Notes under the pieces: generated by a model | What the model was told of the DNA's origin: nothing | Seen by the model: the letters and a program-made list of their open reading frames with translations, nothing else | Databases searched by the model: none | DNA from: a virus | Lineage: Duplodnaviria > Heunggongvirae > Uroviricota > Caudoviricetes | Length of the DNA stretch: 12,568 nt | IMG/VR virus record: IMGVR_UViG_2740892115_000002 | Reading direction: 5' to 3' (one strand) | Made by a program: the position numbers and the translations under genes | In this document: in pieces, positions 1-12,568 of the stretch | How the letters are laid out: each line of letters opens with the position of its first letter | Numbering within the stretch: the first letter of the stretch is position 1

Positions 1-1461
1 ATGAAAAAATTACTGCGTCTTTTTTTCCCGCTCTCGCTGCGGGTACGTTTTCTGTTAGCAACGGCAGCAGTAGTATTGGTGCTTTCGCTTGCCTACGGAA
101 TGGTTGCGCTGATCGGTTATAGCGTCAGTTTCGATAAAACCACGTTTCGGCTGTTACGTGGCGAGAGCAATCTGTTCTATACCCTTGCGAAGTGGGAAAA
201 CAATAAGTTGCATGTCGAGTTACCCGAAAATATCGACAAGCAAAGCCCCACGATGACACTAATTTATGATGAGAACGGGCAGCTTTTATGGGCGCAACGT
301 GACGTGCCCTGGCTGATGAAGATGATCCAGCCCGACTGGCTAAAATCGAACGGTTTTCATGAAATTGAAGCGGATGTTAACGATACCAGCCTCTTGCTGA
401 GTGGAGATCATTCGATACAGCAACAGTTGCAGGAAGTGCGGGAAGATGATGACGACGCGGAGATGACCCACTCGGTGGCGGTAAACGTCTACCCGGCAAC
501 ATCGCGGATGCCAAAGTTAACCATTGTGGTGGTGGATACCATTCCGGTGGAGCTAAAAAGTTCCTATATGGTCTGGAGCTGGTTTATCTATGTGCTCTCA
601 GCCAATCTGCTGTTAGTGATCCCGCTGCTGTGGGTCGCCGCCTGGTGGAGTTTACGCCCCATCGAAGCCCTGGCAAAAGAAGTCCGCGAACTGGAAGAAC
701 ATAACCGCGAATTGCTCAATCCAGCCACAACGCGGGAACTGACTAGTCTGGTACGAAACCTGAACCGACTGTTAAAAAGTGAACGCGAACGTTACGACAA
801 ATATCGTACGACGCTCACCGACCTGACCCATAGTCTGAAAACGCCACTGGCGGTGCTGCAAAGTACGCTGCGTTCTCTGCGTAGTGAGAAGATGAGCGTC
901 AGTGATGCTGAGCCGGTAATGCTGGAGCAAATCAGCCGCATTTCACAGCAAATTGGCTACTACCTGCATCGTGCCAGTATGCGCGGCGGGACATTGCTTA
1001 GCCGCGAGCTGCATCCGGTCGCCCCACTGCTGGACAATCTCACCTCGGCGCTGAACAAAGTGTATCAACGCAAAGGGGTCAATATCTCTCTCGATATTTC
1101 GCCAGAGATCAGCTTTGTCGGTGAGCAGAACGATTTTGTCGAGGTGATGGGCAACGTGCTGGATAATGCCTGTAAATATTGCCTCGAGTTTGTCGAAATA
1201 TCTGCAAGGCAAACAGACGAGCATCTCTATATTGTGGTCGAGGATGATGGCCCCGGTATTCCATTAAGCAAGCGAGAGGTCATTTTCGACCGTGGTCAAC
1301 GGGTTGATACTTTACGCCCTGGGCAAGGTGTAGGGCTGGCGGTAGCCCGCGAAATCACCGAGCAATATGAGGGTAAAATCGTCGCCGGAGAGAGCATGCT
1401 GGGCGGTGCGCGGATGGAGGTGATTTTTGGTCGCCAGCATTCTGCACCGAAAGATGAATAA
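1..1461 (+). CDS. phoQ: Sensor histidine kinase PhoQ (PhoP/PhoQ two-component system), complete 486 aa
   Basis: Full-length ORF starting at base 1. Translation matches enterobacterial PhoQ as I recall it: N-terminal TM helix, acidic periplasmic patch EDDDDAE, second TM, HAMP, H-box ([10 protein letters not shown]), ATPase motifs ([20 protein letters not shown]), C-terminus HSAPKDE. Confidence 0.96.
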
Positions 1462-1910
1462 ATATGTCCTTTTATCACTATATCAAGACAAACCATTGAT
1501 TTAATTAAATAATCTGCACTGCAAAAAGTGCCAAAAATCGCAAATTGACTACACCATTAACTACACCGTTCGGTGCACCGTATGAAACAACGTGGAACAA
1601 ATAGACACAAGAAATATACAGGCGGATCATCTTTCCAGGGGGAAGCGCACCAATTCATGAGGGGCGTTAATGTCTATATGGGGATCCCCACCTACCGGAA
1701 TTTTTTTCCGGTTAAACGTTAATCAGGCTGGTGGGCTTTACCTGTTCGGTAGGTGTTATGATTATCGTAATACCTTTCCCCCAATGGGGTAAAAGCATCA
1801 ACCGTAACGAAAGTCGTTATGGTTGCCTTGATGGTCTGCGTGGTCATTATGACCATTCAGAATTTGAAGGGTGATGTTTCCGATCTCCTCAAATTGAGGT
1901 TGCCGGAAAT

Positions 1911-2130
1911 ATCAACGGGTTAGGCCAGAGTGCAAATTTGCACTCTGGAACAATTCCAACCAGTTATCGGCATCAGGCCCACCAGCCAACGCAATTTTGA
2001 GCTTTGCTTTAATCTCAGTGAGTTACCGCGCCAATTTCCGCAGTCTGTGTAAATTGGGAAGAATCAACGGGTTAGGCTGGTTTCCCCGATGTTCGCCGCT
2101 GGCGAATTTCGAAAATATCAACCAGTTACC
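1911..2130 (+). repeat. Four direct copies of a 12-14 bp motif ATCAAC(G/C)(G/A)GTTA
   Basis: Copies at 1911-1925 (atcaacgggttaggc), 1955-1968 (tccaaccagttatc), 2063-2077 (atcaacgggttaggc), 2117-2130 (atcaaccagttacc). All in the same orientation in ORF-free DNA; the last overlaps the stop of the 93-aa ORF. Confidence 0.6.
1925..1948. promoter_or_regulatory. 24-bp perfect palindrome ccagagtgcaaa/tttgcactctgg; candidate dimeric protein binding site or recombination core
   Basis: First half ccagagtgcaaa is the exact reverse complement of second half tttgcactctgg. Directly abuts the first ATCAACGGGTTAGG repeat. No flanking T-run on either strand, so not a terminator. Confidence 0.5.
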
Positions 2131-2407
2131 GCCGTAACCGCTCCGGCTTCTTCCAGTGGTACGTAATTTTTGCTTTTTCCCTGTACGTCTGCACGCGGCG
2201 ACGGTAGGCCAGCATTTCAAGAACGCGGATCCGTATGTCGCGCATATCAACATCATTAAGCTGGATACCATCACGGCGCATCACCTCAGCAACAACACGC
2301 ACATAATTTTCAGCGGTCACGCTGTCCGGCTGTGTGGCCTGTTCGTCATGCTGCTGGCTGATTCCGGTAACGCGGCGGATTAATCCCAGTAGTTCGGCTT
2401 CTGTCAT
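2126..2407 (-). CDS. Hypothetical 93-aa protein adjacent to the cos region
   Basis: ORF with GGGGG Shine-Dalgarno-like sequence 4 nt upstream of the ATG. Basic C-terminus. The opposite-strand ORF 2156..2383 looks like a low-complexity antisense artifact. No family recognised. Confidence 0.5.
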   Translation of the reverse strand: MTEAELLGLIRRVTGISQQHDEQATQPDSVTAENYVRVVAEVMRRDGIQLNDVDMRDIRIRVLEMLAYRRRVQTYREKAKITYHWKKPERLRR

Positions 2408-2440
2408 TGTGCCCCCATCGCTCTGATAGTCTGGTGTCGT

Positions 2441-2670
2441 CGGGTCCTTCCTGGAATTATGGCCCGTTACGGGGCGGCGACCTCGCGGTTTTTCGCTATT
2501 TATGAGATTTTTTGAGGGGGTGGTTGTTGTTTAATTGTTTGGTATATCTAATTGATAAGTAAGGTAAAAATAAAATAAATACAACAACCTTACGATGTAT
2601 TTTGATGTCATTAATGTGAAAAAATTCAATGATATCAAATGGTTTTGTAAAAACACATGGTTGTTGTATC
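2441..2670 (+). other. cos-like site A (rightward orientation): lambda-type cosN plus GGTTGTTGT repeat set
   Basis: 2462-2487 gcccgttacg|gggcggcgacct|cgcg matches the lambda cosN and 12-nt cohesive end GGGCGGCGACCT as I recall it (core 2472-2483), followed by TTTTTCGCTATTTATGA as in the lambda left end. Inward repeats GGTTGTTGT at 2522-2530 and 2659-2667, inverted ACAACAACC at 2581-2589, with AT-rich spacers. Confidence 0.6.
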
Positions 2671-2844
2671 GCGTATTTGATGGCGTAACAGAAAGTGATT
2701 TTTAACTTTACCGCTCTGTAACTACGGATTATTCCATGCTGGCACGGAGAACGGCTACGGCATGACGCCACCCAGCCTATACAGAACAGTAAAGCCGATA
2801 AATTGTTAATCACGCGCAGCAATGCGTGTGATTTTTGCACACTT

Positions 2845-3038
2845 CCGGTTAACGGGTACGATGTCCGGTTTTAGTGTCTGTTTTTTGCGCATGTCCGGTT
2901 CATAGAAAGCATGTTTTTATATTTTTCATATGGTTAACTTGCAGAGAAACCGGACATGGATCCCGGAAAATTTTCATAAATAGTGAAAACGCGCGAGGTC
3001 GCCGCCCCGTAACGGGCCATAATTCCAGGAAGGACCCG
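2845..3038 (-). other. cos-like site B (leftward orientation): lambda-type cosN plus ATGTCCGGTT repeat set
   Basis: Read on the minus strand from 3038: cosN (core 2996-3007), then CGTTTTCACTATTTATGAAAATTTTCCGG, which is nearly identical to lambda sequence just inside cosN from memory. Then ATGTCCGGTT-type repeats at 2948-2957, 2891-2900 and 2861-2870 in a direct/inverted/inverted pattern, spaced roughly 50, 105 and 135 bp from cosN, reminiscent of lambda R3/R2/R1 with an AT-rich stretch between. Confidence 0.65.
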
Positions 3039-3039
3039 T

Positions 3040-3062
3040 AAAAAAGCCGGATTTCTCCGGCC
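3040..3062 (-). terminator. Rho-independent terminator after the late-type operon
   Basis: Stem gccgga/tccggc (3047-3052 / 3057-3062) with loop tttc. On the minus strand it is followed by a 7-U run (plus-strand A-run 3040-3046). Lies immediately after the stop of the 137-aa ORF. Confidence 0.7.
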
Positions 3063-3067
3063 TTGTC

Positions 3068-3481
3068 TCAGATGGTTTTCAGTATGCGATCGATGTCGCC
3101 GTCATCGCCCTGGTTTCTGCCATCGTATGCCATGCCAGCTGATACGGCTTGCGGGCTGTGCATGTCCATAAAGTTTTCAAAGGCTGCGGTAAGCTCTGGT
3201 GCAACCTTTGGGCGCTCCTGCTCTATGGTCATGTTCAGGATTTCACGAGCATTATCGACGCTAATACATGGCACGTTTGCCATTGCACGTAACAGCGGCT
3301 GATAGTCTTTATGCTCATGAAGCGCCATAATCGCATCAGCGCGCGGCTTGTCCTGCTCTTCCAGTTTGTTTAGTTGATATACGGCCTCATAGGTTGATAA
3401 ACCTCTGTCAGCCATTGCCCGCGCTTCGGCTTTAAATTTACTCGCCAGCGGTAGCGTCATGATGCTTTCATTCGTTGCCAT
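3068..3481 (-). CDS. Hypothetical 137-aa protein, last gene of the capsid operon
   Basis: ORF 12 nt downstream of the gpD-like gene on the same strand, followed by the terminator. No family recognised. Confidence 0.55.
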   Translation of the reverse strand: MATNESIMTLPLASKFKAEARAMADRGLSTYEAVYQLNKLEEQDKPRADAIMALHEHKDYQPLLRAMANVPCISVDNAREILNMTIEQERPKVAPELTAAFENFMDMHSPQAVSAGMAYDGRNQGDDGDIDRILKTI

Positions 3482-3493
3482 CGTTCCCCCTGC

Positions 3494-3829
3494 TTATCGG
3501 GCCAGCGGCTGAACGGATACGCCGGAACCCGCAAAGGCGGCGCATTTTTTCGCATCGGTGTCGACGCTCTCAGGCCAGTTAACGGCGGCAATATTGAATA
3601 TCCCCGTCTTGTAACACTGTGCTGATTTCTGCTTTGACGTGTCCACAGGGTACGAGGTCAGATAAACAGCCTTGCCAGATTCCTTACCATCCCACGGCTT
3701 AAACTCGCCATTGTCCGCCAGCATCAGCGGGGTAAATTCCTGAATAACGCCAGCATCAGCGGCAAAATGTACCAGCGTCGTGGCGACCTGCTGACTGCCT
3801 GCAAATAACTCAATGTATGGAGTGTCCAT
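3494..3829 (-). CDS. Head decoration protein, lambda gpD-like (111 aa)
   Basis: Size and motifs resemble lambda gpD from memory: TPLMLAD, WDG, YKTGIF...WPE, KKCAAFAGSGVSV versus lambda TPLMLD, WDG, YKSGTF...WPE, KKRTAFAGTAISIV. Confidence 0.75.
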   Translation of the reverse strand: MDTPYIELFAGSQQVATTLVHFAADAGVIQEFTPLMLADNGEFKPWDGKESGKAVYLTSYPVDTSKQKSAQCYKTGIFNIAAVNWPESVDTDAKKCAAFAGSGVSVQPLAR

Positions 3830-3840
3830 AGAATCCCCCG

Positions 3841-4896
3841 TTAACCAATTTTGACGGTAACAAATTTGCGAATATCTGCCGGAACCGGCTGCGGTGCGCT
3901 GTGCGTCTGCACGTACTCAATCGCCGGATCGCCGTCCTCAATCCAGTTTTTCGGGTAAAACATGTTTTGCGTTGCGCCCGTTCTTACTGCGTCCTGATCC
4001 ATAATCGCACCATAGGCCACCAGCCCTTTATTGTTGGTGTTGCCCAGGACAAGCAAATCAGGCTCAAGGAAATATTTTTCTGTGCCGTCGCTGTCAGTGT
4101 ATTTGCCGGAATAGACGATAAGGGCAATATCGCCCAGATAGCCTTTAAAGCTCACCACTTCGCCCAGGTTTTTACAGGCCAGCTCTGCGGCGGACTCTGA
4201 ACCACGGGAAAGATCGTACAGCTCACGGAATTTTTTAAAGCTGCGTAACGTTCGCCATACCTCAGCGCCCATAATCATGACGTTTGCGGGGCAACCAGCC
4301 TGATCGGCGTATAGTTCGATATCATAGATTGGATCGTGGGTTTCTTTGTCCTGCTCTGACCATTTTTTCCCGTCGGCCTGCTCTATGATGTTTTTTTCCG
4401 GTATCTTCCAGTCGATTTCATAGCGCTCTATGCCTTCGCCTTCAATGATGTTTTTTCCGGTCGTTACCGCATTTACCGCCAGCCATTCCACGCGCGCTTT
4501 TATGGCGTTTATCTGGCGGCGCATATTGCCAGTAATCAGGCGCATACGGCGATAGGTAGGGTCGTTAAGCTGTGCCGGATCTTCTCCAGCCATGCGCATG
4601 ATGGTTTTCGTTGGATCGATTTCGTGCTTTGGCTTCATGTAGCCAGGTTTAATCGTGCTGGTTTCGTACCCTTTATCGCGCTGAACCTGGCTACCCACCA
4701 TAGGCGAACAAAACGCCGACATGGTGACTTCTTCAATGTCCAGGGTATCCAGCATGATGTTTTGCGTGCTGAATGTCGCCACGTTCGGGAAAAACAGCGT
4801 GGTAAACAGCGGACTGAATTTAAATTCCGCAATATCCCCGCGATTCAGGTACGCAAAAAGCTGGTTAGTGTTAAGTGCCATTGCTTTTACTGTCAT
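3841..4896 (-). CDS. Major capsid protein, lambda gpE-like (351 aa)
   Basis: Multiple conserved blocks shared with lambda gpE as recalled: FKFSPLF..LFF, KPGYMKPKHE, EDPAQLNDPTYRRMR, WSEQDKETHDP, RGSESAAELACKNLGEVVSFKGYLGDIALIVYSGKY, VLGNTNNKGL.AYG, YPKNWIEDGDPA, SAP. Start overlaps the upstream ORF stop (TAATG). Confidence 0.88.
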   Translation of the reverse strand: MTVKAMALNTNQLFAYLNRGDIAEFKFSPLFTTLFFPNVATFSTQNIMLDTLDIEEVTMSAFCSPMVGSQVQRDKGYETSTIKPGYMKPKHEIDPTKTIMRMAGEDPAQLNDPTYRRMRLITGNMRRQINAIKARVEWLAVNAVTTGKNIIEGEGIERYEIDWKIPEKNIIEQADGKKWSEQDKETHDPIYDIELYADQAGCPANVMIMGAEVWRTLRSFKKFRELYDLSRGSESAAELACKNLGEVVSFKGYLGDIALIVYSGKYTDSDGTEKYFLEPDLLVLGNTNNKGLVAYGAIMDQDAVRTGATQNMFYPKNWIEDGDPAIEYVQTHSAPQPVPADIRKFVTVKIG

Positions 4897-5102
4897 TATT
4901 CACCCCCGTGAACCTGATTCATACCCAGCGCCGCGCGTAAATAGGCGCGTACCTGCCAGCCTGTTGACGGCTCAACCATCGCCAGCGGATCAAGTCCTGC
5001 CGCAATGCCTGCTTTTACGTTCTGCTGGTGGCGTTCCTTGAGCGCCTTCACGATGTCGGGGCTTATGTACACCGAAATACCGCCTTTTTTCTCTTCAGCC
5101 AT
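4896..5102 (-). CDS. Hypothetical 68-aa protein, first gene of the capsid operon
   Basis: AGAGGAA Shine-Dalgarno-like sequence upstream of the ATG at 5102. Stop overlaps the capsid start by 1 nt, suggesting translational coupling. No family recognised. Confidence 0.5.
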   Translation of the reverse strand: MAEEKKGGISVYISPDIVKALKERHQQNVKAGIAAGLDPLAMVEPSTGWQVRAYLRAALGMNQVHGGE

Positions 5103-5137
5103 AGTAAGAAATTCCTCTTTGACTTAAAAAATCATAA

Positions 5138-5187
5138 CTGGATGTTCATCCAGCTCTGATTATAATCAGGATTGCATTTTGTGCAAT
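5138..5187 (-). promoter_or_regulatory. Candidate late-operon promoter overlapped by three adjacent palindromes
   Basis: Palindromes ctggatg-tt-catccag (5138-5153), ctgattataatcag (5156-5169) and attgca-ttttg-tgcaat (5171-5187). On the minus strand, TATAAT (5164..5159) with TTGCAC about 16 nt upstream (5186..5181), placing a start site about 50 nt upstream of the ATG at 5102. Confidence 0.45.
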
Positions 5188-5265
5188 GATATTGAGTTGT
5201 GTTGCAAATTATGAAATGATTATCCCGATCATGTGTGTCAGTGCACCAAAAAGCCTCATATGCAA

Positions 5266-5305
5266 AAGCCCGATAAGCCACCTCTGACCTTATCGGGCTT
5301 TTTTA
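5266..5305 (+). terminator. Plus-strand rho-independent terminator with no annotated plus-strand gene upstream
   Basis: Stem aagcccgataag / cttatcgggctt with an 11-nt loop, followed by TTTTTTAT on the plus strand. Confidence 0.5.
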
Positions 5306-5469
5306 TCTGCCTGCAAAGATGTCGAACAAAAATTAACCACAACCATCATCTTTTTTGCATCAAAACAATTAAAAACAATAAATTACGCTCATGATGATGA
5401 TGACGATAAAATCACAAAAATGCGCTTTTTTCCGCGCTTCCCGCCCCGTGTTCAGGCCCACCCCGCCAG

Positions 5470-5492
5470 GAGGACCCGTAAAAAAGCCGGAT
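5470..5492 (-). terminator. Rho-independent terminator after ssb
   Basis: Stem gccgga/tccggc with loop ttgc, followed on the minus strand by a U-run (plus-strand A-run 5470-5476). Nearly identical in sequence to the terminator at 3040-3062. Confidence 0.7.
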
Positions 5493-5517
5493 TGCTCCGG
5501 CTTCTGTCTCTCGTCGC

Positions 5518-5940
5518 TTAAAACGGTATGTTATCCCCGTACGGATCATCATTCCCCGCCTGTTGTTTTGCCCTGTTCAGCGCGTCAGTAGCCTGGCCCT
5601 GTTGACCTTTTTTGCCGCCCAGTCGCGCCGTTCGCGCACTGATTACACTGTCTGCGATAACCTGCCAGCCCTGCCGCGTTTCTCCGTTCTGCCCAGTCCA
5701 CTGGCTGATCTGCATGTTACCCGCCACGCTCAGGAGTTCACCCTTGCGGTGCCTTTCCAGTGCTTCGGCCTGTCTGCCAAATGCCAGGACGGATAACCAC
5801 ATCGTCGCCGTTCCGTCATCTGCCTGGCTGCACGGAAGGGGGACCGCCATACGCGCCAGCGTCATCGGTGTGCCCTTGCTGGTCTGTTTTACCTGCGGGT
5901 CGTCCACCAGCCGCCCGTAAGCTGCTATCTGTGCTGTCAT
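5518..5940 (-). CDS. ssb: Single-stranded DNA-binding protein (SSB-like, 140 aa)
   Basis: OB-fold-like N-terminal region with SSB-like blocks (LSVLAFGRQAEALERHRKGELLSVAGNMQISQWTGQNGETRQGWQV), Gly/Gln-rich linker, and acidic C-terminal tail ending DDPYGDNIPF, comparable to the DDDIPF tail of E. coli SSB. Confidence 0.8.
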   Translation of the reverse strand: MTAQIAAYGRLVDDPQVKQTSKGTPMTLARMAVPLPCSQADDGTATMWLSVLAFGRQAEALERHRKGELLSVAGNMQISQWTGQNGETRQGWQVIADSVISARTARLGGKKGQQGQATDALNRAKQQAGNDDPYGDNIPF

Positions 5941-6215
5941 GATTCCACCTCTCCGGTTTTAACGTTGATGGTTGTTACCTGTTCCGCTTCGGCAATCTCC
6001 CGCTCTGTCAGCGTGGCAAAATTTGCCGCCGTCGTGGTCATGAATGCGCTTATCAGTTCGGGATGTGCTTTCGCGTATCCTTCCCCCGCGTGGCGGTCTA
6101 TCGTTCTGATTGCCACCTTTAAAGCGTGCTCTGTCATGTCTAACGCGCGATATTTCGGTTCTGTTCTGTCTCTGCGTTTTTTGAGTGATTTATTAAATTT
6201 CCCTGAAGTGTGCAT
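5937..6215 (-). CDS. Hypothetical 92-aa protein translationally coupled to ssb (start uncertain; internal Met at 6137 possible)
   Basis: Stop overlaps the ssb start (ATGA). Lies directly 3' of the iteron origin. No family recognised. Confidence 0.45.
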   Translation of the reverse strand: MHTSGKFNKSLKKRRDRTEPKYRALDMTEHALKVAIRTIDRHAGEGYAKAHPELISAFMTTTAANFATLTEREIAEAEQVTTINVKTGEVES

Positions 6216-6259
6216 ATTTATTTTTACCCCCTCGTTTAAAAAGTTTTGAGTTGTGCCTC

Positions 6260-6495
6260 CCCTTGTCTACCTTATCTACCTTAGTGGCCCTCATGCCAGT
6301 AATGGCGCGGCTTTCAGCGGGGTAGAGTGCTTTTATCCACTATCTACCCCGTGTCTACCTCCCTGTCTGATTCAGGTAAAATCAGGTAGAGAGGGTAGAT
6401 AGTGGGTAGACAGTAAAAAAAGGCTATCTACCTAACTTAATGCACTGAATTAAATGTATTTTTCTTTACTCAGGTAGACAGGGTAGACAGCAATT
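6260..6495. repeat. Replication origin-like iteron array (about 11 copies of the 7-bp unit TCTACC / GGTAGA in both orientations around an AT-rich core)
   Basis: gtctacc and atctacc at 6265-6280, ggtagag at 6321, atctacc and gtctacc at 6342-6359, ggtagag-ggtagat-ggtagac at 6386-6411, atctacc at 6426, ggtagac-ggtagac at 6474-6489, with an AT-rich segment at 6434-6471. Located immediately 3' of the primase-helicase gene, as in satellite and PICI origins. Confidence 0.7.
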
Positions 6496-6503
6496 ACAAA
6501 AAA

Positions 6504-8258
6504 TTATAAAAACGCGTCGCACTCGTCTGTTGTTATTGCGTTAGTCTGCGTTACCCCCTTAACTTTCCGCGTAATATATTCATGTCCGTAAACTTTTGCG
6601 GCAGGCTTCATAGCCTTTCCAAAGTCATTTACGTTTAGCGGTTTGCTCCTGCCTGCGTATGCCATAAACGCCAGATAGACGCGGTAAAGGCTGTTCCTGG
6701 TCGTGTACTTCACTGAATCGCCACCGCCCCCCATCATCAGGCCGCGCGCTTCCTCCAGAAAATTCAGGAACTGGCAAAACTCAATAACCGGATCCGTCTG
6801 TTGCTTTATTGCCAGTGCTTCATCACCGTCACGCTGTTCCAGTAGTAAAGCCCGTGCCTTCTCAGGGTCGGTAAAGTTCGCCAGCAATCGGCGGATAATG
6901 ACAGGGATTTCAGCCGCGATCTTTTCCGGTAGCTCCCTGTCTTTTTCGGCCTCACTGACGATATTGTCGAAACGGAAAATCACGCGACGACGTGCCACAC
7001 CTCCGGCCCGTTCGGTGAATATCATCGGGTTATTGTTGGTCGCCAGCACCACCGCCCTGATTACAGCCGTGAAACGCTTTTCGTATTTCGGGTTAATTTC
7101 CACGGGGTCACCGCCCGTGATTTTCTTGATGCCCGTTCCTTCGCCTGTATATTTCGGCTGGTCAGCCAGGACGATAAGACGACTCCCGACAACCTGCGCA
7201 CGTCCACCAGCATCATCAAGCGATGTCATTTCAGCGCTTACCGTGTTCTGTTTCCCTGCCAGAAGGCTGGCTATGTGCGTGAATGTACTTTTACCGCTCC
7301 CGCCGTCTCCGGTGGCCTCAATAAACATCTGCCAGTCGTACCGGTTCGCCATAATCATGTACAGCGCGGCACATATACGCATCATCTTGCGCGGGTCTTT
7401 TCCGGCTGCGTGCTCAAGCCATTTATGAAAGTTTGGCGCGTTATCGCGGATGTTCTCCCCTGGTGCTGGTGGCGTGTACTCAATGCCGTTGTGCGTGGTG
7501 ATCCAGTTCTCCGGCGTGTGCGGGGAAAATCCCCCCGTTTTCAGGTCAAGCGCACCATTGGCGAACGGCAGCAAATCGCCGGACGGCTCGCCCATTGGTT
7601 CGGCAATAACTTTTAACGCTTCCACGGCGTTATTGATTACGCGCTTGCTGAAAGTGGCCCTGTGCTCTGAATAGATCGCCACCATTTCGCGGCTAAGTTC
7701 CATTGTGCTGACCGGACACCATACCCCGCCGCGCCATACGTGAACGATTTCACTTTCAGGATGTACGCAAACGCCATCAAAGCGATCGGCAAGCAGCTGC
7801 GCGCGCTCACTGTCCGCCATCTGCGAAAGTTGCGCCTTTTGCTTTACCGGAAGCTCAATGACCAGACCATCAGAAAGATTCTGGCGCTCACGGGCCAGAT
7901 ATTCGCGCCAGTTCTCCACCTTCTGACCGTGCATACCATCAGGGTAAAAATTTGCATCCTGTACGCCTGCCGCCGCCAGCTTCTGGCCAATCGCCTTTAT
8001 CATTACTGGCGCAAGATATCCGGCCCTGAATATGCGCACGGATTTTCTGCCTTCCGGCACAATTTGCAGCTTATCCAGTTCTGATAACTGCTGCTCCCCA
8101 AGCCACACAGGAGGCTCATTATCTCCGGCCATACGCGCATCATGTTCCTGCCATTGTTTCGCGTGTGCCCAGGCATCACTACCCGCAAAAATAATGACTT
8201 CTGTTCCTTTGTGTTTTATGCCGCGTGACTGCTGTTTTACGTTCGGTGCCAGTTTCAT
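6504..8258 (-). CDS. Replication initiator, P4 alpha / D5-family primase-helicase-like (584 aa)
   Basis: Walker A motif GDGGSGKST and downstream D5/P4-type helicase-like blocks. Size and position (upstream of iterons) fit a pri-rep gene. AGGGG Shine-Dalgarno-like sequence; start overlaps the upstream ORF stop (ATGA). Confidence 0.8.
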   Translation of the reverse strand: MKLAPNVKQQSRGIKHKGTEVIIFAGSDAWAHAKQWQEHDARMAGDNEPPVWLGEQQLSELDKLQIVPEGRKSVRIFRAGYLAPVMIKAIGQKLAAAGVQDANFYPDGMHGQKVENWREYLARERQNLSDGLVIELPVKQKAQLSQMADSERAQLLADRFDGVCVHPESEIVHVWRGGVWCPVSTMELSREMVAIYSEHRATFSKRVINNAVEALKVIAEPMGEPSGDLLPFANGALDLKTGGFSPHTPENWITTHNGIEYTPPAPGENIRDNAPNFHKWLEHAAGKDPRKMMRICAALYMIMANRYDWQMFIEATGDGGSGKSTFTHIASLLAGKQNTVSAEMTSLDDAGGRAQVVGSRLIVLADQPKYTGEGTGIKKITGGDPVEINPKYEKRFTAVIRAVVLATNNNPMIFTERAGGVARRRVIFRFDNIVSEAEKDRELPEKIAAEIPVIIRRLLANFTDPEKARALLLEQRDGDEALAIKQQTDPVIEFCQFLNFLEEARGLMMGGGGDSVKYTTRNSLYRVYLAFMAYAGRSKPLNVNDFGKAMKPAAKVYGHEYITRKVKGVTQTNAITTDECDAFL

Positions 8259-8554
8259 TTTTTACCCCTGAATCCTTTAATCATGGTTTTCATCTTCTGA
8301 ATATTGGCGCGTGCTTTCTCCCTGCTGGTGGGCACGTTACGCGGTACGGCCTGCACAAGAGAAAAATCACGGTCGAACTGATAAACAGGCATCACGCAAT
8401 CATATTCGTAGCCTTCACGACGGTAGGTTACGCGCCGTTCCTCCACGCCCTTAATCATTACCGTGCCGCCGTACTTATCGCGGTAAATATCACCGCGCAT
8501 GAATTTAGTGCGAGTTTTGCCACTGGCAGTTAAGCCAGAATATTTAAGTTTCAT
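8255..8554 (-). CDS. Hypothetical 99-aa basic protein, translationally coupled to the primase gene
   Basis: ORF ending in an ATGA overlap with the primase start. Lys/Arg-rich. No family recognised. Confidence 0.55.
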   Translation of the reverse strand: MKLKYSGLTASGKTRTKFMRGDIYRDKYGGTVMIKGVEERRVTYRREGYEYDCVMPVYQFDRDFSLVQAVPRNVPTSREKARANIQKMKTMIKGFRGKK

Positions 8555-8559
8555 TATTT

Positions 8560-8793
8560 TTATTCTCCGGTGTGGGGCGCTTTATACTGGTCGTGTAATG
8601 TCTCTATTTCCTGCAACTCATTTATTACAGGCTCAAGAAGCGTTATTAATGCCGTGACAATCCTTGATTTCTGTTTATCACGTTCATTATCTCCAAGCGT
8701 TTCAAGACATATGCGCAATATTTCCAACATATTTTCACTGTGAGAAAGTGCAAGAAATGCGCGGTCTATTGTTTCGTGGTAAATATCACGCAT
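8560..8793 (-). CDS. Hypothetical 77-aa protein
   Basis: Tightly packed same-strand ORF in the operon upstream of the primase gene. Confidence 0.5.
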   Translation of the reverse strand: MRDIYHETIDRAFLALSHSENMLEILRICLETLGDNERDKQKSRIVTALITLLEPVINELQEIETLHDQYKAPHTGE

Positions 8794-8794
8794 A

Positions 8795-9229
8795 TTAATC
8801 CCCGTCCGTCGTTTTTCTTAAAATAACCTCTGTCACGAAATCAGCATAATCGGCGGCGATATTCAGTACATCAAGCCCCGTTGATTTATATTCTCTCGTG
8901 GAAAGTAAGAAAAAATCCGCTCTAATAAGCTCTGGCATTGACGAAAGCGCATCAGCCGCATCATCAGGAACGCCGGAAAATTCCTGTTTCAGGGAATTAA
9001 AACGATCATCACGCATAACCCCCCCATTTTCACAATCAGCAACAAGAATATTTTTAGCGTCATTCAGCGACCGCGTTGCGATGTATCGGATACATTCCAG
9101 GGCGAACTGTGTCCGGTCTTTCTGTTCTTCTCCCTGCGCAAGCTCTGCCGTGCATTCAATATCAATAAGCGCGTGCATCAGCGTAGTGAGTGCGGCGGCG
9201 GCTGCGTCCGGTGTGGTTTTATTGCACAT
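8795..9229 (-). CDS. Hypothetical 144-aa protein (the ORF extends to 9283, but a GGAGGGG Shine-Dalgarno-like sequence favours the ATG at 9229)
   Basis: ggaggggtacATGtgc context at 9229. This start overlaps the stop of the upstream 76-aa ORF by about 11 nt. Confidence 0.5.
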   Translation of the reverse strand: MCNKTTPDAAAAALTTLMHALIDIECTAELAQGEEQKDRTQFALECIRYIATRSLNDAKNILVADCENGGVMRDDRFNSLKQEFSGVPDDAADALSSMPELIRADFFLLSTREYKSTGLDVLNIAADYADFVTEVILRKTTDGD

Positions 9230-9449
9230 GTACCCCTCCGCATTTTTTTTCGTTAGAAATAAGCGTTCTTCTTTCCTGTTCATCGCTCAGGAATACGCAG
9301 ACCTCACCGCTAAGGCGTTTAAGTAAGCCGATGATTGCCCCTGATTCGCTGTCGGTCATCATGCCAGGGTAATCCTCTGCCAGTGCGCAAATAACTTCGA
9401 TTTGGTGGGCGCGTTCTGCTGCCTGTTGTAGTGTGATTTCCTGGCTCAT
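9219..9449 (-). CDS. Hypothetical 76-aa protein
   Basis: ORF whose start overlaps the stop of the upstream frame (ATGA at 9446-9449), part of the tightly coupled operon. Confidence 0.5.
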   Translation of the reverse strand: MSQEITLQQAAERAHQIEVICALAEDYPGMMTDSESGAIIGLLKRLSGEVCVFLSDEQERRTLISNEKKCGGVHVQ

Positions 9450-10732
9450 AAGCCTACCCCCTGACGAATACGGGCAGCAAATACCATCACGCAGCCAGCC
9501 GGAGATTGCTGGCGTGCTTCCTGTTCGCTGGTGGCCTCAATGGTAATCACGCGCGGTTGTGCCGTGCTCAGGGCGATAAAACGCCAGATGTATTTATTCA
9601 GGTTGTGCGAGTCCCGCCCTTGCGGGTGTGTGGTATGATTTAACATAGCTACCTCGATACTTTCGCTATCGTTGGTGGTTAGAAGCCCTGCGAGTGGTAA
9701 CGACACTTGCGGGGCTTTGCATTTATGCACCTTGATAATCTCAAGGTGTGGCCCACTATATGCTTTAGGTGTGGCCCACGTCAAGGGTTTTATTTGTGCT
9801 TTTTCTGTGTATACTGTCCCCCACCAATCCAACAGAGGAATAGAAATGGCAACGGGTACAACAAACGCAAAATCACAAGCTCTAAAGGCTCGTGTACCAC
9901 ACGAAATAGTAAACGCCATGGAATCAGTGAAAGAATCAGGCGAAAGCACATCACAATTCATCATTGCGTCAATGCAAGGCGAGATCAAACGCCGCCAGCG
10001 CCGCAAGGCCAAAGAGCAGGAGTAACCATCACCAGCGCCGTGGTGTGAGTAACTACGGCGCATTGCTATGCAGGACAACACAATGACCGATAAAGAATTG
10101 ACCAAAACATTATCACCGGCACGGAAAAGACGGCGCAGAAAGATAGAGCATGAATCAGAAAGATTCGCGCCATGTGCTTTTGCCCTTGAGCAATTCCTTA
10201 AAGAGTACAGGGAAAAGCGCTCATTGCAGGTATGGCAACGAACTGAACCTGACTGATTGCATTGCCCACCAGCCGCAAATGTGGCATTGTTGGCAATGCT
10301 CATGCGTTGGGGATAACGTGTAGCTTGTGTCGAGGGGCCACCGTAGCGGGTGGCCTTTGTTTTGCCCGTTATTCGGCAATTGTGGCGCTTCTCCACATGG
10401 TTGATATAATCCCACTGCTCAGATTCATTTTTTGCGCAGTAGGTTAATTGTTCACAAAGGCGCTCCGGCAACGGGGCGCTTTTTGTTTTTATTAGTTTGT
10501 AGAAACCTGACTCAGAGATAATGCTCATATTCTGATTGCCGTCAGGGGTGTAAGTTAAATTTACTCCCTTTTTATCATCAAACATCTGCAACGCTCTGGC
10601 GTTAACAATATTGGTTTCACTCCCGCCAGTAAGGCCGGAAATAACCGGAATAATTTCGGCAAAATTTTGCAGATTCTGTTTTTCAGGACGAACGAAGCCC
10701 CGCCCTTGTTCGGGAGAATATCCAGTATTCAT
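9446..10732 (-). CDS. Uncertain 428-aa open frame; likely a real N-terminal domain (about 115 aa from 10732) and/or a short C-terminal gene (possible start 9643, 66 aa), with the middle unlikely to be coding
   Basis: The N-terminal part has normal protein-like composition (NLTYTPDGNQNMSIISESGFYKLI, faintly like phage antirepressor N-domains). The central part is Cys/Arg/Ser-rich and antisense to two plus-strand small ORFs with good Shine-Dalgarno-like sequences. No in-frame stop until 9446. Confidence 0.3.
   Translation of the reverse strand: MNTGYSPEQGRGFVRPEKQNLQNFAEIIPVISGLTGGSETNIVNARALQMFDDKKGVNLTYTPDGNQNMSIISESGFYKLIKTKSAPLPERLCEQLTYCAKNESEQWDYINHVEKRHNCRITGKTKATRYGGPSTQATRYPQRMSIANNATFAAGGQCNQSGSVRCHTCNERFSLYSLRNCSRAKAHGANLSDSCSIFLRRLFRAGDNVLVNSLSVIVLSCIAMRRSYSHHGAGDGYSCSLALRRWRRLISPCIDAMMNCDVLSPDSFTDSMAFTISCGTRAFRACDFAFVVPVAISIPLLDWWGTVYTEKAQIKPLTWATPKAYSGPHLEIIKVHKCKAPQVSLPLAGLLTTNDSESIEVAMLNHTTHPQGRDSHNLNKYIWRFIALSTAQPRVITIEATSEQEARQQSPAGCVMVFAARIRQGVGL
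9744..9779. promoter_or_regulatory. Divergent control region with two direct 13-bp repeats AGGTGTGGCCCAC (9744-9756, 9767-9779)
   Basis: Repeats 23 bp apart in the intergenic region between the minus-strand small-ORF operon and the plus-strand RHH-like gene. A TATACT -10-like hexamer at 9811-9816 lies upstream of the plus-strand ATG at 9846. Confidence 0.5.
9846..10025 (+). CDS. Small ribbon-helix-helix-like DNA-binding protein (59 aa), candidate island repressor or regulator
   Basis: AGAGGAA Shine-Dalgarno-like sequence 5 nt upstream of the ATG. Sequence pattern of a beta-strand followed by two helices (KSQALKARVPHEIVNAMESVKE...STSQFIIASMQ) and a basic tail RRQRRKAKEQE. Family assignment is by pattern only. 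Confidence 0.5.
   Translation: MATGTTNAKSQALKARVPHEIVNAMESVKESGESTSQFIIASMQGEIKRRQRRKAKEQE
10083..10256 (+). CDS. Possible small basic protein (57 aa from the ATG at 10083; the ORF is open from 10068)
   Basis: AGGA 7 nt upstream of the ATG at 10083. Contains an RKRRRRK stretch. Weak support. Confidence 0.3.
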   Translation: MTDKELTKTLSPARKRRRRKIEHESERFAPCAFALEQFLKEYREKRSLQVWQRTEPD

Positions 10733-10784
10733 GGTTAGATCTCTGTATTAGTGGATGGGTGGCGGCTGTGTGCCGCCAGCCTGA

Positions 10785-10973
10785 TTAGTGAACTGCCTCG
10801 CAGCTGTCCTTCCATGCCAGAACTTCGGATAAAGACCAGCCAACGGAACGACCGCCCAGCTTACGCCGTGATGGGAATTGTCCGGCTTTTTCCAGGCGGT
10901 ACCGACATGAGCGGCTCAGGCCTGTAAGTTGCTGACATTCTTTTTCACGTATAAAGCGATCTGTGCTTAACAC
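10785..10973 (-). CDS. alpA: AlpA-family (phage Xis/MerR-like) transcriptional regulator, 62 aa
   Basis: Matches the AlpA pattern as recalled: LTGLSRSCRYRLEKAGQFPSRRKLGGRSVGWSLSEVLAW versus AlpA TG..R.TIY......FP....LG.KSVGW...EI..W. Position next to the integrase is typical. Confidence 0.75.
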   Translation of the reverse strand: MLSTDRFIREKECQQLTGLSRSCRYRLEKAGQFPSRRKLGGRSVGWSLSEVLAWKDSCEAVH

Positions 10974-11254
10974 AATTCCCCCTTTGTTGTTTCTTAAAGA
11001 GTCATTGGGTGGATTATTGGGTTGGGTTGTGTCGGATTGTGTCAGGGTGTTTGTGGAATGGCAAACACTGGCGGCGGTCGTTTTACAGAAGCAGGGGAAA
11101 TGAGAATAAAAACTCTTTTAATTCATTATGATGCAAAGGCATAAAATTTTACTTTTACGCCTTTTTTACATATTTTTAAGAGTGATTCGCCAGTGTATAA
11201 AAAAACAGTACACCTATAAAAATCAAATGGTTATTACGATGGCTGATTTTTAAC

Positions 11255-11313
11255 CCGTTGTTCCATTTTGTTCCTTGTTGTTCGTCGTTGTGTCTCGTTG
11301 TTTCACGTTGTCC
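11255..11313. repeat. Six tandem copies of a CGTTGT-containing unit at about 10-bp periodicity, directly 3' of the integrase gene
   Basis: ccgttgttcc / ttttgttcc / ttgttgttcg / tcgttgtgtc / tcgttgtttc / acgttgtcc, with units starting near 11256, 11267, 11277, 11286, 11296 and 11306. A related GT-rich set (ggttgtgtc, gattgtgtc) lies at about 11025-11055 near the alpA 5' region. Confidence 0.6.
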
Positions 11314-11338
11314 GCATCCTGAAAAATCGCAAAAAAAA

Positions 11339-12568
11339 TTATATTTCTCTGGCTATTGGCAATGTGGTTACGTTTTCATGTGTTCCCGCCAGTATCCCTA
11401 ACCGCTCCGTCCACATATCCAGCGCGTCACGTTTCGCATCCAGATAACGGGAATGGTTATAGACTCGTTGCATCCCTGGCATCTGATGACCTGTAAGCTG
11501 CTCCACGACGTGAGGATCCACGCCTAAATCGTTCAGCATCGTTGTAAAGGTGCGCCGGATGTCATGCAGTGACCAGTGAGGGTGTTTTAGCCTCCTGTGC
11601 GCTAATCTGCCGTACTGCGACACGCTTGTTTCCTGTTTCACTTCCCCCAGCAATAAGCCCGTGTGCCTGTTCTGCTCCACCAGCTGCGTGACGAACGGCA
11701 GTATTGCTTCCGGTATGGGCCGGAATATTGCCACCTTCGTTTTGCTGTGTTCTTTCGGCACGGTCCAGAGCATTTCGGTAAAATCCCACTCGCTGATCTC
11801 CGATAACCTCAGTTCTACCGTCCGGCATCCGAAAACAATCAGGAGGCGGATTAGTGCGACGTAGTAAGGGGAAAATATTTTTTTGTCCAGTGCCTGCAAT
11901 AATTCGCCAAGTTCTTTGGTGCTTAAGACGCGCTCGCTTATATCCGGTTTTTTCCCAACGTCCGCCACACTCATATCATCAAGAACGTTGCTGATTGCAT
12001 AGCGCCGCCTCCGGCAGAACTTAAGCGCCTGTTTGCACGTCTGTAGCAAGAATCCGGCAGTAACAGGCGTTCGCTTTGCCACCTGGTCAAAACAGGCCAG
12101 CCAGTGCCGTAGCTCGCATTTATCCAGCGGCATAGCACCAATGTGCTGTATTACGTGATTATTAAGGCGCTTTTTCAGGGCGGCATAATCCACGCGGTTT
12201 TCCTTTGCGTACGACTCAAGCCAGTAGGTGAGCGCATCGCCAACCGTTACCGGCTTTAACGCTTCCTGTACGGTGTAATTCATTTCATGACGTGGATTTT
12301 TCCCCTCTGCCAGCCATGCGCGACACTGGGCGGCTTTTTCCCTGGCTGATTTCAGGCTCAGATCAGGATAATTTCCCAGCTTAATGCGTTCCGGTGGTGC
12401 CCCCCTTCCCGTTCCGGCCCTGTAAGTGAAATACCAGGTTAAAAGGCCACTGGTTGAATGCCTGACGCTCAGGTTTCCACCGTCATTAAGAAAGGCTGTT
12501 TTTTGGGCGGGTGTGCCGTTGATTTTCCTCAGCTGTGTATCGCTCAGTTTGTTAAGTGCTCTGCTCAT
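11339..12568 (-). CDS. int: Tyrosine recombinase, P4-type integrase (409 aa; start codon at the window edge)
   Basis: N-terminal arm-binding-like region typical of P4-family integrases (DGGNLSV...W.F.YR......R..LG.YP..SLKSAREKA...AWLAEGKNP). C-terminal catalytic region includes HDIRRTF and HxxR...Y (RVYNHSRY). The start lies on the last base of the window, so an upstream in-frame start cannot be excluded. Confidence 0.9.
   Translation of the reverse strand: MSRALNKLSDTQLRKINGTPAQKTAFLNDGGNLSVRHSTSGLLTWYFTYRAGTGRGAPPERIKLGNYPDLSLKSAREKAAQCRAWLAEGKNPRHEMNYTVQEALKPVTVGDALTYWLESYAKENRVDYAALKKRLNNHVIQHIGAMPLDKCELRHWLACFDQVAKRTPVTAGFLLQTCKQALKFCRRRRYAISNVLDDMSVADVGKKPDISERVLSTKELGELLQALDKKIFSPYYVALIRLLIVFGCRTVELRLSEISEWDFTEMLWTVPKEHSKTKVAIFRPIPEAILPFVTQLVEQNRHTGLLLGEVKQETSVSQYGRLAHRRLKHPHWSLHDIRRTFTTMLNDLGVDPHVVEQLTGHQMPGMQRVYNHSRYLDAKRDALDMWTERLGILAGTHENVTTLPIAREI

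Follow-up and report, generated by a model that had tools for sequence, protein, structure and literature searches.

The non-coding DNA between positions 1462 and 2125 of the window (the whole 12,568-nucleotide stretch analyzed) is probably the int-distal end of a Gram-negative PICI at the 3' end of phoQ, built in three layers. These are a recombination arm beside the att core (1460 to ~1610), a conserved block of ~200 bp that contains a Chi octamer (1664 to 1861) and a hypervariable array of short A/T-centered palindromes alternating with IHF-consensus boxes (1861 to 2128, plus strand). The parts are ordinary in kind and each comes from a known class; no new kind of system is revealed.

The island runs from 1470 to ~12749 (~11.3 kb), the far junction being taken from an identical island, L151. 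Over 9400 to 12568, the carrier strain E. coli HM670 is identical to the window. It has the co-oriented layout and the size (~10 to 15 kb) of a PICI, with a tyrosine, P4-type integrase at one end (arm-binding domain PF13356 plus PF00589), an AlpA-family regulator (PF05930) and a primase/replicase module with a D5-type primase (phrog_864 and D5_N). SSB and lambda E/D-like capsid genes are also present. Direct-repeat att sequences are found at both junctions, other strains have an empty site, and O157:H7 carries an island of the same gene layout at the same phoQ-roxA site. The helper-type packaging signal is a lambda-like cos: the lambda cosN 12-mer GGGCGGCGACCT occurs in two exact copies (2472 to 2483, plus strand; 2996 to 3007, minus strand), one of which adjoins a cosB-like cluster of three R-like CCGGACAT repeats (2861 to 2957). 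As far as the retrieved passages of PMC6092414, PMC6739421 and PMC9026076 describe them, EcCICFT073-type PICIs (cos1/cos2, Rpp) resemble this island in the two lambda-type cosN, the cosB-like CCGGACAT cluster beside one cosN and the overall layout; these passages do not mention the region from orf93 to att. The feature here differs in lying outside cos, at a distance of 340 to 1000 bp from the nearer cosN and on its cosQ side, and it was therefore rejected as a part of cos. A blastn search against 50,697 phage records gave no match for 1462 to 2125 and none for orf93.

The gene orf93 (2126 to 2407, minus strand; phrog_1561) borders the array. Most of the related islands examined end with this gene, irrespective of the packaging module that precedes it; L006 has a truncated copy and L007 lacks it. 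The family is a narrow one: a set of 1.8 billion representatives contains 36 clusters of it at 50% identity. A contig scan with the single orf93 protein found one locus only. The original prediction that no open reading frame of at least 60 aa lies wholly within 1462 to 2125 is correct; two mechanical frames overlap the edges, one of 66 aa antisense to phoQ (1296 to 1496, minus strand) and one of 83 aa that starts with GTG and overlies orf93 in a different frame (2023 to 2274, minus strand). Some databases call a 140-aa frame across the array, with a GTG start and the boxes translated as ...NINGLG.... This frame is broken in L004 and aligns only in part in the window, L005 and L007, indicating that it is not conserved and probably spurious. 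A 45-aa frame (1719 to 1856, minus strand) differs from L001 by non-synonymous changes only, as judged by eye, and was therefore read as non-coding.

The empty site in L002 shares only the phoQ 3' end with the window and diverges after 1469, which identifies the stretch as island DNA. The majority of 5343 matching genomes likewise match the phoQ end only. The empty site reads AAATATGCCC and continues into roxA-side sequence, and the first island-specific base is 1470. The att core AAATATGTCC (1460 to 1469) overlaps the phoQ stop codon (1459 to 1461), and the same 10-mer is found at the other junction (5841 to 5850 of L151). A tandem of 12-bp repeats, ATTGACTACACC and ATTAACTACACC, follows at 1544 to 1567 (plus strand). 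It recurs in direct orientation in the int-proximal arm (5693 to 5716 of L151; also in L001), and the similarity between the two att arms runs on to ~1600. Islands at the yejO site have a tandem (A/G)GTTATACG in place of the ACTACACC repeats, and prophage-embedded islands have GTGTATTGC. Presence in both arms and covariation with the integrase and the integration site make the ACTACACC repeats likely arm-type integrase sites, and likely better candidates than the ATCAAC..GTTA repeats originally proposed. Between core and tandem lies an IHF-consensus site, AATCAATGGTTTG (1489 to 1501, minus strand), beside the A/T-rich flank ATTTAATTAAAT (1499 to 1510). By eye, an equivalent site occupies the same place in L001, L003, L009, L030b and L010, and its counterpart in L006 carries one mismatch. 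The original prediction had missed both the tandem and this site. The suggestion that the stretch contains the recombination arm of a tyrosine integrase holds, the integrase having the arm-binding domain PF13356.

This anatomy resembles an attP of the lambda/P4 type in the short core at both junctions, the tandem arm-type repeats 75 to 150 bp from the core in both arms, the consensus IHF site between core and arm sites and the N-terminal arm-binding domain of the integrase. By analogy with lambda and P4 attP, the integrase would bridge arm and core across IHF bends. The fit is limited to 1460 to ~1610, whereas the repeats and the palindrome originally pointed out lie 440 to 660 bp away from the core and vary independently of the integrase.

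The block at 1664 to 1861 is common to PICI ends whatever the integrase. It is present in islands at five integration sites and has a mean column identity of 78% in an alignment of eight distinct sequences (A1). It contains the palindrome TGGGGATCCCCA (1679 to 1690), the hairpin ACCGGAAtttttTTCCGGT (1694 to 1712), the hairpin TAACGAnnnTCGTTA (1805 to 1819) and the palindrome TGGTCATtATGACCA (1841 to 1855), which includes GGTCATTATGACC (1842 to 1854). The 9-bp inverted repeat said to enclose the hairpin at 1694 does so, its arms lying at 1689 to 1697 and 1747 to 1755 instead of between 1690 and 1756. The two further palindromes predicted, GGTCATTATGACC and CCTCAAATTGAGG (1887 to 1899, in the array), are likewise real, with coordinates shifted by 1 to 3 nt.

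The center of the block is a Chi octamer, GCTGGTGG (1727 to 1734, plus strand), which had been overlooked. The stretch around it, TTAATCAGGCTGGTGG, is invariant across alignment A1, and at least one Chi in this orientation occurs in 26/26 distinct island ends examined. Chi is active toward RecBCD that arrives from a DNA end lying 3' of it; the octamer at 1727 would be oriented for reading by RecBCD moving from the cos/orf93 side toward att. A second octamer, also missed, lies in the array (1979 to 1986, minus strand). Flanks included, it and the Chi at 1727 make up a perfect inverted repeat of 11 nt. This second octamer is the first Chi reached from the nearer cos end, and its orientation is the inactive one. 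No other 8-mer is as frequent in the island as Chi (11 copies in 11 kb, five on one strand and six on the other), compared with 0.43 copies expected from shuffles and 0.49 from octamers of the same composition. Across 40 distinct related islands, the mean density is 1.06 Chi per kb versus 0.05 per kb in the flanks. The E. coli average is ~1 per 4.6 kb, making this satellite family ~five times Chi-richer. This richness suggests that the satellites depend on RecBCD and RecA instead of blocking them, and no RecBCD inhibitor was found among the family matches obtained for the island. The Chi block may halt RecBCD that enters from a cos-generated end at a distance of ~0.75 to 1.3 kb and make it load RecA instead. 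Conservation reaches past the octamer, to CTGATTAA and the adjacent hairpin, and the conserved entity may therefore be something other than Chi.

Lambdoid phages without a RecBCD inhibitor are described as Chi-rich (Bobay et al. 2013, as cited in the passage retrieved from PMC8791490). By that account, the island resembles them in being a temperate element with Chi over-represented (~1 per kb) and no gam-like gene detected. It differs in being a satellite and in having one Chi within its most conserved non-coding block, next to the cos-proximal end. In the literature library searched, no paper mentions Chi sites together with PICIs.

The third layer is hypervariable. Four direct repeats of ATCAAC(G/C)(G/A)GTTA had been proposed here; three are exact copies of ATCAACSRGTTA in one orientation (1911 to 1922, 2063 to 2074 and 2117 to 2128, all plus strand), whereas the presumed fourth is only a degenerate copy, TCCAACCAGTTA (1955 to 1966), and a fifth is also degenerate, CTCAGTGAGTTA (2014 to 2025; both plus strand). 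With one mismatch allowed, ATCAACSRGTTA occurs 5 times in the window versus 0.18 expected, and 0/200 shuffles reached 5. The direct repeats fit the IHF consensus WATCARNNNNTTR and are candidate IHF boxes. Exact matches to WATCAR-N4-TTR are box 1, TATCAACGGGTTA (1910 to 1922, the first of the proposed repeats), box 2, AATCAACGGGTTA (2062 to 2074), box 3, TATCAACCAGTTA (2116 to 2128), and the arm site at 1489 to 1501. The TTA of box 3 is complementary to the orf93 stop codon, and on the minus strand this box comes after a weak terminator-like hairpin (2140 to 2123). The consensus has 6 matches in the window versus 0.98 expected, 4 of them within 1489 to 2128, but it is short, and the box copies are related by descent, so that the counts are not independent.

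Related island ends were collected from E. coli genomes, from searches for encoding contigs and from an IMG/VR scan with a 16-mer of the Chi block. Some 1,200 E. coli genomes match 1880 to 2130. In that scan, 69/120 loci had no orf93 to the right, and the longer ones of these that were inspected were mostly unrelated chance matches in phage genes. Among 44 distinct related ends, each array has 0 to 6 copies, and 52 distinct copies lie on one strand versus 1 on the other. The strict IHF consensus is fitted by 37/52 copies and missed by 15/52. The mean number of mismatches per position is ~3 at ATCA/TTA versus ~15 at the R and N positions; constraint is thus concentrated at the consensus positions, among copies that share descent. 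Position 4 is A or G only. An A-rich tract precedes the box (A at -3 in 45/52 copies), with T-rich positions -11 to -9. The C at +5 and the G at +8, both in the nominally free N4, are fairly conserved, and IHF leaves both unexplained. A consensus match is absent in 7/33 IMG/VR arrays and no box within 3 mismatches is found in 6/44 pooled arrays, which precludes any claim that the boxes are essential. They recur in islands inserted at phoQ, clpS, yejO/narP and tqsA. None is present in L024/L030, which occupies the phoQ site too and whose att arm is nearly identical.

Palindromes are dense in this end. The region from 1462 to 2125 has 14 perfect stem/loop solutions, equivalent to 8 distinct palindromes, versus 2.2 ± 1.9 for resampled Markov sequences; the range in other segments of equal length is 0 to 6. 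Those of the array are CCTCAAATTGAGG, the 24-bp CCAGAGTGCAAATTTGCACTCTGG (1925 to 1948), a degenerate one at 1989 to 2002, an imperfect one at 2031 to 2057 and another at 2092 to 2106. The 24-bp palindrome is perfect, as predicted, and adjacent to the first repeat, although it starts 2 nt past it. It is one unit palindrome of the array, perfect only here and in one variant and elsewhere degenerate, recombined or replaced.

The array is made of units of ~45 to 55 bp, each consisting of an A/T-centered DNA palindrome and an IHF-consensus box in one orientation. In the mechanism that we favor, the boxes would bind IHF, and the array would serve as an architectural, recombination-prone spacer. Its units would be gained, lost and swapped between islands, and it would be dispensable for integration.

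It is possible, though not probable, that the array consists instead of functionless scars, i.e., stacked partial duplicates of the orf93 stop region and the hairpin downstream of it, left by homologous or illegitimate exchange between co-resident PICIs, with the IHF fit inherited from one ancestral copy. The region is a mosaic of segments duplicated and shuffled between islands, with 0 to 6 copies at irregular spacing and with some islands lacking the array. Box 3 overlaps the orf93 stop, (G)GCGGTAACTGGTTGAT is common to internal units and the gene end, clear gene-end remnants are found in L007 and L010, and a crossover in L006 lies inside a palindrome center. However, orf93 homology in most units extends only 4 to 9 nt upstream of the stop, which argues that, except in L007 and L010, they are not fossils of the gene end. 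Furthermore, differences between copies avoid ATCA/TTA ~five-fold, unlike neutral decay, and the 52-to-1 strand bias persists across diverged copies.

Binding of the boxes or palindromes by a protein other than IHF, such as AlpA acting as an excisionase, the orf93 product or a helper-phage regulator, would make them operators or recombination-directionality sites, in line with the Xis/AlpA and operator idea of the original prediction. AlpA is encoded by the island. The orf93 gene, which is next to the array in most of the islands examined, encodes a basic C terminus that is conserved (W-KKPERLRR). The box contains a short dyad, AAC-NN-GTT, its conserved C and G go beyond the requirements of IHF, and most palindromes are perfect through the center, as is often the case in operators of dimeric proteins. 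This reading is nevertheless unlikely, as the boxes are asymmetric beyond AAC/GTT, the palindromes vary between islands and are often degenerate, and L024 lacks boxes despite sharing the att arm and having a homologue of orf93. A DNA-binding role for orf93 itself found no support: it has no Pfam family match, comparison with PDB sequences gave nothing significant (best E = 0.17, QmcA), and its AlphaFold model, small, all-helical and of moderate confidence (pLDDT 70), has no DNA-binding fold match in a Foldseek search of the PDB (best E = 1.2).

Function as RNA, which the original prediction also allowed for, is very unlikely, whether as the 3' untranslated region of the late operon with terminators or stabilizers or as a structured non-coding RNA. 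The region folds better than shuffles, in array-less islands this position is occupied by a canonical terminator (GACGTggccaACGTC, then ATTTTTT), and a terminator scan passed a single candidate, the weak hairpin at the orf93 stop (2140 to 2123, minus strand) with its U-rich tail. However, the two strands fold equally well (z = -4.4 and -3.8), and Rfam gave no match at E ≤ 1. In addition, G.T and A.C mismatches are balanced (26 versus 22), and loops are 0 to 1 nt in 36/78 distinct palindromes, which is too short for RNA hairpins. Most hairpins have no adjoining U-tract on either strand, and no T-run adjoins the 24-bp palindrome on either strand. Identity with nut/boxB was ruled out on anatomy. 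Judged from loop length, mismatch balance and strand symmetry, the palindromes probably act at the level of DNA.

That the four repeats are arm-type sites and the 24-bp palindrome a core-type site, as first suggested by direct repeats in a single orientation at the end of an island whose integrase has an arm-binding domain, is highly improbable: the core lies at 1460 to 1469, the palindrome is not conserved, the int-proximal arm of L151 has the ACTACACC tandem and no ATCAAC..GTTA copy, and the boxes span four integration sites and are missing from a same-site island with a near-identical arm.

The array of candidate IHF boxes and palindromes also resembles two other classes of repeat. In BIME-1 elements, or RIPs (RIBs), of E. 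coli, REP palindromic units reportedly lie on both sides of an IHF site at the ends of operons. The array is similar in that an IHF-consensus sequence recurs between short extragenic palindromes shortly after a stop codon, in a mosaic of variable copy number. Unlike BIME-1, it has A/T-centered, heterogeneous palindromes and boxes that all face one way, and it occurs at the ends of PICIs instead of being scattered over the chromosome. Membership was rejected on this heterogeneity and on the lack of a match within 3 mismatches to a REP consensus. In integron attC sites, an imperfect palindrome is bounded by RYYYAAC and GTTRRRY cores, and IntI is encoded nearby. Their arrays likewise contain structurally similar, sequence-variable palindromes in the same orientation, and GTTAGGC in the box fits the GTTRRRY core. 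Unlike in attC, only 2 nt separate the AAC and GTT half-sites of the box, which do not enclose the palindrome, cassettes and IntI are absent, and the sole integrase is of the P4 type with an arm-binding domain; the array is not a member of this class.

A bolder reading, and a rather unlikely one, is that the Chi-flanked array and the invariant Chi block form a dedicated cis module of cos-packaged satellites for end protection and module swapping. Oriented Chi sites near the cohesive end would make host RecBCD load recombinase where it would otherwise destroy the DNA, and phased IHF boxes and palindromes would shape the DNA such that packaging-proximal ends are frequently exchanged between co-resident satellites. 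In a still bolder version, the heterogeneous perfect palindromes could be decoy operators that titrate helper-phage regulators.

Studies of PICIs have centered mainly on proteins, i.e., AlpA, Rpp and capsid-redirecting proteins, and to our knowledge their non-coding ends have not been dissected so far. Literature searches found no description of this palindrome/IHF-box/Chi arrangement for PICIs, and the passages returned by term searches of the PICI literature do not describe the terminal region next to att. If the interpretations given above hold, the true att arm is separated from a family-wide Chi block and a fast-evolving array of IHF boxes and palindromes, and the mosaicism between orf93 and att has an explanation. 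The analysis also supplies concrete sequences to mutate in the engineering of synthetic PICIs. If the reading as a cis module is true, these satellites would possess a built-in device for end protection and module swapping, which would be new for PICIs.

The element downstream of phoQ (1–1461, + strand, at the start of the window) is a Gram-negative PICI-type phage satellite, and the gene-free stretch at 1462–2125 is its int-distal noncoding end, in which, as originally predicted, no ORF of ≥60 aa lies wholly. Everything from 1470 on is island DNA, and its genes, all minus-strand, comprise a P4-type tyrosine integrase that carries an arm-binding domain (11339–12568; PF13356 and PF00589), AlpA (10785–10973; PF05930), a D5-type primase (6504–8258), an SSB gene, lambda E-like and D-like capsid genes with an Nu3-like scaffold fragment, and, as the last gene, orf93 (2126–2407; phrog_1561). 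This gene content, two lambda cos 12-mers, and an island of the same layout likewise occupying the phoQ-roxA site of O157:H7 together lead to the assignment. The orf93 family is very narrow (36 clusters at 50% identity among 1.8 billion representatives) and has a strictly conserved C terminus (W-KKPERLRR); orf93 is the last gene across PICIs with quite different upstream packaging modules (lambda E/D capsid, P27-type TerS plus TerL, or a ClpP-capsid fusion).

The lambda cohesive-end sequence, the 12-mer GGGCGGCGACCT, occurs as two exact, mutually inverted copies (2472–2483, +; 2996–3007, −) that recall the cos1/cos2 pair of EcCICFT073 (PMC6092414, PMC6739421) and enclose an A/T-rich segment of ∼500 bp. 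Three CCGGACAT repeats beside cosN(−) (2861–2868, −; 2891–2898, −; 2950–2957, +) are arranged like the R sites of cosB. A 28-aa ORF in this region, MRKKQTLKPDIVPVNRKCAKITRIAARD, could represent the truncated start of terS/rpp; the same slot in related islands holds a 180-aa Nu1-type TerS (in either orientation) or an ORF of 144 to 146 aa. The 114-aa mechanical ORF within the A/T-rich segment (2496–2840, −, GTG start) had no PHROG, Pfam, or PDB match and may be no gene. In L030 (1–5942), another phoQ-site locus, one TerS gene is flanked by two inverted orf93 genes, beyond which lie phoQ at one end and mdtJI/tqsA-side DNA at the opposite end; the layout suggests recombination of two PICIs at the inverted cos/TerS region, with a chromosomal inversion or an assembly join as the product.

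In K-12-like genomes (L002), the match to the window ends at the phoQ stop codon and is followed by roxA. The 10-mer AAATATGTCC (1460–1469) overlaps this stop codon and also lies at the right end of the E. coli HM670 island (L151), which is identical to the window over 9400–12568; because the same 10-mer occurs at both junctions, it is the att core. The tandem 12-mers ATTGACTACACC and ATTAACTACACC (1544–1567), 75 to 100 bp inside the island, recur in direct orientation in the int-proximal arm at the other island end, along with ∼35 further homologous bases. The equivalent position carries tandem (A/G)GTTATACG in yejO-site islands and GTGTATTGC in prophage-embedded islands, and since these repeats covary with the integration site, they are, on sequence comparison, the best candidates for arm-type integrase sites. 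An exact IHF-consensus match with an A/T-rich flank (1489–1501, −) lies between the core and the tandem 12-mers, and by visual inspection, most other att families have an equivalent match at the same place. The arm fits the standard attP type and may act like attP of lambda or P4, where integrase would link the arm to the core across a bend introduced by IHF. Another exact IHF-consensus match, AATCAAATGGTTA (11221–11233, +), falls in the gap between the integrase stop codon and alpA. Two PICIs stand in tandem at the yejO site of one contig (L019 and L020, 11 kb apart), and at their junction (L020, 3283–4083) the two att arms meet at the core, which has tandem (A/G)GTTATACG on either side.

Adjoining orf93 is an array (1861–2128) containing what had been described as four direct repeats. 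Three are exact copies of ATCAACSRGTTA (1911, 2063, and 2117, all +), the fourth is only a degenerate copy, TCCAACCAGTTA (1955–1966), and a fifth, also degenerate, lies at 2014–2025; with one mismatch allowed, ATCAACSRGTTA has five matches in the window versus 0.18 expected. With one base added 5′, the exact repeats read TATCAACGGGTTA, AATCAACGGGTTA, and TATCAACCAGTTA, and all three match WATCARNNNNTTR perfectly, each behind an A-rich tract. This sequence is reportedly the IHF consensus of Craig and Nash (1984) and Goodrich (1990). Among 44 distinct versions of the interval from the conserved block at 1664–1861 to the orf93 stop, taken from E. coli genomes, assemblies with orf93 variants, and IMG/VR contigs, arrays hold 0 to 6 boxes. 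Distinct copies number 52 on one strand versus 1 on the other, and 37 of the 52 satisfy the strict consensus. Differences among copies amount to ∼15 per position at R and N4 and ∼3 per position at ATCA/TTA, with only A or G at box position 4; this constraint, among copies that share ancestry, is as predicted from IHF recognition and marks the boxes as putative sites. Conservation is also fairly high at two of the N4 positions. The boxes are irregularly spaced, the most frequent distances being 48 and 54 bp. A 140-aa ORF in public gene calls, antisense through the array (L011, L013, and L015 to L019, 3271–3693, −), renders the boxes as a repeated ...NINGLG... motif; the call is probably spurious, as the frame is broken or aligns only in part in L004, L005, L007, and the window. 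The array regions of L003, L008, and L010, and also L093, carry four direct GTGAC repeats in exact 10-bp phasing (GTGACggagaGTGACaaccaGTGACacaccGTGAC in gene orientation), a module absent from the window and resembling iterons or recombination-directionality factor sites.

The interval between the conserved block and orf93 is a patchwork of segments duplicated or exchanged between islands, and in L006 a crossover at the centre of the 24-bp palindrome (1925–1948) joins it to a different unit. The array is probably an IHF-bound architectural spacer that is turned over by recombination between units. Under the main rival explanation, it derives from the orf93 stop region and is no more than neutral debris of recombination. 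In favour of this rival are the overlap of box 3 with that stop and the clear remnants of the gene end that survive in L007 and L010; against it, homology in most units extends only 4 to 9 nt into orf93, and the position-specific constraint on the boxes speaks against pure neutrality. The array is similar to BIME-1/RIP elements, in which palindromic units at the ends of operons enclose an IHF site, but it is without the REP sequence and is confined to PICI ends.

The original prediction likened the repeats to arm-type integrase sites or Xis/AlpA binding sites. They are missing from the int-proximal arm, from prophage-embedded islands, and from the L024/L030 island, which shares the phoQ site and a near-identical att arm and conserved block and has a canonical terminator where the array would be; they are also common to islands at four different integration sites. 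The arm-type reading is thus rejected on the terms of the original prediction itself, and the array appears dispensable for integration.

The palindromes themselves are confirmed: that at 1925–1948 is perfect over 24 bp, the 9-bp inverted repeat (1689–1697/1747–1755) and its enclosed hairpin (1694–1712) are real, and so are two further palindromes, displaced by 1 to 3 nt from the positions first assigned. The region has eight distinct perfect palindromes (stems of ≥6 nt), versus about two in resampled sequence; other windows of equal size have 0 to 6. The 44 arrays contain 78 distinct palindromes, 36 with loops of 0 to 1 nt and many with a CAA(A/T)TTG-type centre. Stem mismatches are without strand bias (G·T, 26; A·C, 22), folding of 1860–2130 is equally far beyond shuffles on both strands (z = −4.4 and −3.8), and Rfam gave no match. 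The 24-bp palindrome is perfect only in the window island, kept symmetric in the L007/L091 variant by a paired G>T/C>A change, and degenerate in three other variants. The palindromes are read as DNA-level features of repeated ∼45- to 55-bp units rather than RNA hairpins, core sites, or a conserved operator. As a whole, the feature is genuine and for the most part of an ordinary kind; the specific assignments originally made for it are largely wrong.

The block at 1664–1861 is kept at 78 to 99% identity in islands at phoQ, clpS, and tqsA, in part at yejO, and in islands embedded in the late genes of lambdoid prophages, so that its conservation does not depend on the integrase. On the + strand, its invariant centre, ACCGGAAtttttTTCCGGTTA-N4-TTAATCAGGCTGGTGG, includes an E. 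coli Chi octamer (1727–1734, +), which forms an 11-nt perfect inverted repeat with a second Chi (1979–1986, −). Each of the 26 distinct island ends first examined has one or more Chi sites oriented like that at 1727. From the Chi at 1727, the distance is 745 bp to cosN(+) and 1.27 kb to cosN(−). Since RecBCD reads Chi from its 3′ side, this site would be recognized by enzyme moving from a cos-generated end via orf93 toward att. Among the compared loci, L021 to L023 and L025 to L029 are islands inserted within lambdoid prophage late genes (S49 protease, D and E region); they share orf93 and the Chi block, lack the IHF-box array, and match helper-embedded PICIs (PMC10111431). In L007 (1434–2413), orf93 is deleted except for its last ∼10 nt, and the hairpin/Chi part of the block is duplicated and flanked by a repeated 26-bp palindrome, CCCGATATGG(T/G)GATCCCCATATCGGG, of which the window has only a truncated form (1672–1690).

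Chi is the commonest 8-mer of the island, with 11 exact octamers in ∼11 kb (span, 1727–11684) versus 0.43 to 0.49 expected, starting at 1727(+), 1979(−), 4017(−), 5024(+), 5904(−), 7204(−), 7465(+), 8324(+), 9527(+), 10266(−), and 11677(−); phoQ has none. Mean density over 40 distinct related islands is 1.06 per kb, versus 0.05 per kb in flanks, and in one compared locus (L001) it is 0.96 per kb in the island versus 0.12 outside. Chi-rich lambdoid phages, as treated in a review (PMC8791490), are a parallel in Chi richness. Our literature search found no paper naming Chi sites together with PICIs, and the searched passages of the PICI literature do not mention the orf93-to-att terminal region. 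No earlier description appears to exist of the succession of att arm, Chi block, and IHF-consensus box/palindrome array or of the Chi density in this satellite family. Because no RecBCD inhibitor was detected among the island genes and Chi occurs about once per kilobase, we infer that the Chi block would limit RecBCD degradation from the cohesive end and divert the enzyme into RecA loading.

Follow-up and report, generated by a model that had tools for sequence, protein, structure and literature searches.

The island and its cos cassette

The window (the whole stretch of 12,568 nucleotides analyzed here, IMG/VR record IMGVR_UViG_2740892115_000002) carries a cos-type PICI of the EcCICFT073 family, a phage satellite of E. 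coli measuring about 11 kb and adjoining phoQ. This island occupies the same chromosomal site as EcCICFT073 (phoQ/roxA) and is 96.7% identical to it. phoQ is followed by a PICI encoding an integrase, AlpA, a D5-type primase, SSB, and homologues of gpE and gpD: int, alpA, pri, and the capsid homologues are present, and terS is absent. An att core-like sequence located at 1548–1578 (+), just downstream of phoQ, forms one end of the island and is near-identical to the 31-bp direct repeat ACTACACCATTAACTACACCGATCGTTGCAC found on either side of the island of CFT073 (L003), at positions 2048 and 13267. At its other end, the island extends past int (11339–12568, −) and stops shortly beyond the edge of the window. 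Apart from rpp, which is dealt with below, the remaining island genes are intact, and a PADLOC analysis of the unannotated island ORFs gave no matches with defence systems.

The cassette under study (2441–3038) is a 598-bp unit containing two inverted lambda-type cos sites within about 0.5 kb of each other. On one side, it is adjoined by orf93 (2126–2407, −; phrog_1561, function unknown), which is the neighbor of the cassette in all the related islands examined, and on the other side by orf137 (3068–3481, −), a conserved, scaffold-like PICI gene, some copies of which are named "head-tail connector" in RefSeq. Between the cassette and orf137, just before cosQ, a hairpin with the sequence GCCGGA-GAAA-TCCGGC followed by six T residues was read from the sequence at 3040–3061 (−) and is likely to be the terminator of the capsid-gene operon. 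The list produced by the terminator scan did not include this hairpin.

The inverted-repeat arms of the cassette (2441–2512 and 2967–3038) are 72 nt long and show 93% complementarity, and their outer 47 nt form the perfect inverted repeat reported in the original prediction. The left arm (2441–2512, +) consists of a cosQ-like element (CGGGTCCTTCC, 2441–2451), the cohesive end (2472–2483), and a lambda-like stretch extending up to 2512, while the right arm (2967–3038, −) carries a cosQ-like element and the cosN cohesive end at 2996–3007. The window contains two copies, and no more, of the 12-nt cohesive end GGGCGGCGACCT, at 2472–2483 (+) and 2996–3007 (−); a count of two was reached in none of 200 shuffles, and in both arms the cohesive end is identical to bases 1–12 of lambda NC_001416. 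The cosQ-like sequence GGGTCCTT lies at the lambda position in both arms (9/10 matches in the −30..−21 bin) and agrees with cosQ as drawn in the figures of the published EcCICFT073 papers (Fillol-Salom et al., 2018, ISME J, PMC6092414; Fillol-Salom et al., 2019, Mol Cell, PMC6739421). Counting from the first base of the cohesive end, the likeness to the lambda ends (NC_001416) continues inward as far as about +40. Judging from these alignments, the arms are bona fide cosQ-cosN sequences, each facing inward onto a different three-repeat cosB. The lambda cosN and its 12-nt cohesive end were therefore correctly recognized, as was the likeness to the left end of lambda inward of cosN, and the presence of two head-to-head lambda-type cos sites in a cos-packaged satellite was confirmed.

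A unit of 598 bp bounded by terminal inverted repeats of 47–72 nt and containing no ORF might also be a MITE-like non-autonomous element, the ends of which resemble cos by chance, and two megablast matches do span exactly 2441–3038 and nothing outside. Both of these matches, however, turned out to be copies at this PICI locus in which the unit is flipped with respect to orf93 and orf137. Full-length copies were never found in a phage record, and every one of them occupies this position in a related island, flanked by orf93 and orf137; no target-site duplication is present (the flanks read ...GGTGTCGT and TAAAAAAAG...), and the arms have the cosQ-cosN identity described above. A mobile element of this kind is therefore highly improbable, and the reading of the unit as a cos cassette withstood this check, no full-length copy having been found outside the orf93–orf137 position of PICIs.

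The two cosB modules and their phage counterparts

Inward of the arms, the two copies diverge into different repeat sets, as originally predicted. The left cos is followed by a cosB which we call G-type (2488–2672, +), where GGTTGTTGT is present at 2522–2530 (>), 2581–2589 (<), and 2659–2667 (>), and the right cos by a P-type cosB (2861–2991, −), where the proximal copy of ATGTCCGGTT is located at 2948–2957 and the inverted copies at 2891–2900 and 2861–2870. Each of these sequences occurs three times in the window, always within the cassette (GGTTGTTGT at 2522 +, 2581 −, and 2659 +; ATGTCCGGTT at 2861 +, 2891 +, and 2948 −), and three occurrences were reached in 0 of 200 shuffles in both cases. 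When the offsets are counted from the first cohesive-end base, the R cores of lambda are located at 53 (>), 114 (<), and 155 (>), the repeats of the left G-type set at 51 (>), 110 (<), and 188 (>), and those of the right P-type set at 51 (>), 108 (<), and 138 (<). Based on these measured offsets, both sets occupy positions resembling those of R3 and R2. The lambda-like spacing originally attributed to the right set is therefore correct as far as these positions are concerned, although both sets share it; the orientation pattern of lambda (> < >) is reproduced by the left set and not by the right one, the pattern of which (> < <) is unlike that of lambda. A sequence matching the IHF consensus with one mismatch is present in the G-type cosB (2545–2557, offset 74) and in lambda (offset 79), whereas none was detected within one mismatch in the P-type cosB. 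The latter is 96–98% identical to the cos2 cosB of CFT073.

Both modules have close counterparts in phage genomes. Between cosN and terS, lambdoid prophages (L005 and L006) carry a stretch to which the G-type cosB is about 95–99% identical, the likeness ending just before the start of terS, while the P-type module is about 98% identical to the cosN-cosB region of phage PhiR12_1, where it is followed by Nu1, and is also found upstream of terS in a prophage of the O157:H7 strain EC4115. Near-identity with (pro)phage DNA extends exactly from cosN through the last repeat, the next element in the phages being terS. The location of cosB directly upstream of terS (Nu1) is therefore a feature of the cognate phages of both types, whereas no terS follows in the island. 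The TerS proteins associated with the G- and P-type modules are about 70–74% identical overall, but this identity is unevenly distributed: the C-terminal 100 residues or so are nearly identical, whereas the N-terminal 60 or so cannot be aligned. Given this genetic linkage in the phages, we suggest that each cosB may pair with the N-terminal DNA-binding domain of the corresponding TerS. Of the functions originally proposed for the two sites, the use of two helper terminase specificities is supported by this comparison, since the two cosB modules have their near-identical counterparts in two distinct groups of phages, which differ in the DNA-binding domain of TerS.

Prophages carrying these modules are present in many complete E. 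coli genomes. The P-type cosB together with terS was found in a prophage context in 1156 of 5426 genomes (about 21%), and the G-type cosB together with the 5′ end of terS in 245 of 5426 (about 4.5%). Of the 11 complete genomes harboring the G+P cassette, at least 5 also contain a matching resident prophage: among the matches listed, the hosts of P-type prophages are S1-CAM-02-A, NCTC9112, SCU-172, and STEC2018-607, and the host of a G-type prophage is LH50-c. Since P-type prophages occur in 21% of all the genomes, this co-residence is not statistically meaningful.

Two other assignments were considered and set aside. The helper called "phage 4" of CFT073 was rejected as a P-type phage, as its cosB carries GTGTCGG/CCGACAT repeats (2018 supplement). 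The best matches obtained in the sequenced phages with two further cosB types (D and E), which occupy the cos2 position in related IMG/VR islands, were partial and reached 72–82%, so that a rule whereby the cos2 position always consists of phage-identical DNA is not supported among the sequenced phages searched.

Loss of rpp, distribution, and orientation of the cassette

The interior of the cassette contains only two ORFs of more than 40 aa, one of 114 aa and one of 41 aa. The former (GTG start, 2496–2840, −) gave no Pfam match and overlaps the phage-derived non-coding cosB, and was rejected as a gene; the statement that the interior holds no credible ORF is thus borne out by the ORF scan and the Pfam search. 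Sequences resembling sigma-70 promoters showed no excess over shuffles, and none occurred inside the cassette.

What the interior does contain is an rpp remnant (2706–2777, −) consisting of the last 22 codons and the 3′ flank. It matches the 3′ end of CFT073 rppA at 85% in blastn searches, and tblastn with RppA gave a match at 2711–2776 (E = 1.8e-5 to 8.9e-7). The same region is collinear at 97.8% with another island (L012), in which the full gene follows. Next to the remnant is the PICI-specific inner end of the cos2-type module (2773–2860, +), which begins with about 20 nt from the 3′ end of a second, oppositely oriented rpp, followed by a terminator-like hairpin (2811–2836), and corresponds to positions 3096 to 3009 of the CFT073 locus, inverted, at 96%. 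Direct reading of the sequence shows a short inverted repeat (2707–2722 and 2778–2793) made up of the two rpp 3′ ends. No Rpp or TerS homologue was detected elsewhere in the window by tblastn, Pfam, or PHROGs, and the window contains no match to the CFT073 cos1 cosB, which is of the type recognized by Rpp. By comparison with CFT073, the cassette is an Rpp-less derivative that has had rppA and the cos1 cosB specific to Rpp replaced, so that each of its cos sites carries a phage-type cosB.

The G+P cassette was found in 11 complete genomes and in 7 contigs of IMG/VR; these copies are 96–100% identical and are carried by different island backbones at no fewer than two integration sites. In another island (L011), the P module continues into about 27 nt from the start of a phage terS and is joined to rppA through a microhomology of 9 nt; on the evidence of this junction, the island reached the same end state by a second, independent route.

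These data bear on the possibility that the cassette is simply decayed, rpp having been lost by an illegitimate rearrangement, leaving an island that is poorly mobile or immobile and a second cos site without any role. The 22-codon rpp fragment would be in line with this, as would the illegitimate-looking junction where the two rpp 3′ ends are fused head to head at a 5-bp overlap and the fact that the rpp-less form is in the minority (14 genomes vs. 97 with rppA); in the published work on EcCICFT073, moreover, RppA was needed for efficient transfer mediated by lambda and phi80. Both arms and both cosB modules are nevertheless intact and 98–100% conserved among the copies, whereas the islands around them differ in their integrases and integration sites and show flank identities of 88–98%. 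The layout combining a G or G-like module with a P module and a truncated rpp arose through two different junctions, the other island genes are intact, and a phage-type cos in principle needs no Rpp: plasmids carrying only cos2 were transferred in the published EcCICFT073 experiments (PMC6092414, PMC6739421). We therefore regard decay as an unlikely explanation.

The cassette occurs in both orientations in nature. When two islands (L014 and L004) were compared, an 813-bp unit was found to be 100% identical but inverted, between flanks which are 99.5–99.8% identical and in direct orientation, and a synthetic "flipped" junction was matched at 100% identity in 15 genomes. The two orientations, G..P and P..G, were counted in a proportion of 6 to 4; the ratio is roughly 1:1 in the rpp-less cassettes vs. 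strongly skewed in the rpp-bearing ones. No dedicated serine or tyrosine invertase adjoins the cassette, the only recombinase being the island integrase, 8 kb away. In the clean pair (L004/L014), an identical arm of 47–48 bp is compatible with homologous recombination. Mapping of the crossover to 25 bp around cosN, based on another pair (L001/L002), was judged to be weak because these islands are only about 98% identical overall.

Predicted packaging and comparison with known systems

We propose, with a probability of about 60%, that helper terminases of two specificities package the Rpp-less variant directly, each in the direction opposite to that of the other. Upon induction of a helper belonging to either group, its own TerS would bind the matching cosB via the N-terminal domain and recruit TerL, which would nick the adjacent cosN. 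Packaging of island concatemers would then proceed to the right if started at the G cos and to the left if started at the P cos, and would end at the next cos in the same orientation, a lambda-sized head taking up about four units. No Rpp adaptor would be required, and flipping of the interior would be made possible by the inverted arms. Cleavage at both sites and the identity of the helpers are inferred here from the comparisons presented above.

The phage-type cos sites might instead serve mainly to titrate or misdirect the helper terminase and thus to reduce helper packaging. A perfect copy of the helper's cosN-cosB on replicating island DNA would be expected to compete for terminase, and the variant is devoid of Rpp, the known interference factor. 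With lambda as the helper, deletion of cos2 (P type) was found to raise the transfer of EcCICFT073 (PMC6092414, PMC6739421), so that the two sites compete and a second cos can be a cost rather than a benefit in the presence of a non-matching helper. A decoy directed at one helper would not need two different cosB types, however, and we consider interference improbable as the main role of these sites. Since a functional phage-type cos on a concatemer is a packaging substrate, decoy and transfer are not mutually exclusive.

A further reading, which we put forward very tentatively, is that the cassette might be an invertible switch driven by terminase, cos serving both as the packaging site and as a recombination hotspot for retargeting the satellite to new helpers. 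The helper terminase would nick both cosN sites and release an interior fragment with a 5′-GGGCGGCGACCT overhang at both ends, while both outer ends would carry the complement of this overhang. As the same overhang would be present at both ends of the fragment, re-annealing and ligation could occur in either orientation without a recombinase. In islands with rpp, such an inversion would switch this gene from the direction of the capsid operon to the opposite one and back, whereas in the Rpp-less variant its only effect would be to exchange the packaging directions of the two helpers, which would be in keeping with the roughly equal orientations observed here vs. the skew in the rpp-bearing cassettes. 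Helper cosB modules would be captured by recombination at cosN, as at the L011 junction.

In functional terms, one of the two positions in the cassette is occupied by a copy of the cosB of a particular lambdoid group, P-type in CFT073 and G-type in others. The copied phage cosB could be used directly by the TerS of the phages from which it came, the other position being available for the route via Rpp (or an island TerS), and the window would be the extreme case in which the Rpp route has been exchanged for a second helper-type cosB. If this is true, the helper range of these virulence-associated islands would be readable from their sequence, and satellites would retarget to new helpers by swapping cosB modules of about 150 bp at cosN.

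The arrangement of two cos sites, which was not known to be described according to the original prediction, has in fact been published: cos1 and cos2 of EcCICFT073 were described and tested genetically in 2018–2019, each being deleted and each being cloned on plasmids (PMC6092414, PMC6739421). Either site enables a plasmid to be transferred by phage, transfer of the island is lost when both are deleted, and the cos1 cosB is recognized by the RppA-TerS complex; the function of these sites was shown by transfer assays and not by end mapping (PMC6092414, PMC6739421). The window and EcCICFT073 belong to the same island family, occupy the same site and the same orf93–orf137 position, and both have two lambda-type cos sites with conserved cosQ and cosN and divergent cosB. 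The order is orf93 / cos>P / <rppA / cos1 cosB<cos / orf137 in CFT073, the identity of its cos1 and cos2 copies being taken from the text of Fig. S1A, and orf93 / cos>G / 70-nt rpp remnant / P<cos / orf137 in the window. The reference island thus differs from the window in having rppA (c1503, 144 aa) and an Rpp-specific cos1 cosB (CACCACCACCAC) between the sites, and the window differs in carrying a third cosB type, that of GGTTGTTGT, and in having the cos2-type module on the opposite (orf137) side. What is new beyond the published cassette is the Rpp-less layout with two phage-type cosB. The inversion polymorphism is a further feature of this well-studied model satellite: Fillol-Salom et al. 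(2018, 2019) contain no mention of an inverted orientation, a segment inversion, or a phage match for the cos2 cosB, and neither an explanation for cos2 nor an inversion was found in the openly accessible literature published since then.

Inversion of a short segment bounded by inverted repeats, with both orientations present in natural isolates, is known from Hin/Gin/Cin and fimS; unlike these systems, the cassette has no adjoining invertase gene, and its repeats are predicted terminase cleavage sites. With the lambda cos (cosQ-cosN-cosB with R3, I1, R2, and R1), it shares the 12-nt cohesive end, the cosQ-like element, and three repeats at similar offsets, and terS follows cosB in the cognate phages of both modules; unlike lambda, it has repeats unrelated to the CGTTTCC core, two inverted cos sites, and no adjoining terS. 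The packaging specificities of lambda and phage 21 provide a parallel, since Nu1 and cosB co-vary in these phages (Feiss-laboratory literature), and the present modules likewise appear to pair cosB with the N-terminal domain of TerS. Among the cos-type satellites, SaPIbov5 and SaPIbov4 carry a copy of the helper's cos (cited in PMC6092414), SaPIbov4 being said to have two putative cos sites (PMC6092414), and the HE-PICI 11capE shares 258 bp, with 90% identity, with the cos region of its helper (PMC10111431). These satellites are packaged because they carry the helper's own cos, including the part that binds TerS. They resemble the present island in having a helper-type cos and no terminase subunit of their own; the window differs from them by combining two different helper-type cosB in a single inverted, invertible cassette.

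The island and its double cos cassette

The window begins with phoQ (1-1461), which precedes the island, and the island genes that follow are on the minus strand: a 93-aa ORF (orf93, 2126-2407) and, beyond the cos cassette (2441-3038), genes for a 137-aa scaffold-like protein (orf137, 3068-3481), a gpD-like decoration protein (3494-3829), a gpE-like major capsid protein (3841-4896), SSB (5518-5940), a D5-type primase (6504-8258), AlpA (10785-10973), and an integrase (11339-12568). E. coli chromosomes match the whole window at the phoQ/roxA site, with 94% coverage and 99.4% identity in the best records. CFT073 is among them (91% coverage, 96.7% identity), and the window is therefore closely related to EcCICFT073, the phage-inducible chromosomal island (PICI) that serves as the Gram-negative model. 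The CFT073 island is bounded by a 31-bp att repeat, the counterpart of which in the window (approximately 1548-1578) gives an island length of about 11 kb.

In the non-coding stretch from att to orf93 (1905-2128), which forms the end of the island, lie the direct-repeat pairs GGAA(AT/GA)ATCAACGGGTTAGGC (1905 and 2057) and AAT(TC/AT)CAACCAGTTA (1952 and 2114), as well as a perfect 24-bp palindrome, CCAGAGTGCAAATTTGCACTCTGG (1925-1948), all of which could be protein-binding sites. In the capsid module (3068-4896, minus strand), the orf137 product matches the C-terminal (scaffold) part of the head maturation protease family phrog_53. EcCICFT073 was reported to be packaged in phage-sized heads despite its gpE- and gpD-like genes, and the interference persisted when either the capsid or the decoration gene was deleted (Fillol-Salom et al., 2018; PMC6092414). 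A clear hairpin missed by the terminator scan (GCCGGA-GAAA-TCCGGC followed by T6; 3040-3061, minus strand) separates orf137 from the right cosQ and looks like the terminator of the operon. A 428-aa ORF (9446-10732, minus strand) combines an Ant/BRO-like N-terminal stretch with a C-terminal match to a "transcriptional repressor" family (phrog_6196), and could represent either a fusion or an accessory regulator; the corresponding position in CFT073 is occupied by an Icd-like gene and several small ORFs.

The arms of the inverted repeat (2441-2512 and 2967-3038) are 72 nt long with 93% complementarity, the outer 47 nt being perfect. The sequence GGGCGGCGACCT occurs twice in the window, at 2472-2483 (+) and 2996-3007 (-), and none of 200 shuffles contained two or more matches to it. 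When the lambda genome ends (NC_001416) were fetched and aligned to both arms, the 12-nt cohesive end proved to be identical in all three, in agreement with the double lambda-type cos of the original prediction and with the cosN sequence on which it was based. The cosQ-like GGGTCCTT occupies the position equivalent to that in lambda. Beyond about +40, counted from the first base of the cohesive end, the similarity to lambda collapses. In contrast to the cosB modules, the spacer on the cosQ side of the arms is specific to the island.

The original prediction took the arrangement to be undescribed, which is incorrect: EcCICFT073 "carries two cosN sequences", its cosB regions differ from both the lambda and the phi80 ones, and either cos site allows lambda and phi80 to transfer pET28a (PMC6092414). 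Transfer of the island falls upon deleting cos1, rises in the case of lambda upon deleting cos2, and is abolished when both are deleted (PMC6092414). RppA (c1503, 144 aa), which the island encodes, heterodimerizes with the helper terminase small subunit (TerS), and this complex recognizes the cosB of cos1 (Fillol-Salom et al., 2019; PMC6739421). The published cos1 sequence carries GGTGACACCACCACCAC and continues into the start of rppA, while that of cos2 carries ATGTCCGGTT; neither paper mentions the orientation or inversion of the cassette. The double cos was correctly recognized, but its kind was already known, and the cassette is almost certainly a PICI packaging cassette homologous to cos1/cos2. 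What is new in the present copy is that it lacks Rpp, has two helper-type cosB regions, and forms a flipping segment.

Two cosB types and the loss of rpp

As predicted, each cos copy has its own repeat set. The left (G-type) cosB contains GGTTGTTGT at 2522 (+), 2581 (-), and 2659 (+), and the right (P-type) cosB contains ATGTCCGGTT at 2861 (+), 2891 (+), and 2948 (-); both are confined to the cassette, and three copies of either were found in 0/200 shuffles. Counted from the first cohesive-end base, the offsets are 51>, 110<, and 188> in the left set and 51>, 108<, and 138< in the right one, as compared with 53>, 114<, and 155> for the lambda R cores. Both sets, and not only the right one to which a lambda-like spacing had been attributed, occupy R3/R2-like positions; the > < > orientation pattern of lambda is that of the left set and not of the right.

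In CFT073, the order from orf93 to orf137 is the cos2 arm and its P-type cosB pointing rightward, then rppA, the cos1 cosB, and the cos1 arm, all pointing leftward. The right cos and cosB of the window (2773-3038) correspond to the CFT073 cos2 module in inverted form (96% identity), while the left cos is followed by a module G (2488-2705) differing from those of CFT073. In place of the full rppA of CFT073, the two modules are separated by no more than 72 bp left over from the rpp 3' end (2706-2777); tblastn searches of the window yielded no further match to RppA, lambda Nu1, or two prophage TerS proteins, and the CFT073 cos1 cosB is absent from it. Positions 2409-2777 are collinear with a related island (97.8% identity) in which a full rpp gene and cos1 follow, so that the window derives from a "G + rpp + cos1" cassette. 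A cos2-type arm and cosB from an oppositely flipped cassette replaced most of rpp and the cos1 cosB; at the junction (2773-2777), two rpp 3' ends are joined head-to-head.

This rpp-less G+P cassette is present in 11 complete genomes (96-99% identity), some of them with islands that sit at the tRNA-Pro/yejM site and encode a different integrase, and in 7 IMG/VR contigs. Although it is a minority form, rppA with cos1 being found in 97 genomes, its recurrence and conservation argue against simple decay. Three more genomes, of the type of the E. coli 2012C-4221 island, have a P cosB and a G-like one, together with 206 nt that remain of rpp, and their junction is unlike that of the window: the P module reads on through the first ~27 nt of a phage P-type terS before joining rppA at a microhomology of 9 nt, TTGCCAGGC. 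In E. coli 2012C-4221, the result is an annotated 69-aa ORF (1843-2052, minus strand), a chimera in which the ~9 initial codons of a phage P-type terS precede the C-terminal half of rppA. This chimera is the footprint of a satellite directly capturing the cos-terS region of its helper, and represents a second, independent route to a layout with two phage-type cos sites and no Rpp.

In a related island (locus L015, ~11542-12420) and 18 similar IMG/VR loci, a full-length 180-aa TerS homolog replaces rpp between the cos sites. At its N-terminus, this homolog is similar to the domain of G-type TerS (…AFDKWGV.PVER.GRE.FYDV…), and the cosB that precedes it has GGTGGTGGTGG / GTTGGTGT repeats similar to GGTTGTTGT. 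The other cos position has cosB types with CAGATCC or ATGTCGG repeats, for which no close match was found among sequenced phages.

Inversion of the cassette

The cassette is invertible in nature. In strain STEC2018-607, the unit is 98.8% identical to that of the window and lies in the opposite orientation relative to both flanks. The 813-bp units of WP4-S17-ESBL-08 and 30345_1#220 are 100% identical but inverted, between flanks in direct orientation (99.5% and 99.8% identical), and a synthetic flipped-CFT073 junction (orf93 flank, arm, cos1 cosB, and rppA 5' end) matched 15 genomes over its full length at 100% identity. Read from the orf93 side to the orf137 side, and in a sample biased by the selection of loci on one arm type, G...P occurs in 6 loci and its flipped form P...G in 4, P...cos1 in 11 and 1 of those examined, and D...A and E...A (D and E being other cosB types at the cos2 position) in 11 and 8, respectively, with no flipped forms. 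Among the complete genomes, 15 of the ~97 with rppA have P/cos1 in the flipped form. The orientation of cassettes bearing rpp or terS is strongly skewed, the gene being mostly co-oriented with the capsid operon, while that of the gene-less G+P cassettes is approximately 1:1. This suggests that orientation matters when one of these genes is enclosed and is neutral otherwise, and hints that flipping may affect how the gene inside is expressed.

The inversion is most simply explained by recombination between the 47-72-bp arms. An alternative follows from the geometry: if both cosN sites were cut, the interior fragment could be religated in either orientation, since its overhangs are identical at both ends. 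In one pair of loci (L001/L002, L001 being that of STEC2018-607), variants in the outer part of the arms go with the flanks, and the interval of exchange, at most 25 bp, is centered on cosN; as these islands are only ~98% identical overall, this is weak evidence for exchange at cosN.

Helper groups and proposed dual-helper packaging

Both cosB regions of the cassette are those of phages. Lambdoid prophages in E. coli O121 RM8352 and strain E07 are ~95-99% identical to module G from cosN to the last GGTTGTTGT repeat, the match ending just short of the annotated TerS start. Over the stretch from cosN through the third repeat, module P and phage PhiR12_1 are ~98% identical, Nu1 coming next in the phage, and an O157:H7 prophage has a P-like cosB (89%) upstream of terS. 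The C-terminal ~100 residues hardly differ between the TerS proteins of the two groups, while the N-terminal ~60, forming the DNA-binding domain, cannot be aligned. The C-terminal part of lambda Nu1 mediates binding to the terminase large subunit and oligomerization. In prophage context (cosB plus the terS 5' end, coverage ≥80%), the P type was found in 1156 and the G type in 245 of 5426 complete E. coli genomes. A matching prophage is present in at least 5 of the 11 complete genomes bearing the G+P cassette, but since P-type prophages are common and the prophage lists give only this lower bound, the co-occurrence is no statistical argument.

Two lambda-type cos sites are intact in the window, and each cosB type is linked to its own TerS DNA-binding domain. 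Helpers of the G or the P type would package island concatemers from the matching cos without any adaptor, a mechanism to which we assign a probability of about 0.6. Packaging would proceed rightward from 2472 with G-type helpers and leftward from 3007 with P-type helpers, ending at the next same-orientation cos once the head is full, that is, after about four ~11-kb units; the inverted non-matching cos met at the start would be ignored because its cosQ is on the wrong side. The finding that cos2 depresses lambda-mediated transfer of EcCICFT073 (PMC6092414) fits with site competition when the helper matches neither site well. The window variant provides a testable answer to a question left open in the 2019 paper (PMC6739421), and the modularity of the G and P TerS-cosB pairs of the two phage groups follows the same logic as the classical lambda/21 specificity pair.

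Follow-up and report, generated by a model that had tools for sequence, protein, structure and literature searches.

Cos-type packaging of chromosomal satellites in Escherichia coli is best described for the phage-inducible chromosomal island (PICI) EcCICFT073, the cos1 and cos2 sites of which were reported by Fillol-Salom et al. 2018 (PMC6092414) and 2019 (PMC6739421) and reviewed by Murialdo and Feiss 2022 (PMC9026076). The cos sites of this family are experimentally functional (PMC6092414, PMC6739421), and in the family cos1 is followed by rpp, which redirects the helper TerS. A different arrangement is found in SaPIbov5 and in the helper-embedded PICI 11capE, where the cos of the helper itself is present as a copy in the satellite and specificity is not redirected; these elements are described with one or two cos sites (PMC10111431). 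In lambda-like phages, the conserved cosQ is a 7-bp site, and base pairs 7–12 of the cohesive end vary naturally, in contrast to its conserved left half and the CG on its flanks (PMC4669245).

The DNA analyzed here (the window) is the whole 12,568-nucleotide stretch of IMG/VR record IMGVR_UViG_2740892115_000002. A sequence-only reading of it had pointed out a 38-bp terminator module reused at two operon ends, with one copy fused to a cos arm. Our preferred explanation, to which we assign a probability of roughly three in four on the basis of sequence comparison, is that the repeat is a boundary unit of the minus strand, composed of an operon-ending PICI terminator followed by the cosQ of a lambda-type cos (cosQ-cosN-cosB), and that this is true of both copies.

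The Island and Its Gene Content

Judged by its genes and their order, the window is a PICI of the EcCICFT073 family located beside phoQ. An integrase, an AlpA-like regulator, a primase/replication module and homologues of capsid and decoration proteins are all present in one orientation (Pfam, PHROG), and both the gene order and the phoQ-adjacent site are common to the window, CFT073, O157 and HM670. Positions 2961–12568 are 99.94% identical to HM670, with a breakpoint at about 2961, the inner edge of a cos arm. The capsid-like operon encodes a 68-aa protein, the major capsid protein, the decoration protein and a 137-aa protein with a weak match to the C-terminus of a head-maturation protease family; the replication operon encodes the primase, a 92-aa protein and SSB.

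The resemblance to EcCICFT073 extends to an inverted pair of lambda-like cosQ-cosN cores and to the same hairpin beside the cos located behind the 137-aa gene. The window differs from EcCICFT073 in that (i) rpp is missing between the cos arms, (ii) a PhiR12-type cosB lies on the opposite arm and an N15-like R3 takes the place of the rpp-side cosB, and (iii) a third cos is present behind the SSB gene. No rpp was found in the window, and no ORF tested matched the Nu1 or HTH family; the island is thus an rpp-less variant of its family. The sole ORF between the cos arms (2496–2840) was considered as a candidate for Rpp or Nu1 and was rejected: it matched no family and was similar neither to CFT073 Rpp nor to the Nu1-like protein of O157, and its translation, which is AT-rich, looks spurious.

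The Repeat and Two Predicted Terminators

The duplication is real and well above chance: the 18-mer CCGTAAAAAAGCCGGATT is present in two exact copies, at 3036–3053 and 5476–5493, where shuffled sequences are expected to yield 0.01. The repeat finder aligned 3031–3061 with 5471–5501 (family D7; 31 nt, one mismatch, 97% identity), and when the leading ccagg(a) is included and a single 1-nt indel allowed, the repeat extends to 3025–3062 and 5466–5501, with 31–37 bases shared. The first copy therefore lies where the sequence-only reading had put it, and the second, which had been assigned to 5455–5492, belongs about 10 nt further right. It had also been recognized correctly that the leading 14 bp of copy 1 (3025–3038) are the outer end of the inverted-repeat arm 2967–3038 (repeat I1); these leading bases contain the cosQ heptamer, which reads AGGACCC on the plus strand in both copies (Table 1).

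Read on the minus strand, the repeat begins with a Rho-independent terminator, GCCGGAG(A/C)AAUCCGGC, which has U6, a GNRA loop and a predicted energy of about −14 kcal/mol. Two bases further on comes its other part, GGGTCCT, the lambda cosQ heptamer. By sequence, what the copies share in the left half is thus cosQ, and what they share in the right half is the standard terminator of the island family. Their likeness has two sources: the conservation of cosQ and the bases around it across all cos sites of lambda type, and the use by the island family of one standard operon hairpin, in GAAA-loop and GCAA-loop variants.

Folding of the minus strand gave a 9-bp hairpin followed by U6 in both copies, at −13.6 kcal/mol for copy 1 and −14.3 kcal/mol for copy 2. 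The hairpin of copy 1 starts 6 nt past the stop codon of the 137-aa ORF and closes the capsid-like operon, and that of copy 2 starts 16 nt past the SSB stop codon (5518–5520) and closes the replication operon, in agreement with the earlier proposal of terminators at the 3′ ends of two operons, both of them on the minus strand. Likewise, the proposal that the cos end falls exactly at a transcription stop found support, as the U-tract finishes 2 nt ahead of cosQ. With a GC stem-loop, a U tract and a co-oriented ORF just upstream, both copies are predicted to be canonical Rho-independent terminators, and as terminators they are routine: they share with the canonical type the GC stem, the GNRA tetraloop, U6 and a position 6–16 nt past a stop codon, and only the fixed 2-nt distance to cosQ is out of the ordinary. 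These calls rest on folding and not on a terminator scan. A consensus terminator scan of the window listed neither copy, probably because its own stem extension consumed three T of the tail, and an Rfam search of the whole window at the gathering threshold returned no match.

Table 1. Predicted features at and around the two copies of the repeat.
Feature	Position	Strand	Remarks
Inverted partner cos, arm A	2442–2535	+	cosQ 2442–2448; cosN GGGCGGCGACCT 2472–2483; GGTTGTTGTTTAAT 2522–2535
cosB of arm B, phage-type	2861–2995	−	ATGTCCGG repeats at 2950–2957, 2891–2898 and 2861–2868
cosN cohesive-end sequence GGGCGGCGACCT, lambda type, arm B	2996–3007	−	inside 72-nt inverted repeat 2441–2512/2967–3038
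cosQ heptamer GGGTCCT, arm B cos	3031–3037	−	adjoins terminator copy 1
Terminator copy 1	3040–3064	−	core GCCGGAGAAATCCGGC 3046–3061; GAAA tetraloop; stem extends 3043–3064; U6 3040–3045
137-aa gene, last of capsid-like operon	3068–3481	−	'phage head-tail connector protein' in RefSeq relatives
Second terminator-like hairpin, bidirectional	5257–5309	.	AAAAGCCCGATAAG...CTTATCGGGCTTTTTT; inverted repeat I6; closes far side of third cos
cosB of third cos, phage-type	5318–5434	−	homology to Stx-phage cos
cosN-like cohesive-end sequence GGGCGGGAAGCG, third cos	5435–5446	−	CG on both flanks; left half GGGCGG kept, right half divergent
cosQ heptamer GGGTCCT, third cos	5471–5477	−	24 nt to cohesive end, spacing as in VT1-Sakai and 1720a-02
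Terminator copy 2	5480–5504	−	core GCCGGAGCAATCCGGC 5486–5501; GCAA tetraloop; U6 5480–5485
SSB gene, last before terminator copy 2	5518–5940	−	PF00436, E = 4.9e-15

Three cos Sites

In arm B, cosQ is separated from the cohesive-end sequence by 23 nt, which we take, from our own count in lambda, to be the lambda spacing. The region 2861–3044 shares 92.4% identity with the cos of phages PhiR12_1 to _5 (the Rz-Nu1 interval). This PhiR12-type cos shares 96% identity with the second EcCICFT073 cos, and the R core of its cosB resembles the R core of the CFT073 prophage cos. The inverted partner in arm A, with the same 23-nt distance between cosQ and cosN, has no terminator and abuts the start of the 93-aa gene (2126–2407, minus strand). 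Its GGTTGTTGTTTAAT matches base pairs 50–63 of the N15 left end at 14 of 14 positions, in or beside R3-N15 (bp 48–60), with an offset of 1 nt here. Having no terminator and the 93-aa gene immediately downstream, arm A is probably transcribed through, and insulation from transcription would then not be a universal need of these sites.

Only one copy of the repeat had been thought to be fused to a cos arm; both in fact open a cos, and the one behind copy 2, a complete third site, had been overlooked. Positions 5430–5484 are 90–93% identical to the intergenic region between Rz and the small terminase gene of VT1-Sakai, 1720a-02 and CP-1639, and can also be aligned to the mEp460 right end; in the multiple alignment, similarity to VT1-Sakai spans 5318–5484. 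We had considered copy 2 as a degenerate half-cos relic, an idea ruled out by this alignment of about 165 nt with Stx-phage cos regions. On the strength of the alignment, the third cos (5318–5477) is a homologue of the Stx-phage cos, e.g., that of VT1-Sakai, and was hitherto unannotated. It lies between two terminators that in CFT073 and O157, which do not have the third cos, are direct neighbours, separated by no more than GGGCGC.

Lambda-type cos features were thus found at three sites: GGGTCCT and a 12-nt cohesive end starting with GGGCGG, with CG flanks and phage-like spacing. The evidence for cosB and R is homology (PhiR12, 92.4%; Stx, 90–93%; N15, 14/14 with the 1-nt offset), and the small-terminase sites are putative. 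In the heptamer, in the 23–24 nt to the flanked cohesive end and in phage-homologous cosB, these sites agree with the lambda family (PMC4669245); they differ in what stands before cosQ, which is a weak, AT-rich inverted repeat in the phages and a strong GC terminator in the island.

Occurrence in Related Islands, Phages and Other Bacteria

Among 80 related islands, sampled via the 93-aa gene and not via the hairpin, a hairpin with a T-run stands directly before cosQ in 68 of the 72 cos sites co-oriented with the genes, a count that does not represent independent events because the islands are closely related, with at least 86% identity in the 93-aa protein. Eight of the 68 use an unrelated hairpin, GGCGGCACCAGCCGCC, giving at least two unrelated GC hairpins overall. 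In the relatives, cosQ comes next in 43 of the 44 cases of a GAAA-loop hairpin behind the 137-aa gene. Behind SSB, the GCAA-loop hairpin is followed by a cos with a G-7 variant of the cohesive end in 27 of 29, with cosQ intact in 18 of the 27; about one-third of the post-SSB cos sites of relatives have cosQ altered to AGGTACT, which may be decay. The 2-nt spacing to cosQ is retained in most variants. As the cohesive-end pattern class GGGCGGG... pools true Stx-type sites with 21-like sites that differ in the right half only, we do not claim an Stx-type cos behind the 137-aa gene. The hairpin is also present in islands at places remote from any cos.

A search of related islands and phages for the module, as the sequence-only reading had suggested, recovered the hairpin-cosQ junction in islands, whereas phages have at the same position only a weak AT-rich inverted repeat and a T-run, with −3 to −4 kcal/mol as compared with −14 to −16 kcal/mol. 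In the phage cos regions the T-run already sits 2 nt before cosQ. Late transcription of lambda reads across cos.

The 22-mer comprising A6 and the hairpin was found in at least 120 unrelated genomes among the matches listed, including Bacteroidota, Paenibacillus and Streptococcus, which shows that the 22-mer alone is a generic design, reused convergently across bacteria; no Enterobacteriaceae contexts were among these listed matches. On the reservation that the module might be nothing but a generic terminator widespread in the host genome, the outcome is mixed: the 22-mer is generic in unrelated bacteria, but in E. coli it is accessory and not core (974 of 5,426 complete genomes), and all six contexts examined there were PICI-type islands.

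Explanations of the Terminator-cosQ Junction

With the repeat as a boundary unit, a polymerase that has transcribed the capsid-like or the replication operon would meet a canonical intrinsic terminator just short of cosQ, and at the third cos the other side would be shut by the second terminator. We infer from the sequence that termination would keep the cos sites free of island transcription, that the helper terminase would then assemble on cosB, nick cosN and read cosQ at the end of packaging, and that the genes downstream (rpp in relatives, the 93-aa gene here) would be uncoupled from the operons upstream. Grafting of phage cos cassettes onto the island probably took place at the T-run/A-run common to the terminator and to the phage sequence beside cosQ. 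Several observations speak against this explanation. In CFT073, rpp sits just past a terminated cos and needs to be expressed, implying a promoter within cosB or a leaky terminator; arm A has no terminator; the altered cosQ of some relatives may be decay; and the hairpin is found remote from any cos and in unrelated bacteria.

A neutral origin of the arrangement we hold to be somewhat less than an even bet. Cos cassettes would have inserted harmlessly after operon terminators, with microhomology of T-runs helping, and the juxtaposition would have no function of its own. The third cos does lie exactly between two terminators that are adjacent in CFT073 and O157, the T-run that phages carry 2 nt before cosQ provides microhomology with the terminator U-tract, and the inverted cos partner in EcCICFT073 works without a terminator. 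Neutrality fits less well with the recurrence of the arrangement, in which two or more unrelated GC hairpins are combined with several cos types, with the 2-nt gap kept in most variants, and with the frequency of hairpin and T-run at co-oriented cos sites (68/72). We consider it doubtful that, as the sequence-only reading had suggested, the 38-bp module is itself the recombination joint of island modules, one copy having been duplicated from the other. It is correct that the same hairpin borders differing cassettes in relatives: its neighbours vary (the end of SSB or PerC on one side, cos or GGGCGC on the other), and the window, CFT073 and O157 have three different cosB types behind one and the same hairpin-cosQ-cosN core. 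Moreover, the third cos shares GGACCCGT with copy 1 where Stx phages have GGACCCGC, which is compatible with local gene conversion. The actual breakpoint against HM670, however, is at the inner edge of the cos arm, outside the hairpin, and the conserved cosQ-cosN core offers a longer and better homology tract. The loop variants, too, hold fixed places throughout the family (GAAA at the 137-aa gene, GCAA at SSB/PerC), which makes copies of old and separate standing likelier than a recent duplication.

That the hairpin is part of the packaging signal, as a DNA structure or protein site extending cosQ and read by the terminase, appears very improbable. An inverted repeat in phages, ATGATAAT..ATTATCAT, is equally distant from cosQ, as this idea would have it. 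Mutagenesis by Wieczorek and Feiss (2001) is reported to have delimited cosQ to 7 bp, which counts against an extension. The published description of cosQ as a site of that length (PMC4669245) weighs on the same side, as do the variation of the hairpin among islands, in at least three versions, and the occurrence of an identical hairpin in these islands at a distance from any cos, and also in unrelated bacteria. Least probable of all is a chance likeness of two independent generic terminators: convergent reuse of the 22-mer in unrelated genomes would allow for it, but the match runs past the hairpin through cosQ, at a length and fidelity far from the random expectation given above, and both copies are kept at the same positions in relatives.

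Significance

Taken separately, the elements described here are ordinary; modest novelty lies in the terminator-cosQ junction and in a layout with three cos sites and no rpp, and in the literature on PICIs that we searched neither such a junction nor a third cos was found described. The repeat marks cos sites and thereby reveals a third, unannotated packaging site, and in this common E. coli satellite family nearly every gene-co-oriented cos begins 2 nt past a strong terminator. Like SaPIbov5 and 11capE, the island would carry phage cos copies without redirected specificity, but it has three of them, with three cosB types. We tentatively suggest, at less than even odds, that instead of redirecting the terminase of one helper, an island without rpp may carry three phage-type cos cassettes of differing specificity (an N15-like R3, a PhiR12-type cosB resembling the 21 type, and a VT1-Sakai/Stx type), the two co-oriented ones each grafted onto an operon terminator. 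The cosQ-cosN cores, the inverted pair included, might then serve as substrates for recombination and inversion that shuffle cosB between islands.

With three cosB types and a missing rpp, the published open question of why PICIs hold several cos sites becomes directly testable. The answer has a bearing on which phages, Stx phages included, can mobilize such islands, and if the multi-helper proposal is true, the island would be packaged by several unrelated lambdoid helpers.

The repeat joins a predicted terminator to cosQ

The sequence CCGTAAAAAAGCCGGATT occurred exactly twice in the window (3036-3053 and 5476-5493; 0.01 occurrences expected from shuffles), and a repeat finder paired 3031-3061 with 5471-5501, 31 nt with one mismatch. 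The sequence-only reading had placed a 38-bp terminator module at 3025-3062 and 5455-5492. The repeat is real and its first interval was correct; the second lay about 10 nt too far to the left, the match with the leading ccagg(a) included being 3025-3062 versus 5466-5501. The genes around both copies are all on the minus strand, on which both copies read GCCGGAG(A/C)AAUCCGGC-UUUUUU-AC-GGGUCCU.

As judged from sequence, the first part of the repeat is a canonical intrinsic terminator. Folding gave both hairpins a 9-bp stem and a GNRA tetraloop (GAAA and GCAA) followed by U6, at -13.6 and -14.3 kcal/mol. The hairpins start 6 nt past the stop codon of the 137-aa gene, the last of the capsid-like operon, and 16 nt past that of the SSB gene, the last of the replication operon; the proposed location at two operon ends therefore holds. 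A consensus terminator scan of the window listed neither copy, probably because extension of the stem consumes three of the T residues in the tail.

The second part consists of GGGTCCT, the cosQ heptamer of lambda, which Wieczorek and Feiss (2001) are said to have located at lambda bp 48,473-48,479. cosQ is a highly conserved 7-bp site required to terminate packaging (PMC4669245). Copy 1 does overlap the 72-nt inverted-repeat arm at 2967-3038 by 14 bp; the notion that only this copy adjoins a cos was not confirmed, as alignment to Stx phages over 5318-5484 showed that copy 2 opens one as well. Since both copies open a cos and share a terminator, their left halves are alike as cosQ with conserved flanks, and their right halves as the standard terminator of the island family.

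Features of the island in the window (minus strand marked -)
Feature	Coordinates	Description
phoQ	1-1461	
Segment without counterpart in HM670	1742-2062	
21-mer direct repeats	1905-2131	three GGAAATATCAACGGGTTAGGC-like copies (1905, 2057, 2111), near the phoQ-side island end
Paired cos cores	2441-3038	lambda type; 72-nt inverted repeat, 93% complementary, 454-nt spacer
Copy 1 cos	cosQ 3031-3037	GGGCGGCGACCT at 2996-3007, 23 nt away; cosB segment after
137-aa gene (-)	3068-3481	
Terminator-like hairpin	5257-5309	bidirectional (AAAAGCCCGATAAG / CTTATCGGGCTTTTTT); between third cos and probable promoter region of the capsid-like operon
Third cos	cosQ 5471-5477	cohesive-end-like GGGCGGGAAGCG at 5435-5446, CG on both sides; ~115 nt on the cosB side
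SSB gene (-)	5518-5940	
Direct-repeat cluster	6330-6490	just downstream of primase gene; TCAGGTAGAGAGGGTAGATAG at 6382 and 6470; inverted repeat 6334-6349 / 6393-6408
428-aa ORF (-)	9446-10732	repressor-like C-terminus; weak Ant-like matches
P4-type integrase	11339-12568	

The two cos sites opened by the repeat

Over 2861-3044 the window shares 92.4% identity with the cos found between Rz and Nu1 in phages PhiR12_1 to _5, and the copy 1 cos shares 96% with the second EcCICFT073 cos. The ATGTCCGG repeats of its cosB resemble the R core of a CFT073 prophage cos, not necessarily that of prophage 4, to which Murialdo and Feiss assigned a 21-type TerS (PMC9026076).

At copy 2, positions 5430-5484 share 90-93% identity with Stx phages 1720a-02, CP-1639 and VT1-Sakai, in which the matched region is flanked by Rz and by the genes for the small and large terminase, and also match the right end of mEp460; the VT1-Sakai alignment spans 5318 to 5484. 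The 24 nt from cosQ to GGGCGGGAAGCG are the spacing of the Stx phages compared. In natural lambda-like cohesive ends the left half is conserved and the right half varies (Feiss et al., PMC4669245), and GGGCGGGAAGCG follows the same pattern. A 211-nt query with the third cos retrieved about 150 E. coli genome records at ≥95% identity over its full length. At this position relatives carry several cosB versions and, in about one-third of copies, a recurrent altered cosQ, AGGTACT.

The island and its relatives

Between phoQ and the integrase lie genes for a D5-type primase, SSB, a lambda E-like major capsid protein and a gpD-like decoration protein, together with small ORFs. The island shares its gene order and insertion site with EcCICFT073 of CFT073 and with relatives found in O157:H7, ST130 and HM670, the last being 99.94% identical to the window over 2961-12568. 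EcCICFT073 is a Gram-negative cos PICI studied experimentally; its two cos sites are both functional and combine lambda-like cosQ and cosN with non-lambda cosB, and its Rpp diverts helper TerS to cos1 (PMC6092414, PMC6739421, PMC9026076). Unlike EcCICFT073, the window has a third, unannotated cos, absent also from the O157 phoQ island, and no rpp was found in the window, the sole ORF between the cos arms being without similarity to Rpp or Nu1.

The O157:H7 phoQ island has, in the position of CFT073 rpp between its inverted cos arms, a 180-aa gene (L004, 8296-8838) with a strong Pfam match to Nu1, the small terminase (E = 3e-23); the adjoining cosB is N15-like. A related O157-strain island (NZ_CP022050.2, 4256513-4268701) adjoins a truncated prophage terminase gpA gene and may therefore be helper-embedded. 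Among its genes is a ClpP-protease/capsid fusion, and a second cos-like segment follows its SSB; a different GC hairpin precedes its Stx-type cos, the same terminator-cos layout as in the window. Elsewhere in the window, the repeats downstream of the primase gene may be iterons of the island replication origin. Across the stretch spanned by the 428-aa ORF, the only genes annotated in RefSeq relatives are short ones (Icd-like, YlcI/YnfO) on both strands; instead of encoding a single protein, the stretch may be a P4-like immunity region (Bro/eta).

Prevalence of the hairpin-cosQ junction

The family hairpin is present in two or three copies per island. A 42-nt module query matched 974 of 5,426 complete E. 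coli genomes (median 2 places per genome), all six E. coli contexts inspected were PICI-type islands, and 96 of 120 IMG/VR contigs retrieved by a 22-mer carried family genes. In the IMG/VR contigs, cosQ came next in 43 of 44 GAAA-loop copies after the 137-aa gene, and a G-7-variant cos in 27 of 29 GCAA-loop copies after SSB (cosQ intact in 18); about 55 further hairpin copies lacked an adjoining cos. Among 80 loci retrieved independently of the hairpin, via the 93-aa protein, a hairpin and T-run stood directly before cosQ in 68 of 72 gene-co-oriented cos sites, although the surveyed islands are close relatives and such counts are not independent events. The 68 comprised the family hairpin (56), point variants (4, including one scored "no terminator" for falling under the cut-off) and an unrelated hairpin, GGCGGCACCAGCCGCC (8). 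A third hairpin version before cosQ was GGGCGGCGATAGCCGCC. In contrast to the strong GC terminator of the islands, phages have at the same place only a weak AT-rich inverted repeat and T-run (-3 to -4 kcal/mol).

Could the module simply be a generic terminator? For the hairpin this is so: the 22-mer of A6 plus hairpin was found in at least 120 unrelated bacterial genomes among the matches listed (approximately 0.1 expected by chance, by estimate), and the design clearly arose many times. However, cosQ never adjoined it in unrelated bacteria among those matches; the island-specific trait is the fixed hairpin-cosQ junction, not the hairpin as such.

Origin and significance of the junction

CFT073 and O157 are without the third cos, and there the GCAA-loop hairpin stands back to back with the terminator of window 5257-5309, separated from it only by GGGCGC. 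An Stx-type cos cassette occupies exactly this gap in the window, HM670 and ST130. Because the cassette joints also fall in T/A runs and phages already carry a T-run 2 nt before cosQ, the sequences fit the idea that cos cassettes from phages were grafted onto the T-tracts of terminators. The suggested modular assembly at the repeat is borne out to this extent, but the breakpoint that separates the window from HM670 is at the cos arm's inner edge (~2961), not at the hairpin. Given this breakpoint, and three different cosB types after one hairpin-cosQ-cosN core common to the window, CFT073 and O157, the conserved cos core appears at least as important as the hairpin as a recombination tract.

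The spacer between the cos arms holds two different cosB types and lacks rpp. Compared with the window, HM670 and CFT073 have the PhiR12-type cosB on the opposite arm and rpp in the remainder, so the spacer appears to have been inverted and in part replaced, possibly through recombination of one arm with the other. Across the three cos sites, cosB is PhiR12-type, Stx-phage type and, on arm A (the inverted partner of the copy 1 cos), marked by GGTTGTTGTTTAAT, a 14-mer identical to N15 bp 50-63 (R3 of N15 is bp 48-60; 1-nt offset). These three different segments, the lack of rpp and the cosB on the opposite arm suggest that the island may follow a multi-helper, cassette-shuffling strategy.

Two operons thus end in strong predicted intrinsic terminators 2 nt before cosQ, and the third cos has terminator-like hairpins on both sides. 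Termination there would keep island transcription out of cos and would also uncouple the genes beyond, rpp in relatives and the 93-aa gene in the window. Neutral placement of cos after a terminator, with insulation not strictly needed, stays a serious rival, since the inverted cos at 2442-2483, just upstream of the 93-aa gene, has no terminator, and CFT073 rpp must still be expressed from beyond a terminated cos. The individual elements are ordinary, and the satellite family they come from is known. In the literature searched we found no description of the terminator-cosQ junction, of the third cos or of a layout with three cos sites and no rpp; all three are modestly interesting and open to direct test.

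Follow-up and report, generated by a model that had tools for sequence, protein, structure and literature searches.

A conserved capsid, decoration and scaffold-like gene cassette in a variant of the Gram-negative PICI EcCICFT073

The window analysed here, a stretch of 12,568 nucleotides (IMG/VR virus record IMGVR_UViG_2740892115_000002), carries on its minus strand an operon of four tightly packed ORFs (3068-5102), the first two of which share 1 nt, with gaps of 11 and 12 nt between those that follow. The first gene encodes a 68-aa protein (4896..5102, minus strand) and is translationally coupled to the gene for a 351-aa major capsid protein of the lambda gpE family (3841..4896, minus strand), which is followed by the genes for a 111-aa head decoration protein of the lambda gpD / phage 21 SHP family (3494..3829, minus strand) and a 137-aa predicted homolog of Nu3-type scaffolds (3068..3481, minus strand); the four are the equivalents of c1498, c1499, c1500 and c1501 of the island EcCICFT073, respectively. 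An earlier sequence-only reading of this DNA had described a four-gene minus-strand operon of 68, 351, 111 and 137 aa lying between an upstream control cluster and a terminator, and the ORF coordinates proved to be exactly as it claimed.

Both flanks of the operon were likewise located. The putative control region (5126..5187, minus strand) comprises a palindrome, ATTGCAcaaaaTGCAAT (5187-5171), a TATAAT motif (5164-5159) and a hairpin (5155-5136; -12.1 kcal/mol, z -3.6) followed by a T-run (5131-5126), and a Shine-Dalgarno sequence GAGG (5117-5114, minus strand) precedes the 68-aa gene. A region of ~170 nt upstream of the operon is kept across 55 distinct variants, whereas the DNA farther upstream differs. 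Comparison of the control region with phage genomes gave no DNA match and thus provides no evidence of a borrowed late promoter or antitermination site, and an Rfam search of the window also returned no match. The operon is closed by an intrinsic terminator (3040..3062, minus strand) consisting of the hairpin GGCCGGAGAAAUCCGGC and a U6 tract (-14 kcal/mol). On the other side, a strong hairpin with A-run and T-run flanks (5262..5305; inverted repeat I3; -24 kcal/mol, z -4.9) is kept in related loci and looks like a bidirectional terminator that would insulate the operon from the replication module. Just 3' of the operon lies a lambda-type cos site (2967..3038, minus strand), which makes up an arm of an inverted cos repeat of 72 nt; lambda cosN, GGGCGGCGACCT, is found exactly at 2996-3007 on the minus strand and at 2472-2483 on the plus strand, and about 97 records of lambdoid phages contain matches to the cos core. 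Two functional cos sites have been published for EcCICFT073.

The island measures ~11.1 kb between the stop codon of phoQ and the start of int, its far attachment site lying beyond the window, and is inserted between phoQ and roxA as is the island of CFT073. The gene for a tyrosine integrase (11339-12568; 409 aa; Arm-DNA-bind_3 and Phage_integrase domains) stands at one end of the island and is adjoined by that of an AlpA regulator (10785-10973; PF05930, 3e-18). A 584-aa primase with D5_N, DUF5906 and Pox_D5 domains is encoded at 6504-8258, and the short tandem repeats just downstream of it (6261-6512) are iteron-like and represent a candidate origin. The insertion site, a nucleotide identity of ~96%, the same operon of 68, 351, 111 and 137 aa, the int-alpA-primase backbone and the two inverted lambda-type cos sites identify the window, as judged by comparison, as a variant of EcCICFT073, the prototype Gram-negative PICI described by Fillol-Salom et al. 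in 2018 (PMC6092414) and 2019 (PMC6739421). The four-gene cassette, in which the gene sizes equal those of c1498 and c1501, is thus the already published c1498-c1501 and not new. The window differs from EcCICFT073 in a rearranged, AT-rich segment between its cos sites, in the absence of the PerC-family gene that lies upstream of the operon in CFT073, and in the loss of rppA, which encodes a TerS mimic and of which the last ~22 codons remain (2711-2776).

Among the features that define Gram-negative PICIs, the integrase with AlpA, a primase of its own with a candidate origin, a size within ~10-15 kb and a cos site are all present, while Rpp, the TerS mimic, is missing from the window. In closely related islands RppA is encoded beside the capsid operon; the gene is present in about 20 of 80 related loci and is therefore not universal in the group. 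Helper-dependent induction and high-frequency transfer are known experimentally for EcCICFT073, the near relative of the window (PMC6092414). The virion genes of the island amount to those for the capsid, decoration and scaffold-like proteins, with no full structural or lysis set. A scan of all other ORFs revealed no portal, protease, terminase or connector gene in the island, the only large ORFs being those of the primase and the integrase, which bears out the statement of the sequence-only reading that portal, protease and terminase are lacking.

The 351-aa protein matches Pfam Phage_cap_E (PF03864) over residues 26-349 (2e-52) and PHROG 29 (3e-109), and has 44% identity with lambda gpE (328 residues, E 4e-95) in an alignment that spans nearly the whole protein with just two gaps. 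It differs from the crystal structure PDB 3BQW at 3 of 350 aligned residues (99% identity), and its assignment to the HK97-fold gpE family holds on these matches. Since the protein is near full length, it lacks the truncation that a poison subunit might show. For the 111-aa protein there are matches to Pfam HDPD (PF02924; 2.5e-17, 63.5 bits against a cut-off of 29.1) and phrog_49 (1e-26), with 36% identity to lambda gpD; its best PDB matches are the head decoration proteins 1TD0 and 1TD3, with lambda gpD entries next. The two proteins had earlier been called gpE-like and gpD-like, and profile searches place them in those very families; the gene order E then D, the reverse of that in lambda (Nu3-D-E), is also as had been noted.

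The proteins at the two ends of the operon had been left unassigned in the sequence-only reading. For the 68-aa protein this still stands, as it belongs to phrog_3255, a family of unknown function, and has no match in Pfam, NCBIfam, PDB or PADLOC. An AF2 model (pLDDT 77) predicts an extended N-terminus and two helices, a fold search with this model gave no significant match, and the gene occurs in two allele classes. The 137-aa protein, on the other hand, is identified here for the first time, by profile comparison, as a homolog of the lambda scaffold Nu3's C-terminal part, and the earlier guess that one of the flanking proteins might be an assembly factor has thus found a candidate. The similarity covers the non-catalytic C-terminal part common to lambda gpC and Nu3, while the ~45-residue N-terminus of the protein is its own and unrelated to Nu3. 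It matches phrog_1999 (3.7e-65), which lambda Nu3 itself matches through residues 117-200 (2.7e-26), and the C-terminal end of phrog_53, a head maturation protease family (1.7e-10); hhalign against Nu3-type scaffolds gave a probability of 96.8% (E 3e-10, 108 columns). The sole phage match of this protein in tblastn, in phage 204576, falls in the ORF that immediately precedes D and E, at its C-terminal end, that is, at the corresponding (Nu3) gene position. The full architecture of Nu3 is not reproduced, as the island protein has 137 aa and is encoded by a stand-alone gene after D, whereas Nu3 has ~200 aa (201) and is nested in-frame in the protease gene. A single-sequence AF2 prediction was helical with a pLDDT of 44, too low for a fold search, and an exhaustive HMMER search collected 9 cluster representatives, too few for a deep alignment; a scaffold function is thus predicted from sequence profiles only. 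The name given to the protein by PGAP, 'phage head-tail connector protein', is backed by no NCBIfam or Pfam model and was set aside.

The cassette can therefore be read as a self-consistent shell kit made up of a scaffold-domain protein, a gpE-type capsid protein and a gpD-type decoration protein, together with a small protein. It shares with lambda the three families Nu3, D and E (E at 44% identity, D at 36%, Nu3 in its C-terminal part by profile) but differs from it in the order of the genes (E, D, Nu3-like), in a scaffold homolog that lacks the N-terminal part of Nu3 and whose gene does not lie within a protease gene, and in the lack of B, the C protease domain, W, FI, FII, Nu1 and A.

Conservation and dN/dS were examined in the set of 80 related loci. 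About 70-80 of the 80 carry the whole set of four genes unbroken and at fixed spacing, and the capsid gene is intact in every locus; the neighbouring primase and SSB modules are swapped between the loci, primase identity ranging from 44 to 100%. The dN/dS values are about 0.12 for the capsid gene and 0.10 for the decoration gene, and about 0.27 and 0.22 for the 137-aa and 68-aa genes, respectively; purifying selection acts on the cassette. Of 5,426 complete E. coli genomes, 598 (11%) carry it. A Salmonella island (L085) keeps the order 68-E-D, with identities of 68% for E and 55% for D, and has in the fourth slot a gene for 68 aa whose product is not detectably Nu3-like. A scan of genome contigs with the capsid protein gave no match, and viral contigs were used in their place. 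The 217 phage matches of the capsid protein were all below 60% identity, the best being 47.8%. The absence from the collection of any phage capsid protein above 48% identity favours a long stay in satellites over a recent capture, and the cassette appears on this evidence to be an old, satellite-specific lineage.

These data bear on the proposal, put forward in PMC10111431, that late genes are captured and serve as a backup. The cassette would then be a copy of helper head genes, retained because relatives integrate inside helper late genes (E, A), where it can replace an interrupted or poorly expressed helper gene, and would be largely redundant in a chromosomal island. Among the phage late genes of Gram-negative PICIs, those for capsid proteins are indeed the most frequent, being found in 21 of 29 reference islands (PMC10111431), the Salmonella relative has a terminase (GpA) fragment as its neighbour, as expected of an island embedded in a helper, and the lack of a laboratory phenotype described below fits redundancy. 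However, besides the distance from phage capsid proteins, which speaks against recent capture, the genes run E, D, Nu3-like, opposite to the order in lambda, with the direction of transcription kept, so that the cassette is not a simple copied segment, and strong purifying selection and a prevalence of 11% in chromosomal islands argue against mere redundancy. This origin and role are accordingly considered improbable.

Published experiments on EcCICFT073 limit the functions that may be proposed. Deletion of c1499 or c1500 left both transfer by the native helper and interference with lambda unchanged (PMC6092414). The primers of Table S6 of that paper put tetA immediately after the intact stop codon of c1501, and the c1499 and c1500 deletions were therefore clean; the suspicion that every published marked island (c1501::tetA, c1499::cat) had a broken operon, which would have weakened these negative findings, was rejected for the tetA island on the same grounds. 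Islands in which c1498-c1501 have been swapped for cas9 or melA cargo are still transduced by phage 80. It follows from the deletions and cargo swaps that the cassette could be dispensed with in all the conditions tried. The literature contains no study reporting the cassette proteins in particles.

The sequence-only reading had suggested capsids sized for an 11-kb genome, and a redirection of size, in which the island capsid protein and the short scaffold would make small capsids excluding the helper genome, is suggested by the resemblance of a 137-aa scaffold (against 201 aa for Nu3) and an alternative capsid protein to SaPI1 CpmB and SaPIbov5 Ccm, and by PmCI172, a Gram-negative PICI with a capsid homolog that makes small capsids. 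In the near-identical EcCICFT073, however, a lambda lysogen with the island yielded packaged DNA of phage size only, induction of CFT073 gave no island-monomer band, and the efficiency of transfer hinged on an island size that multimerises to phage length (PMC6092414); four copies of about 11.2 kb make roughly 45 kb, a length suited to a lambda head. Small capsids are contradicted for EcCICFT073 by these results, and size redirection, largely refuted for lambda as the helper, is the least probable explanation considered here.

The strategy had also been regarded as unlike that of other satellites and is less unprecedented than was thought. SaPIbov5 Ccm is a satellite homolog of the helper capsid protein, and SaPI1 CpmB is an alternative internal scaffold with the capsid-binding C-terminus of the helper scaffold; the island 351-aa and 137-aa proteins may be seen as their respective formal analogues, with no sequence relationship to them. 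Both SaPI proteins divert assembly towards small capsids and cause interference with the helper, whereas EcCICFT073 showed neither small capsids nor interference dependent on the capsid gene. An interference module would nevertheless be conceivable, in which the capsid, decoration and scaffold-like proteins of the island assemble together with their counterparts from certain lambdoid phages, poisoning head assembly and protecting the host population or favouring the island. Satellites commonly disturb the capsid assembly of their helpers and Ccm blocks phage reproduction; a protein with the C-terminal domain of a phage scaffold could compete for the phage capsid protein, and purifying selection is compatible with a role in defence. 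Against this, interference with lambda persisted when c1499 or c1500 was deleted and is accounted for by rppA (c1503), as published; a PADLOC search gave no defence-family match, and a poison has no obvious need of a full-length capsid protein and a strongly constrained decoration protein of the mature shell. Interference as the function of the cassette is thus judged unlikely.

The explanation tentatively preferred, as the most likely of those considered, is that the cassette is a non-essential accessory that makes full-size heads on helper portals, or helps to make them. Induction of a lambdoid helper, from which the portal, protease, terminase, connectors and tail have to come, would lead to expression of the operon. 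The scaffold-like protein would recruit the island capsid protein onto cores of helper portal and protease, and full-size heads would form, either pure or mixed with helper gpE. Helper terminase would fill these heads with concatemeric island DNA, cut at the island cos sites, and the island decoration protein would cement the expanded shell. The contribution would be accessory and masked where a laboratory helper oversupplies heads. As lambda gpD binds expanded, DNA-filled shells only, the strongest constraint being on the decoration gene suggests that shells that include the island capsid protein may reach maturity. The helper encodes E, D and Nu3 of its own, an observation that counts against this preferred explanation, as do the dispensability of the cassette in the published experiments and a scaffold assignment drawn from sequence profiles only.

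A bolder and more doubtful form of the accessory-head explanation is that the island makes a decorated shell from its own scaffold domain, capsid protein and cement protein around stolen helper portal and protease and so would stand, in evolution and in function, as an intermediate between the classical PICIs, for which the helper provides everything, and the cf-PICIs. The latter, as reported (bioRxiv 10.1101/2022.09.08.507074), are satellites that encode all the proteins of a small capsid and borrow only helper tails. The island in the window resembles them in possessing its own HK97-fold capsid protein but carries shell components only, in place of their complete head and packaging module, and its prototype EcCICFT073 is packaged in phage-sized units. 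If it does form such a shell, the island would be independent of the helper capsid protein, which would be useful where helper E is interrupted by an embedded satellite or repressed, or where a capsid-sensing defence acts, and the strong conservation of genes that are dispensable in the laboratory would be explained.

Despite the commonness of capsid genes in Gram-negative PICIs, that of the prototype has been a puzzle for want of a known phenotype. The recognition of the cassette as a coherent kit that is under selection and appears to belong to an old satellite lineage turns this puzzle into a direct experimental question. It bears on the evolution of satellites from total parasitism towards capsids of their own, and on the engineering of synthetic PICIs, in which c1498-c1501 has been used as a site for cargo that is presumed to be neutral.

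The window opens with phoQ (1-1461; PhoQ_Sensor, 2.7e-87), followed by an island of about 11 kb with nearly every gene on the minus strand, including those for an integrase (11339-12568), AlpA (10785-10973), a D5/P4-type primase (6504-8258) and SSB (5518-5940), after which comes a four-gene operon. By megablast against complete E. coli genomes, 90% of the window's island matches the phoQ-roxA island of strain CFT073 at 96% identity. The CFT073 element is EcCICFT073, the prototype Gram-negative PICI (PMC6092414, PMC6739421), and the four-gene cassette is already known as a published feature of this well-studied satellite.

Several other features of the island were observed. The 428-aa ORF at 9446-10732 probably does not represent a single genuine gene. 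Its similarity to a transcriptional repressor (Icd-like) family is confined to the final ~80 residues, and that to anti-repressor (Ant) families to residues ~50-84; in CFT073 the region is annotated with a 157-aa Icd-like gene plus several small ones, and two small plus-strand ORFs overlapping the 428-aa ORF (9672-10025 and 10068-10256) both have PHROG matches. Short tandem repeats with 9-12 nt units, such as GGTAGACAG and CCTTATCTA, lie directly downstream of the primase gene (6261-6512), where a PICI replication origin with iterons would be expected. The 93-aa gene between phoQ and the cos region (2126-2407; PHROG 1561, annotated as of unknown function) shows both conservation and purifying selection (dN/dS about 0.24), and the corresponding c1504-c1507 block is a marker insertion site in the literature. 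Two copies of the motif ATCAACGGGTTAGGC (1911-1925 and 2064-2078), close to the island's phoQ-proximal end, flank about 137 bp absent from CFT073; the pair may relate to the attachment site.

The operon ORFs lie at 3068-5102, exactly where the sequence-only reading had placed them, and profile searches bear out its gpE-like and gpD-like assignments. The 351-aa protein (3841-4896) matches Phage_cap_E (2e-52) and PHROG 29 (3e-109), is 44% identical to lambda gpE over almost its whole length and differs at 3 of 350 aligned residues from PDB 3BQW, entitled 'putative capsid protein of prophage', so that this capsid protein has already been crystallised. The 111-aa protein (3494-3829) belongs to the gpD family (2.5e-17; 36% identical to gpD), its best solved relatives being phage head decoration proteins, lambda gpD among them. 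The order, E then D, is indeed the opposite of that in lambda, and none of the other island ORFs, all of which were scanned, was identified as encoding a portal, protease, terminase or connector, in agreement with the earlier proposal that the first three are absent.

The 137-aa protein (3068-3481) falls in PHROG 1999, annotated as of unknown function; a further match (1.7e-10) is to the very C-terminus of PHROG 53, the head maturation protease. In lambda, the scaffold Nu3 shares its sequence with the C-terminus of the protease gpC. Residues 117-200 of Nu3 match PHROG 1999 (2.7e-26), and profile-profile comparison aligned the 137-aa family with Nu3-type scaffolds over 108 columns (96.8% probability, E 3e-10). 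The single phage tblastn match is to the C-terminal tail of an ORF in phage 204576 lying directly upstream of D and E, the C/Nu3 position, and more distant homologs, 195 and 270 aa in length, are Nu3-like and have the motif in several copies. No profile supports 'head-tail connector', the name given to the 137-aa protein in RefSeq. The assignment of this protein as a Nu3-like scaffold homolog is new here; by this homology, the cassette encodes a putative scaffold domain together with capsid and decoration proteins, that is, every protein contacting the capsid lattice bar the portal and the protease.

A 1-nt overlap between the stop of the 68-aa gene (4896-5102) and the capsid gene start, followed by gaps of 11 and 12 nt, indicates a single tight operon, which is closed by a canonical terminator (3040-3062). 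The control region of ~170 nt upstream has a perfect TATAAT and, covering the -35 position, a 17-nt palindrome; within 5126-5187 it also has a hairpin and T-run, situated after the putative -10 and ahead of the ribosome-binding site and first start codon of the operon. It is kept across 55 distinct upstream variants, while the DNA beyond differs wholly between islands. Searches of phage genomes and Rfam gave no match to the 5126-5187 element; its palindrome and hairpin could act as an operator or as a site of transcription attenuation or antitermination. The operon and its control region are bracketed by a direct repeat of 31 nt (3031-3061 and 5471-5501; 97% identity), comprising the terminator hairpin and ACGGGTCCT. 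The copy located past the SSB gene runs on, as judged by eye, into a degenerate cos-like sequence. These repeats could permit cassette exchange among islands through recombination, which would fit the mosaic pattern across loci.

Conservation was surveyed in 80 related loci from viral contigs, all with the cassette at fixed spacing. All 80 have an intact E gene, and the counts of intact copies are 79 for the 68-aa gene, 78 for D and 69 for the 137-aa gene, the shortfalls lying mostly at contig ends; the adjoining primase varies from 44 to 100% identity and rppA, encoding the TerS-mimic packaging redirector Rpp, is present in only about a quarter. Median pairwise dN/dS is lowest for D (0.10) and E (0.12), followed by the 68-aa gene (0.22) and the 137-aa gene (0.27). 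Of 5,426 complete E. coli genomes, 598 carry the cassette, in as many as five copies each. The 68-E-D order is kept in more divergent islands, one having E at 85% identity and a 137-aa homolog at 41%; in a Salmonella island (L085) that adjoins a GpA fragment (phage terminase), identity is 68% for E and 55% for D. All 217 phage capsid matches lie below 60% identity, the best being 47.8%. This conservation and selection evidence is new here, and together with the prevalence and the distant phage relatives marks these as functional genes maintained within an old satellite lineage, and as neither decaying remnants nor recent captures.

The 68-aa protein drew no match in Pfam, NCBIfam or PDB, nor a significant fold match. 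Compared with the window, its genes in the related loci fall into two allele classes (93-100% and about 66-68% identity), which assort independently of the capsid allele (94-100%), indicating a recombination breakpoint at the 1-nt overlap; its product possibly has a partner-specific role.

Between the phoQ side and the operon lie two inverted lambda-type cos sites (2441-3038), whose 72-nt arms are 93% complementary and contain exact cosN sequences (2472-2483, plus strand; 2996-3007, minus strand). In CFT073, rppA is located between the cos sites, whereas in the window only its last ~22 codons are left (2711-2776), the flank 2773-3038 is inverted relative to CFT073, and after the left cos comes a unique AT-rich stretch (2513-2706) containing GGTTGTTGT/ACAACAACC repeats. 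The same arrangement is found in at least 14 complete E. coli genomes. In L085, 68-E-D and a different 68-aa gene are followed by a 111-aa protein (9829-10164) that shares 67% identity with the first 111 residues of lambda Nu1 (TerS). The position of this truncated TerS, corresponding to that of Rpp in E. coli islands, may hint at the origin of Rpp.

EcCICFT073 c1499 and c1500 have been described as a putative capsid and a head decoration protein, and the supplement lists c1498 (68 aa) and c1501 (137 aa), equal in size to those of the window (ISME J 2018; PMC6092414). Deletion of c1499 or c1500 neither changed transfer by the native helper prophage nor relieved lambda interference, and DNA packaged with helper lambda was all phage-sized (PMC6092414). 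The deletions are clean, since the primer sequences place the tetA marker immediately after an intact c1501 stop codon, ruling out that c1501::tetA compromised them. The small capsids sized for an 11-kb genome, proposed by the sequence-only reading, are in direct conflict with these experiments, making size redirection the weakest of the explanations. In later engineering papers the c1498-c1501 block was swapped for cas9 or melA and phage 80 transducing particles were still obtained, and a 2023 survey recorded a major capsid gene, not required for transfer, in 21 of 29 reference Gram-negative PICIs (PMC10111431). A literature search found no published function for the cassette; the published data show only that it can be dispensed with when any of three helpers, laboratory or native, is used. 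Alternatively, the cassette could poison other lambdoid phages, or be a backup copy tied to the helper-embedded lifestyle of related islands.

Judged by homology and constraint, the full-length scaffold, capsid and cement homologs most probably act as those proteins do. Building on cores of helper portal and protease, the island proteins would form full-size heads, either pure or mixed with helper gpE. These heads would be filled by helper terminase from the cos sites of the island and stabilised by the island-encoded decoration protein. Lambda gpD binds solely to expanded, DNA-filled shells; that the decoration gene is the most constrained thus suggests that shells containing island capsid protein reach maturity. 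Four copies of the island (about 11.1 kb each, about 45 kb in all) would fit a lambda head, in agreement with the phage-sized DNA reported. What retains interest is the strong conservation of a capsid cassette that is dispensable in the published experiments.

Follow-up and report, generated by a model that had tools for sequence, protein, structure and literature searches.

Predicted control of a PICI capsid operon by a promoter with a candidate LexA box and a putative autorepressor site

Three palindromes that lie side by side in front of the capsid-like genes of an E. coli island appear to belong to a single regulated promoter. We consider it rather probable that this is a sigma-70 promoter which would be gated by the host repressor LexA at the transcription start and by a probable autorepressor, the 68-aa product of the first gene of the operon, at the -35 region; we infer the start site, LexA binding, the fold of the 68-aa protein and its autoregulation from sequence. 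What is chiefly new is the assignment of the downstream palindrome as a candidate host SOS box, which suggests how one PICI lineage may time its capsid module, while the region otherwise looks like a new instance of familiar regulatory devices. All positions refer to the window, i.e. the whole stretch of DNA that was analysed (12,568 nucleotides).

The island and its capsid operon

The window starts with the end of phoQ (1-1461) and continues into a 10-kb island, of which the main genes are all encoded on the minus strand. The following features form the setting of the palindromes:

11339-12568, minus strand: tyrosine integrase gene
10785-10973, minus strand: alpA
within the island, minus strand: Icd-like gene and small ORFs
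6504-8258, minus strand: D5-type primase gene
5518-5940, minus strand: SSB gene
5264-5305, both strands: bidirectional intrinsic terminator, GCCCGATAAG...CTTATCGGGC between an A-run and a T-run
4896-5102, minus strand: 68-aa gene (phrog_3255), first gene of the operon, product a candidate ribbon-helix-helix autorepressor
3068-4896, minus strand: remainder of the operon after the 68-aa gene, with capsid-E, decoration-D and scaffold-like homologues
3841-4896, minus strand: capsid-E (lambda gpE-type) homologue, Pfam Phage_cap_E 2e-52
3494-3829, minus strand: decoration-D (gpD-type) homologue, Pfam HDPD 2.5e-17
3068-3481, minus strand: 137-aa scaffold-like protein, matching the C-terminal part of phrog_53 (1.7e-10) and resembling the scaffold end of head proteases

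EcCICFT073-type PICIs are characterised by a set of features that includes two cos sites and homologues of capsid and decoration proteins (PMC6092414, PMC6739421). The same gene plan is found here, with int, alpA and primase genes in the same direction, an ori after the primase gene, capsid and decoration homologues and a size of approximately 10 kb; exact lambda cosN sequences are located at 2996-3007 (minus strand) and 2472-2483 (plus strand). Judged by its gene content, the window represents an EcCICFT073-type Gram-negative PICI inserted next to phoQ. The label of a phage late operon, which the initial annotation had used, has to be given up in favour of such an island with int, alpA, primase, ssb and lambda-type cos. 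The queried stretch 5000-5520 is identical to E. coli HM670, in which the island is situated between phoQ and roxA.

The SSB gene and the 68-aa gene are separated by a 415-bp non-coding stretch. Within it, the strong terminator at 5264-5305 sets the operon apart from the ssb and replication genes; an equivalent hairpin is present at the same position in every clade, and the homology modules between islands break at this terminator. We also considered the palindromes as part of a cos site, which was rejected because relatives that keep the palindromes lack the cos-like module (5315-5483), a separable insert. In an Rfam scan of the whole window (E up to 1), the sole match was a spurious one to mir-135, located in the probable ori hairpin.

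Three palindromes within 50 bp

On the plus strand, the cluster is composed of ctggatg-tt-catccag (5138-5153), ctgattataatcag (5156-5169) and attgca-ttttg-tgcaat (5171-5187), in the following called palindromes 1, 2 and 3; on the minus strand, it reads ATTGCACAAAATGCAAT-CC-TGATTATAATCA-GAG-CTGGATGAACATCCAG. Three perfect or near-perfect palindromes within 50 bp had been noticed in the initial annotation, and our inverted-repeat scan recovered exactly these three, all of them perfect (arm 7/loop 2, arm 7/loop 0 and arm 6/loop 5, respectively). No other perfect repeat of this class (arms of 6 or more, loops of up to 5) occurs between 5000 and 5400, and the whole window contains 24 palindromes of the class (1.9 per kb). 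Three non-overlapping palindromes in 50 bp were found in only 2 out of 1000 Markov sequences of window composition (12.5 kb), and in 1 out of 1000 when the AT-richer intergenic composition was used. The palindrome cluster is real and non-random. Literature searches for the palindrome sequences, and for PICI together with LexA, returned nothing relevant.

One could still assume an ordinary, unregulated promoter, in which the palindromes are chance by-products of AT-rich promoter sequence. This would be consistent with the self-complementary nature of ATTATAAT, with a -35 hexamer that agrees with the consensus at 3/6 positions only and with the frequency of TGCA pairs, which are not enriched across the window (see below). 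However, such a cluster is seen in merely 0.1-0.2% of the random windows. Moreover, a LexA match like that in palindrome 1 is expected 0.003 times per 12.5-kb window in random sequence of the same composition, and this match is conserved and elsewhere swapped for a non-homologous box. Finally, it is the linkers that vary and not the arms: the variable positions in E. coli clade A fall into the linkers 5169-5170 and 5154-5156, the centre of palindrome 1 (5145-5147) and 5181-5182, whereas the arms are essentially invariant. Hence, we regard a mere chance origin as extremely unlikely.

A conserved predicted promoter on the minus strand

The elements of the predicted regulatory region are as follows:

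5202-5207: upstream TTGCAA box, TGCA core at about -54, within a conserved block at 5190-5221
5181-5186, minus strand: -35-like hexamer TTGCAC, of which TTGC is invariant and positions 5-6 vary
5173-5185: 13-bp symmetric element TGCA-CAAAA-TGCA, core of palindrome 3 (5171-5187), centred at about -27 and lying over the -35; candidate operator
5156-5169: palindrome 2, with the conserved core TGATTATAATCA at 5157-5168
5159-5164, minus strand: -10 hexamer TATAAT, within palindrome 2
5150-5155 (near 5152), minus strand: predicted transcription start, 5-9 nt downstream of the -10, from promoter geometry only
5136-5155: candidate LexA (SOS) box, 20-mer AACTGGATGTTCATCCAGCT, with palindrome 1 as its CTG-N10-CAG core
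5114-5131, minus strand: leader, with a T-run at 5131-5126 and the ribosome-binding site AAGAGG at 5119-5114; the start codon follows at 5102-5100

TTGCAC and TATAAT are separated by exactly 16 nt on the minus strand, which makes precise the distance of about 16 nt given earlier. Compared to the sigma-70 consensus, the -10 matches at 6/6 and the -35 at 3/6 positions, and the spacer lies within the usual 16-18 bp. The low agreement of TTGCAC with TTGACA explains why the generic promoter scan missed this pair.

Homologous regions were gathered from E. coli genomes, one-genome-per-species contigs, assemblies and IMG/VR; a contig search with a single capsid protein found nothing, and an alignment query was used instead. 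Four clades were compared, namely E. coli clade A (46 distinct promoters), a Salmonella-type clade, an E. coli clade here called the 65% clade, and Edwardsiella, the capsid identities of the latter three being 68-69%, 65% and 65%. In all four, the geometry TTGCxx-16 nt-TA(T/A)AAT is kept after the equivalent terminator and before the conserved T-run and AAGAGG. Clade A and the Salmonella-type clade share the -10 TATAAT, and TAAAAT takes its place in both the E. coli 65% clade and Edwardsiella; the -35 occurs as TTGCAT, TTGCGC, TTGCAA and TTGCGA among the 46 clade-A variants and the other clades. Furthermore, the leader TTTTTT...AGTCAAAGAGGAAT is conserved in all clades with the small gene, even in those without a hairpin ahead of it. 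It is well supported by these comparisons that a conserved, predicted sigma-70 promoter on the minus strand drives the 68-aa gene together with the capsid-E, decoration-D and scaffold-like homologues. The geometry shared by four clades, the upstream terminator and the confinement of variation to the linkers thus favour the earlier proposal of a minus-strand promoter for the capsid operon that is overlapped by operators.

Other promoter and activator types were also considered. A sigma-54 reading of TTGCAC-N4-TGCA was rejected by eye, since the GG/GC spacing is 9 and not 11 and the GG is missing. Likewise, a MarA/SoxS box was dismissed on visual inspection, since GCAC is replaced by GCAT, GCGC or GCAA in variants. 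A blastn search of 5103-5262 against phage records gave no match, hence the promoter does not seem to be borrowed from a sequenced phage.

Palindrome 2 and the question of divergent transcription

That TATAAT can be read on both strands of the central palindrome, as had been pointed out before, is confirmed in the sequence (plus strand 5161-5166, minus strand 5164-5159). As ATTATAAT is self-complementary, 8 of the 14 bp of palindrome 2 follow automatically. Among the clade-A promoters, the core TGATTATAATCA hardly changes, and its arms are still recognisable in the 65% clade (TGATTAAAATCA); the outer pair varies freely, with C/A/G at 5169, G/T/C at 5156 and all four combinations occurring. Judged by this pattern, palindrome 2 amounts in essence to the -10 hexamer, flanked by symmetric sequence of unproven significance; evidence for a separate operator was not seen.

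A palindromic -10 could in principle serve divergent promoters, in which case a plus-strand RNA of approximately 135 nt would extend from near 5173 to the terminator at 5264-5305. The presence of TATAAT on both strands is in line with such an arrangement, as is the longer T-run of the terminator, which is found on the plus strand in every clade. However, a usable -35 is missing on the plus strand (CTGGAT/TGGATG), the promoter scan finds nothing there, and the region has no Rfam match. Moreover, the plus-strand TATAAT is lost in the 65% clade, where TAAAAT can be read on the minus strand only, and it is weakened in one Salmonella-type variant, whereas the minus-strand -10 is kept; hence, a bidirectional use is not conserved. 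We consider divergent transcription very unlikely and continue with the minus-strand promoter.

A candidate LexA box at the predicted start site

Palindrome 1 has the sequence properties expected of a LexA operator, i.e. a 16-bp CTG-N10-CAG core with an AT-rich centre (consensus TACTGTATATATATACAGTA) and a score in the range of known boxes. We used a LexA PWM built from 18 published E. coli sites (PMC3009722, Table 4). With 18.65 bits, 5136-5155 is the best match in the whole window; the known sites, each left out in turn, reach 6.6-27.6 bits, among them the CTGG...CCAG boxes of ruvA (18.4) and cho (19.4). Applied to 278 kb of unrelated genomic loci, the PWM gave no match of at least 14 bits. 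The resemblance to the E. coli SOS boxes of ruvAB and cho includes the common core CTGGAT-N4-ATCCAG, a similar PWM score and 14 of 20 positions identical to ruvA's CGCTGGATATCTATCCAGCA; unlike these, the predicted box is located on a mobile island in front of capsid-like genes.

The comparison of relatives points in the same direction. All 52 distinct promoters that bear the box (E. coli, Salmonella-type and Lelliottia) keep it at 16.1-22.1 bits, and CTG-N10-CAG is invariant in the 46 clade-A variants, with variation in the centre and flanks of the box. In four distinct sequences, CATCCAG is changed to CATACAG, by which the half-site becomes the consensus ACAG and the LexA score increases to 21.6 bits. 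In Lelliottia (L061), a non-homologous canonical box, CACTGTTTTTTCATACAGTT (20.9 bits), is present 25 nt before the copy of the small gene. Taken together, palindrome 1 is a candidate operator of host LexA with a strong match, and what is conserved is the match to LexA and not merely a stretch of letters.

Regarding its position, the 20-mer (5155-5136) begins 3 nt after the -10, which ends at 5159, and spans about -3 to +17 of the predicted promoter; bound LexA would therefore cover the predicted start site. The box is absent from the islands of the E. coli 65% clade, Edwardsiella, Kluyvera, Cedecea, Superficieibacter and Kosakonia and from the CFT073-like islands. Hence, SOS gating would be a feature of a lineage and not universal for the operon.

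The same sequence could alternatively act at the RNA level. Here, palindrome 1 and the T-run would form a leader hairpin or intrinsic terminator behind a constitutive promoter, and the spacer AAAATGCAAT (-28 to -19) would be the loading site of a Q-like or AlpA-like antiterminator, with which RNA polymerase could continue into the operon. Such a mechanism has a precedent, because P. aeruginosa AlpA and lambda Q bind between the -35 and -10 of promoters that are followed by terminators, with -25 to -22 being critical (PMC7969949). Moreover, AlpA is the known positive regulator of EcCICFT073-type PICIs, the scan flags 5155-5136 plus the T-run ATGATTTTTT as terminator-like, and the 62-nt leader folds to -16.2 kcal/mol (z = -2.4). 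The arrangement thus shares a conserved spacer element, a hairpin with T-run and an AlpA-family gene on the island with the lambda Q and P. aeruginosa AlpA cassettes (PMC7969949).

However, the T-run is offset from the stem by 5 nt. The CATACAG variants lower the hairpin stability from -8.3 to -2.8 kcal/mol while keeping CTG-N10-CAG, compensatory changes were not found, and the Lelliottia box folds poorly (-4.1 kcal/mol); together with the box kept in all 52 promoters, the stem-breaking variants and the Lelliottia box speak for an operator in the DNA and against a hairpin or terminator in the RNA. In addition, no hairpin is present in the 65% clade and Edwardsiella, although spacer element and T-run are both retained there; as the T-run persists in such clades, it more likely belongs to the leader and the ribosome site than to a terminator. 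A conserved TGCA element is also missing from the alpA promoter, which is activated by AlpA. In contrast to the Q and AlpA cassettes, sister clades do without the hairpin, natural variants have a degraded one, and an ABE-like GGGACG-N5-GGTA is missing. A terminator/antitermination cassette would need a stable GC-rich hairpin that is conserved as a structure and directly followed by a U-run; here, the U-run is set off from the stem, the structure is not conserved, and sister clades with the same promoter lack the hairpin. Hence, an RNA-level function appears quite improbable, and a LexA operator is the preferred interpretation of palindrome 1.

Palindrome 3 and the 68-aa protein

The element over the -35 resembles a well-studied type of bacterial operator. 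The operator of pMV158 CopG consists of two TGCA boxes 5 bp apart that form a 13-bp symmetric element over the -35 (PMC2724298). There, one ribbon-helix-helix dimer occupies each half of the element, and the repressor gene stands at the head of the operon (PMC2724298). The same layout is found in TGCA-CAAAA-TGCA at 5185-5173, which lies over the -35 of an operon with the 68-aa gene in first position.

In the compared islands, the inverted repeat is inherited with this gene. TTGC(A/G)-N5-TG(C/A)AA occurs upstream of the small gene in 6 of the 7 clades having the gene, namely clade A, the Salmonella-type clade, the 65% clade, Edwardsiella (two copies, three turns apart), Lelliottia and L150, and the islands without the small gene have no N5 element. 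The contig L150 contains the most divergent homologue of the small gene, with the repeat upstream and without a capsid gene following. Furthermore, the putative beta-strand VSVYIS of the protein is invariant wherever the boxes are kept, while in L066 both strand and boxes differ. As palindrome 3 travels with the 68-aa gene, the 68-aa product is a probable ribbon-helix-helix autorepressor.

The protein itself gives suggestive, sub-threshold signals of a ribbon-helix-helix fold. Its sequence follows the pattern GG-V-S-V-Y-I-S-P-D-I-V-x-A-L, after which a second helix is expected, and the AlphaFold model (pLDDT 73) has an unpaired extended N-terminus and helices at 15-34 and 47-58. With hhalign, the strand and first helix were in register with CopG at an E-value of 0.084, which is not significant, and single family members gave weak, non-significant Pfam matches to BrnA (0.017) and RHH_1 (0.36). 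Other structure searches with the 68-aa protein were empty, and the family is tiny (13 clusters). The co-inheritance of repeat and small gene is a stronger argument than these fold signals.

Palindrome 3 is thus most likely the operator of the island's own first-gene product. With pMV158 CopG-Pcr and P22 Arc-Pant/Pmnt (PMC2724298) it has in common a 13-bp element overlapping the -35, made up of two 4-bp boxes with 5 bp between them, and a small repressor, here a putative one, as product of the first gene; in CopG and Arc, extra contacts extend along the promoter. Unlike in these systems, no significant match in sequence or fold links the 68-aa protein to ribbon-helix-helix families, its loop between the helices is longer, and host and operon content are unrelated.

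Other TGCA boxes and candidate trans-acting factors

Similar boxes occur beyond palindrome 3. The upstream TTGCAA box at 5202-5207 is conserved in clade A, the Salmonella-type clade and the 65% clade, approximately 21 bp or two helical turns upstream of the -35 box; in Edwardsiella, a full second inverted repeat takes its place. Islands lacking the small gene possess direct TTGCA repeats in 10-bp phase (6-bp gaps) at about -52/-42 or -61/-51/-41, i.e. upstream of the -35. These arrays make it probable that another TGCA-binding factor exists, which could also act here.

Accordingly, the TTGCA/TGCAA boxes may be alternatively read as sites of a trans-acting factor that is common to all EcCICFT073-like PICIs, is not encoded in the operon and activates the promoter, palindrome 3 being one arrangement of such sites. 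Candidates are a CII-type activator of the helper (TTGC-N6-TTGC), the host proteins CytR or PutA, the latter with the motif GTTGCA, or another island protein such as the product of the YlcI/YnfO family. This assumption would account for the helically phased TGCA boxes that precede the capsid gene in every clade, even without the small gene, for TTGC-N6-TTGC in E. coli clades and triple repeats in Kluyvera and Superficieibacter, and for the palindrome region being the densest TTGCA cluster of the window (5 in 100 bp). However, TGCA-N4-6-TGCA pairs are not enriched window-wide (3 observed versus about 1.4 expected), and the N5 inverted form tracks the small gene.

The individual candidates meet further difficulties. 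The lambda CII promoters pRE, pI and paQ have in common with the present region TTGC repeats around the -35 and a relation to lambdoid helpers. In lambda pRE, the boxes are at -39/-29 and the -10 lies 13 nt after the second box. The boxes of the window deviate from CII geometry, being 21 bp apart or inverted; unlike CII promoters, the window is without TTGC-N6-TTGC, and the repeats in sister clades are situated 13-14 bp too far upstream of any -10. A CII-dependent promoter was rejected, because at the distance typical of CII, nothing resembling a -10 follows the PICI arrays at -52/-42 or -61/-51/-41. The octamers recognised by CytR, GTTGCATT, may be arranged as direct or inverted repeats, and an adjacent CRP site within about 5 nt is needed (PMC3454398). 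A search of 5103-5262 for the CRP site TGTGA-N6-TCACA with at most 2 mismatches found none, and matches with 3 mismatches were at chance level; hence, a CytR/CRP operator was rejected, the required adjacent CRP site being absent. AlpA was likewise rejected as the binder of TGCA boxes, because its autoregulated alpA promoter has ACAAC-type direct repeats instead of a conserved TGCA; the TTGCAT found there in the window is TTGTAT in two relatives. Generally, we regard an activating trans-acting factor as unlikely, and an operator for the 68-aa protein remains the preferred reading of palindrome 3.

Proposed mode of control and precedents

The initial annotation had suggested that helper or island regulators possibly act on stacked operators, and this has to be differentiated for the three palindromes. 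Palindrome 1 matches a box of host LexA and belongs to neither group. Palindrome 2 is, for the most part, the -10 hexamer, given its self-complementarity and the variable outer pair. Only for palindrome 3 does an island regulator fit, most likely the 68-aa product, and not a helper factor.

Owing to its perfect -10, the promoter should be intrinsically active and held off by repressors. Host LexA on the box of palindrome 1, across the predicted start site, would keep the operon off; upon DNA damage, LexA self-cleavage would release the operon, and the same signal induces lambdoid helper prophages. The ribbon-helix-helix-like 68-aa product on TGCA-N5-TGCA over the -35 would limit expression by negative autoregulation.

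The closest precedent is operon I of the S. aureus SaPIs, a satellite operon for morphogenesis and packaging with its own promoter and repression by host LexA. In SaPIs, LexA governs operon I, and a separate switch that needs the helper controls excision and replication (Ubeda et al. 2007, Mol Microbiol 65:41, as cited in the PICI literature). Unlike SaPI operon I, the present operon belongs to a Gram-negative island with an E. coli-type CTG-N10-CAG box, with unrelated genes (homologues like lambda E/D/Nu3) and with AlpA instead of Stl as master switch; moreover, the box is found in some clades only, and LexA control is here predicted from sequence.

A more far-reaching interpretation, which we offer tentatively and regard as less likely than not, is that of a two-input gate converging on the SaPI design, with LexA at the start site and a CopG-like ribbon-helix-helix autorepressor at the -35. 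As parts of the same tentative picture, the TGCA operator family would be common to all EcCICFT073-like PICIs, in other arrangements elsewhere, and may answer to a helper-encoded partner; SOS would prime the capsid and interference functions independently of the AlpA switch; and the clades without the box would follow a different strategy of helper sensing.

Induction of EcCICFT073-type PICIs through AlpA needs a helper phage and not SOS alone, a statement which is silent on the capsid-module operon. The PICI literature consulted (PMC6092414, PMC6739421, PMC11773190, PMC10111431, bioRxiv 2022.09.08.507074) covers the AlpA switch only and does not mention LexA; the timing of genes past the replication module, here those for capsid-like, decoration-like and scaffold-like proteins adjacent to the cos sites, is not described there. 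We found no description of a LexA-controlled operon for Gram-negative PICIs and no paper containing the box sequence. The candidate LexA box offers a concrete and testable answer on this timing for one widespread PICI lineage. If true, DNA-damaging antibiotics would directly switch on the capsid-module genes of a satellite, and Gram-negative PICIs and SaPIs would have reached LexA control of a packaging-side operon independently. The presence or absence of the box from clade to clade represents a natural experiment.

Regarding its distribution, 233 among 5,426 complete E. coli genomes, Nissle 1917 and ATCC 25922 being two of them, contain the 123-bp promoter at an identity of at least 90%. O157:H7 carries an 89-91% variant of the promoter with a LexA box of 20.3 bits, and the lineage also has Salmonella relatives.

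Cos-like elements and a variable slot beside the capsid operon

The window contains three cos-like elements, and the third differs from the other two:

2472-2483, plus strand: GGGCGGCGACCT, an exact match to lambda cosN
2996-3007, minus strand: the same exact lambda cosN match, GGGCGGCGACCT
5315-5483, minus strand: cos-like module of another kind, with the ssb terminator on one side and the terminator at 5264-5305 on the other

The two cosN copies are inverted relative to each other, as has been described for cos1 and cos2 of EcCICFT073. The third module shares 86% identity with lambdoid prophage DNA of E. coli O22:H8, located directly upstream of DUF1441 small-terminase and terL genes, and it includes CACGGGGCGGGAAGCGCGG, for which the lambda sequence to be set beside it is ACGGGGCGGCGACCTCGCGG. 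This module is confined to a subset of these islands, which suggests that the islands carrying it have captured the packaging site of a second helper family.

The interval bounded by ssb and the capsid-operon terminator is a swap site (5306-5517 in the window, 6355-6978 in L002, the E. coli O157:H7 locus). In the window it is occupied by the cos-like module, whereas in the O157 islands it holds a PerC-family regulator together with small ORFs, and in strain JNEC-KY172 it is empty.

Within the capsid operon itself, the 137-aa product (3068-3481, minus strand) is similar to head-maturation protease families over their C-terminal part (phrog_53 positions 495-567, E 1.7e-10) and thus looks like a Nu3-like scaffold piece. 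If so, the island gene set would comprise E-, D- and Nu3-like genes without a portal or a protease.

Comparison with the HM670 island

In the stretch from phoQ to the capsid operon (1462-3000 in the window), coordinates of the window and of the E. coli HM670 locus are offset by 105 bp, and the ORF list of the window contains no intact counterpart of the annotated 144-aa gene of HM670. Hence, these differences indicate that the window is not identical to HM670 outside the 521 bp compared.

Early control region and probable origin

Further elements lie in the early divergent control region (9647-10025), in an overlapping reading frame and downstream of the primase gene:

6336-6417: long imperfect hairpin with CTACC-type repeats, downstream of primase
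9446-10732, minus strand: 428-aa ORF from the mechanical ORF listing
9718: TGCATTTATGCA
9745-9757 and 9768-9780: direct repeat AGGTGTGGCCCAC, two copies
9846-10025, plus strand: small gene of the YlcI/YnfO family, after the repeats

The YlcI/YnfO-family product, by its sequence, also looks ribbon-helix-helix-like. The 428-aa ORF is probably not a real gene, because in the matching genome RefSeq annotates this span as several small genes, some on each strand. The hairpin is probably the ori of the island; mir-135 (E 0.3), the sole Rfam match anywhere in the window, is a spurious hit to the same interval.

The int-alpA region

The second-best match to the LexA matrix in the window, CAGTGTATAAAAAAACAGTA (11191-11210, 18.1 bits), lies between int and alpA and has one imperfect half-site with GTG for CTG. 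Two relatives carry a LexA-like site at the equivalent position (19.0 and 16.1 bits). Through this predicted site, SOS may act weakly on alpA or int, but published reporters showed no SOS induction of alpA when the helper was absent. Candidates for AlpA sites or for integrase arm-type sites are two repeat arrays, both kept in relatives:

about 10990-11040, minus strand: GACACAA repeats, just before alpA
about 11245-11320, minus strand: (A/G)ACAA(C/T)G direct-repeat array with a spacing of approximately 10-11 bp, after int

Follow-up and report, generated by a model that had tools for sequence, protein, structure and literature searches.

A plus-oriented intrinsic terminator and a predicted divergent promoter beside the capsid operon of an EcCICFT073-type phage-inducible chromosomal island

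The hairpin and T-run at 5264-5304 of the DNA analysed here (12,568 nucleotides, referred to as the window) is, as judged by its stem and U-tract, a genuine plus-oriented intrinsic terminator, and it looks to be maintained by selection. The reading modestly favoured here is that this hairpin, termed hairpin 1, and an upstream predicted promoter, termed P_anti, delimit a short transcription unit, about 78 nt long, that is non-coding and divergent; its terminator would keep antisense transcription out of the early operon. A short non-coding RNA, an insulator or both had been proposed in a first-pass annotation and is still the natural reading of the element; it rests on the conserved positions of promoter and terminator, including in lineages with unrelated hairpins. 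The promoter-terminator unit is unannotated; in 40 records among the matches listed, no annotated feature lies on 5222-5306.

The island and its intergenic gap

According to the RefSeq annotation of a matching genome, the window is a phage-inducible chromosomal island (PICI) of the EcCICFT073 type located between phoQ and roxA. The RefSeq-annotated locus is 99.9% identical to the window over 2961-12568 and 97.6% identical over phoQ, and is divergent or rearranged between the two. The region 4800-5800 is found with 100% identity in the chromosomes of several E. coli strains and with 98% identity in Nissle 1917, ATCC 25922 and clone D i14. E. coli CFT073 carries the published satellite EcCICFT073 at the same site and with the same layout (Fillol-Salom et al., 2018; PMC6092414), and two lambda-type cosN sequences in the window, at 2472-2483 (plus strand) and 2996-3007 (minus strand), match the description of that satellite (PMC6092414). 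The features of a PICI are present, i.e. an integrase, an AlpA-type regulator, a primase/replication module, lambda-type cos, a size of about 11 kb, an att site and no full virion module. An intact Rpp is missing, as just the last 22 residues of a CFT073 protein of 144 aa, taken as Rpp by its expected position between the cos sites, are encoded (2711-2776, minus strand). The stretch 5222-5306 is present in 595 of 5426 complete E. coli genomes, and PICIs of the EcCICFT073 type occur in about one-ninth of complete E. coli genomes, including Nissle 1917 and CFT073.

The genes on either side of the element are as follows.

Early side, minus strand: integrase, AlpA-type HTH regulator, Icd-like protein, DUF4222, P4-family primase and ssb
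Capsid operon, minus strand: 68-aa ORF, major capsid protein (gpE family), head-decoration protein and two further ORFs

Both the early ssb operon and the capsid operon are on the minus strand, and hairpin 1 is located between them, in a 415-bp gap that extends from the ssb stop (5518) to the start of the 68-aa ORF (5102).

Hairpin 1 as a plus-strand terminator

Hairpin 1 consists of the following parts, so that the plus strand from 5264 to 5306 reads AAAA-GCCCGATAAG-ccacctctgac-CTTATCGGGC-TTTTTT-AT.

5264-5304, plus strand: hairpin 1, an intrinsic terminator composed of AAAA, GCCCGATAAG, the loop CCACCTCTGAC, CTTATCGGGC and TTTTTT
5264-5267: A-run
5268-5277: left arm, GCCCGATAAG
5278-5288: 11-nt loop, CCACCTCTGAC
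5289-5298: right arm, CTTATCGGGC
5299-5304: T6, followed by AT

The stem is perfect, with a 10-bp GC-rich core that can be extended to 14 bp. That the structure is a strong hairpin with a T-run oriented on the plus strand, as first described, is borne out by folding: the plus-strand RNA reaches -20.3 kcal/mol compared with -7.6 +/- 2.4 for shuffled sequences (z -5.36), and none of 200 shuffles is as stable. The minus-strand RNA reaches -24.3 kcal/mol but has only TTTTGCAT at its 3' side, and the tail score is 4.69 on the plus strand versus 3.29 on the minus strand. In a terminator scan that looked for a single hairpin with a T-run behind it and rated the tail by a d'Aubenton-Carafa-style score, the core (-14.6) places hairpin 1 among the two best compact canonical plus-strand terminators of the window, the other being at 10456-10490. 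Hairpin 1 was missing from the first automated terminator scan, the likely reason being that its 11-nt loop exceeds the 8-nt limit. The T-run 3' of the hairpin is T6 in the window and T7 in CFT073 and O157, and the A4 tract 5' of the hairpin makes action on the minus strand possible as well.

The terminator does not appear to serve a plus-strand gene, in agreement with the first description of the locus. None of the window ORFs is a credible plus-strand ORF ending at hairpin 1, and those present are judged spurious. A 53-aa ORF at 5233-5394 reads straight through the terminator. A 33-aa ORF at 5186-5287 was rejected as a gene, and the proposal that the terminator closes such a small protein gene is barely credible: several variants do have an open, ATG-initiated ORF at the homologous position, but it has no Shine-Dalgarno sequence, its length differs per lineage (33, 26 and 16 codons among variants), non-synonymous changes accumulate between relatives and make up most of the differences between the window and the O157 copy, its start is upstream of the best-supported transcription start site (TSS), and its internal ATG at 5231 is gone in O157.

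Predicted promoters and the capsid control region

The signals upstream of hairpin 1 were located with a simple -35/-10 weight matrix (PWM) and by inspection of palindromes.

5192-5220, plus strand: P_anti, predicted sigma-70 promoter with -35 TTGAGT (5192-5197), a 17-bp spacer and an extended -10
5212-5220, plus strand: extended -10 of P_anti, TGaAATGAT, with TG at 5212-5213 and AATGAT at 5215-5220
5227-5304, plus strand: the predicted RNA, non-coding and about 78 nt long; its TSS would lie some 7 nt past the -10 and its end at the T-run, as defined by P_anti and hairpin 1
TSS at about 5173, plus strand: second candidate promoter, TGGATG-16-TATAAT, with an RNA of about 132 nt
5159-5186, minus strand: P2, predicted capsid-operon promoter with -35 TTGCAC (reverse complement of 5181-5186), a 16-bp spacer and -10 TATAAT (reverse complement of 5159-5164)
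5171-5187, no strand: putative operator palindrome ATTGCA-N5-TGCAAT, overlapping the P2 -35 and lying between the two -35 elements
5202-5207: third TTGCAA half-site, part of the putative operator
5138-5153, no strand: LexA-box-like palindrome CTGGATGTTCATCCAG (CTG-N10-CAG), over the predicted start of the capsid operon

P_anti has a moderate score of 8.2 bits (9.7 with a TG bonus), which is joint eighth in the window on both strands. It is the top plus-strand PWM site in five of the six sequences first compared; in CFT073 it is second-best, weakened by an AATGTT -10. The promoter is kept in 45 of 46 unique E. coli-type promoter blocks, in which the TTG of the -35, A2 and T6 of the -10 and the upstream TG are constant and the less critical positions of the -10 vary (AATGAT, AATTAT, AATAAT, AATCAT). 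Sequence conservation ends a few bases past the P_anti -10, where the mosaic body starts. The distance from the P_anti-type site to the terminator is 63-91 nt across lineages and about 75 nt in the window, and the predicted RNA is 70-92 nt long in E. coli variants and 63-91 nt across lineages. Its body is mosaic and poorly conserved, and rich in indels even within E. coli type II, described below. As in an orphan sRNA gene, a predicted promoter lies on the same strand, no credible ORF intervenes, and the positions are conserved in relatives.

The first-pass annotation had placed the plus-strand start about 100-130 nt upstream of the terminator and expected an RNA of 100-150 nt. An upstream promoter is indeed predicted, but the best-conserved one gives a TSS at about 5227 and a shorter RNA of about 78 nt; a start near 5170, as then supposed, corresponds to the second candidate promoter (TSS at about 5173). 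That candidate is among the top three plus-strand sites only in type I, L107/L111/L115 and L116, and is outside the top three in type II, L101 and Edwardsiella; type II has TTTAAT at the palindrome. A symmetric bidirectional promoter at TGATTATAATCA was likewise rejected as the conserved source of the RNA, as its plus-strand -10 is without the -11A in type II (TTTAAT).

P2 scores 10.7 bits, is kept in 45 of the 46 promoter blocks and has a predicted TSS at about 5152, which gives a predicted capsid leader from 5152 to 5102. In CFT073, c1498-c1501 are reported to be induced as a group upon a shift to 37 C (PMC12890032), in keeping with an independent operon that begins at P2. P2 and P_anti are arranged back-to-back, with their -35 hexamers 5 bp apart. 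With these predicted start sites, the plus-strand RNA (5227-5304 or 5173-5304) and the capsid leader diverge and do not overlap, and the earlier suggestion of an RNA antisense to the capsid leader does not hold; the only possible antisense partner of the RNA would be transcripts that read through from the early operon. Both E. coli types (I and II) and the Salmonella lineage retain the TTGCA palindrome, which is duplicated in Edwardsiella. P2 may also be under LexA-like control, to judge from the box at 5138-5153, both half-sites of which are CTGG as opposed to CTGT. Comparable boxes are found in four other lineages, those of the Salmonella lineage, L116 and L117 being placed identically, and a consensus CTGT-N8-ACAG is found in Lelliottia L106; E. 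coli type II and Edwardsiella have no LexA-like box there.

Conservation across relatives

Type I was sampled as 80 IMG/VR loci with a capsid gene 94-100% identical to that of the window, which comprise 29 distinct versions of the segment from the -10 to the T-run. In these versions the stem is invariant and the loop variable (CCACCTCTGAC, AACCCTCTGAC, ATGCCTCCTGTA, CTTCCTCCTGTA, CCCCCTGTGAC and others), the body 5' of the hairpin takes at least three unrelated forms, and the 15 nt directly 5' of hairpin 1 are conserved across the mosaic bodies. RNAalifold gives 14 pairs for the type I hairpin, with 0 compensatory changes and one single-sided change from A-U to G.U (L038). Because the stem is invariant, no covariation is possible within type I, and its conservation therefore shows only that the stem is under constraint. 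The A-U to G.U change in the L038 hairpin fits only plus-strand pairing, as does the difference between U.G and U-A found in the 5' stem-loop of the L039- and L060-type variants, read from the sequences; these two G.U-type changes would be C.A mismatches in the minus-strand RNA. The Salmonella lineage has one compensatory change from U-A to C-G in its 5' stem-loop, which lacks significance: with four sequences, 129 of 500 shuffles do as well.

E. coli type II, represented by about 25 genomes, retains the promoter/operator block. Its hairpin at this position, AAATCCCCCGG-aacctcat-CCGGGGGATTTTTTT(T), is of unrelated sequence; next come GCGCAC and a minus-oriented hairpin that is likewise unrelated. 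Further lineages were found in Salmonella enterica, Edwardsiella tarda and metagenomes by means of capsid homologues of 65-69% identity. Upstream of the capsid operon these have, in order, the conserved RBS GTCAAAGAGG, usually CTG-N10-CAG, a TTGCxx-16-TATAAT minus-strand promoter, TTGCA-type palindromes and finally a GC-rich hairpin that bears T6-T9 on the plus strand and lies 63-91 nt past a plus-strand promoter-like site. The P_anti homologue is TTGACT or TTGATT-17-AATGAT in the Salmonella-like lineage (AATTAT in L115) and TTGTTC-17-TGcAATAAT in Edwardsiella. In L116 it is a weak TTGATA-17-AATAAG (7.0 bits, third-ranked plus site), and in L117 the best plus-strand promoters differ and P_anti is not recognisable.

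Two E. coli types, Salmonella, Edwardsiella and two metagenomic lineages, six in all, each have a hairpin at this position, and the six hairpin sequences are unrelated; the lineages share ancestry and are not six independent trials. The arms and stems are as follows.

E. coli type I: arm GCCCGATAAG
E. coli type II: arm TCCCCCGG
Salmonella lineage: arm CCCGCCAG, stem CCCGCCAG/CTGGCGGG
Edwardsiella: arm GCCCCCC, stem GCCCCCC/GGGGGGC
L116: arm GCCCCAG, stem GCCCCAG/CTGGGGC
L117: arm GCCCA, stem GCCCA/TGGGC

In all six the T-tail score is higher on the plus than on the minus strand, mostly 4.3-5.9 versus 2.2-3.3, with nearly equal tails in L117 (5.6 versus 5.1); in L115 the plus-strand T-run is degraded or displaced. 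Orientation and position are kept despite turnover of the hairpin sequence, as a functional plus-strand terminator predicts. A facing minus-oriented hairpin is found in four lineages (E. coli types I and II, L107/L111 and L116). The plus-oriented terminator and the conserved control block are both absent in the more distant capsid loci, namely Lelliottia L106, L108-L110 and Sakai Sp7. O157 Sakai was rejected as a source of transcript data, as its att site holds Sp7, a capsid-forming PICI without hairpin 1. A query of GTDB representative genomes with the capsid protein and a 20-base operator pattern gave nothing useful, the pattern yielding chance hits only.

The facing hairpin and the inserted cos module

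The 415-bp gap of the window is a mosaic with a breakpoint at 5304/5315, as seen by BLAST against 5426 E. coli genomes. The left part, 5103-5304, which holds the control region and hairpin 1, is 90-97% identical to the EcCICFT073, O157 and O26 islands. The first-pass annotation did not include a second hairpin that faces hairpin 1, at 5486-5501, or a phage cos module between the two hairpins.

5480-5501, minus strand: hairpin 2, ssb-operon intrinsic terminator with GCCGGA/TCCGGC, a 4-nt loop and T6 (A-run 5480-5485 on the plus strand)
5315-5484, minus strand: phage-type cos module ('cos3'), an insertion placed exactly between the two hairpins
5466-5479, reverse complement: cosQ-like part of cos3, ACGGGTCCTCCTGG
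5432-5449, reverse complement: cosN-like part of cos3, ACGGGGCGGGAAGCGCGG

Hairpin 2 is GCCGGAttgcTCCGGC at 5486-5501 (-15.4 kcal/mol, z -4.4). In CFT073, O157 SS17 and most IMG/VR relatives, hairpins 1 and 2 stand face to face, 6 nt apart, as T7-GGGCGC-A6, so that the usual arrangement is a pair of facing terminators between two co-directional operons. The junction in EcCICFT073, O157 and O26 reads ...CGGGC-TTTTTTT-GGGCGC-AAAAAA-GCCGGATTGCTCCGGC..., followed by a perC-family gene and ssb. The cos3 module is absent from EcCICFT073, and perC is absent from the window.

The segment 5315-5484 is read here as a third cos site, of a non-lambda type. Its minus strand aligns with lambda cosQ, cosN and the start of cosB (window ACGGGTCCTCCTGG...ACGGGGCGGGAAGCGCGGAAAAAAGCGCATTTTTG versus lambda ACGGGTCCTTTCCGG...ACGGGGCGGCGACCTCGCGGGTTTTCGCTATTTATG), and its identity to the DNA immediately preceding terS is 87-91% for VT1-Sakai and several Stx2 phages and about 77% for mEp460. 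The matching DNA in VT1-Sakai and Stx2 phages is unannotated; a first guess, that the segment is an sRNA shared with Stx phages, was superseded by the cos alignment. The cos3 version is found in about 167-169 of the 5426 genomes.

Proposed function and alternative explanations

In the favoured reading, sigma-70 P_anti would start plus-strand transcription and hairpin 1 would end it in a Rho-independent manner, which would keep P_anti transcription from entering the early ssb/replication operon antisense. Hairpins 1 and 2 together would insulate the early operon and the capsid operon from each other in both directions. Because the -35 hexamers are only 5 bp apart, polymerases at P_anti and P2 would be mutually exclusive, and the unit may act mainly as a competing promoter that silences the capsid operon. 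The conservation of promoter and terminator, and not of the body between them, leans towards the act of transcription over the RNA sequence as what matters. Promoter activity, the existence of the RNA and promoter competition are all deduced from sequence. Alternatively, the conserved P_anti block may serve P2, as an activator or UP site. The cassette, back-to-back with the capsid promoter, would be a concrete piece of capsid-module control, whether as a competing promoter with an insulator or as a regulatory RNA.

It is possible, though unlikely, that the plus-strand RNA is a sequence-specific regulator, in which an anti-Shine-Dalgarno-like C/U motif would pair with the RBS GUCAAAGAGG or with helper-phage or host mRNA and repress translation. 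In all versions the predicted fold of the RNA has a small stem-loop at the 5' end, then an A-rich linker, then the terminator. An architecture of this kind, with U6-9 at the terminator, is typical of sRNAs, and the conserved 15 nt 5' of the hairpin also speak for a regulatory RNA. An exposed CCUC-type motif, noticed post hoc, is located in a loop or the linker in four of six lineages: in the type I linker (G/A)CCUCAUAUGC and loop CCACCUCUGAC, the type II loop AACCUCAUC, the Salmonella loop GCCUCCUCUUGACG and the L116 5' loop GCCUCCCUC. The sequence AGCCnCCTCT(T)GAC, common to the type I and Salmonella hairpins despite their different stems, is complementary to the conserved RBS GUCAAAGAGG of the 68-aa ORF with a bulge of 1-2 nt. 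However, the predicted RNA-RBS duplexes do not outperform duplexes formed by shuffled RNAs (p 0.05-0.7), the translation-initiation regions of island genes yielded no other target, the body of the RNA is not conserved between lineages, and Edwardsiella and L117 have no such motif. The motif therefore counts as a lead only. A regulator of this kind would resemble the constitutive divergent sRNAs that guard LexA-controlled genes. The more specific proposal of a family-wide, previously unrecognised sRNA gene of EcCICFT073-type islands in Enterobacteriaceae, divergent from an SOS-controlled capsid operon and acting as an anti-Shine-Dalgarno clamp on the first capsid gene or on helper mRNAs until induction, is rather improbable; if true, the clamp would be an IstR-like safety circuit in a phage satellite.

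It is also doubtful that there is no meaningful plus-strand RNA and that hairpin 1 is the second hairpin of a tandem or bidirectional terminator, backing up hairpin 2. Such a terminator would stop early-operon read-through from switching on the capsid operon, and hairpin 1 is directly downstream of hairpin 2 in the minus direction in most relatives. The greater stability of its minus-strand form, with U4 thereafter, the almost equally good tails of L117 and the Salmonella L101 hairpin, which is the sole one after the upstream gene, agree with this role. The T-run is nevertheless longer on the plus strand in every lineage, the minus-strand tail of type II and Salmonella is only TTTCAC or TTGTGT (score 2.2-2.5), and the single-sided G.U changes noted above would break pairing, as C.A, on the minus-strand RNA. 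The conserved plus-strand promoter signature 63-91 nt upstream would also be left unexplained.

It is very improbable that hairpin 1 is a structural or recombination element, i.e. a module-junction scar or a cos accessory, with no role as a transcription signal. The mosaic breakpoint directly after the T-run points that way, as do hairpin-2-type sequences at several module junctions, including directly upstream of two cosQ; but EcCICFT073 and most relatives have hairpin 1 with no adjacent cos, phage cos regions are without hairpin 1, and sequence turnover with a retained GC stem and T-run is the signature of a terminator and not of a protein-recognition site.

Relation to known systems

IstR-1/tisB and AgrB/dinQ of E. 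coli are pairs in which a divergent constitutive sRNA adjoins a LexA-controlled gene. The island unit is similar to these in that a short RNA with its own promoter and terminator diverges from a unit with a LexA-type box (5138-5153 here), the RNA and the LexA site of the island both being predictions. It differs in that the first capsid gene is not a small hydrophobic toxin, there is no significant complementarity to the mRNA, and there is no sequence relation. The OOP RNA of lambda is 77 nt long, has its own promoter pO and terminator, and is transcribed opposite to the cII-O region. The predicted island RNA is likewise a self-contained unit of about 77 nt in a mobile element; it opposes the operons on either side and has a strong intrinsic terminator at its end. 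OOP is a true antisense RNA that covers the 3' end of cII, whereas the island RNA overlaps no annotated gene or predicted transcript, and the two share no homology. PMC5869508 deals with OOP.

The PLE satellite of Vibrio cholerae encodes an sRNA that affects satellite and helper gene expression, and this function is reported to have been shown by an RNA-RNA interactome (bioRxiv 10.1101/2022.04.08.487710). It provides a precedent for an sRNA in a satellite, but both the satellite family and the host differ, and the island RNA, itself predicted, is related to it neither in sequence nor in position. The early region of the island is P4-like (P4-family primase, Icd-like protein, AlpA-type regulator and integrase), and P4 immunity had been offered as a precedent for RNA-based regulation here. 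The analogy is not supported: the P4 CI RNA arises by processing of the early leader transcript and works through premature termination, whereas the island unit is a separate promoter-terminator cassette beside the capsid operon, and no C4/CI-type RNA was detected with Rfam 15 in the whole window at E <= 1. The same search gave no IsrK, no prophage sRNA and nothing at the locus, its only match being a spurious mir-135 at 6336-6417. Identity with the PasB sRNA of EPEC was rejected, the PasB probe having no match, and a literature search (PICI, CP-933C/OI-51, c1497/c1498, Pas sRNAs and LexA) found no RNA described here and no instance of the hairpin sequence.

Facing terminator pairs are normally located between convergent genes. 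Like convergent or bidirectional terminators, the pair in the island is made up of two GC-rich hairpins, each with its A-run on the outer and its T-run on the inner side, which are separated by 6 nt in most relatives and would stop transcription from either side; unlike the usual pairs, both flanking operons are co-directional and the plus-oriented member has no annotated gene. The pair resembles a 'safe harbour' in which new modules may land with no disturbance of either operon, the module here being a cos of the Stx-phage type.

A cos-like segment between the facing terminators

The segment at 5315-5484, read in the minus-strand sense, appears from its sequence to be a third cos site in the window and of a non-lambda type. 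It comprises the following elements:

within 5315-5484, minus-strand sense: cosQ-like sequence, ACGGGTCCTCCTGG
within 5315-5484, minus-strand sense: cosN-like sequence, ACGGGGCGGGAAGCGCGG
within 5315-5484, minus-strand sense: cosB side of the candidate cos site, about 120 bp

The segment has 87-91% identity to the DNA that immediately precedes terS in VT1-Sakai and in Stx2 phages; its mEp460 counterpart is about 77% identical. It is inserted precisely between the two facing terminators, hairpin 1 (5264-5304, plus strand) and hairpin 2 (5480-5501, minus strand, at the end of the early ssb operon). The published satellite EcCICFT073 does not have the segment, which is carried by approximately 167-169 of 5426 E. 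coli genomes, and perC is missing from the window island that carries it. The candidate third cos could open the island to packaging by another helper-phage group. A lambda-like cos sequence (...AAAATTTTCATAAATAGCGAACCCGTGCGAG...) is also seen in Lelliottia sp. L106, a more distant capsid locus; it is intergenic, lies upstream of the capsid operon and occupies the position of the window's cos insertion within an otherwise unrelated control region.

Exchange of modules

In O157:H7 Sakai, the same phoQ-roxA att site holds prophage Sp7 (locus L020, record 1594711-1610171), a capsid-forming PICI with portal, protease, terS and terL genes. Since the early region of Sp7 (integrase, primase, ssb, pchE) resembles that of the window island whereas its late module and control region differ, the comparison shows that late modules are exchanged in their entirety beyond the hairpin 2 terminator, on its downstream side. 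A hairpin of the form AAAAAA-GCCGGA-nnnn-TCCGGC is repeated at module junctions, where it is placed after ssb, perC or pchE:

window 3030-3051 and 5480-5501: hairpins of this type
L020 about 12065-12085 and about 12410-12430: hairpins of this type

The same type of hairpin is found immediately upstream of two cosQ sequences, with an identical junction, TTTTTTACGGGTCCT, in both. These junction hairpins may double as terminators and as short stretches of homology through which islands and phages exchange modules.

Rearrangement is also seen at 2513-2961, between two inverted lambda-type cosN copies, where one part is inverted relative to CFT073 and HM670 and the other has AT-rich DNA in place of their sequence. 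The intact 144-aa protein encoded between the cos sites of CFT073, presumably Rpp, is missing from the window island:

2711-2776, minus strand: rpp remnant, only the last 22 residues of the 144-aa protein

Control of the capsid operon

One palindrome lies over the predicted start of the capsid operon:

5138-5153: palindrome CTGGATGTTCATCCAG (CTG-N10-CAG)

Similar boxes recur in a Salmonella-like lineage and in two comparison loci (L116 and L117), and L106 has a consensus LexA box, CTGTATGAAAAAACAG; this recurrence, together with the LexA box, suggests that the capsid operon would be under SOS control. Such control is known for SaPI operon I. In the minus-strand transcript, the 5138-5153 box and the U-rich stretch after it resemble a terminator (terminator scan, site at 5131).

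Repeats next to the primase gene

The sole Rfam match in the window, mir-135 at 6336-6417 (minus strand, 23.9 bits, E 0.3), is spurious; it coincides with short repeats of the GTCTACC/TCTACC type in inverted arrangement. These repeats occupy the gap that separates the primase gene from the next ORF, where PICI replication origins have been reported (PMC6092414), and similar repeats are visible in L106.

What the first reader, a model, noticed from the sequence alone, without database searches (positions are those of the whole stretch)
8255..9643. Operon of five small, translationally coupled ORFs of unknown function upstream of the primase gene
ORFs of about 66, 76, 144, 77 and 99 aa are packed with overlapping or adjacent stops and starts (ATGA at 9446-9449 and 8255-8258) and feed into the primase gene. 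In satellites this position usually holds helper-sensing, derepression or helper-interference functions. I recognise none of them, so they are candidates for undescribed helper-manipulation or anti-phage activities.
Basis: inference. Interest (0 to 1): 0.48.

Follow-up and report, generated by a model that had tools for sequence, protein, structure and literature searches.

The report
Early operon of a known satellite island

Summary
Five minus-strand ORFs of 66, 76, 144, 77 and 99 aa run head-to-tail into the primase gene (junctions -4, -11, +1, +5, -4 nt). Only the first start is misplaced: 9646, not 9643.

The window is an allele of EcCICFT073, the prototype Gram-negative phage-inducible chromosomal island (PICI), between phoQ and roxA.
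- ORF A is an Icd-like protein, related to P1 Icd and to a P4 ORF.
- ORF E is RgdR (DUF4222), orthologue of CFT073 C1493, a published activator of LEE/type III secretion.
- ORFs B, C and D are acidic, helical proteins in function-unknown PHROG families, with no detectable link to P4 epsilon/Cnr/orf151 or to defence models.

Across PICIs, Icd-like and DUF4222 are fixed bookends and the middle genes vary. B is missing in some relatives. C is two modules, split or fused by a G-tract, and is split in CFT073 itself.

The helper-manipulation idea is untested. Published work attributes EcCICFT073's lambda interference to rppA. However, a preprint describes a six-gene unit in ECOR61 that appears to be the same operon type and causes cell death when a phage protein is expressed.

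Verdict: mostly known and modestly interesting, with three open genes.

The parts
9755..9784 (-). Sigma-70-like promoter of the operon: -35 TTGACG (9784-9779), 18-nt spacer, -10 TATAGT (9760-9755)
   Evidence: Best promoter match in 6300-11400, 10 of 12 positions. TTGAC is conserved at the same place in the Nissle, S19-651 and L007 alleles. Function is not shown.
9744..9779 (-). Two exact copies of GTGGGCCACACCT (9779-9767 and 9756-9744), 23 bp apart, bracketing the -10 hexamer; candidate operators
   Evidence: These are the only two exact copies in the window. They sit within a 22-nt direct repeat. A related island (L007) has the same geometry with a different palindrome, TGTGCGCACA, twice. 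The binding protein is unknown.
9683..9717 (-). Conserved hairpin in the 5' leader, followed by the near-invariant CTTCTAACCAnCAACG
   Evidence: The leader 9630-9750 folds at -34.6 kcal/mol, z = -4.2. In 9 island alleles the outer stem is 85% paired, against at most 52% when the partner is slid, and 3 pairs show compensatory changes. No Rfam family matches.
9446..9646 (-). ORF A, 66 aa, basic (pI 10.0): Icd-like protein, first cistron
   Evidence: NF033153 E 1.4e-19. BLASTP against P1 Icd gives 35% identity over 43 aa, E 2e-6. P1 Icd and a P4 65-aa ORF hit the same model. The protein is identical to CFT073 WP_000931908.
9219..9449 (-). ORF B, 76 aa, acidic (pI 4.8): phrog_1478, function unknown
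   Evidence: phrog_1478 E 2.9e-28. It is 52.5% identical to the 63-aa gene of the O157 island, which is also phrog_1478. It is absent from the Shigella (L004), L007, L014 and L017 relatives. Megablast finds it in 260 of 5426 complete E. coli genomes.
9243..9250 (-). A8 tract at the end of B; alleles with A7 encode a B-C fusion of 217-221 aa
   Evidence: Fusion proteins P0001, P0018 and P0028 read ...ISNEK|NAEGYMCNK.... Some fusions could be homopolymer sequencing errors.
8795..9229 (-). ORF C, 144 aa, acidic (pI 4.4): phrog_2512, made of an N-module (1-71) and a C-module (72-144, starting at Met72), with a hypervariable segment around residues 25-57
   Evidence: phrog_2512 E 5e-54, and each half matches its own PHROG. 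A profile search of 1.84 billion representatives found only 55 clusters, many consisting of one half only. The allelic mosaic is visible. Megablast finds it in 930 of 5426 genomes.
9019..9025 (-). G7 tract between the two modules of C; G8 or G9 alleles split C into two ORFs
   Evidence: The window and L017 have G7 and an intact C. CFT073, Nissle, S19-651 and L004 have G8, and L014 has G9; all of these are split. In-frame ENGGG variants appear.
8560..8793 (-). ORF D, 77 aa, acidic (pI 4.95): phrog_2196, a helical hairpin, function unknown
   Evidence: phrog_2196 E 8.6e-37. The AlphaFold2 model has pLDDT 93.3 with helices 2-32 and 37-71. dN/dS is 0.13-0.24. It is distantly related to the 80-aa gene of the O157 island. 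Megablast finds it in 786 of 5426 genomes.
8255..8554 (-). ORF E, 99 aa, basic (pI 10.2): RgdR (DUF4222), ATGA-coupled to the replicase gene
   Evidence: PF13973 E 2.5e-24. It differs from CFT073 C1493 at 10 of 99 residues (sequences, counted by hand) and carries RGD at 20-22 and K35. C1493 and ECs1581 activate type III secretion (PMC3378721). A 4-nt overlap with the replicase gene is seen in all related islands examined.
6504..8258 (-). Primase-helicase (pri-rep), the last gene of the unit
   Evidence: Pfam D5_N, DUF5906 and Pox_D5. It is 40% identical to P4 alpha over 440 aa.

Best explanation
Shown: the five ORFs plus the primase gene form the early (replication-side) operon of an EcCICFT073-type phage-inducible chromosomal island. 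ORF A is an Icd-like protein and ORF E is RgdR. Icd-like and DUF4222 are the two constant ends of this operon across E. coli PICIs. B, C and D are exchangeable, and C is split by a frameshift in CFT073 itself. Inferred: the unit is transcribed from its own sigma-70-type promoter at 9784-9755. That promoter carries two operator-like repeats and is followed by a structured leader of about 100 nt. AlpA is the published activator of EcCICFT073 genes and may also drive it. Ribosomes would then pass from gene to gene through overlapping or abutting stops and starts. ORF A would be both the entry cistron for this coupling, as P1 icd is for ant, and an inhibitor of host cell division once the island is induced. 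ORF E is a small basic protein with weak DNA binding that alters host transcription (LEE1, motility); its ATGA overlap would tie its translation to that of the replicase. B, C and D are small acidic helical proteins. They most likely act by binding host or helper-phage proteins during take-over, are dispensable for island induction, replication and transfer, and vary between islands because their targets vary.
For: Identity of the element: 100% identity to E. coli HM670 and 98.4% to CFT073 over 8255-9900, at the same phoQ-roxA site. EcCICFT073 is described in PMC6092414 and PMC6739421. Families. RgdR function and C1493: PMC3378721; PMC6092414 states that RgdR is encoded by all analysed E. coli PICIs. 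Constant ends and variable middle: L007, L004, L014, L015, L016 and L017. The 4-nt DUF4222/replicase overlap is kept with three different replicase annotations: DNA primase family, DUF927 and RepA helicase. Dispensability: C is split in CFT073, which is nevertheless induced and transferred. B is absent from several relatives. A pri-ori clone maintains a thermosensitive plasmid at 44 C, unlike the pri-delta-ori and delta-pri-ori controls. Purifying selection. Acidic or basic character. D is a confident helical hairpin. Promoter, operators and leader. The P1 precedent, icd ATGA-coupled to ant1 and 'apparently required for expression of ant', comes from the record annotation.
Against: No expression, coupling or binding data exist for this allele. 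The promoter and operators are consensus or pattern matches only. Division inhibition is shown for P1 Icd, not for this 66-aa protein. The 'protein-binding modulator' role of B, C and D rests only on size, charge, helicity and variability. The B-C model was unusable (pLDDT 45), and fold searches with D gave nothing better than E 0.1. B shows no substitutions among the compared alleles, so selection on it could not be measured. I did not see the construct boundaries of the published pri-ori clone. C may still work as two separate halves in CFT073, so the split does not prove that it is dispensable.
Confidence: 0.6

Rival explanations
1. The operon is a phage-triggered cell-death or superinfection-exclusion module. 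[quoted passage not shown]
For: Silas et al. (bioRxiv 10.1101/2023.04.06.535777) report that phage orf24 stops growth of ECOR61. [quoted passage not shown] The three suppressor genes have the same lengths (186 and 192 nt) and the same 8-nt and 1-nt overlaps as Icd-h61-h63 of the O157-type island L015. L015's h63 belongs to the B family and its h80 to the D family. The hypervariable segment of C would fit an arms race.
Against: I could not compare the ECOR61 sequence itself; the match rests on gene lengths and overlaps. The rebuilt effect was described as muted. Transposon hits may be polar. The phenotype could simply be induction of the satellite by a phage-encoded inducer, since uncontrolled EcCICFT073 replication already harms growth. 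For lambda, deleting rppA restores plaquing on EcCICFT073 carriers. No PADLOC model matches. This window carries C in place of h61, and its Icd-like protein is only about 48% identical to L015's.
Confidence: 0.25
2. The small proteins are replication accessories of the primase-helicase, for example loaders, origin binders or copy-number regulators analogous to P4 Cnr, which sits directly upstream of the alpha gene.
For: They lie immediately upstream of the replicase, and E is ATGA-coupled to it. P4 has cnr (ORF106) directly upstream of alpha. That Cnr regulates copy number is from my own knowledge of the P4 literature.
Against: The same DUF4222 and D genes precede three differently annotated replicases: primase family, DUF927 and RepA helicase. 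A pri-ori clone supports plasmid maintenance. There is no similarity to Cnr/DUF5375, orf151 or epsilon. B, C and D come and go between islands that carry the same primase.
Confidence: 0.1
3. B, C or D is the helper-derepression or helper-sensing function of the island, the counterpart of P4 epsilon/Ash, which inactivates the helper's repressor.
For: Position is analogous: P4 has vis - Icd-like ORF - epsilon - orf151 - cnr - alpha. Related PICIs carry Ant/BRO antirepressors and 'ash family' genes in this neighbourhood.
Against: No sequence or profile similarity to epsilon, and no Pfam hit of any kind for B, C or D at E 0.1. In the published work EcCICFT073 is induced by its helpers rather than inducing them: alpA expression rises only in induced lysogens. 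C is frameshifted in the functional prototype.
Confidence: 0.08
4. B, C and D, like RgdR, are host-directed lysogenic-conversion regulators that tune chromosomal genes (virulence, motility) and have no role in the satellite's own cycle.
For: RgdR deletion in O157 lowers type III secretion and RgdR affects motility, so at least this gene has a phenotype without deliberate helper induction. PICIs also carry PerC-type LEE regulators.
Against: Nothing links B, C or D to host regulation. They are acidic and show no DNA-binding domain. The genes sit inside the replication-side operon rather than in the accessory region of the island.
Confidence: 0.12

Closest known systems
EcCICFT073, the prototype Gram-negative phage-inducible chromosomal island of E. 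coli CFT073 (Fillol-Salom et al. 2018, 2019)
   Same: Same chromosomal site (phoQ-roxA) and same gene order: int, alpA, YlcI/YnfO-like gene, Icd-like, small ORFs, DUF4222, pri, SSB, capsid-like and decoration-like genes, two lambda-type cosN sites. Identity is 96.8-98.4%. Proteins A, B and D are identical.
   Different: C is intact here (G7) but split in CFT073 (G8). E differs at 10 of 99 residues. The PerC gene of CFT073 has no counterpart here (the window-CFT073 alignment breaks between 5304 and 5612). Only the last 22 codons of rppA remain between the two cos sites.
RgdR (ECs1581) of E. coli O157:H7 O-island 51 and its CFT073 orthologue C1493 (Flockhart et al. 2012)
   Same: ORF E is 99 aa with a DUF4222 domain, RGD at 20-22 and K35. 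It is 86% identical to the O157 protein that carries all six diagnostic ECs1581 residues and about 90% identical to C1493.
   Different: Residues 27, 45 and 61 follow the inactive ED1a variant. Activity of this allele is untested, and RgdR's role in the island's own cycle is unknown.
P1 immI operon (c4 RNA - icd - ant) and the P4 left operon (cI RNA - Icd-like ORF - epsilon - orf151 - cnr - alpha)
   Same: In each case an Icd-family ORF is the first cistron behind a promoter and a structured leader and is coupled to downstream genes (ATGA in P1 and here). In P4 the operon ends in a homologous primase.
   Different: No C4/CI-type RNA is detectable here; the leader holds only a 35-nt hairpin. 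The downstream genes (B, C, D, E) are unrelated to ant, epsilon, orf151 and cnr.
ECOR61 'prophage-encoded superinfection exclusion system' (Silas et al., bioRxiv 2023)
   Same: Six linked genes starting with an Icd-like gene and including a DNA primase. By gene lengths and overlaps it matches the O157-type island operon, which holds B-family (phrog_1478), D-family and DUF4222 genes.
   Different: Different Icd-like allele, a 61-aa gene instead of C, and a DUF927-type replicase in the matching O157 island. The trigger orf24 has not been tested on this island, and no sequence-level comparison with ECOR61 was possible.

Membership tests
EcCICFT073-type PICI (Gram-negative phage-inducible chromosomal island) | int, alpA and pri-rep in one orientation, island of roughly 11 kb at a PICI-specific attachment site | tested here: met
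   int 11339..12568, alpA 10785..10973 and pri 6504..8258 are all on the minus strand, between phoQ and (in the matching genomes) roxA.
EcCICFT073-type PICI (Gram-negative phage-inducible chromosomal island) | Near-identity to the published element | tested here: met
   98.4% over 8255-9900 and 96.8% over 2961-5304 and 5612-12568 against CFT073.
EcCICFT073-type PICI (Gram-negative phage-inducible chromosomal island) | Lambda-type cos sites plus rppA for redirected packaging | tested here: inconclusive
   Two exact GGGCGGCGACCT sites lie at 2472-2483 (+) and 2996-3007 (-). However, only residues 123-144 of RppA are matched.
EcCICFT073-type PICI (Gram-negative phage-inducible chromosomal island) | Induction and transfer by a helper phage | not testable with these tools
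   Shown for the CFT073 allele in PMC6092414, not for this one.
Icd-like host cell division inhibitor (NCBIfam NF033153; P1 Icd) | Score above the curated cut-off of the family model | tested here: met
   69.9 bits against a cut-off of 25, E 1.4e-19. P1 Icd itself scores 52.6 and the P4 ORF 76.1.
Icd-like host cell division inhibitor (NCBIfam NF033153; P1 Icd) | Direct similarity to P1 Icd | tested here: met
   35% identity over 43 aa, pairwise E 2e-6. tblastn against 50,697 phage records did not reach P1 at E <= 1.
Icd-like host cell division inhibitor (NCBIfam NF033153; P1 Icd) | First cistron, translationally coupled to the next gene | tested here: met
   ATGA overlap with B at 9449-9446. 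P1 icd and ant1 overlap in the same way. Coupling itself was not measured.
Icd-like host cell division inhibitor (NCBIfam NF033153; P1 Icd) | Control by an upstream C4/CI-type antisense RNA | tested here: not met
   No Rfam match at gathering score in the window, nor at E <= 5 in 9300-11400.
Icd-like host cell division inhibitor (NCBIfam NF033153; P1 Icd) | Inhibits cell division when expressed | not testable with these tools
   Needs an expression experiment.
RgdR / DUF4222 | DUF4222 domain above the Pfam gathering score | tested here: met
   85 bits against 27.
RgdR / DUF4222 | 99 aa, RGD at residues 20-22 and K35 (residues that matter for T3S activation in PMC3378721) | tested here: met
   Sequence MKLKYSGLTASGKTRTKFMRGD...IKG; criteria.
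RgdR / DUF4222 | Orthologous position in an OI-51/EcCICFT073-type island, directly upstream of the replicase | tested here: met
RgdR / DUF4222 | Activates LEE1/type III secretion and represses motility | not testable with these tools
   Shown for ECs1581 and C1493 only.
P4 helper-derepression and copy-control proteins (epsilon/Ash, orf151, Cnr/DUF5375) | Sequence or profile similarity of B, C, D or E to these proteins | tested here: not met
   tblastn of A-E against P4 gave nothing below E 0.1. hhalign of the C family against orf151 and epsilon gave probabilities of 0.09 and 0.36. No Pfam family passed its cut-off for B, C or D; the only hit at E <= 0.1 was a sub-threshold Mad3_BUB1_I match for D.
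Known anti-phage defence systems (PADLOC-DB 2.0) | Match to any defence-protein model | tested here: not met
   No family at E <= 1 for A-E or for the B-C fusion.
ECOR61 cell-death unit (Silas et al. preprint) | Icd-like gene followed by small genes and a primase, six linked genes in all | tested here: met
   A, B, C, D, E and pri make six genes.
ECOR61 cell-death unit (Silas et al. preprint) | Homology of the small genes to those hit by suppressor insertions | tested here: inconclusive
Its gene lengths and overlaps equal those of L015, whose h63 belongs to the B family, while h61 has no counterpart in the window.
ECOR61 cell-death unit (Silas et al. preprint) | Growth arrest on expression of phage orf24 | not testable with these tools
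   Experiment needed.

The most novel reading that the evidence does not exclude
The Icd-like...RgdR operon of EcCICFT073-type islands could be a phage-sensing abortive module. The variable acidic proteins (B, the two-module C with its hypervariable segment, and D) would be interchangeable sensors or adaptors that recognise helper or competitor phage proteins and release the Icd-like toxin and runaway replication. The G- and A-tracts would switch the sensors between fused and split forms.
Probability: 0.15. Interest if true: 0.6.

Novelty: already known. Interest (0 to 1): 0.3.

Why it matters
The finding re-discovers the early operon of a model satellite, so the finding itself adds little. 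Its value lies in what remains open. B, C and D occur in roughly 5-17% of complete E. coli genomes, yet they were not among the genes screened when EcCICFT073 was searched for interference functions; only genes downstream of the origin were cloned for that screen. A preprint suggests that the same operon type can kill the cell in response to a phage protein. If that holds here, Gram-negative PICIs would have a second anti-phage layer, independent of packaging, built from swappable small proteins. It might also explain why the virulence regulator RgdR is welded to the replicase gene in every island examined.

Tried and rejected
- **Structure of B and C.** I modelled a natural B-C fusion (P0001). 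The model had mean pLDDT 45 and was unusable; it only suggests an all-helical protein.
- **Fold search with D.** The confident D model was searched against the PDB and BFVD. The best E-values were 0.1-0.2, all generic helical hairpins, so this was uninformative. The third fold search was not used.
- **Remote homology of C.** A profile search against 1.84 billion representatives found only 55 clusters. The long hits were read-through gene calls or a low-complexity repeat protein, and their Pfam scans gave nothing relevant.
- **Similarity to P4.** tblastn of A-E against P4, and hhalign of the C family against orf151 and epsilon, found nothing.
- **Phage genomes.** tblastn of A, C, D and E against 50,697 phage genomes found one satellite-like record for A and nothing for the others. 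These genes appear specific to satellites and islands.
- **Defence models.** PADLOC gave no match.
- **Leader RNA.** Rfam gave no match for a C4/CI-type RNA in the leader.
- **Genome-wide locus scan.** A scan of species-representative genomes with the primase returned only three loci.
- **Literature.** Searches on AlpA antitermination in PICIs and on YlcI/YnfO found nothing useful.
- **The 428-aa ORF 9446..10732.** I rejected it as a gene. It is not annotated in RefSeq. Its start matches an AntA/AntB N-terminus, its middle lies antisense to the YlcI/YnfO-like gene and the next gene, and its end is ORF A.

Full report
**Observation**

On the minus strand the window carries five consecutive ORFs followed by a 584-aa primase-helicase gene at 6504..8258:

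| ORF | Coordinates | Length |
|---|---|---|
| A | 9446..9646 | 66 aa |
| B | 9219..9449 | 76 aa |
| C | 8795..9229 | 144 aa |
| D | 8560..8793 | 77 aa |
| E | 8255..8554 | 99 aa |

The only coordinate error is the outer end: ORF A begins with ATG at 9646, not 9643.

The ORFs are genes rather than chance frames. Each matches a protein family at E <= 1e-19, and RefSeq annotates all five in identical genomes. dN/dS against four diverged alleles is 0.13-0.24 for D, 0.30-0.34 for E, 0.05-0.45 for C and 0.15-0.30 for A. B shows no substitutions in those alleles, so it could not be tested this way.

**What the element is**

The stretch 8255-9900 is 100% identical to E. coli HM670 and several other strains and 98.4% identical to CFT073. 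It lies at the same site between phoQ and roxA. That CFT073 island is EcCICFT073, the prototype Gram-negative phage-inducible chromosomal island (PICI). It is induced by lambda, phi80 and a resident prophage, activated by AlpA, replicated by pri-rep, and packaged through cos sites with the help of RppA (PMC6092414, PMC6739421). The finding is therefore the early, replication-side operon of a well-studied satellite.

**The five proteins**

- **A** is basic (pI 10.0) and is an Icd-like protein: NCBIfam NF033153 scores 69.9 bits against a cut-off of 25. It aligns directly with P1 Icd (35% identity over 43 aa, E 2e-6). P1 Icd and a 65-aa ORF just downstream of the P4 cI region hit the same model.
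- **E** is strongly basic (pI 10.2) and carries DUF4222. It is the orthologue of CFT073 C1493 and O157 ECs1581, named RgdR. RgdR activates the LEE1 promoter and type III secretion, represses motility and binds DNA weakly and non-specifically (PMC3378721). This allele keeps RGD at 20-22 and K35, the positions that paper found to matter.
- **B, C and D** are acidic (pI 4.8, 4.4, 4.95). They belong to PHROGs 1478, 2512 and 2196, all of unknown function, and every database homologue is labelled hypothetical.
- **D** models confidently as a two-helix hairpin (pLDDT 93), but fold searches returned only generic hairpins.
- **The B-C model** failed (pLDDT 45).
- **The C family** is tiny: 55 clusters among 1.84 billion representatives. 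It consists of two modules that often occur as separate genes of about 75 aa, the second starting at Met72. Its alleles form a mosaic with a hypervariable segment around residues 25-57.

**Comparative anatomy**

I examined related islands from E. coli, Shigella and Serratia (L004, L005, L007, L012-L017). All share the same order:

int - alpA - (Ant/BRO gene or its remnant) - (often a divergent YlcI/YnfO or DUF3950 gene) - Icd-like - small ORFs - replicase

In the E. coli and Shigella islands, DUF4222 always comes immediately before the replicase gene and overlaps it by 4 nt. This holds whether the replicase is annotated as a DNA primase family protein, a DUF927 protein or a RepA-family helicase. 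The Serratia island has an Icd-like ORF but none of B-E.

Icd-like and DUF4222 are therefore constant bookends, and the genes between them are exchangeable:
- B is absent from L004, L007, L014 and L017.
- D is absent from L007 and L016.
- C is replaced by other genes in L007 and L015.

The O157:H7 island (L015) reads Icd - h61 - h63 - h80 - RgdR - DUF927. Its h63 belongs to the B family (52.5% identity, phrog_1478) and its h80 to the D family.

Two homopolymer tracts change the protein set:
- The G-tract between the modules of C is G7 here and in L017 (intact C). It is G8 or G9 in CFT073, Nissle, S19-651, L004 and L014 (split C).
- Alleles with A7 instead of A8 at the end of B encode a 217-221-aa B-C fusion.

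**Control region**

The best sigma-70-like site in the region is TTGACG-18-TATAGT at 9784-9755. It is bracketed by the only two exact copies of GTGGGCCACACCT in the window. A related island has the same geometry with a different palindrome, which is how operators with a matching regulator tend to behave.

The leader of about 100 nt folds well (z = -4.2). It contains a hairpin at 9717-9683 whose outer stem shows three compensatory changes among nine alleles. An almost invariant CTTCTAACCAnCAACG follows the hairpin. No Rfam family matches, C4 included.

The 428-aa ORF upstream of and in frame with A is not a gene. It combines an Ant-type N-terminus, the antisense of the YlcI/YnfO-like gene and the next gene, and ORF A. 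RefSeq calls the upstream part a truncated pseudogene in other strains.

**How it most likely works**

- *Shown.* The unit is the early operon of this PICI, with the gene identities given above. A pri-ori fragment maintains a thermosensitive plasmid at 44 C, unlike its pri-delta-ori and delta-pri-ori controls. CFT073 transfers normally with a split C. The middle genes are therefore not core replication or transfer functions.
- *Inferred.* On induction the promoter fires and ribosomes are handed from A to pri through the overlaps. A serves as entry cistron, as P1 icd does for ant, and blocks host division. RgdR is made in step with the replicase. B, C and D bind host or phage proteins.

I put 0.6 on this combined account. 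The identity part is near certain and the role of B, C and D is weak.

**For and against an anti-phage or helper-manipulation role**

*Against:*
- Deleting rppA alone restores lambda plaques on EcCICFT073 carriers. The authors cloned only the genes downstream of the origin for their interference screen, so the five ORFs were not among the genes screened.
- No similarity exists to P4 epsilon, orf151 or Cnr, or to PADLOC models.

*For:*
- Silas et al. report that phage gene orf24 arrests growth of ECOR61 through a prophage unit of six linked genes that includes a DNA primase.
- Suppressor insertions fell in an Icd-like gene and two small genes, and removing the Icd-like gene abolished the effect.
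- The published coordinates of those three genes give lengths of 186 and 192 nt and overlaps of 8 and 1 nt, exactly as in Icd-h61-h63 of L015.

I therefore infer, without having the ECOR61 sequence, that the ECOR61 system is the O157-type version of this operon. The effect could equally be plain satellite induction by a phage-encoded inducer.

**Novelty and score**

The element, its gene map, RgdR and the Icd-like annotation are all published or routinely annotated, so I rate the finding as already known. What remains open is the function of B, C and D, which megablast finds in 260, 930 and 786 of 5426 complete E. coli genomes respectively, and RgdR's role in the island's own cycle. Interest is 0.3. 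The most novel reading not excluded is a modular phage-sensing death switch, at a probability of about 0.15.

Noticed in passing
window 2441-3038 (cosN at 2472-2483 + and 2996-3007 -): Two exact lambda-type cosN sequences (GGGCGGCGACCT) lie in 65-bp inverted repeats that flank about 470 bp of AT-rich DNA. In CFT073 and HM670 this interval holds rppA; here only its last 22 codons are recognisable (2776..2711). This allele may be unable to redirect packaging. Only 14 of 5426 complete E. coli genomes cover at least 80% of the 2400-3100 query; the eight listed are full-length at 96.6-98.9% identity.
   Followed up: partly
window 9744-9784 (-) and 9846-10025 (+): The operon promoter carries two exact 13-mers, GTGGGCCACACCT, around the -10 hexamer. 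It faces a divergent YlcI/YnfO-family gene (NF041551, E 4e-18). A related island with a DUF3950 gene in that place has a different palindrome in the same geometry. This looks like a repressor-operator pair, although the 2018 paper called the existence of a repressor in Gram-negative PICIs unclear.
   Followed up: partly
window 9683-9717 (-), tail to about 9668: A conserved leader hairpin with three compensatory base-pair changes among nine island alleles is followed by the near-invariant CTTCTAACCAnCAACG. It matches no Rfam family. In some islands the same DNA lies inside a longer Icd-like or upstream ORF, so coding constraint is not excluded.
   Followed up: partly
window 9446-10732 (-): A 428-aa open frame is a composite, not a gene. 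Its first 49 residues are 84% identical to the N-terminus of an AntA/AntB antirepressor. Its middle is antisense to the YlcI/YnfO-like gene and to the next gene on the plus strand. Its end is ORF A. RefSeq annotates the upstream part as a truncated pseudogene in Nissle 1917 and S19-651.
   Followed up: yes
window 9019-9025 and 9243-9250: Homopolymer tracts sit at module boundaries. G7 versus G8/G9 toggles C between one protein and two. A8 versus A7 toggles B and C between separate proteins and a fusion. This could be contingency-type variation or transcriptional slippage, and some database fusions may be sequencing errors.
   Followed up: partly
window 8255-8258, and loci L007, L014-L017: The DUF4222 (RgdR) gene overlaps the replicase start by ATGA in every island examined, although the replicases are annotated as three different families (DNA primase family, DUF927, RepA helicase). 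Module exchange seems to happen exactly at this junction.
   Followed up: partly
window 10456-10483 (+) and 10083-10256 (+): A strong intrinsic terminator (12-bp stem plus T-run) closes a short plus-strand unit made of the YlcI/YnfO-like gene and a 57-62-aa gene (phrog_21027). This unit is inserted, in the opposite orientation, between alpA and the operon.
   Followed up: no
window 11016-11050 and 11287-11311: Iterated GTTGTGTC-type repeats lie upstream of alpA and near the int start. They could be AlpA or integrase arm-type binding sites.
   Followed up: no
window 3494-4896 (-): The island encodes a lambda-E-like major capsid protein (351 aa) and a head-decoration-like protein (111 aa), but no other head genes are visible. 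The literature reports no phenotype for the capsid-like gene c1499, and c1499 or c1500 deletions left transfer unchanged.
   Followed up: no

Follow-up and report, generated by a model that had tools for sequence, protein, structure and literature searches.

A long open frame antisense to ylcI in a Gram-negative PICI, a probable counterpart of the eta/kil arrangement of P4

In P4, the ORF at 8168-8812 ends in Kil and spans the isrK/seqA and C4/CI RNAs. In P1, which shares with P7 an immI region consisting of c4 RNA, icd and ant, downstream transcription needs translation of icd. For P4 eta, translation from an upstream promoter prevents termination, according to a passage of PMC10111431 citing Forti 1999. 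In the isrK-orf45-anrP region of Gifsy-1, the leader ORF is conserved in its nucleotides and variable in its amino acids, and the downstream gene is expressed only if this ORF is translated (PMC4825925). Among Gram-negative PICIs, EcCICFT073 is the model and prototype, for which mobilisation has been reported and whose alpA is helper-induced and autoactivated (PMC6092414). In the same study, AlpA was described as an activator of downstream genes, the existence of a repressor was called 'unclear', c1487 was treated as a PICI gene, and ylcI and the gene of a 57-aa protein are absent from the loci listed around c1487 in the supplementary table (PMC6092414). In Pseudomonas, an AlpA protein is a processive antiterminator (PMC7969949). 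Public annotations of EcCICFT073 are in conflict: the original one contains the 428-aa c1487, that of RefSeq a 66-aa Icd-like protein, ylcI and a hypothetical gene.

The DNA analysed here, 12,568 nt from a viral record (IMGVR_UViG_2740892115_000002), is referred to as the window. As a whole it is 97% identical to CFT073, and a piecewise comparison revealed at least 99.9% identity for 9001-12000, complete identity for 9300-11400, and mosaic segments elsewhere, such as 5600-7000 at 82-91%. The region considered below is 100% identical to EcCICFT073, including its long ORF, which corresponds to c1487 ('icd-like', 428 aa), and the same phoQ/roxA site is occupied. The gene order int-alpA-...-primase, the fixed chromosomal site and the identity to a mobilisable element identify the window as a Gram-negative PICI.

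The long minus-strand frame and the genes within it

The long read-through ORF comprises 428 codons on the minus strand, with an ATG at its start (10732-9446), and is the presumed counterpart of P4 eta; the stop-free stretch around it extends over 433 codons (9449-10747). The original prediction of a minus-strand frame without stops over 1287 nt was correct, the other five frames containing 12 to 30 stops over the same span (25 and 30 on the minus strand; 16, 12 and 21 on the plus strand). With the stop density of the other two sense frames (0.063) as a basis, the 247 codons of the 'middle' would be open by chance with a probability of about 1e-7, and the 165 codons without a plus-strand CDS opposite with one of about 2e-5. 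Base composition was considered as a cause of the open frame and rejected: A makes up 25.6% of the minus strand, and 25-30 stops occur in the other two sense frames. The middle (residues 116-362) is rich in Cys, Arg and Ser, as first described (5.3%, 8.1% and 10.9%, respectively), and residues 116-346 gave no family match in Pfam, NCBIfam or PHROG. It had also been thought to be exactly antisense to two plus-strand ORFs; the coordinates were right, but the two CDS cover only 48% of the middle. The remaining part overlies plus-strand terminators, a spacer, and the divergent promoters with the leader.

The start codon (10732) is located 52 nt past the stop of alpA (10973-10785, minus strand; Pfam Phage_AlpA, E=3e-18), the proposed source of a transcript for the long ORF; its SD is weak, and a hairpin lies in between. 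In relatives of several classes the ATG is found behind AGGGGAG, 9-12 nt past the alpA stop, and in P4 the start signal ATGATGATG overlaps the vis stop. A start at or just after a same-strand alpA/vis homologue is common to the window and P4. Residues 1 to about 82 (10732-10487) derive from an AntA/Bro-N antirepressor gene, a remnant of which has been joined in frame to the read-through ORF. Positions 10587-10800 are 92% identical to alpA and the antA N-terminus of L003, an E. coli island in which antA is a complete gene of 266 aa. The N-terminal homology search that had been recommended yielded a sub-threshold Bro-N match in Pfam (14.2 bits, cutoff 25.6), which covers model positions 37-85 only and hence no complete domain, and PHROG anti-repressor matches confined to residues 49-88. 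From residue 83 onwards, the sequence is common to relatives without Bro-N. With a pS of only 0.016, the remnant has no informative pN/pS. A decayed or fused gene, one of the explanations considered originally, applies to the first 82 or so codons and not to the remainder. Of the parts first regarded as protein-like, the first 115 or so and the last 66 or so residues, the former is an AntA/Bro-N remnant only up to about residue 82, and the latter is Icd-like.

The last 66 codons constitute a nested Icd/Kil-like gene (9646-9446, minus strand), in frame with the long ORF and equipped with its own SD (GAGG) and ATG. Its product matched NF033153 (phage_ICD_like), a model of a 48-position domain, over residues 19-62 with E=1.4e-19 and 69.9 bits (cutoff 25), and P4 Kil matched the same model with E=1.4e-20; judged by this profile, the last 66 codons are shown to be homologous to P4 Kil. 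The link to P4 was made through NCBIfam, the distance to P1 and P4 being too large for BLAST. In tblastn searches of 50,697 phage records, the 66-aa product and the whole ORF retrieved one satellite-like record and short Ant/Bro-N matches, YlcI had no match, and for P1 there was none at E below 1e-3. The start of the Icd-like gene, GAGG-N6-ATG, is invariant in SD and ATG in 28 variants, and its pN/pS is 0.296. As in P4, the long ORF ends in frame as a Kil protein of about 65 aa with a start of its own.

The two plus-strand genes inside the long ORF, ylcI (9846-10025, 59 aa) and the gene of a basic 57-aa protein (10083-10256), second in the operon, are both real. YlcI, the proposed immunity repressor, matched the YlcI/YnfO family NF041551 with 67.4 bits (cutoff 30); the 57-aa protein (WP_000130015.1) belongs to phrog_21027 (E=1e-15), and about 70 of 78 metagenome loci contain its gene. 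In RefSeq the former is called a 'YlcI/YnfO family protein' and the latter a 'hypothetical protein'. The good SD sequences ascribed to both were found where expected (AGAGGA and CAGGA), and the RHH-like character suggested for the first was borne out: YlcI consists of a beta-strand and two helices and is structurally similar to solved ribbon-helix-helix proteins. At the sequence level it had no significant match to any solved structure, and Pfam RHH matches were sub-threshold. Two intrinsic terminators of the plus strand follow the ylcI operon, the first at 10336-10364 (GGCCACC-GTAGCG-GGTGGCC plus T run) and the second at 10456-10493 (GGCGCTCC-GGCAAC-GGGGCGC plus T run). The DNA of the first is conserved in relatives and is read as 'NCRITGKTKAT' in the long ORF; the second is the conserved 'KSAPLPERLCEQ' stretch, at which the shared part of the long ORF starts. 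These terminators were the sole Rfam matches in the window, scored as unrelated sRNAs.

Selection on the open frame and on the two strands

Related loci from E. coli, nine other genera and metagenomes were compared. Upstream of the Icd-like gene in which it ends, the frame is open over 190-490 codons in about 85 of these roughly 90 loci; the loci are phylogenetically related, so that they do not represent independent events. The stretch upstream of the Icd domain amounts to 193-310 codons in eight out of ten loci of other species or genera, and to 296-487 codons in three further E. coli islands; among 78 metagenome loci, about 70 have 189 codons or more. The remaining sense frames contain 10-30 stops. 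In public databases, more than 100 clusters of full-length homologues with 360-475 aa are found under the name 'Icd-like protein'.

The spacing of the genes follows the frame. Six values between 239 and 263 nt, all of them 2 mod 3, were obtained for the distance from the ylcI start to icd in 73 loci, and from the ylcI start to that of the 57-aa gene the distance is invariably a multiple of three. The five loci in which ylcI start and icd are 246 or 255 nt apart are exactly those with a broken fusion; in four 'broken' variants, an ORF of 219-401 codons is retained, the end of which overlaps the icd start. In the 85 promoter/leader codons of the long frame, pN/pS is 0.97, and stops occur in none of 26 sequences in this frame versus all 26 in every other frame. 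In ylcI, codons ending in T that create an antisense stop are absent from all 151 at-risk positions, where about 50 would be expected (32.8% elsewhere). Because the spacers vary in multiples of three, ylcI lacks stop-making codons ending in T and pN/pS is 0.97, it is openness that is selected and not the amino-acid sequence. The long frame and its phase are shown to be under selection and most of its amino-acid sequence to be unconstrained.

The synonymous versus nonsynonymous comparison per strand, which had been advised as a check, thus gave constrained plus-strand genes (pN/pS 0.40 for ylcI and 0.39 for the 57-aa gene) and a value near one for the promoter/leader part of the long frame. Inside the plus-strand genes, the frame of the long ORF has values of 0.504 (ylcI) and 0.68 (57-aa gene) versus 0.405 and 0.39 in their own frames; since the wobble positions of both strands coincide, pN/pS within ylcI (0.405 versus 0.504) separates the strands weakly. 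The 135 nt adjoining the stop of the 57-aa gene were not alignable, with a pS of about 0.5 in a gapless comparison.

An antisense pair of two sequence-constrained protein genes was not found, the long ORF having a pN/pS of 0.97 outside the plus-strand genes. Of the explanations offered originally, an overlapping antisense gene pair came closest, as frames are selected on both strands, but on the minus strand for openness only. Stop avoidance imposed by the opposite strand had the direction wrong. The plus-strand CDS cover 48% of the middle, and when codons were resampled synonymously with the protein sequence fixed, the antisense frame was open in 24-34% of cases for YlcI and in 71-92% for the 57-aa protein. 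It is the antisense frame that constrains the codon choice of ylcI, since none of the 50 or so expected T-ending codons occurs at the at-risk positions. Full-length homologues, the finding of which was to expose the plus-strand ORFs as spurious if purifying selection acted along the entire protein, are abundant; no such selection was observed over the whole of them, and the plus-strand ORFs proved genuine.

Promoters, candidate operators and the proposed read-through

Inside the long ORF, an early promoter is predicted on the minus strand (9784-9755; -35 TTGACG, 18 nt, -10 TATAGT), which is proposed to drive icd and the replication genes. It matches the consensus at 10 of 12 positions, and conservation of its -35 extends over 50 variants. 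Its -35/spacer and its -10/start site are overlapped by two identical boxes of 11 bp, GTGGGCCACAC, at 9769-9779 and 9746-9756, which are candidate operators for YlcI. The ylcI promoter on the plus strand (9806-9825) has a -10 TATACT (9810-9815), which is overlapped by a third, degenerate box, GGTGGGGGACAG (9814-9825), and the motif CAGTATACA at this promoter is conserved across variants. In other islands, the boxes differ in their central bases, occur again as repeats, and change with the N-terminal strand of YlcI, giving at least 12 classes, of which GTGTAAGACAC is an example. YlcI may thus be the protein binding to the boxes. Its RHH fold and the co-variation of its N-terminus with the repeated GTG-N5-CAC boxes on the divergent promoters support the earlier suggestion that an immunity or derepression switch of a satellite is located here. 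For the early transcript, a structured leader is predicted (9748-9655, minus strand; MFE -34.6 kcal/mol, z=-4.2) with hairpins at 9728-9748, 9685-9715 and 9655-9671. Six pairs of the second hairpin show compensatory changes and none is broken; in the third, the stem is invariant, the 7-nt loop is variable, and the flanks pair with the SD of icd.

From these features it appears probable that the long frame is the island's version of the nested eta/kil arrangement of P4, serving co-translational read-through of the immunity region. Most likely it exists to be translated across the repressor gene on the opposite strand, as eta is in P4. Starting just past alpA, here by way of the fused AntA/Bro-N remnant, the frame would pass over both terminators, run antisense through the 57-aa gene and ylcI, continue across the divergent promoters, their operators and the structured leader, and terminate as the 66-aa Kil/Icd-like protein, which can also be made from its own start. 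In the quiescent state, YlcI expressed from the plus strand would occupy the GTGGGCCACAC boxes and hold the early promoter down, and the leader hairpin would mask the ribosome-binding site of icd. Upon activation of the alpA promoter by a helper phage, a transcript would enter the immunity region from upstream. Ribosomes on the long frame would trail the polymerase and keep transcription coupled to translation, and on this proposal the transcript would therefore escape termination within roughly 1 kb of RNA that is structured and would otherwise be untranslated. We infer that the frame is translated and that its translation prevents termination. The read-through transcript would supply icd and the replication genes irrespective of the repressor and would at the same time be antisense to ylcI mRNA. 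Tentatively, and with somewhat less than even confidence, the master repressor of these PICIs is proposed to be an RHH protein of the YlcI/YnfO type with at least 12 operator specificities, which is overridden by co-translational read-through and antisense interference.

The invariant hairpin at 9655-9671 and its pairing with the icd SD would also fit an idea compatible with anti-termination, namely that the frame is kept open solely so that ribosomes arrive at the toxic Kil/Icd module. Ribosomes coming from upstream would then melt the hairpin hiding the icd ribosome-binding site or yield a long Kil fusion, Kil would be active only on induction, and anti-termination would play no part. The overlap of the long ORF with the icd start in the broken-fusion variants is typical of translational coupling, and translation of the leader ORF in Gifsy-1 is needed for the downstream gene (PMC4825925). 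However, a short upstream ORF would suffice for such delivery, with no need for 250-490 codons that extend over a convergent operon as far back as alpA; moreover, for P4 eta it was concluded, in the passage of PMC10111431 referred to above, that translation prevents termination. Delivery as the sole role is therefore considered unlikely.

Still less probable is that c1487 is a functional multidomain protein of 428 aa, with Bro-N-like part, middle and Icd-like C-terminus, whose sequence matters. The more than 100 clusters of full-length homologues with 360-475 aa would agree with such a protein, and expression of P4 Eta reportedly kills cells. In addition, c1487 has been treated as a PICI gene (PMC6092414). 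These points are opposed by the pN/pS of 0.97 over the 85 promoter/leader codons, by the Cys/Arg/Ser-rich composition and the missing Pfam, NCBIfam and PHROG matches of residues 116-346, and by the exchange of the middle between lineages, which contains RNA genes in P4 and L003 and one of two unrelated RHH genes elsewhere. Where Pfam Phage_ASH is present, it coincides with the isrK/C4 RNA genes; the analysis shows both this family and the label 'transcriptional repressor' given to Kil-like proteins in PHROG to be annotation artefacts, which go back to RNA genes and to the obsolete 'cI protein' of P4.

It is very improbable that AlpA itself makes RNA polymerase resistant to termination and that the open frame is a historical by-product, for example of a larger antirepressor gene. 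Such an activity has been shown for Pseudomonas AlpA (PMC7969949), AlpA is required for and activates EcCICFT073 genes (PMC6092414), and relatives have full antA genes at the equivalent position; if the PICI AlpA acted in the same way, translation of the long frame might be dispensable. A by-product, however, leaves the frame-preserving indels, the absence of at-risk T in ylcI and the openness across non-homologous inserts unexplained. That the frame arose by chance or passively mirrors the plus-strand genes can practically be dismissed: wobble opposite wobble is the most permissive phase and many synonymous resamplings leave the frame open (24-34% for YlcI, 71-92% for the 57-aa protein), but CDS lie opposite only 48% of the middle and the remainder is open at P of about 2e-5, openness upstream of the Icd-like gene recurs in about 85 of about 90 non-independent loci, among them at least 12 diverged sequence classes and other genera, and the spacers, the stop-free promoter/leader codons with their pN/pS of 0.97 and the avoidance of T-ending ylcI codons contradict it.

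With the long frame selected to be open, the two annotations of EcCICFT073 are reconciled, since the 428-aa frame and the RefSeq frames are each real. As a long frame overlapping genes in antisense, selected for openness and not for sequence and shaping the synonymous codons of the gene opposite, it is unusually clear-cut and bears on how overlapping ORFs are judged. Under the read-through proposal, YlcI would be a concrete candidate for the repressor of Gram-negative PICIs, together with a mechanism for its bypass by AlpA-driven transcription.

Comparison with known immunity systems

YlcI may be compared with the RHH repressors of phages and plasmids, Arc/Mnt of P22 immI, omega and CopG, although it lacks a significant sequence match to solved structures. 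The immI region of P1 and P7 resembles the window in that a small division inhibitor of the Icd family heads the operon and an antirepressor gene belongs to the module; in P1, ant is located downstream of icd, and the repressor is an RNA. With Gifsy-1 there is a connection through the RNA family, isrK being the same as P4 seqA, but orf45 has 45 codons, no gene lies opposite it, and its effect comes from translational coupling to the antirepressor.

The closest similarity is to eta/kil of P4. In both cases a long ORF extends from the end of an alpA/vis homologue, harbors the immunity determinants, proposed ones in the case of the window, and ends in frame as a Kil/Icd-like protein of 65-66 aa with its own start, the C-termini being homologous (NF033153). 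The P4 ORF contains a constitutive early promoter; the predicted early promoter of the window would be the counterpart of P_LE. C4 and isrK RNAs are present in P4, L003 and L008, and in L003 a single frame of 541 codons contains ylcI, isrK and C4. In the window, no C4/CI or isrK/seqA RNA was detected by Rfam at the gathering threshold or at E values up to 10, and the RNA-inside-ORF arrangement of P4 is not found there. The window frame is twice as long as that of P4, is fused to the Bro-N remnant, and lies antisense to an operon of two genes, one of them for an RHH protein, with proposed operators on the divergent promoters, whereas P4 has no gene antisense to eta that is longer than chance ORFs. 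The link between PICIs and P4 extends further than the three proteins regarded as common to them (PMC6092414). On the best reading, what is new in the window relative to P4 is a protein repressor encoded in antisense in place of the CI RNA; if true, it would be a protein-based counterpart of the RNA immunity of P4, built on a shared eta/kil scaffold.

Organization of the minus-strand frame

The window contains a satellite island with phoQ and roxA as flanks and genes for int, alpA, primase, SSB, PerC, major capsid and head decoration proteins, and E. coli CFT073 carries the same island between these two genes. Positions 9300-11400 are 100% identical to CFT073, including the translated frame. 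Over longer distances identity is mosaic, 82-92% at 5600-7000, 2000-3000 and 12001-12568 and at least 99.9% over 9001-12000, suggesting recombination among EcCICFT073-like islands. Based on the common site and the identity to CFT073, the island is assigned to EcCICFT073 or a close variant of this Gram-negative PICI prototype. A motif that lies upstream of alpA in two relatives from other species (L005, 117-185; L015, 264-329), the Rfam int-alpA RNA (RF02996), was not detected in the window.

The conflicting coding signals of the original prediction exist as a genuine conflict between public annotations, because the supplementary table of PMC6092414 lists 'c1487, icd-like, 428 aa', whereas RefSeq places a 66-aa Icd-like protein, YlcI/YnfO and a hypothetical protein there and leaves 10257-10784 empty. 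The minus-strand frame 9446-10732, 428 aa from an ATG, was confirmed. Its stop-free run spans 9449-10747, where 25 and 30 stops occur in the other minus frames and 16, 12 and 21 in the plus frames. Given the stop density of neighbouring frames (0.063), the probability of a run of 247 open codons is about 1e-7. Base composition was ruled out as the reason, since it is even (A 25.6%).

The last 66 codons, predicted to be protein-like, indeed match the Icd-like model NF033153. At the N-terminus, a Bro-N match was sub-threshold and anti-repressor PHROGs matched residues 49-88. Residues 1-49 correspond to the N-terminus of the full antA gene in L003, an E. coli island (92% nucleotide identity), and residues 50 to about 82 are a second Bro-N fragment. 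From residue 83, where KSAPLPERLCEQ results from reading the second plus-strand terminator in reverse, the sequence is common to islands whose long ORF begins directly after alpA. Since antA/Bro-N-like residues precede this shared part, the long ORF of the window is an antirepressor remnant fused in frame to a read-through ORF. Of the proposed decayed or fused gene, the remnant up to residue 82 or so is thus retained, but not the part from residue 83 onward. The fused version is common (369 members in cluster P0001; at least 1000 contigs for P0010, a cluster at 84% identity). Between the alpA stop and the long-ORF start, a GC-rich hairpin, TGGCGGC-TGTGT-GCCGCCA, is located at 10760-10778; it is kept in relatives with compensatory-looking changes (GGCGGCGCACCGCCGCC in the loci L031 and L032).

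Selection for openness and phase

Three further E. coli islands, chosen by a ranking blind to ORFs, also have the Icd-like gene at the end of a long frame (364, 541 and 479 codons), with 11-32 stops in the other frames. When one genome per species was sampled, eight of 10 usable loci, from E. ruysiae, Cedecea, Rahnella, Enterobacter, Superficieibacter, Rosenbergiella, Intestinirhabdus and Tenebrionibacter, had a frame that is open for 193-310 codons before the Icd domain is reached; of 78 metagenome loci with an Icd match, about 70 had at least 189 such codons. Full-length homologues (360-475 aa, 58-87% identity) form more than 100 clusters in the protein database. Four exceptions (L035-38 counted as one variant, L093, L008 and L009) retain an ORF of 219-401 codons overlapping the icd start at its end in another frame, and an internal break was detected in L041 alone, where ylcI is broken as well. 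The long frame is thus a property of the family. In 12 metagenome loci (L048, L058, L064 and nine others) the open frame starts at the base after the alpA stop codon, so that alpA and the long ORF share a frame with one stop between them.

In 73 loci, a fixed Icd codon lies 239, 248, 251, 254, 257 or 263 nt from the start of ylcI, in every case 2 mod 3; this and the following counts are not independent events because the sequences are related by descent, yet at least 12 classes are near-totally different in variable segments. A distance of 246 or 255 nt occurs in five loci, precisely those with a broken fusion. ylcI and the gene for a 57-aa basic protein always share a frame (start-to-start 237, 255 or 363 nt), and wobble positions of the plus-strand genes always face those of the long ORF.

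The 85 codons from the ylcI start to Icd codon 20, comprising promoters, operators and leader, were compared in 26 distinct sequences differing by about 26%. In the long-ORF frame pN/pS was 0.97, and stops were found in none of the 26 sequences but in all 26 in each of the other five frames. The Icd part gave 0.296. Across 40 distinct ylcI sequences, a T-ending synonym would produce an antisense stop at 151 codon positions; the third base there is never T (A 57, G 46, C 48), against a T share of 32.8% at comparable positions elsewhere. The 2-mod-3 spacing, the near-neutral ratio without stops and the lack of T at these codons show that the long frame is selected for openness and phase and not for amino-acid sequence. 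Stop avoidance imposed by the opposite strand, considered originally, is not upheld: synonymous resampling of the window YlcI codons left the antisense frame open in just 24-34%, and the long ORF constrains ylcI rather than the reverse.

The ylcI operon, putative operators and leader

Both plus-strand genes are real. The middle of the long ORF (residues 116-362) had been described as exactly antisense to them; their coordinates (ylcI, 9846-10025; 57-aa gene, 10083-10256) were confirmed, both have Shine-Dalgarno sequences and a RefSeq annotation, and just 48% of the middle lies opposite them. YlcI matches NF041551 and phrog_949 and has homologues across Enterobacterales and beyond, and its frame has the lowest pN/pS of the six (0.405). 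Its AlphaFold model (pLDDT 90) consists of a strand followed by helices 19-28 and 35-58, and family members match RHH Pfam models weakly. The 57-aa protein, arginine/lysine-rich and co-transcribed with ylcI, matches phrog_21027 and has no recognisable domain; its gene is present in most loci, with a pN/pS of 0.39 in its own frame versus 0.68 in that of the long ORF. Downstream of the operon are two intrinsic terminators in tandem. Two loci without a YlcI match, L010 of Rahnella (1632-1811, minus) and L013 of Rosenbergiella (2658-2837, minus), harbor another RHH-like gene of 59 aa (…FQFRLDPELREMMEKA…AAWIKRIIRKEL…) within the long ORF, antisense to it and in the position that ylcI has elsewhere.

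Between ylcI and icd, a consensus-like early promoter (TTGACG-18-TATAGT) is located at 9784-9755 on the minus strand, along with the conserved plus-strand -10 region of ylcI. Two identical boxes, GTGGGCCACAC, cover the -35/spacer and the -10/start site of the early promoter, and a third, degenerate one covers the ylcI -10. Elsewhere the boxes are GTG-N5-CAC with other central bases, again repeated within each island, and they change together with the YlcI N-terminal strand in at least 12 such pairs. This repetition and co-variation, as expected of a repressor and its operators, suggest that YlcI binds the boxes.

Three hairpins are predicted in the early-transcript leader (z=-4.2), one of which (9685-9715) contains six compensatory pairs. 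Another, at 9655-9671 (CGATA-N7-TATCG), is located just 5' of the icd Shine-Dalgarno sequence, with which its flanks pair. Since its stem is invariant while at least seven different 7-nt loops occur among islands, a loop-specific partner, RNA or protein, may exist.

A read-through model and its relation to P4

According to PMC6092414, helper phages switch on alpA, the AlpA protein acts as an activator of its own promoter and of the genes downstream, and overexpressing AlpA is sufficient to induce replication of EcCICFT073. Canonical start signals follow alpA in the long ORFs of relatives. In the quiescent state, YlcI would repress the early promoter. Upon induction, the alpA transcript would be translated through c1487 and thereby protected from termination, so that polymerase would continue into icd and the replication genes regardless of YlcI; because this transcript is antisense to the ylcI operon, it may also reduce repressor synthesis.

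As a reason for the open frame, translational coupling to Kil alone fits the data, but would not need so long a frame. AlpA may contribute as an antiterminator, with a precedent in Pseudomonas AlpA (PMC7969949), but this leaves stop avoidance unexplained. The neutral pN/pS, the replacement of the middle by unrelated modules and the lack of a family match there all contradict a functional 428-aa protein. A chance ORF or passive shadow of the plus-strand genes is excluded, as openness recurs in relatives and indels preserve the frame.

Known before were the eta/kil principle, c1487 as an annotated gene and CI/seqA homologues, which can sit in PICI 'Bro zones' (PMC10111431). An antisense RHH operon inside the long frame, evidence for openness-only selection, YlcI-box co-variation and YlcI as candidate repressor were not found in the literature searched. 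The existence of a repressor in Gram-negative PICIs was called unclear in PMC6092414, and YlcI is the resulting candidate.

In the satellite phage P4 (NC_001609), an ORF of 214 codons (minus strand, 8168-8812) begins where vis/orf88 ends, covers the Rfam isrK (seqA) and C4 (CI RNA) genes and ends as the 65-aa Kil, its C-terminus matching the same Icd-like model as that of the window (E=1.4e-20). The Icd-like part of the window ORF is therefore a homologue of P4 Kil. Since Pfam Phage_ASH (PF10554) coincides exactly with the isrK/C4-encoding part of eta-type ORFs (P4, 8329-8704; L003, 1176-1449), the 'Ash protein family' largely represents translated conserved RNA genes. The Kil/Icd-like protein of the window (9446-9646) is labelled 'transcriptional repressor' by PHROG families 6196 and 1743, and P4 RefSeq still has a 137-aa 'cI gene product / transcriptional repressor' CDS (8168-8584); the label looks inherited from the era before P4 immunity was known as RNA.

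The terminator against which translation of P4 eta acts, timm, is Rho-dependent. PMC10111431, with reference to Forti et al. 1999, states that P4 eta contains the constitutive promoter and the CI/seqA sites, that Kil is a truncated form of Eta, that the late promoter upstream is the sole source of full-length Eta, whose translation is coupled to that of the alpA homologue, and that 'Eta translation prevents termination'. The window type and the P4 type are bridged by L003, in which a single frame of 541 codons contains, in this order, the 57-aa gene and ylcI in antisense, isrK and C4, and the Icd domain.

Follow-up and report, generated by a model that had tools for sequence, protein, structure and literature searches.

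In the immI region of phage P22, two ribbon-helix-helix (RHH) repressors, Arc and Mnt, are combined with the divergent promoters Pant and Pmnt and the antisense RNA sar. Its operator is 21 bp long, and the operon that it silences encodes an antirepressor. The Omega repressor of plasmid pSM19035 is another RHH protein that acts on repeated short sites, in its case contiguous 7-bp heptads, in the context of plasmid copy number and partition. The c4 RNA of P1/P7, found upstream of icd-ant, and the CI RNA of P4 are small structured immunity RNAs that control an operon starting with an icd-type gene; they are processed from the target's own strand and act via short complementary boxes. Among the phage-inducible chromosomal islands (PICIs), those of Gram-positive bacteria (SaPIs) have a regulatory region near int where Stl/Rpr is divergent from the replication/packaging operon (PMC6092414). 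Stl, a large helix-turn-helix repressor, silences these islands until it is inactivated and removed by a helper-phage protein. In contrast, the founding paper on Gram-negative PICIs found only an activator, AlpA, the master regulator of the EcCICFT073 island (PMC6092414), which the original prediction for the locus described here did not consider. Overexpression of AlpA alone induces replication of this island (PMC6092414), and the searchable papers on EcCICFT073-type islands describe only AlpA and no repressor.

The stretch of DNA analyzed here (the window) comprises 12,568 nt, and coordinates are counted from its first letter. It is a 100% match to the segment of E. coli CFT073 between phoQ and roxA, which carries int, alpA, primase and capsid genes, and its sequence identifies it as an EcCICFT073-type PICI, an E. 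coli phage satellite. The original prediction had proposed a repressor-operator switch run by a small RHH-like protein of 59 residues. This inferential proposal passed every computational test applied, and we consider it probable that the interval forms an autoregulated repressor-operator switch joined to a cis-antisense RNA, the control region of an EcCICFT073-type island. The 59-residue protein most likely keeps the satellite replication operon off.

This switch would resemble P22 immI in that operators overlap divergent promoters, one of which expresses an RHH protein, although the promoters here are predicted ones that are conserved across loci. The differences include one RHH gene instead of two, three separate 11-bp GTG-N5-CAC sites instead of a 21-bp operator, a satellite instead of a phage, a silenced operon with replication functions and an Icd-like protein, and a marginal sequence similarity (hhalign probability 20%) with no Pfam Arc match. 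In comparison with Omega, the 11-bp units are 22-36 bp apart, the element's context is satellite replication, and there is no sequence homology between the proteins. Stl/Rpr shares the divergent gene placement and the proposed role of keeping the island quiescent until the helper phage is active (PMC6092414). However, Stl is much larger than the 59-residue protein, which has a predicted RHH fold and no known inducer.

Putative operators and promoters of the control interval

The genes that flank the interval are as originally described. To the left, a tightly packed gene string on the minus strand is headed by an icd-like gene of 66 codons (9446-9646; present in the ORF list, NCBIfam phage_ICD_like NF033153 at E=1.4e-19, and annotated by RefSeq in CFT073) and closed by the primase gene (6504-8258). 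To the right, the plus strand carries the gene for the 59-residue protein, the proposed repressor (9846-10025), preceded by GAGGA at 9835-9839. A hypothetical 57-residue protein is encoded 3′ of it (10083-10256, plus strand; RefSeq CDS, phrog_21027 of unknown function). The two genes are probably co-transcribed, and the likely end of the rightward transcript is a weak hairpin (10333-10365, plus strand; -18.5 kcal/mol, z=-1.6) followed by UUUGUUUUG. The 57-residue protein has no homologue in 65 related loci and is not a conserved part of the module. An open frame of 428 codons on the minus strand (9446-10732) was rejected as a real gene because it is composite. The comparison drew on 70 related loci; int, alpA or the primase operon was found in the same arrangement in 60 of 65.

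Two direct-repeat copies had been noticed between the leftward operon and the 59-codon gene, and AGGTGTGGCCCAC is indeed present there, in two copies that are the only ones of the window (9744-9756 and 9767-9779, plus strand). The distance of 23 bp given for them is measured from start to start; the gap between the copies is 10 bp. The repeat can be extended to 22 nt with 82% identity (9735-9756 versus 9758-9779). When up to two mismatches were allowed, the 13-mer had a mean of 0.30 matches per shuffle of the window, with at least two in 8 of 200 shuffles. On its own, the window thus makes only a moderate case, and the decisive support for the repeats is comparative. Comparison across loci retained the repeats and revised their number and unit, from two copies of a 13-mer to three copies of an 11-mer, GTG-N5-CAC, whose outer triplets form an inverted repeat. 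The putative operators O1 (9746-9756) and O2 (9769-9779) both read GTG TGGCC CAC. The third copy, O3 (9814-9824; CTG TCCCC CAC), is degenerate, with two mismatches to O1 and O2 in its core, and had been overlooked. It is found at a fixed position, -32 from the ATG, across related loci, where the 11-mer at this position has the O1/O2 core of that same locus.

The three sites coincide with promoter elements. A promoter scan identified a putative leftward promoter on the minus strand with a -35 box TTGACG (9779-9784) and a -10 box TATAGT (9755-9760; 10/12 matches). O1 overlaps the last 2 nt of this -10 box and the predicted leftward start site, and O2 occupies the -35-proximal part of the spacer and has one base in common with the -35 box. 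A TTGAnG -35 box abuts O2 in 55 of 62 loci, and TAnnnT is located 17-18 bp from it in 54 of those 55. On the plus strand, a putative -10 box TATACT (9810-9815), without a good -35 box, occupies the same place, -36 from the ATG, in almost every related locus. O3 overlaps it and the predicted start site of the small gene's own transcript. The interval would contain two back-to-back predicted sigma-70 promoters with operators on core elements of both, an arrangement that agrees with the switch as originally proposed.

The 59-residue protein and its relation to the operator core

The description of the protein as RHH-like is supported by structure prediction. The prediction is a model of the monomer, although this fold is found only in dimeric form, and it shows the strand-helix-helix topology of about 45 residues. 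The protein belongs to the YlcI/YnfO family, NF041551 of NCBIfam (67.4 bits versus a cut-off of 30, E=7.9e-19, residues 9-50), which is also the RefSeq name of the CFT073 protein; no functional description of this family was found in the literature searched. There was no match to the Pfam RHH, Arc and CopG models at E up to 1, a profile search of the PDB returned nothing below E=0.8, and Foldseek of the model against the PDB returned nothing below E=7. Alignment with hhalign gave E=0.0012 for Arc, with a probability of only 20% over 24 columns, and E=0.098 for Mnt. A G-x-S/T/N turn between the two helices is a motif of the RHH (CopG/Arc/MetJ) superfamily. The 59-residue protein has this turn in G32-E33-S34, which stands before helix 2; among 36 homologues, E33 never changes and S34 hardly does. 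Within the folded part, variation peaks at residues 12 and 14 (2.59 and 2.41 bits), which are flanked by the invariant K9, S10, R16 and P18. In the marginal hhalign match they align with Q9 and N11 of Arc, which are base-contacting residues. RHH proteins are obligate dimers that place their paired beta-strands in the major groove, a mode of binding to which this alignment and the covariation with the operator core described below lend indirect support.

The operators vary in concert with this protein. At least 15 operator core classes were found; the 5-bp core differs between loci, all copies change together, and those inside one locus have the same core. Mapping of core to protein was carried out with 52 unique loci and four more E. 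coli loci of other operator classes than the window. Each motif of residues 11-15 (QALKA in the window, whose core is TGGCC) goes with a single core, or with versions of it that differ by 1-2 nt. E. coli loci that had no part in deriving this rule agree with it: in two of them (L068 and L069) KKLEA is accompanied by three copies of TCAGC, and in Nissle 1917 the core TCTTA occurs with S12/T14. The K12/S14 pair goes with two cores, GCACC and GTGGA, and residues 12 and 14 alone therefore do not set specificity. Operator class also correlates with the remainder of the protein, which means that phylogeny contributes to the covariation.

A candidate antisense RNA opposite the operon leader

The left half of the interval contains a conserved structured RNA that had been overlooked. 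This candidate cis-antisense RNA of about 80 nt (9647-9728, plus strand), identified by folding, covariation and a covariance model, consists of stem-loop 1 (9646-9681), a terminator-like stem-loop 2 (9682-9718) and a U-rich tail. On the opposite strand, the Shine-Dalgarno sequence of the leftward operon and the greater part of its 5′ leader are complementary to it. Its fold has a free energy of -41.6 kcal/mol (z=-6.6), and 15 of 22 base pairs show compensatory changes. The structure is strand-specific. Pairing cells amount to 96.7% on the plus strand versus 82.7% on the minus strand, G-U cells number 114 versus 3, and the plus-strand fold is the stabler one in 40 of 40 sequences. The covariance model matches 9633-9730 of the plus strand with 69.8 bits.

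A candidate promoter for this RNA has an extended -10 element (TGG TATGAT, 9631-9639, plus strand) that, read on the opposite strand, falls within codons 3-5 of the icd-like gene. TAnnnT is present in all aligned related loci, with both T residues invariant and the A in at least 90%, and the encoded residues vary. Loci in which an insertion removes the -35 region of this promoter have TGn instead. At the other end, the U-tract 3′ of stem-loop 2 is short and interrupted; a terminator scan did not flag this stem-loop in the window and flagged the equivalent site in a related locus (L010).

C4 and isrK matches have been reported in some Gram-negative PICIs (PMC10111431). When the window was compared with Rfam and matches up to E=1 were admitted, the only one was a chance match to mir-135, with no C4 (RF01695), isrK (RF01394) or sar-like family, and a scan of 18 related loci (C4 and isrK at the gathering score) found only tRNA and the int-alpA RNA, outside the control region. 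The likeness to c4 and CI would be that of a small structured RNA in control of an operon headed by an icd-type gene in a P4/PICI-like element. Unlike them, the candidate RNA would come from the opposite strand and would be fully complementary to the leader.

The proposed switch, its alternatives and its distribution

In the proposed switch, the leftward promoter would drive the icd-like-to-primase (replication) operon and the rightward one the RHH protein. Dimers of this protein would bind the three operators, their beta-strand residues 11-15, chiefly 12 and 14, reading the 5-bp core. With O1 and O2 occupied, the leftward promoter would be closed to RNA polymerase and the satellite would stay quiescent, and occupation of the weaker O3 would let the protein limit its own synthesis. 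The RNA, starting on the RHH strand within the first icd-like codons, would pair with the operon leader and its ribosome-binding site and probably add a second, post-transcriptional layer of repression. We infer the direction of regulation from the placement of the operators, which predicts repression of the replication operon, as by a PICI master repressor. No cI-type repressor was found in the window, as originally stated.

Other proteins might be the ones that bind the repeats. If these were AlpA sites, AlpA would use them to activate the leftward operon, and the small gene would be a mere neighbour. AlpA is needed for induction and activates island genes and its own promoter (PMC6092414), and alpA follows the small gene at a distance of about 760 bp. 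However, the core tracks residues 11-15 of the 59-residue protein and is dissociated from both AlpA and the adjacent leftward gene. AlpA identity and core distance are essentially unrelated (Spearman -0.05): in L002 an AlpA only 38% identical to that of the window accompanies the core TGGCC, and in L005 an AlpA 66% identical accompanies another core. The region upstream of the auto-activated alpA has no copy of GTG-N5-CAC and no 9-mer or longer sequence in common with the interval. In addition, sites that cover a -10 box, a start site and a spacer occupy positions of a repressor, not of an activator. Without covariation and without sites near alpA, AlpA was rejected as the repeat binder and is a very unlikely one. 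The icd-like protein, or another protein encoded by the leftward operon, is an extremely improbable binder, even though the icd-like gene adjoins the repeats and two families of this kind (phrog_6196 and phrog_1743) are annotated as "transcriptional repressor" in PHROGs. It was rejected on the evidence of mosaic loci. The first leftward ORF is at least 80% identical in 25 locus pairs whose cores differ at three or more of five positions, 88 pairs have identical cores and unrelated leftward ORFs (below 35% identity), and L002-L004 carry the operators of the window without any icd-like gene.

The RHH protein could also bind the sites and chiefly serve another purpose: it might regulate only its own gene, assist establishment, work as an activator, or act on helper-phage DNA as an effector, with the leftward overlap secondary. 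PICIs are known to interfere with helper phages (PMC6092414, PMC6739421), and with a rightward promoter that lacks a -35 box and O2 about 48 bp upstream of the predicted start, positive effects are conceivable. These roles are nevertheless quite unlikely. In 55 of 62 loci, the leftward promoter has two of the three operators on its core elements; each module has operator cores of its own instead of ones matched to a common helper; and a tblastn search of 50,697 phage records with the protein gave no match, so that, at this sensitivity, the module is not common to known helper phages. That the protein is an RHH antitoxin, with the 57-codon gene as its type II partner and repeats that only autoregulate the pair, is highly improbable and was rejected: a conserved toxin partner was not found among the 65 related loci, many loci have alpA about 240 nt after the RHH gene, which leaves no room for a partner, and the promoter that carries O1 and O2 is the divergent one, not that of the RHH gene. 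With respect to the RNA part only, the hairpins might act as single-stranded DNA, for instance in priming or packaging, or serve as nothing more than a terminator or an insulator, in which case there would be no regulatory antisense RNA. DNA hairpins also tolerate G-T wobble pairs and the U-tract in the window is weak, yet the upstream TAnnnT is kept at a fixed distance despite changes in the overlapping codons, and stem-loop 1, which covaries, bears the anti-Shine-Dalgarno sequence. Furthermore, the published island origin is downstream of pri-rep, not in the control interval (PMC6092414). We regard this reading of the hairpins as unlikely, although not negligibly so.

The repressor-operator switch must still be reconciled with AlpA. 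Since AlpA alone induces the island, any repressor must be overridable by it; no AlpA-type motif common to the alpA promoter region and the control interval was found. It is possible, at somewhat less than even chances, that the RHH protein, the three operators and the antisense RNA together make up the master repressor, or the determinant of immunity, that Gram-negative PICIs have so far seemed to lack. The 15 or more operator/beta-strand classes would then be immunity groups, carried by a cassette of about 300 bp that is exchanged between satellites, and induction by AlpA would override the cassette, for example by transcription converging on the RHH gene, and not by simple activation.

In the literature searched, which included few subscription journals, the module with its operator and hairpin sequences is not described. 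Gram-negative PICIs, for which that literature names no counterpart of the Gram-positive Stl, now have a specific candidate repressor, putative operators defined to the base pair, a pattern that relates residues to the bases they would read, and a candidate antisense RNA. All this is also of relevance where EcCICFT073 has been engineered into PICI delivery vehicles (PMC10530653, PMC10460865), and orthogonal repressor-operator pairs might be drawn from the specificity variants that occur naturally on this one small scaffold. Among co-resident modules, 0 of 18 pairs had the same operator class versus 2.35 expected (P=0.07), which is only suggestive of avoidance through heteroimmunity and did not enter into the evidence. 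Satellites across Enterobacterales carry the module, and the intergenic region matches, at least partly, 1405 of 5426 complete E. coli genomes.

Candidate operators and predicted promoters between the divergent genes

The repeat AGGTGTGGCCCAC is found at 9744-9756 and 9767-9779, and no further copy with up to 2 mismatches is present in the window. The start-to-start distance is 23 bp, and the likeness between the two copies reaches over 22 nt. The original prediction placed such paired repeats between a leftward operon and the gene for a 59-amino acid protein, and both the copies and the flanking genes were located as claimed. On the left lies the icd-like gene (9446-9646, minus strand), which heads a series of overlapping leftward ORFs with the primase as the last; on the right is the ORF of the small protein (9846-10025, plus strand), which has a good ribosome-binding site. 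A profile built from 36 homologues retrieved 65 loci from Enterobacterales contigs, one genome per species, and 60 of them have int, alpA or the icd-like/primase operon arranged as in the window. Their upstream regions align very regularly, with a -10 element (mostly TATACT) at -36 from the ATG of the small gene and a conserved 11-mer, GTG-N5-CAC, at -32, -77, and -99 to -113. The copy at -32 begins with CTG because two bases are common to it and the -10 element. A chance origin of the repeats was ruled out by these comparative data.

The comparative alignment defines three candidate operators in the window, O1 (9746-9756), O2 (9769-9779) and O3 (9814-9824). A promoter scan predicted a leftward sigma-70 promoter with the -35 element TTGACG at 9784-9779, an 18-bp spacer and the -10 element TATAGT at 9760-9755 (minus strand). 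The -35 sequence TTGAnG adjoins O2 in 55 of 62 loci, and TAnnnT follows 17-18 bp beyond it in 54 of those 55. O2 therefore occupies the -35 side of the spacer, and O1 lies over the -10/start site region or the bases transcribed first. In the predicted promoter of the small gene itself, the -10 element and the start site are overlain by O3. From general promoter biology, we infer that a protein bound at these positions would keep RNA polymerase out. The core (central 5 bp) of O3 is TCCCC, as opposed to TGGCC in O1 and O2, both in the window and in strain MBT-5 (L067 1859-1869); at this point CFT073 has the same sequence as the window. The third copy is perfect in loci of the TGGCC class from three other genera (L002-L004). 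The degeneracy of O3 may weaken autorepression in this E. coli lineage.

The probable reader of the operators

At least 15 core classes were distinguished between loci, and the copies inside one locus have the same core; this concerted change requires a shared reader. In 52 unique loci, any given motif at residues 11-15 of the small protein is associated with a single core or its 1-2-nt variants: QALKA/QSLKS with TGGCC, KKLEA/RKLEA with TCAGC, QMTTV with AAATA, QQLNA with AATCG, and LQVSV with AACAC. E. coli loci from which the rule was not derived obey it as well. Strains A20 and E105 combine KKLEA with TCAGC at 3 of 3 sites, Nissle 1917 has S12/T14 with TCTTA-type sites as in L007, and one locus added the core class TTGAA. 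Residues 12 and 14 show the highest variability in the folded part of the protein and are surrounded by the invariant K9, S10, R16 and P18.

The 59-amino acid protein belongs to the uncharacterised YlcI/YnfO family (NCBIfam NF041551, E=7.9e-19) and to phrog_949, a PHROG without known function. AlphaFold2, run with a 36-sequence alignment, predicted an extended N-terminal segment and helices at 19-28 and 35-58 (pLDDT 90.2); Foldseek gave no significant match to this model. The protein falls in no curated ribbon-helix-helix (RHH) sequence family, none of the Pfam RHH models matching it, so the fold assignment is based on prediction and not on family membership. With hhalign, KSQALKARVP was aligned to KMPQFNLRWP of Arc at E=0.0012 and low probability, which pairs A12, K14 and R16 with Arc Q9, N11 and R13, the base-contacting residues in the Arc-operator crystal structure. 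The variable residues would thus occupy the base-reading positions of RHH proteins; the conserved GTG/CAC arms could be recognized by the invariant arginine. The Nissle 1917 homologue (L070 1400-1705) has 101 amino acids; its RHH domain is followed at the C-terminus by about 45 further residues that end in a similar basic tail. The operators of this locus are partly degenerate.

Since the small gene adjoins its sites, linkage had to be excluded as the source of the correlation. Judged by sequence comparison, linkage is broken on both sides of the operators. In 25 locus pairs the first leftward ORF is at least 80% identical, yet the cores differ at 3 or more of the 5 positions; in 88 pairs, identical cores go together with leftward ORFs of less than 35% identity. 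A product of the leftward operon is accordingly a disfavoured binder of the repeats. The icd-like family is labelled 'transcriptional repressor' in PHROGs (phrog_6196, E=1.7e-44), as opposed to its NCBI name, cell division inhibitor, and its sequence does not track operator class. Binding of the repeats by AlpA is also disfavoured; AlpA identity and core distance are unrelated (Spearman -0.05). We likewise disfavour a toxin-antitoxin pair formed by the 59-amino acid protein and the downstream 57-amino acid gene, and a role of the small protein other than that of maintenance repressor.

We consider it quite likely that the small protein binds the O sites and represses the leftward operon, and by analogy it would work like an Arc/Mnt-type switch. 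Among known systems, the P22 immI region comes closest, with its small RHH repressors on divergent promoters and its sar antisense RNA. The omega repressor resembles the present case in its short asymmetric sites used in direct or inverted orientation. The small protein would be the functional counterpart of Stl of Gram-positive phage-inducible chromosomal islands (PICIs), although the two are unrelated in size and fold and the mode of relief is probably different too. The repressor-operator switch originally proposed is supported at the sequence level, and extended by operator placement, core/protein covariation, the predicted fold and the structured RNA. It would be a switch of known type in an element for which the literature covered describes no repressor.

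A comparison of the window with A20 (L068) showed a mosaic boundary. The icd-like gene (98%), the leader with the candidate antisense RNA and the 15 C-terminal residues of the RHH protein are shared. The differing segment (9719-9980 in the window) begins just past stem-loop 2, takes in O1, reaches to about residue 45 and carries the TCAGC/KKLEA specificity class in A20; from the alignment, it looks like an exchanged specificity cassette. Modules residing in one genome (Xenorhabdus innexi, L011/L040/L045/L053, and eight other genomes that have 2-3 modules each) shared an operator class in 0 of 18 pairs versus 2.35 expected, in keeping with immunity groups but short of significance (permutation P=0.07).

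A candidate structured RNA opposite the operon leader

Two hairpins in the left half of the interval are kept in all loci. RNAalifold on 36 diverse aligned sequences gave stem-loop 1 and a 14-pair stem-loop 2, with compensatory changes in 15 of 22 pairs, and all five covariation measures were higher than in each of 500 shuffles and in every slid control. Pairing cells reached 96.7% on the plus strand versus 82.7% on the minus strand, with 114 versus 3 G-U cells, and in all 40 sequences compared the plus-strand fold had the higher stability (mean difference, 7.6 kcal/mol). These strand-specific features indicate that the selected structure belongs to the strand of the RHH gene and lies antisense to the leftward operon's leader. 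A covariance model made from the alignment has a single plus-strand match in 70 of 72 sources, including loci outside model building (in the window, 9633-9730, 69.8 bits), and minus-strand matches do not exceed 29 bits. No Rfam counterpart was found in scans of the window (E up to 1) and of 18 related loci (gathering score).

About 8 nt upstream of the invariant AGC of the structure lies a hexamer that keeps the form TAnnnT throughout (TAGACT, TATGCT, TATGAT and others), and the residues encoded there on the opposite strand are variable. Loci with an insertion that destroys the -35 element, the window among them, have TGn ahead of the hexamer, an extended -10. The structure ends in a U-rich stretch, terminator-like by scan in L010 and not flagged in the window. 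These sequences are most economically read as a candidate RNA, about 80 nt in length, that spans 9647 to about 9728 and is complementary to the Shine-Dalgarno sequence and to the larger part of the operon leader, itself about 100 nt. That this RNA is made seems fairly probable; for antisense regulation by it, the chance is about even. If termination is leaky, its promoter would also feed the RHH gene, antisense to the operon, by analogy with lambda PRE.

A second unit lies at 10401-10490 (plus strand). Its extended -10, TGATATAAT (10401-10409), is perfect, and a strong terminator (stem 10456-10483, then TTTTTGTTTTT; z=-5.0) comes about 50 nt after it. The unit may specify another small RNA, some 75 nt long and antisense to the Bro-N-like ORF that lies downstream of alpA. 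L054 has a comparable combination of promoter and terminator just past alpA (4583-4665). A 428-codon frame without stop (9446-10732, minus strand) spans the whole control region. It was rejected as one gene, being a composite of a Bro-N-like remnant, the antisense of two small plus-strand genes, the intergenic region and the in-frame icd-like gene; RefSeq has no such annotation in CFT073. The Bro-N-like remnant (Pfam E=0.0085) has weak PHROG anti-repressor matches and is a RefSeq pseudogene in MBT-5.

AlpA and the island

The segment 9400-10300 is 100% identical to E. coli CFT073 (NC_004431, 1380198-1381098) and to a dozen other strains. RefSeq places this region of CFT073 in an island flanked by phoQ and roxA that contains int, an AlpA-family regulator, a P4-type primase, SSB, a major capsid protein and a head decoration protein. 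The island is a PICI of the EcCICFT073 type, the prototype of Gram-negative PICIs (PMC6092414). The entire window is about 97% identical to CFT073, and its source is therefore a close relative.

AlpA is an activator whose expression is increased by helper phages, and its overexpression alone leads to excision and replication of the island (Fillol-Salom et al. 2018, PMC6092414), a model restated in later PICI papers. One of these later papers describes PICI genes as mostly unidirectional and reports C4/isrK-type immunity RNAs for some islands (PMC10111431). The literature covered, with literal sequence searches and few subscription journals, does not mention the small protein, the operators or the RNA. 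A repressor here fits the AlpA data only if it is overridden by AlpA. The genes alpA and RHH are convergent; between them, minus-strand terminator candidates are weak only, the single site of the scan lying inside the 57-amino acid gene, and two folded hairpins are terminator-like on the plus strand only. With this layout, AlpA-driven transcription could read antisense through the RHH gene and, speculatively, would continue across the operators into the leftward operon.

The island in the window differs from EcCICFT073 at 5305-5611 and by several indels near phoQ. The 5305-5611 segment has no alignment to CFT073, where the counterpart holds a PerC-family regulator gene (L001 5892-6140). The int-alpA RNA (Rfam RF02996) was not found in the window, even at E up to 1; it lies between int and alpA, at 42-63 bits, in 8 of 18 scanned related loci (L002, L015, L021, L028, L029, L033, L049 and L061). 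Directly downstream of int, at 11255-11315, there are GTTGT-rich repeats spaced roughly 10 bp (CGTTGTTCC, TTTGTTCC, TTGTTGTTCG, CGTTGTGTC, CGTTGTTTC and CGTTGTCC), which may be recombinase or AlpA sites close to the island end.

Follow-up and report, generated by a model that had tools for sequence, protein, structure and literature searches.

Apl of phage 186 and Cox of phage P2 recognise direct repeats set one per helical turn, which are found at the attachment site (att) and again at distant promoters, and Apl requires three adjacent sites (PMC7498355). In the same paper P2 Cox is cited as binding tandem boxes and as an activator of the satellite promoter PLL. TorI of KplE1 binds GTTCG sites with a 10-bp period, which lie beside the differently sequenced arm sites of the integrase IntS (PMC2951348). 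In the phage-inducible chromosomal islands (PICIs) of Gram-negative bacteria the master switch is AlpA, whose counterpart in P4 is the only remotely related Vis (PMC6092414). AlpA is known to activate its own promoter, PalpA, and to trigger int-dependent excision, leaving Pint unchanged; helper phages induce alpA by an unknown inducer, and lambda and phi80 both induce the island (PMC6092414). In the PICMI satellites, AlpA suffices for excision without a change in transcription (PMC10803314). A paper on helper-embedded PICIs reported a doubled arm motif that is absent from other PICIs, and described neither phased triplets nor an array between int and alpA. For the DNA target of AlpA itself, no description was found in the searchable literature.

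The window, meaning the whole 12,568-nucleotide stretch of viral DNA analysed here, is a PICI of the EcCICFT073 type adjoining phoQ, an E. coli phage satellite, and its features are collected in Table 1. Among the three integrase domains, the PF22022 match is weak and falls under the curated cut-off. The alpA product is the candidate array-binding protein. Its AlphaFold model, built with alignment A6, has a pLDDT of 87, and the top structural matches of the model are excisionases, namely GIsul2 (8C3T, TM 0.83), RdfS, Pukovnik Xis and TorI; as modelled, AlpA is a small winged-helix protein with an excisionase fold. The published replication origin of the island lies downstream of rep (PMC6092414). 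Origin-like repeats were located at 6253-6512, directly 3' of the primase gene, and since these lie elsewhere and have other motifs than the array (GGTAGACAG and others), the idea that the array consists of replication-origin iterons was rejected.

Table 1. Features of the island discussed in the text (positions in the window)
Feature	Position	Strand	Basis or remark
int	11339-12568	-	P4-type tyrosine integrase, N-terminal arm-binding domain; Pfam PF13356, PF22022, PF00589
alpA	10785-10973	-	62 aa, GTG start at 10973; Pfam PF05930, E = 3e-18
Array of six head-to-tail 10-bp units, candidate AlpA operator	11256-11315	-	Sequence, shuffle test, core conservation
att core ATATGTCC	1462-1469	+	phoQ-side junction of the island
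P' arm, three phased units TGAAACAACG TGGAACAAAT AGACACAAGA	1583-1612	+	Motif as in the array; first unit is exactly array unit 5
12-bp tandem doublet ATTGACTACACC ATTAACTACACC	1544-1567	+	Found only at att arms; adjoins the phased triplet
Predicted sigma-70 promoter of alpA	11036-11064	-	-35 TTGCCA (11064-11059), 17-bp spacer, TG + -10 CACAAT (11044-11036); consensus scan
Two promoter-proximal box-like units 10 bp apart, TGACACAATC CGACACAACC	11025-11044	-	Nearly invariant in alignment A4
Hairpin AAAGGCGTAAAA-GTAAAA-TTTTATGCCTTT, A-tract and T-tract flanks	11135-11164		Folds in 10/10 islands, -12.5 to -16.6 kcal/mol
AT-rich 53-bp block (TGATTTT...TTTTTTATACACTGGCGAATCACTCTTAAAAA)	11173-11225	-	Between array and hairpin; mean column identity 84% in A4 vs 51% over the first 40 bp past the array
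alpA 5' leader, CTCTTT...AAAGGGGG	10978-11001	-	Can pair, hiding the ribosome-binding site; pairing read by eye

The array reads CGTTGTTCCA, TTTTGTTCCT, TGTTGTTCGT, CGTTGTGTCT, CGTTGTTTCA and CGTTGTCCGC on the + strand, in a 10-bp register from 11256, and GCGGACAACG TGAAACAACG AGACACAACG ACGAACAACA AGGAACAAAA TGGAACAACG on the alpA-sense strand, where the core ACAA is present in every unit. The units are co-oriented and the register is exactly 10 bp, or one helical turn per unit; Tandem Repeats Finder returned a period of 10 at 11257-11283 and at 11268-11311. The array ends 283 bp ahead of the alpA GTG and begins 23 bp past the int stop codon, which bears out an earlier, sequence-only reading that had placed it directly 3' of int. 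That reading had further claimed six units of about 10 bp containing CGTTGT. Six phased units are indeed present, with a spacing that is exact rather than approximate, but the description was slightly overstated because the exact CGTTGT occurs in only four of them (at 11256, 11286, 11296 and 11306), with GTTGT in five and TTGT in all six. The hexamer shows no overall enrichment in the window (8 matches vs 7.4 expected). Of 300 dinucleotide-preserving shuffles, none placed the same 5-mer in five out of six successive 10-bp slots, three being the maximum, and the expectation for three or more ACAA in a run spaced 10/11 bp apart is 0.02 per window.

The earlier reading had proposed a motif search across related islands, and in these the array proved to be conserved. 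Across 10 diverged E. coli islands, the ACAA core has a mean identity of 98.5%, vs 65% at the six inter-core positions (Mann-Whitney p = 1.3e-7), and in these islands the ACAA columns vary at 2/20 positions and the non-core columns at 26/30; the 40 bp just after the array are 51% conserved in alignment A4. The array is also kept in all 51 distinct alpA-upstream sequences from IMG/VR viral contigs, always 270-293 bp from the alpA start, with 50 found by an exact-core detector and one, which has a mutated core, by eye. The related islands all have five or six units and the copy number shifts by whole 10-bp units, one upstream variant (L075) having an additional one. The array is real and, as these alignments indicate, under selection, and its phase-specific conservation fits cooperative binding by a small protein at helically phased sites. 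A search for AlpA homologues found 19, in which those that are 53-70% identical come from islands without the array, where a gene of 235-302 aa overlaps the int stop and the spacer is short; these islands therefore afford no covariation test. The search of genome contigs with Int gave a single Shigella locus. No phased repeats were found near intA or alpA of CP4-57, the AlpA prototype, a point against an AlpA operator, and so the arrangement is lineage-specific.

The motif of the array recurs at the attachment site. The att core repeat is present at both island ends in CFT073, and the empty site in K-12 reads phoQ-TAA-ATATGCCCATACTTCACGC. A set matching the P' arm triplet lies upstream of int, outside the window (L001 14147-14186), and such P-arm sets were seen in CFT073, E423, PapRG, O157 and Shigella; arm and array have the exact 14-mer ACAACGTGAAACAA in common. 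Beside the triplets are the 12-bp doublets, which are candidate integrase arm-type sites: they are co-oriented, one per att arm, about 91 and 142 bp from the core, and that upstream of int is found in every island examined. A phased-run detector applied to around 150 kb of islands, flanks and K-12 controls returned runs only at the arms, the array and a late-operon site, and none in the flanking chromosome or the K-12 control regions. A recombination directionality factor (RDF) more usually has its sites on just one att arm, and triplets on both count against an AlpA operator.

In three capsid-forming PICIs the late-operon site is a phased triplet, and no other block upstream of their capsid operon is conserved as well; its units lie near -62, -72 and -82 relative to a promoter-like site. 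Some 390 of the 523 matching E. coli genomes align to a short part of the query only, which among the matches listed is mostly a segment of about 58 nt holding the triplet. No phased triplet was found upstream of the capsid operon of EcCICFT073 itself, nor was a capsid-operon triplet found in the O157 roxA island.

These distributions bear on the question of which protein reads the boxes. They could be integrase arm-type sites, with the int-alpA array serving as an extra bank that titrates Int or lets Int control alpA, and the motif is indeed found on either side of the att core, as arm-type sites are. Lambda Int likewise has three adjacent sites at 10-11 bp, P'1-P'3, and the box core is little changed between islands whose AlpA helices differ. 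The arm triplets also fall within the distance expected of such sites (about 150-200 bp from the core), but the array does not, as the whole int gene separates it from the core, a distance of around 1.4 kb (1.3-1.5 kb). The arm-confined doublet is the better candidate for Int, having the layout of the doubled motif of helper-embedded PICIs and appearing to track the Int arm domain. CFT073-type and SA53-type islands have the same doublet, with Int arm domains that are 80% identical, whereas their AlpA proteins are only 58% identical and the phased core, ACAA in the former, is CGAAC in the latter, in the arm as well as upstream of alpA; the comparison covers two to four lineages, in which both proteins change, and so small a number of lineages itself counts against assigning the boxes to AlpA. 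Moreover, a triplet before a capsid operon has no recombination logic, and the phased sites of KplE1 are those of the RDF and not of IntS. Int is thus an unlikely reader of the phased boxes.

AlpA is the best candidate, and we infer that it, rather than Int, binds the array, that the binding is cooperative, and that the array rather than the two promoter-proximal boxes mediates activation. Several features known from RDF operator arrays are found together here, with at least three direct repeats, a spacing of 10-11 bp, an att-arm copy beside arm-type sites and an encoded protein of excisionase fold. In addition, the published PalpA reporter fragment corresponds to window positions 10916-11371 and has the array inside it; the published Pint reporter primers were not located in the CFT073 record used. 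The array is probably, though by no means certainly, an operator for head-to-tail cooperative AlpA binding, which would serve excision at att and self-activation here, as with 186 Apl, P2 Cox, P4 Vis and KplE1 TorI. AlpA monomers would polymerise cooperatively along one DNA face, in the manner of excisionase-type RDFs. On the att arms, AlpA on the triplets beside the doublet assigned to the integrase would act as the RDF for int-dependent excision. The six boxes ahead of alpA would serve the known positive autoregulation, by which a small pulse of AlpA, triggered by a helper phage, would become a committed switch. The AlpA box may also be used ahead of the capsid operon in capsid-forming PICIs.

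The sequence-only reading had proposed much the same, a cooperative small protein such as AlpA on one DNA face, and phase-specific conservation, att-arm recurrence, the excisionase fold and the position of the array inside the PalpA fragment argue for it. Its further suggestion, that the array motif is akin to GGTTGTTGT next to cos and that one protein might link regulation with packaging, found no support. The cos-side sites, at 2522 (+), 2581 (-) and 2659 (+), form a different 11-mer, GGTTGTTGT[A/T]T, and are 59 and 78 bp apart in alternating orientation without helical phasing; against the array matrix just one of them gives a score, a weak 8.4 bits. Their layout looks like the terminase-binding R sites of a cosB rather than an AlpA array.

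About 190 bp, with a terminator-like hairpin among them, separate the array from the sole good sigma-70 match downstream, and on the alpA-sense strand the array is inverted relative to the late-operon and arm triplets, all of which counts against an AlpA operator. The promoter match is well kept, with TTTGCCA invariant in 10 islands and TTGCCA-17-AACAAT retained in the O157 variant despite a 10-bp rearrangement. A GT-rich cluster near alpA, noted earlier as related to the array, is present as described (GGTTGTGTC at 11025-11033, GATTGTGTC at 11035-11043 and GGTGTTTGTGG at 11046-11056 on the + strand), and two of its elements can be read as boxes on the alpA-sense strand (TGACACAATC and CGACACAACC). 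However, these overlap the -10 and start site of the sigma-70 match, and thus may simply be promoter sequence, and the third, GGTGTTTGTGG, falls in the promoter spacer. The proximal units score less than 7 bits with the array matrix, and the O157 variant has three box-like units in place of the two. One strong match (12.4 bits), AGAAACAACA at 10985-10994, lies in the loop of the alpA leader, and similar hairpins masking the ribosome-binding site occur in the distant relatives L011 and L017.

The hairpin between array and alpA, which a simple terminator scan overlooked, looks terminator-like on both strands, and one of its pairs alternates G.U / G-C / A-U among islands; it may mark where the int transcript ends, or act as an attenuator. 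AlpA might activate by way of a weak promoter directly past the last box, with read-through of the hairpin, by looping from the array to the proximal boxes, or by relieving silencing in the AT-rich spacer. The hairpin makes Q-like antitermination, as in P. aeruginosa AlpA, tempting as well, and this is only remotely possible: the island protein has about four residues before the helix-turn-helix, and no such protein emerged from sequence or fold searches. A + strand promoter after the array (TATATT at 11340) was also considered, and this antisense promoter was dropped because the O157-type spacer has not kept the hexamer.

The array could also be a helper sensor, at which a helper-encoded, excisionase-like winged-helix protein, made on prophage induction, fires the first alpA transcription before AlpA takes over. 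Such a route would correspond, for lambdoid phages and PICIs, to the activation of P4 PLL by P2 Cox via Cox boxes (as cited in PMC7498355) and, if true, would identify the long-sought inducer route of Gram-negative PICIs; it would suit the induction of alpA by helper phages (PMC6092414). An alpA deletion of EcCIMP1 is still induced, and the Xis of the EcCIMP1 helper is identical to TorI. The lambda Xis sites X2 and X1, 20 bp apart, match the array matrix at 7.3 and 5.9 bits, but these matches are weak. Furthermore, lambda and phi80 both induce the island although the pattern is missing from the phi80 attP and the Xis proteins of the two phages are unrelated in sequence, and nothing ties the inducer to the array part of the 455-bp fragment. 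A helper sensor is accordingly quite improbable.

More doubtful still is that a host protein binds the array, whether a winged-helix response regulator of the OmpR type or a nucleoid protein. OmpR binds six 10-bp tandem half-sites, which the 60-bp, six-unit, head-to-tail layout and units such as TGAAACA resemble, and the adjoining spacer is AT-rich (GC content 0.29 at 11134-11255). The invariant ACAA core, however, reaches beyond the OmpR core, and the motif is limited to island sites (att arms and island promoters), with no run in tens of kb of flanking chromosome and the K-12 control; we regard a host binder as very unlikely. The element could also act as RNA, either as a CA/GGA-rich tract to which CsrA, Hfq or ProQ binds within the int 3' UTR or a long alpA leader, or as part of an attenuator with the hairpin. 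The array does lie between the int stop and a conserved hairpin whose covariation suits a sense-strand RNA, and the sense strand has several GGA and AAC repeats. However, a strict 10-bp period with an invariant 4-bp core is the signature of the DNA helix, the motif occurs in both orientations at att arms, which need no transcription, and Rfam gave no match with E <= 1 in 10600-11600, leaving an RNA role highly improbable. That the array is a functionless product of replication slippage is strongly disfavoured and hardly credible, for although L075 varies by a whole unit and the 14-mer common to arm and array suggests an origin by duplication, phase-specific purifying selection is seen across islands of 81-87% identity and two diverged spacer versions, and every one of the 51 variants retains the array.

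What is proposed for AlpA here is a concrete and conserved candidate operator, with ACAA boxes one per turn, told apart from the candidate integrase sites of the 12-bp doublet. With the same box at the array, at the att arms and, in capsid-forming PICIs, before the capsid operon, a single protein would link induction, excision and packaging-gene expression. As the class of mechanism is well known, the value of this is practical rather than conceptual.

Among the known systems, helper-embedded PICIs resemble the island in the doublet and not in the array. Their arm motif tgTGTATTGCantgTGTATTGCa is likewise a co-oriented 12-bp tandem with one copy per arm, 81 and 132 bp from the core vs about 91 and 142 bp here, although the sequence differs. 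Lambda Xis on X1-X1.5-X2 forms a head-to-tail cooperative microfilament with one site per turn, as is proposed for the array, and X2 (TGTTGTGT) resembles array unit CGTTGTGTCT, weak as its matrix match is; unlike the island, lambda has three sites on one arm only and no activator role for Xis at its own gene. KplE1 (CPS-53) encodes an integrase with the same domains (PF13356, PF22022 and PF00589) and an RDF that is a small winged-helix protein, whose sites I1-I5 at attL/PintS (cAGTTCGt, tGGTTCGc, cAGATCGt) have a 10-bp period and also regulate a promoter. The core of the SA53-type and L011-type islands (CGAAC/GTTCG) matches the TorI core, whereas the CFT073-type core is ACAA and not GTTCG. TorI is 26% identical to the island AlpA and falls under the PF05930 threshold; it differs further in having sites on one arm only, in repressing int, and in the lack of a separate array upstream of torI. 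P2 Cox and P4 Vis are RDFs with a second role, in the control of late or early promoters that lie away from att. Apl of phage 186 differs in repressing two face-to-face promoters and in belonging to another sequence family, while the published effect in the island is activation and the array, at which AlpA binding is putative, lies about 190 bp from the predicted promoter. In 186, nevertheless, one small DNA-binding protein is both excisionase and transcription regulator, as is proposed for AlpA, and its operators, direct repeats spaced 10-11 bp apart, are alike in sequence and layout at att and in a distant promoter region. There are five at attP and seven between pR and pL, and in the island there are triplets at att with an array of five to six units near a promoter.

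The window is a phage-inducible chromosomal island (PICI) of the EcCICFT073 type, which in CFT073 lies between phoQ and roxA. E. coli CFT073, among other strains, matches the 365-bp region under study (10974-11338) at 100% identity; small indels relative to the CFT073 assembly fall outside the region. The - strand carries all of the island genes (int, alpA, a P4-type primase, SSB, and the capsid and decoration genes), so the region is the spacer from the int stop codon to the alpA start codon. AlpA activates its own promoter, leaves int expression unaffected and triggers int-dependent excision and replication, and alpA is switched on by helper phages through an inducer left unnamed (PMC6092414). 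The words "repeats" and "intergenic" are absent from that study of this island, and a literature search found no paper mapping an AlpA site in any PICI. The array of 10-bp units between int and alpA supplies the missing candidate operator of this PICI master regulator.

On the + strand, in a 10-bp register from 11256, the units are CGTTGTTCCA, TTTTGTTCCT, TGTTGTTCGT, CGTTGTGTCT, CGTTGTTTCA and CGTTGTCCGC. The sequence-only reading had described six units of about 10 bp containing CGTTGT; the six units and the period of 10, detected by Tandem Repeats Finder, stand, but CGTTGT is exact in only four of them; a fifth also has GTTGT, and TTGT is common to all six. None of 300 dinucleotide-preserving shuffles of the window placed one 5-mer in phase five times (shuffle maximum, 3), and the array is not a coding repeat, since a period of 10 is not divisible by three. 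TTGT is kept every 10 bp in seven E. coli islands (81-87% identity), with the adjacent 40 bp scrambled. The spacer of the O157-type islands, whose AlpA differs at 3-4 residues, is of a second and more divergent form that short-word search did not match; its addition gave an alignment of 10 distinct sequences, in which the core of each unit (four columns, reading ACAA on the alpA-sense, or -, strand) varies at 2/20 positions and the six non-core columns at 26/30, with mean identities of 0.985 and 0.65, respectively (Mann-Whitney p = 1.3e-7). Among IMG/VR sequences with AlpA at least 90% identical, the array is present in 51/51 distinct alpA-upstream sequences, with 270-293 bp between its proximal end and the alpA start; the single apparent exception has one core mutated, and one variant is longer by one whole unit. 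Judged from these alignments, the conservation is strong and phase-specific and the repeats are under selection. A lack of conservation in related islands, named beforehand as grounds for abandoning the idea, is contradicted.

Features of the int-alpA region in alpA-sense order, and the capsid-operon boxes (window coordinates unless a locus is named)
Feature	Position	Strand	Remark
int	11339-12568	-	
int stop codon, then T-rich stretch	before array		
Array	11315 to 11256		
About 40 variable bp with weak -10-like hexamer	19-20 nt past last box		TAATAA or TATAAG
Conserved AT-rich block	11225 to 11173		53 bp
Conserved hairpin, A-tract and T-tract flanks	11164 to 11135		terminator-like on both strands
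Only good sigma-70 match	11064 to 11036		TTGCCA-17-TGaCACAAT; predicted, conserved
Two box-like units	11044 to 11025		overlap predicted -10 and start site
alpA leader	10978-11001		can pair ribosome-binding site; read by eye
alpA	10785-10973	-	GTG start
Three phased TTGTTC boxes, capsid-forming PICIs	L009 8348-8388; L032 about 3520-3560; L033 about 3530-3575		

The hairpin, which separates the array from the predicted alpA promoter, folds in 10/10 islands, with one pair varying as G.U, G-C or A-U, and the O157 variant rebuilds the promoter match as TTGCCA-17-AACAAT. A GT-rich cluster proposed near alpA corresponds to the two box-like units, which overlap the predicted -10 and start site. One strong match to the box, at 10994 to 10985, lies in the putative loop of the leader. 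Leaders in two distant relatives (L011 2960-3000 and L017 2440-2478) are also able to pair the ribosome-binding site with differing sequences, a recurrence which suggests that alpA may be under translational control. Elsewhere in the island, gene calls are uncertain at 9446-10732, where a 428-aa ORF on the - strand contrasts with the RefSeq annotation of two small YlcI/YnfO-type genes on the + strand and an Icd-like protein of 157 aa. Short tandem repeats (CCTTATCTA, TCTACCTCCCTG, GGGTAGACAGT, GGTAGACAG) directly downstream of the primase gene, at 6253-6512, fit the published origin position, and a family of ~20-nt direct repeats (GGAAATATCAACGGGTTAGGC and variants; three to four copies) lies near the phoQ-side island end at 1905-2131.

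The same phased boxes recur at the attachment site. The att core, ATATGTCC at 1462-1469, is defined by the K-12 empty site, and ~80 bp inside the island from it a 12-bp tandem doublet, ATTGACTACACC ATTAACTACACC (1544-1567), precedes three phased units, TGAAACAACG TGGAACAAAT AGACACAAGA (1583-1612), the first identical to array unit 5. The other arm, upstream of int, lies beyond the window; in CFT073 it has the same doublet with CTACAACGTG AAACAAGCTG GAACAAGG, and a second, weaker unit set closer to the core. Both arms (window 1462-1612; 14096-14275 of the CFT073 locus, L001) carry a co-oriented doublet and phased triplet, and islands inserted at yifB or tqsA have different cores and the same arm modules. 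In the arm upstream of int, the doublet is only 26 bp from the int start codon, and the promoter of int therefore has to be inside that arm. A search for at least three ACAA at 10- or 11-bp spacing through ~150 kb (islands, their flanks and control regions from K-12) found runs at four places only, namely the two arms, the array and a capsid-operon site, and none in the flanking chromosome or K-12 controls, with 0.02 per window expected by chance. Arm and array have an exact 14-mer, ACAACGTGAAACAA, in common, and the array probably arose by copying of the phased part of an arm, followed by expansion.

In the capsid-forming PICI of strain E423, the HK97-type capsid operon is preceded by the triplet TTTGTTCG TGGTTGTTCC AGGTTGTTC, which stands directly after a terminator; a -35-like TTTACA follows ~24 nt downstream of the triplet. 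Across three capsid-forming PICIs this triplet is the best conserved block of the upstream region. In about 390 of the 523 E. coli genomes with a match, the match is limited to a short part of the query, and the short matches, among the matches listed, are mostly the ~58-nt segment with the triplet. Such a location would fit a transcription factor site, there being no reason for recombination sites there. A suggested link to repeats beside cos is not supported. Those sites, GGTTGTTGT[A/T]T at 2522-2530 (+), 2581-2589 (-) and 2659-2667 (+), are a different motif beside a lambda-like cosN (GGGCGGCGACCTCGCGG, 2472-2488), unphased, of mixed orientation and hardly scoring with a matrix built from the array units; they may be terminase small subunit sites of a PICI-specific cosB, and the common GTTGT is most simply a coincidence. 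The 72-nt segment in which cosN sits occurs twice, inverted, at 2441-2512 and 2967-3038 (93% complementary, 454 nt apart).

AlpA is favoured, by inference, as the protein that binds the array. The fragment on which AlpA is known to act (10916-11371) includes the array; AlpA over-expression leads to excision without a change in int expression (PMC6092414), and the AlpA of PICMI satellites suffices for excision, with transcription unaffected (PMC10803314). AlpA is a PF05930 protein, and its structure model (pLDDT 87) best matches excisionases, including GIsul2 (8C3T, TM 0.83, 36% identity), RdfS, Pukovnik Xis and TorI. Conservation, the recurrence in the att arms and this fold lend inferential support to the original proposal of phased sites for a small protein such as AlpA. 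The best-placed alternative, itself unlikely, is that the phased boxes are Int arm sites, and triplets on both arms would be unusual for a recombination directionality factor (RDF). The arms have two distinct motifs, however, with the doublet confined to att and the phased box also at promoter-proximal sites, which is a reason to assign the phased box to AlpA; the doublet mirrors a doubled 12-bp motif proposed by others as integrase arm sites in helper-embedded PICIs. A comparison of CFT073-type with SA53-type islands shows 80% identity in the Int arm domain with no change to the doublet, whereas for AlpA the identity is 58% and ACAA gives way to CGAAC as the phased core in both the arm and the alpA-upstream region, a covariation over few lineages that again favours AlpA. 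Slightly less likely is an excisionase-like inducer, encoded by the helper phage, that acts on the boxes, for which there are weak matches to lambda Xis sites and the analogy with Cox and PLL (PMC7498355). Binding by a host OmpR-like or nucleoid protein is very improbable, an RNA element (the array region is without any Rfam match) even more so, and neutral slippage hardly credible.

Against the AlpA reading, the array runs in the opposite orientation to the other box sets, and ~190 bp and a hairpin separate it from the promoter match. Neither distant AlpA relatives nor CP4-57 have the arrangement. In those distant relatives (L011 2174-2947; L017 1476-2384; L103-L110) a gene of 235-302 aa, resembling iolg of PICMI satellites, overlaps the int stop codon (by 4 nt in the loci with coordinates checked); the position of this gene is taken in CFT073-type islands by the non-coding, array-bearing spacer. 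An SA53-type locus (L026 1900-1960) has three AAATATC units, 10-11 bp apart, directly after the int terminator, which are not conserved in the close relative S21EC.

With AlpA as the binder, cooperative polymerisation along the six boxes would raise alpA transcription, and together these are proposed to give switch-like induction; on the arm triplets, AlpA would steer Int towards excision. Activation could come from a weak activator-dependent promoter that directly follows the last box, its transcripts reading through the hairpin, from a loop formed with the two proximal boxes, or from displacement of silencing proteins from the spacer (GC 0.29). RDFs as a class bind head-to-tail to repeats one turn apart, similar arrays of Apl, Cox and Vis also regulate promoters far from att, and Apl requires three adjacent sites (PMC7498355). 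In KplE1, whose integrase has the same domain architecture as the island Int, phased 10-bp sites with a GTTCG core belong to TorI, the RDF, and the arm sites of Int differ in sequence (PMC2951348). The array would be a new member of this well-known class of dual-use RDF/regulator operator arrays.
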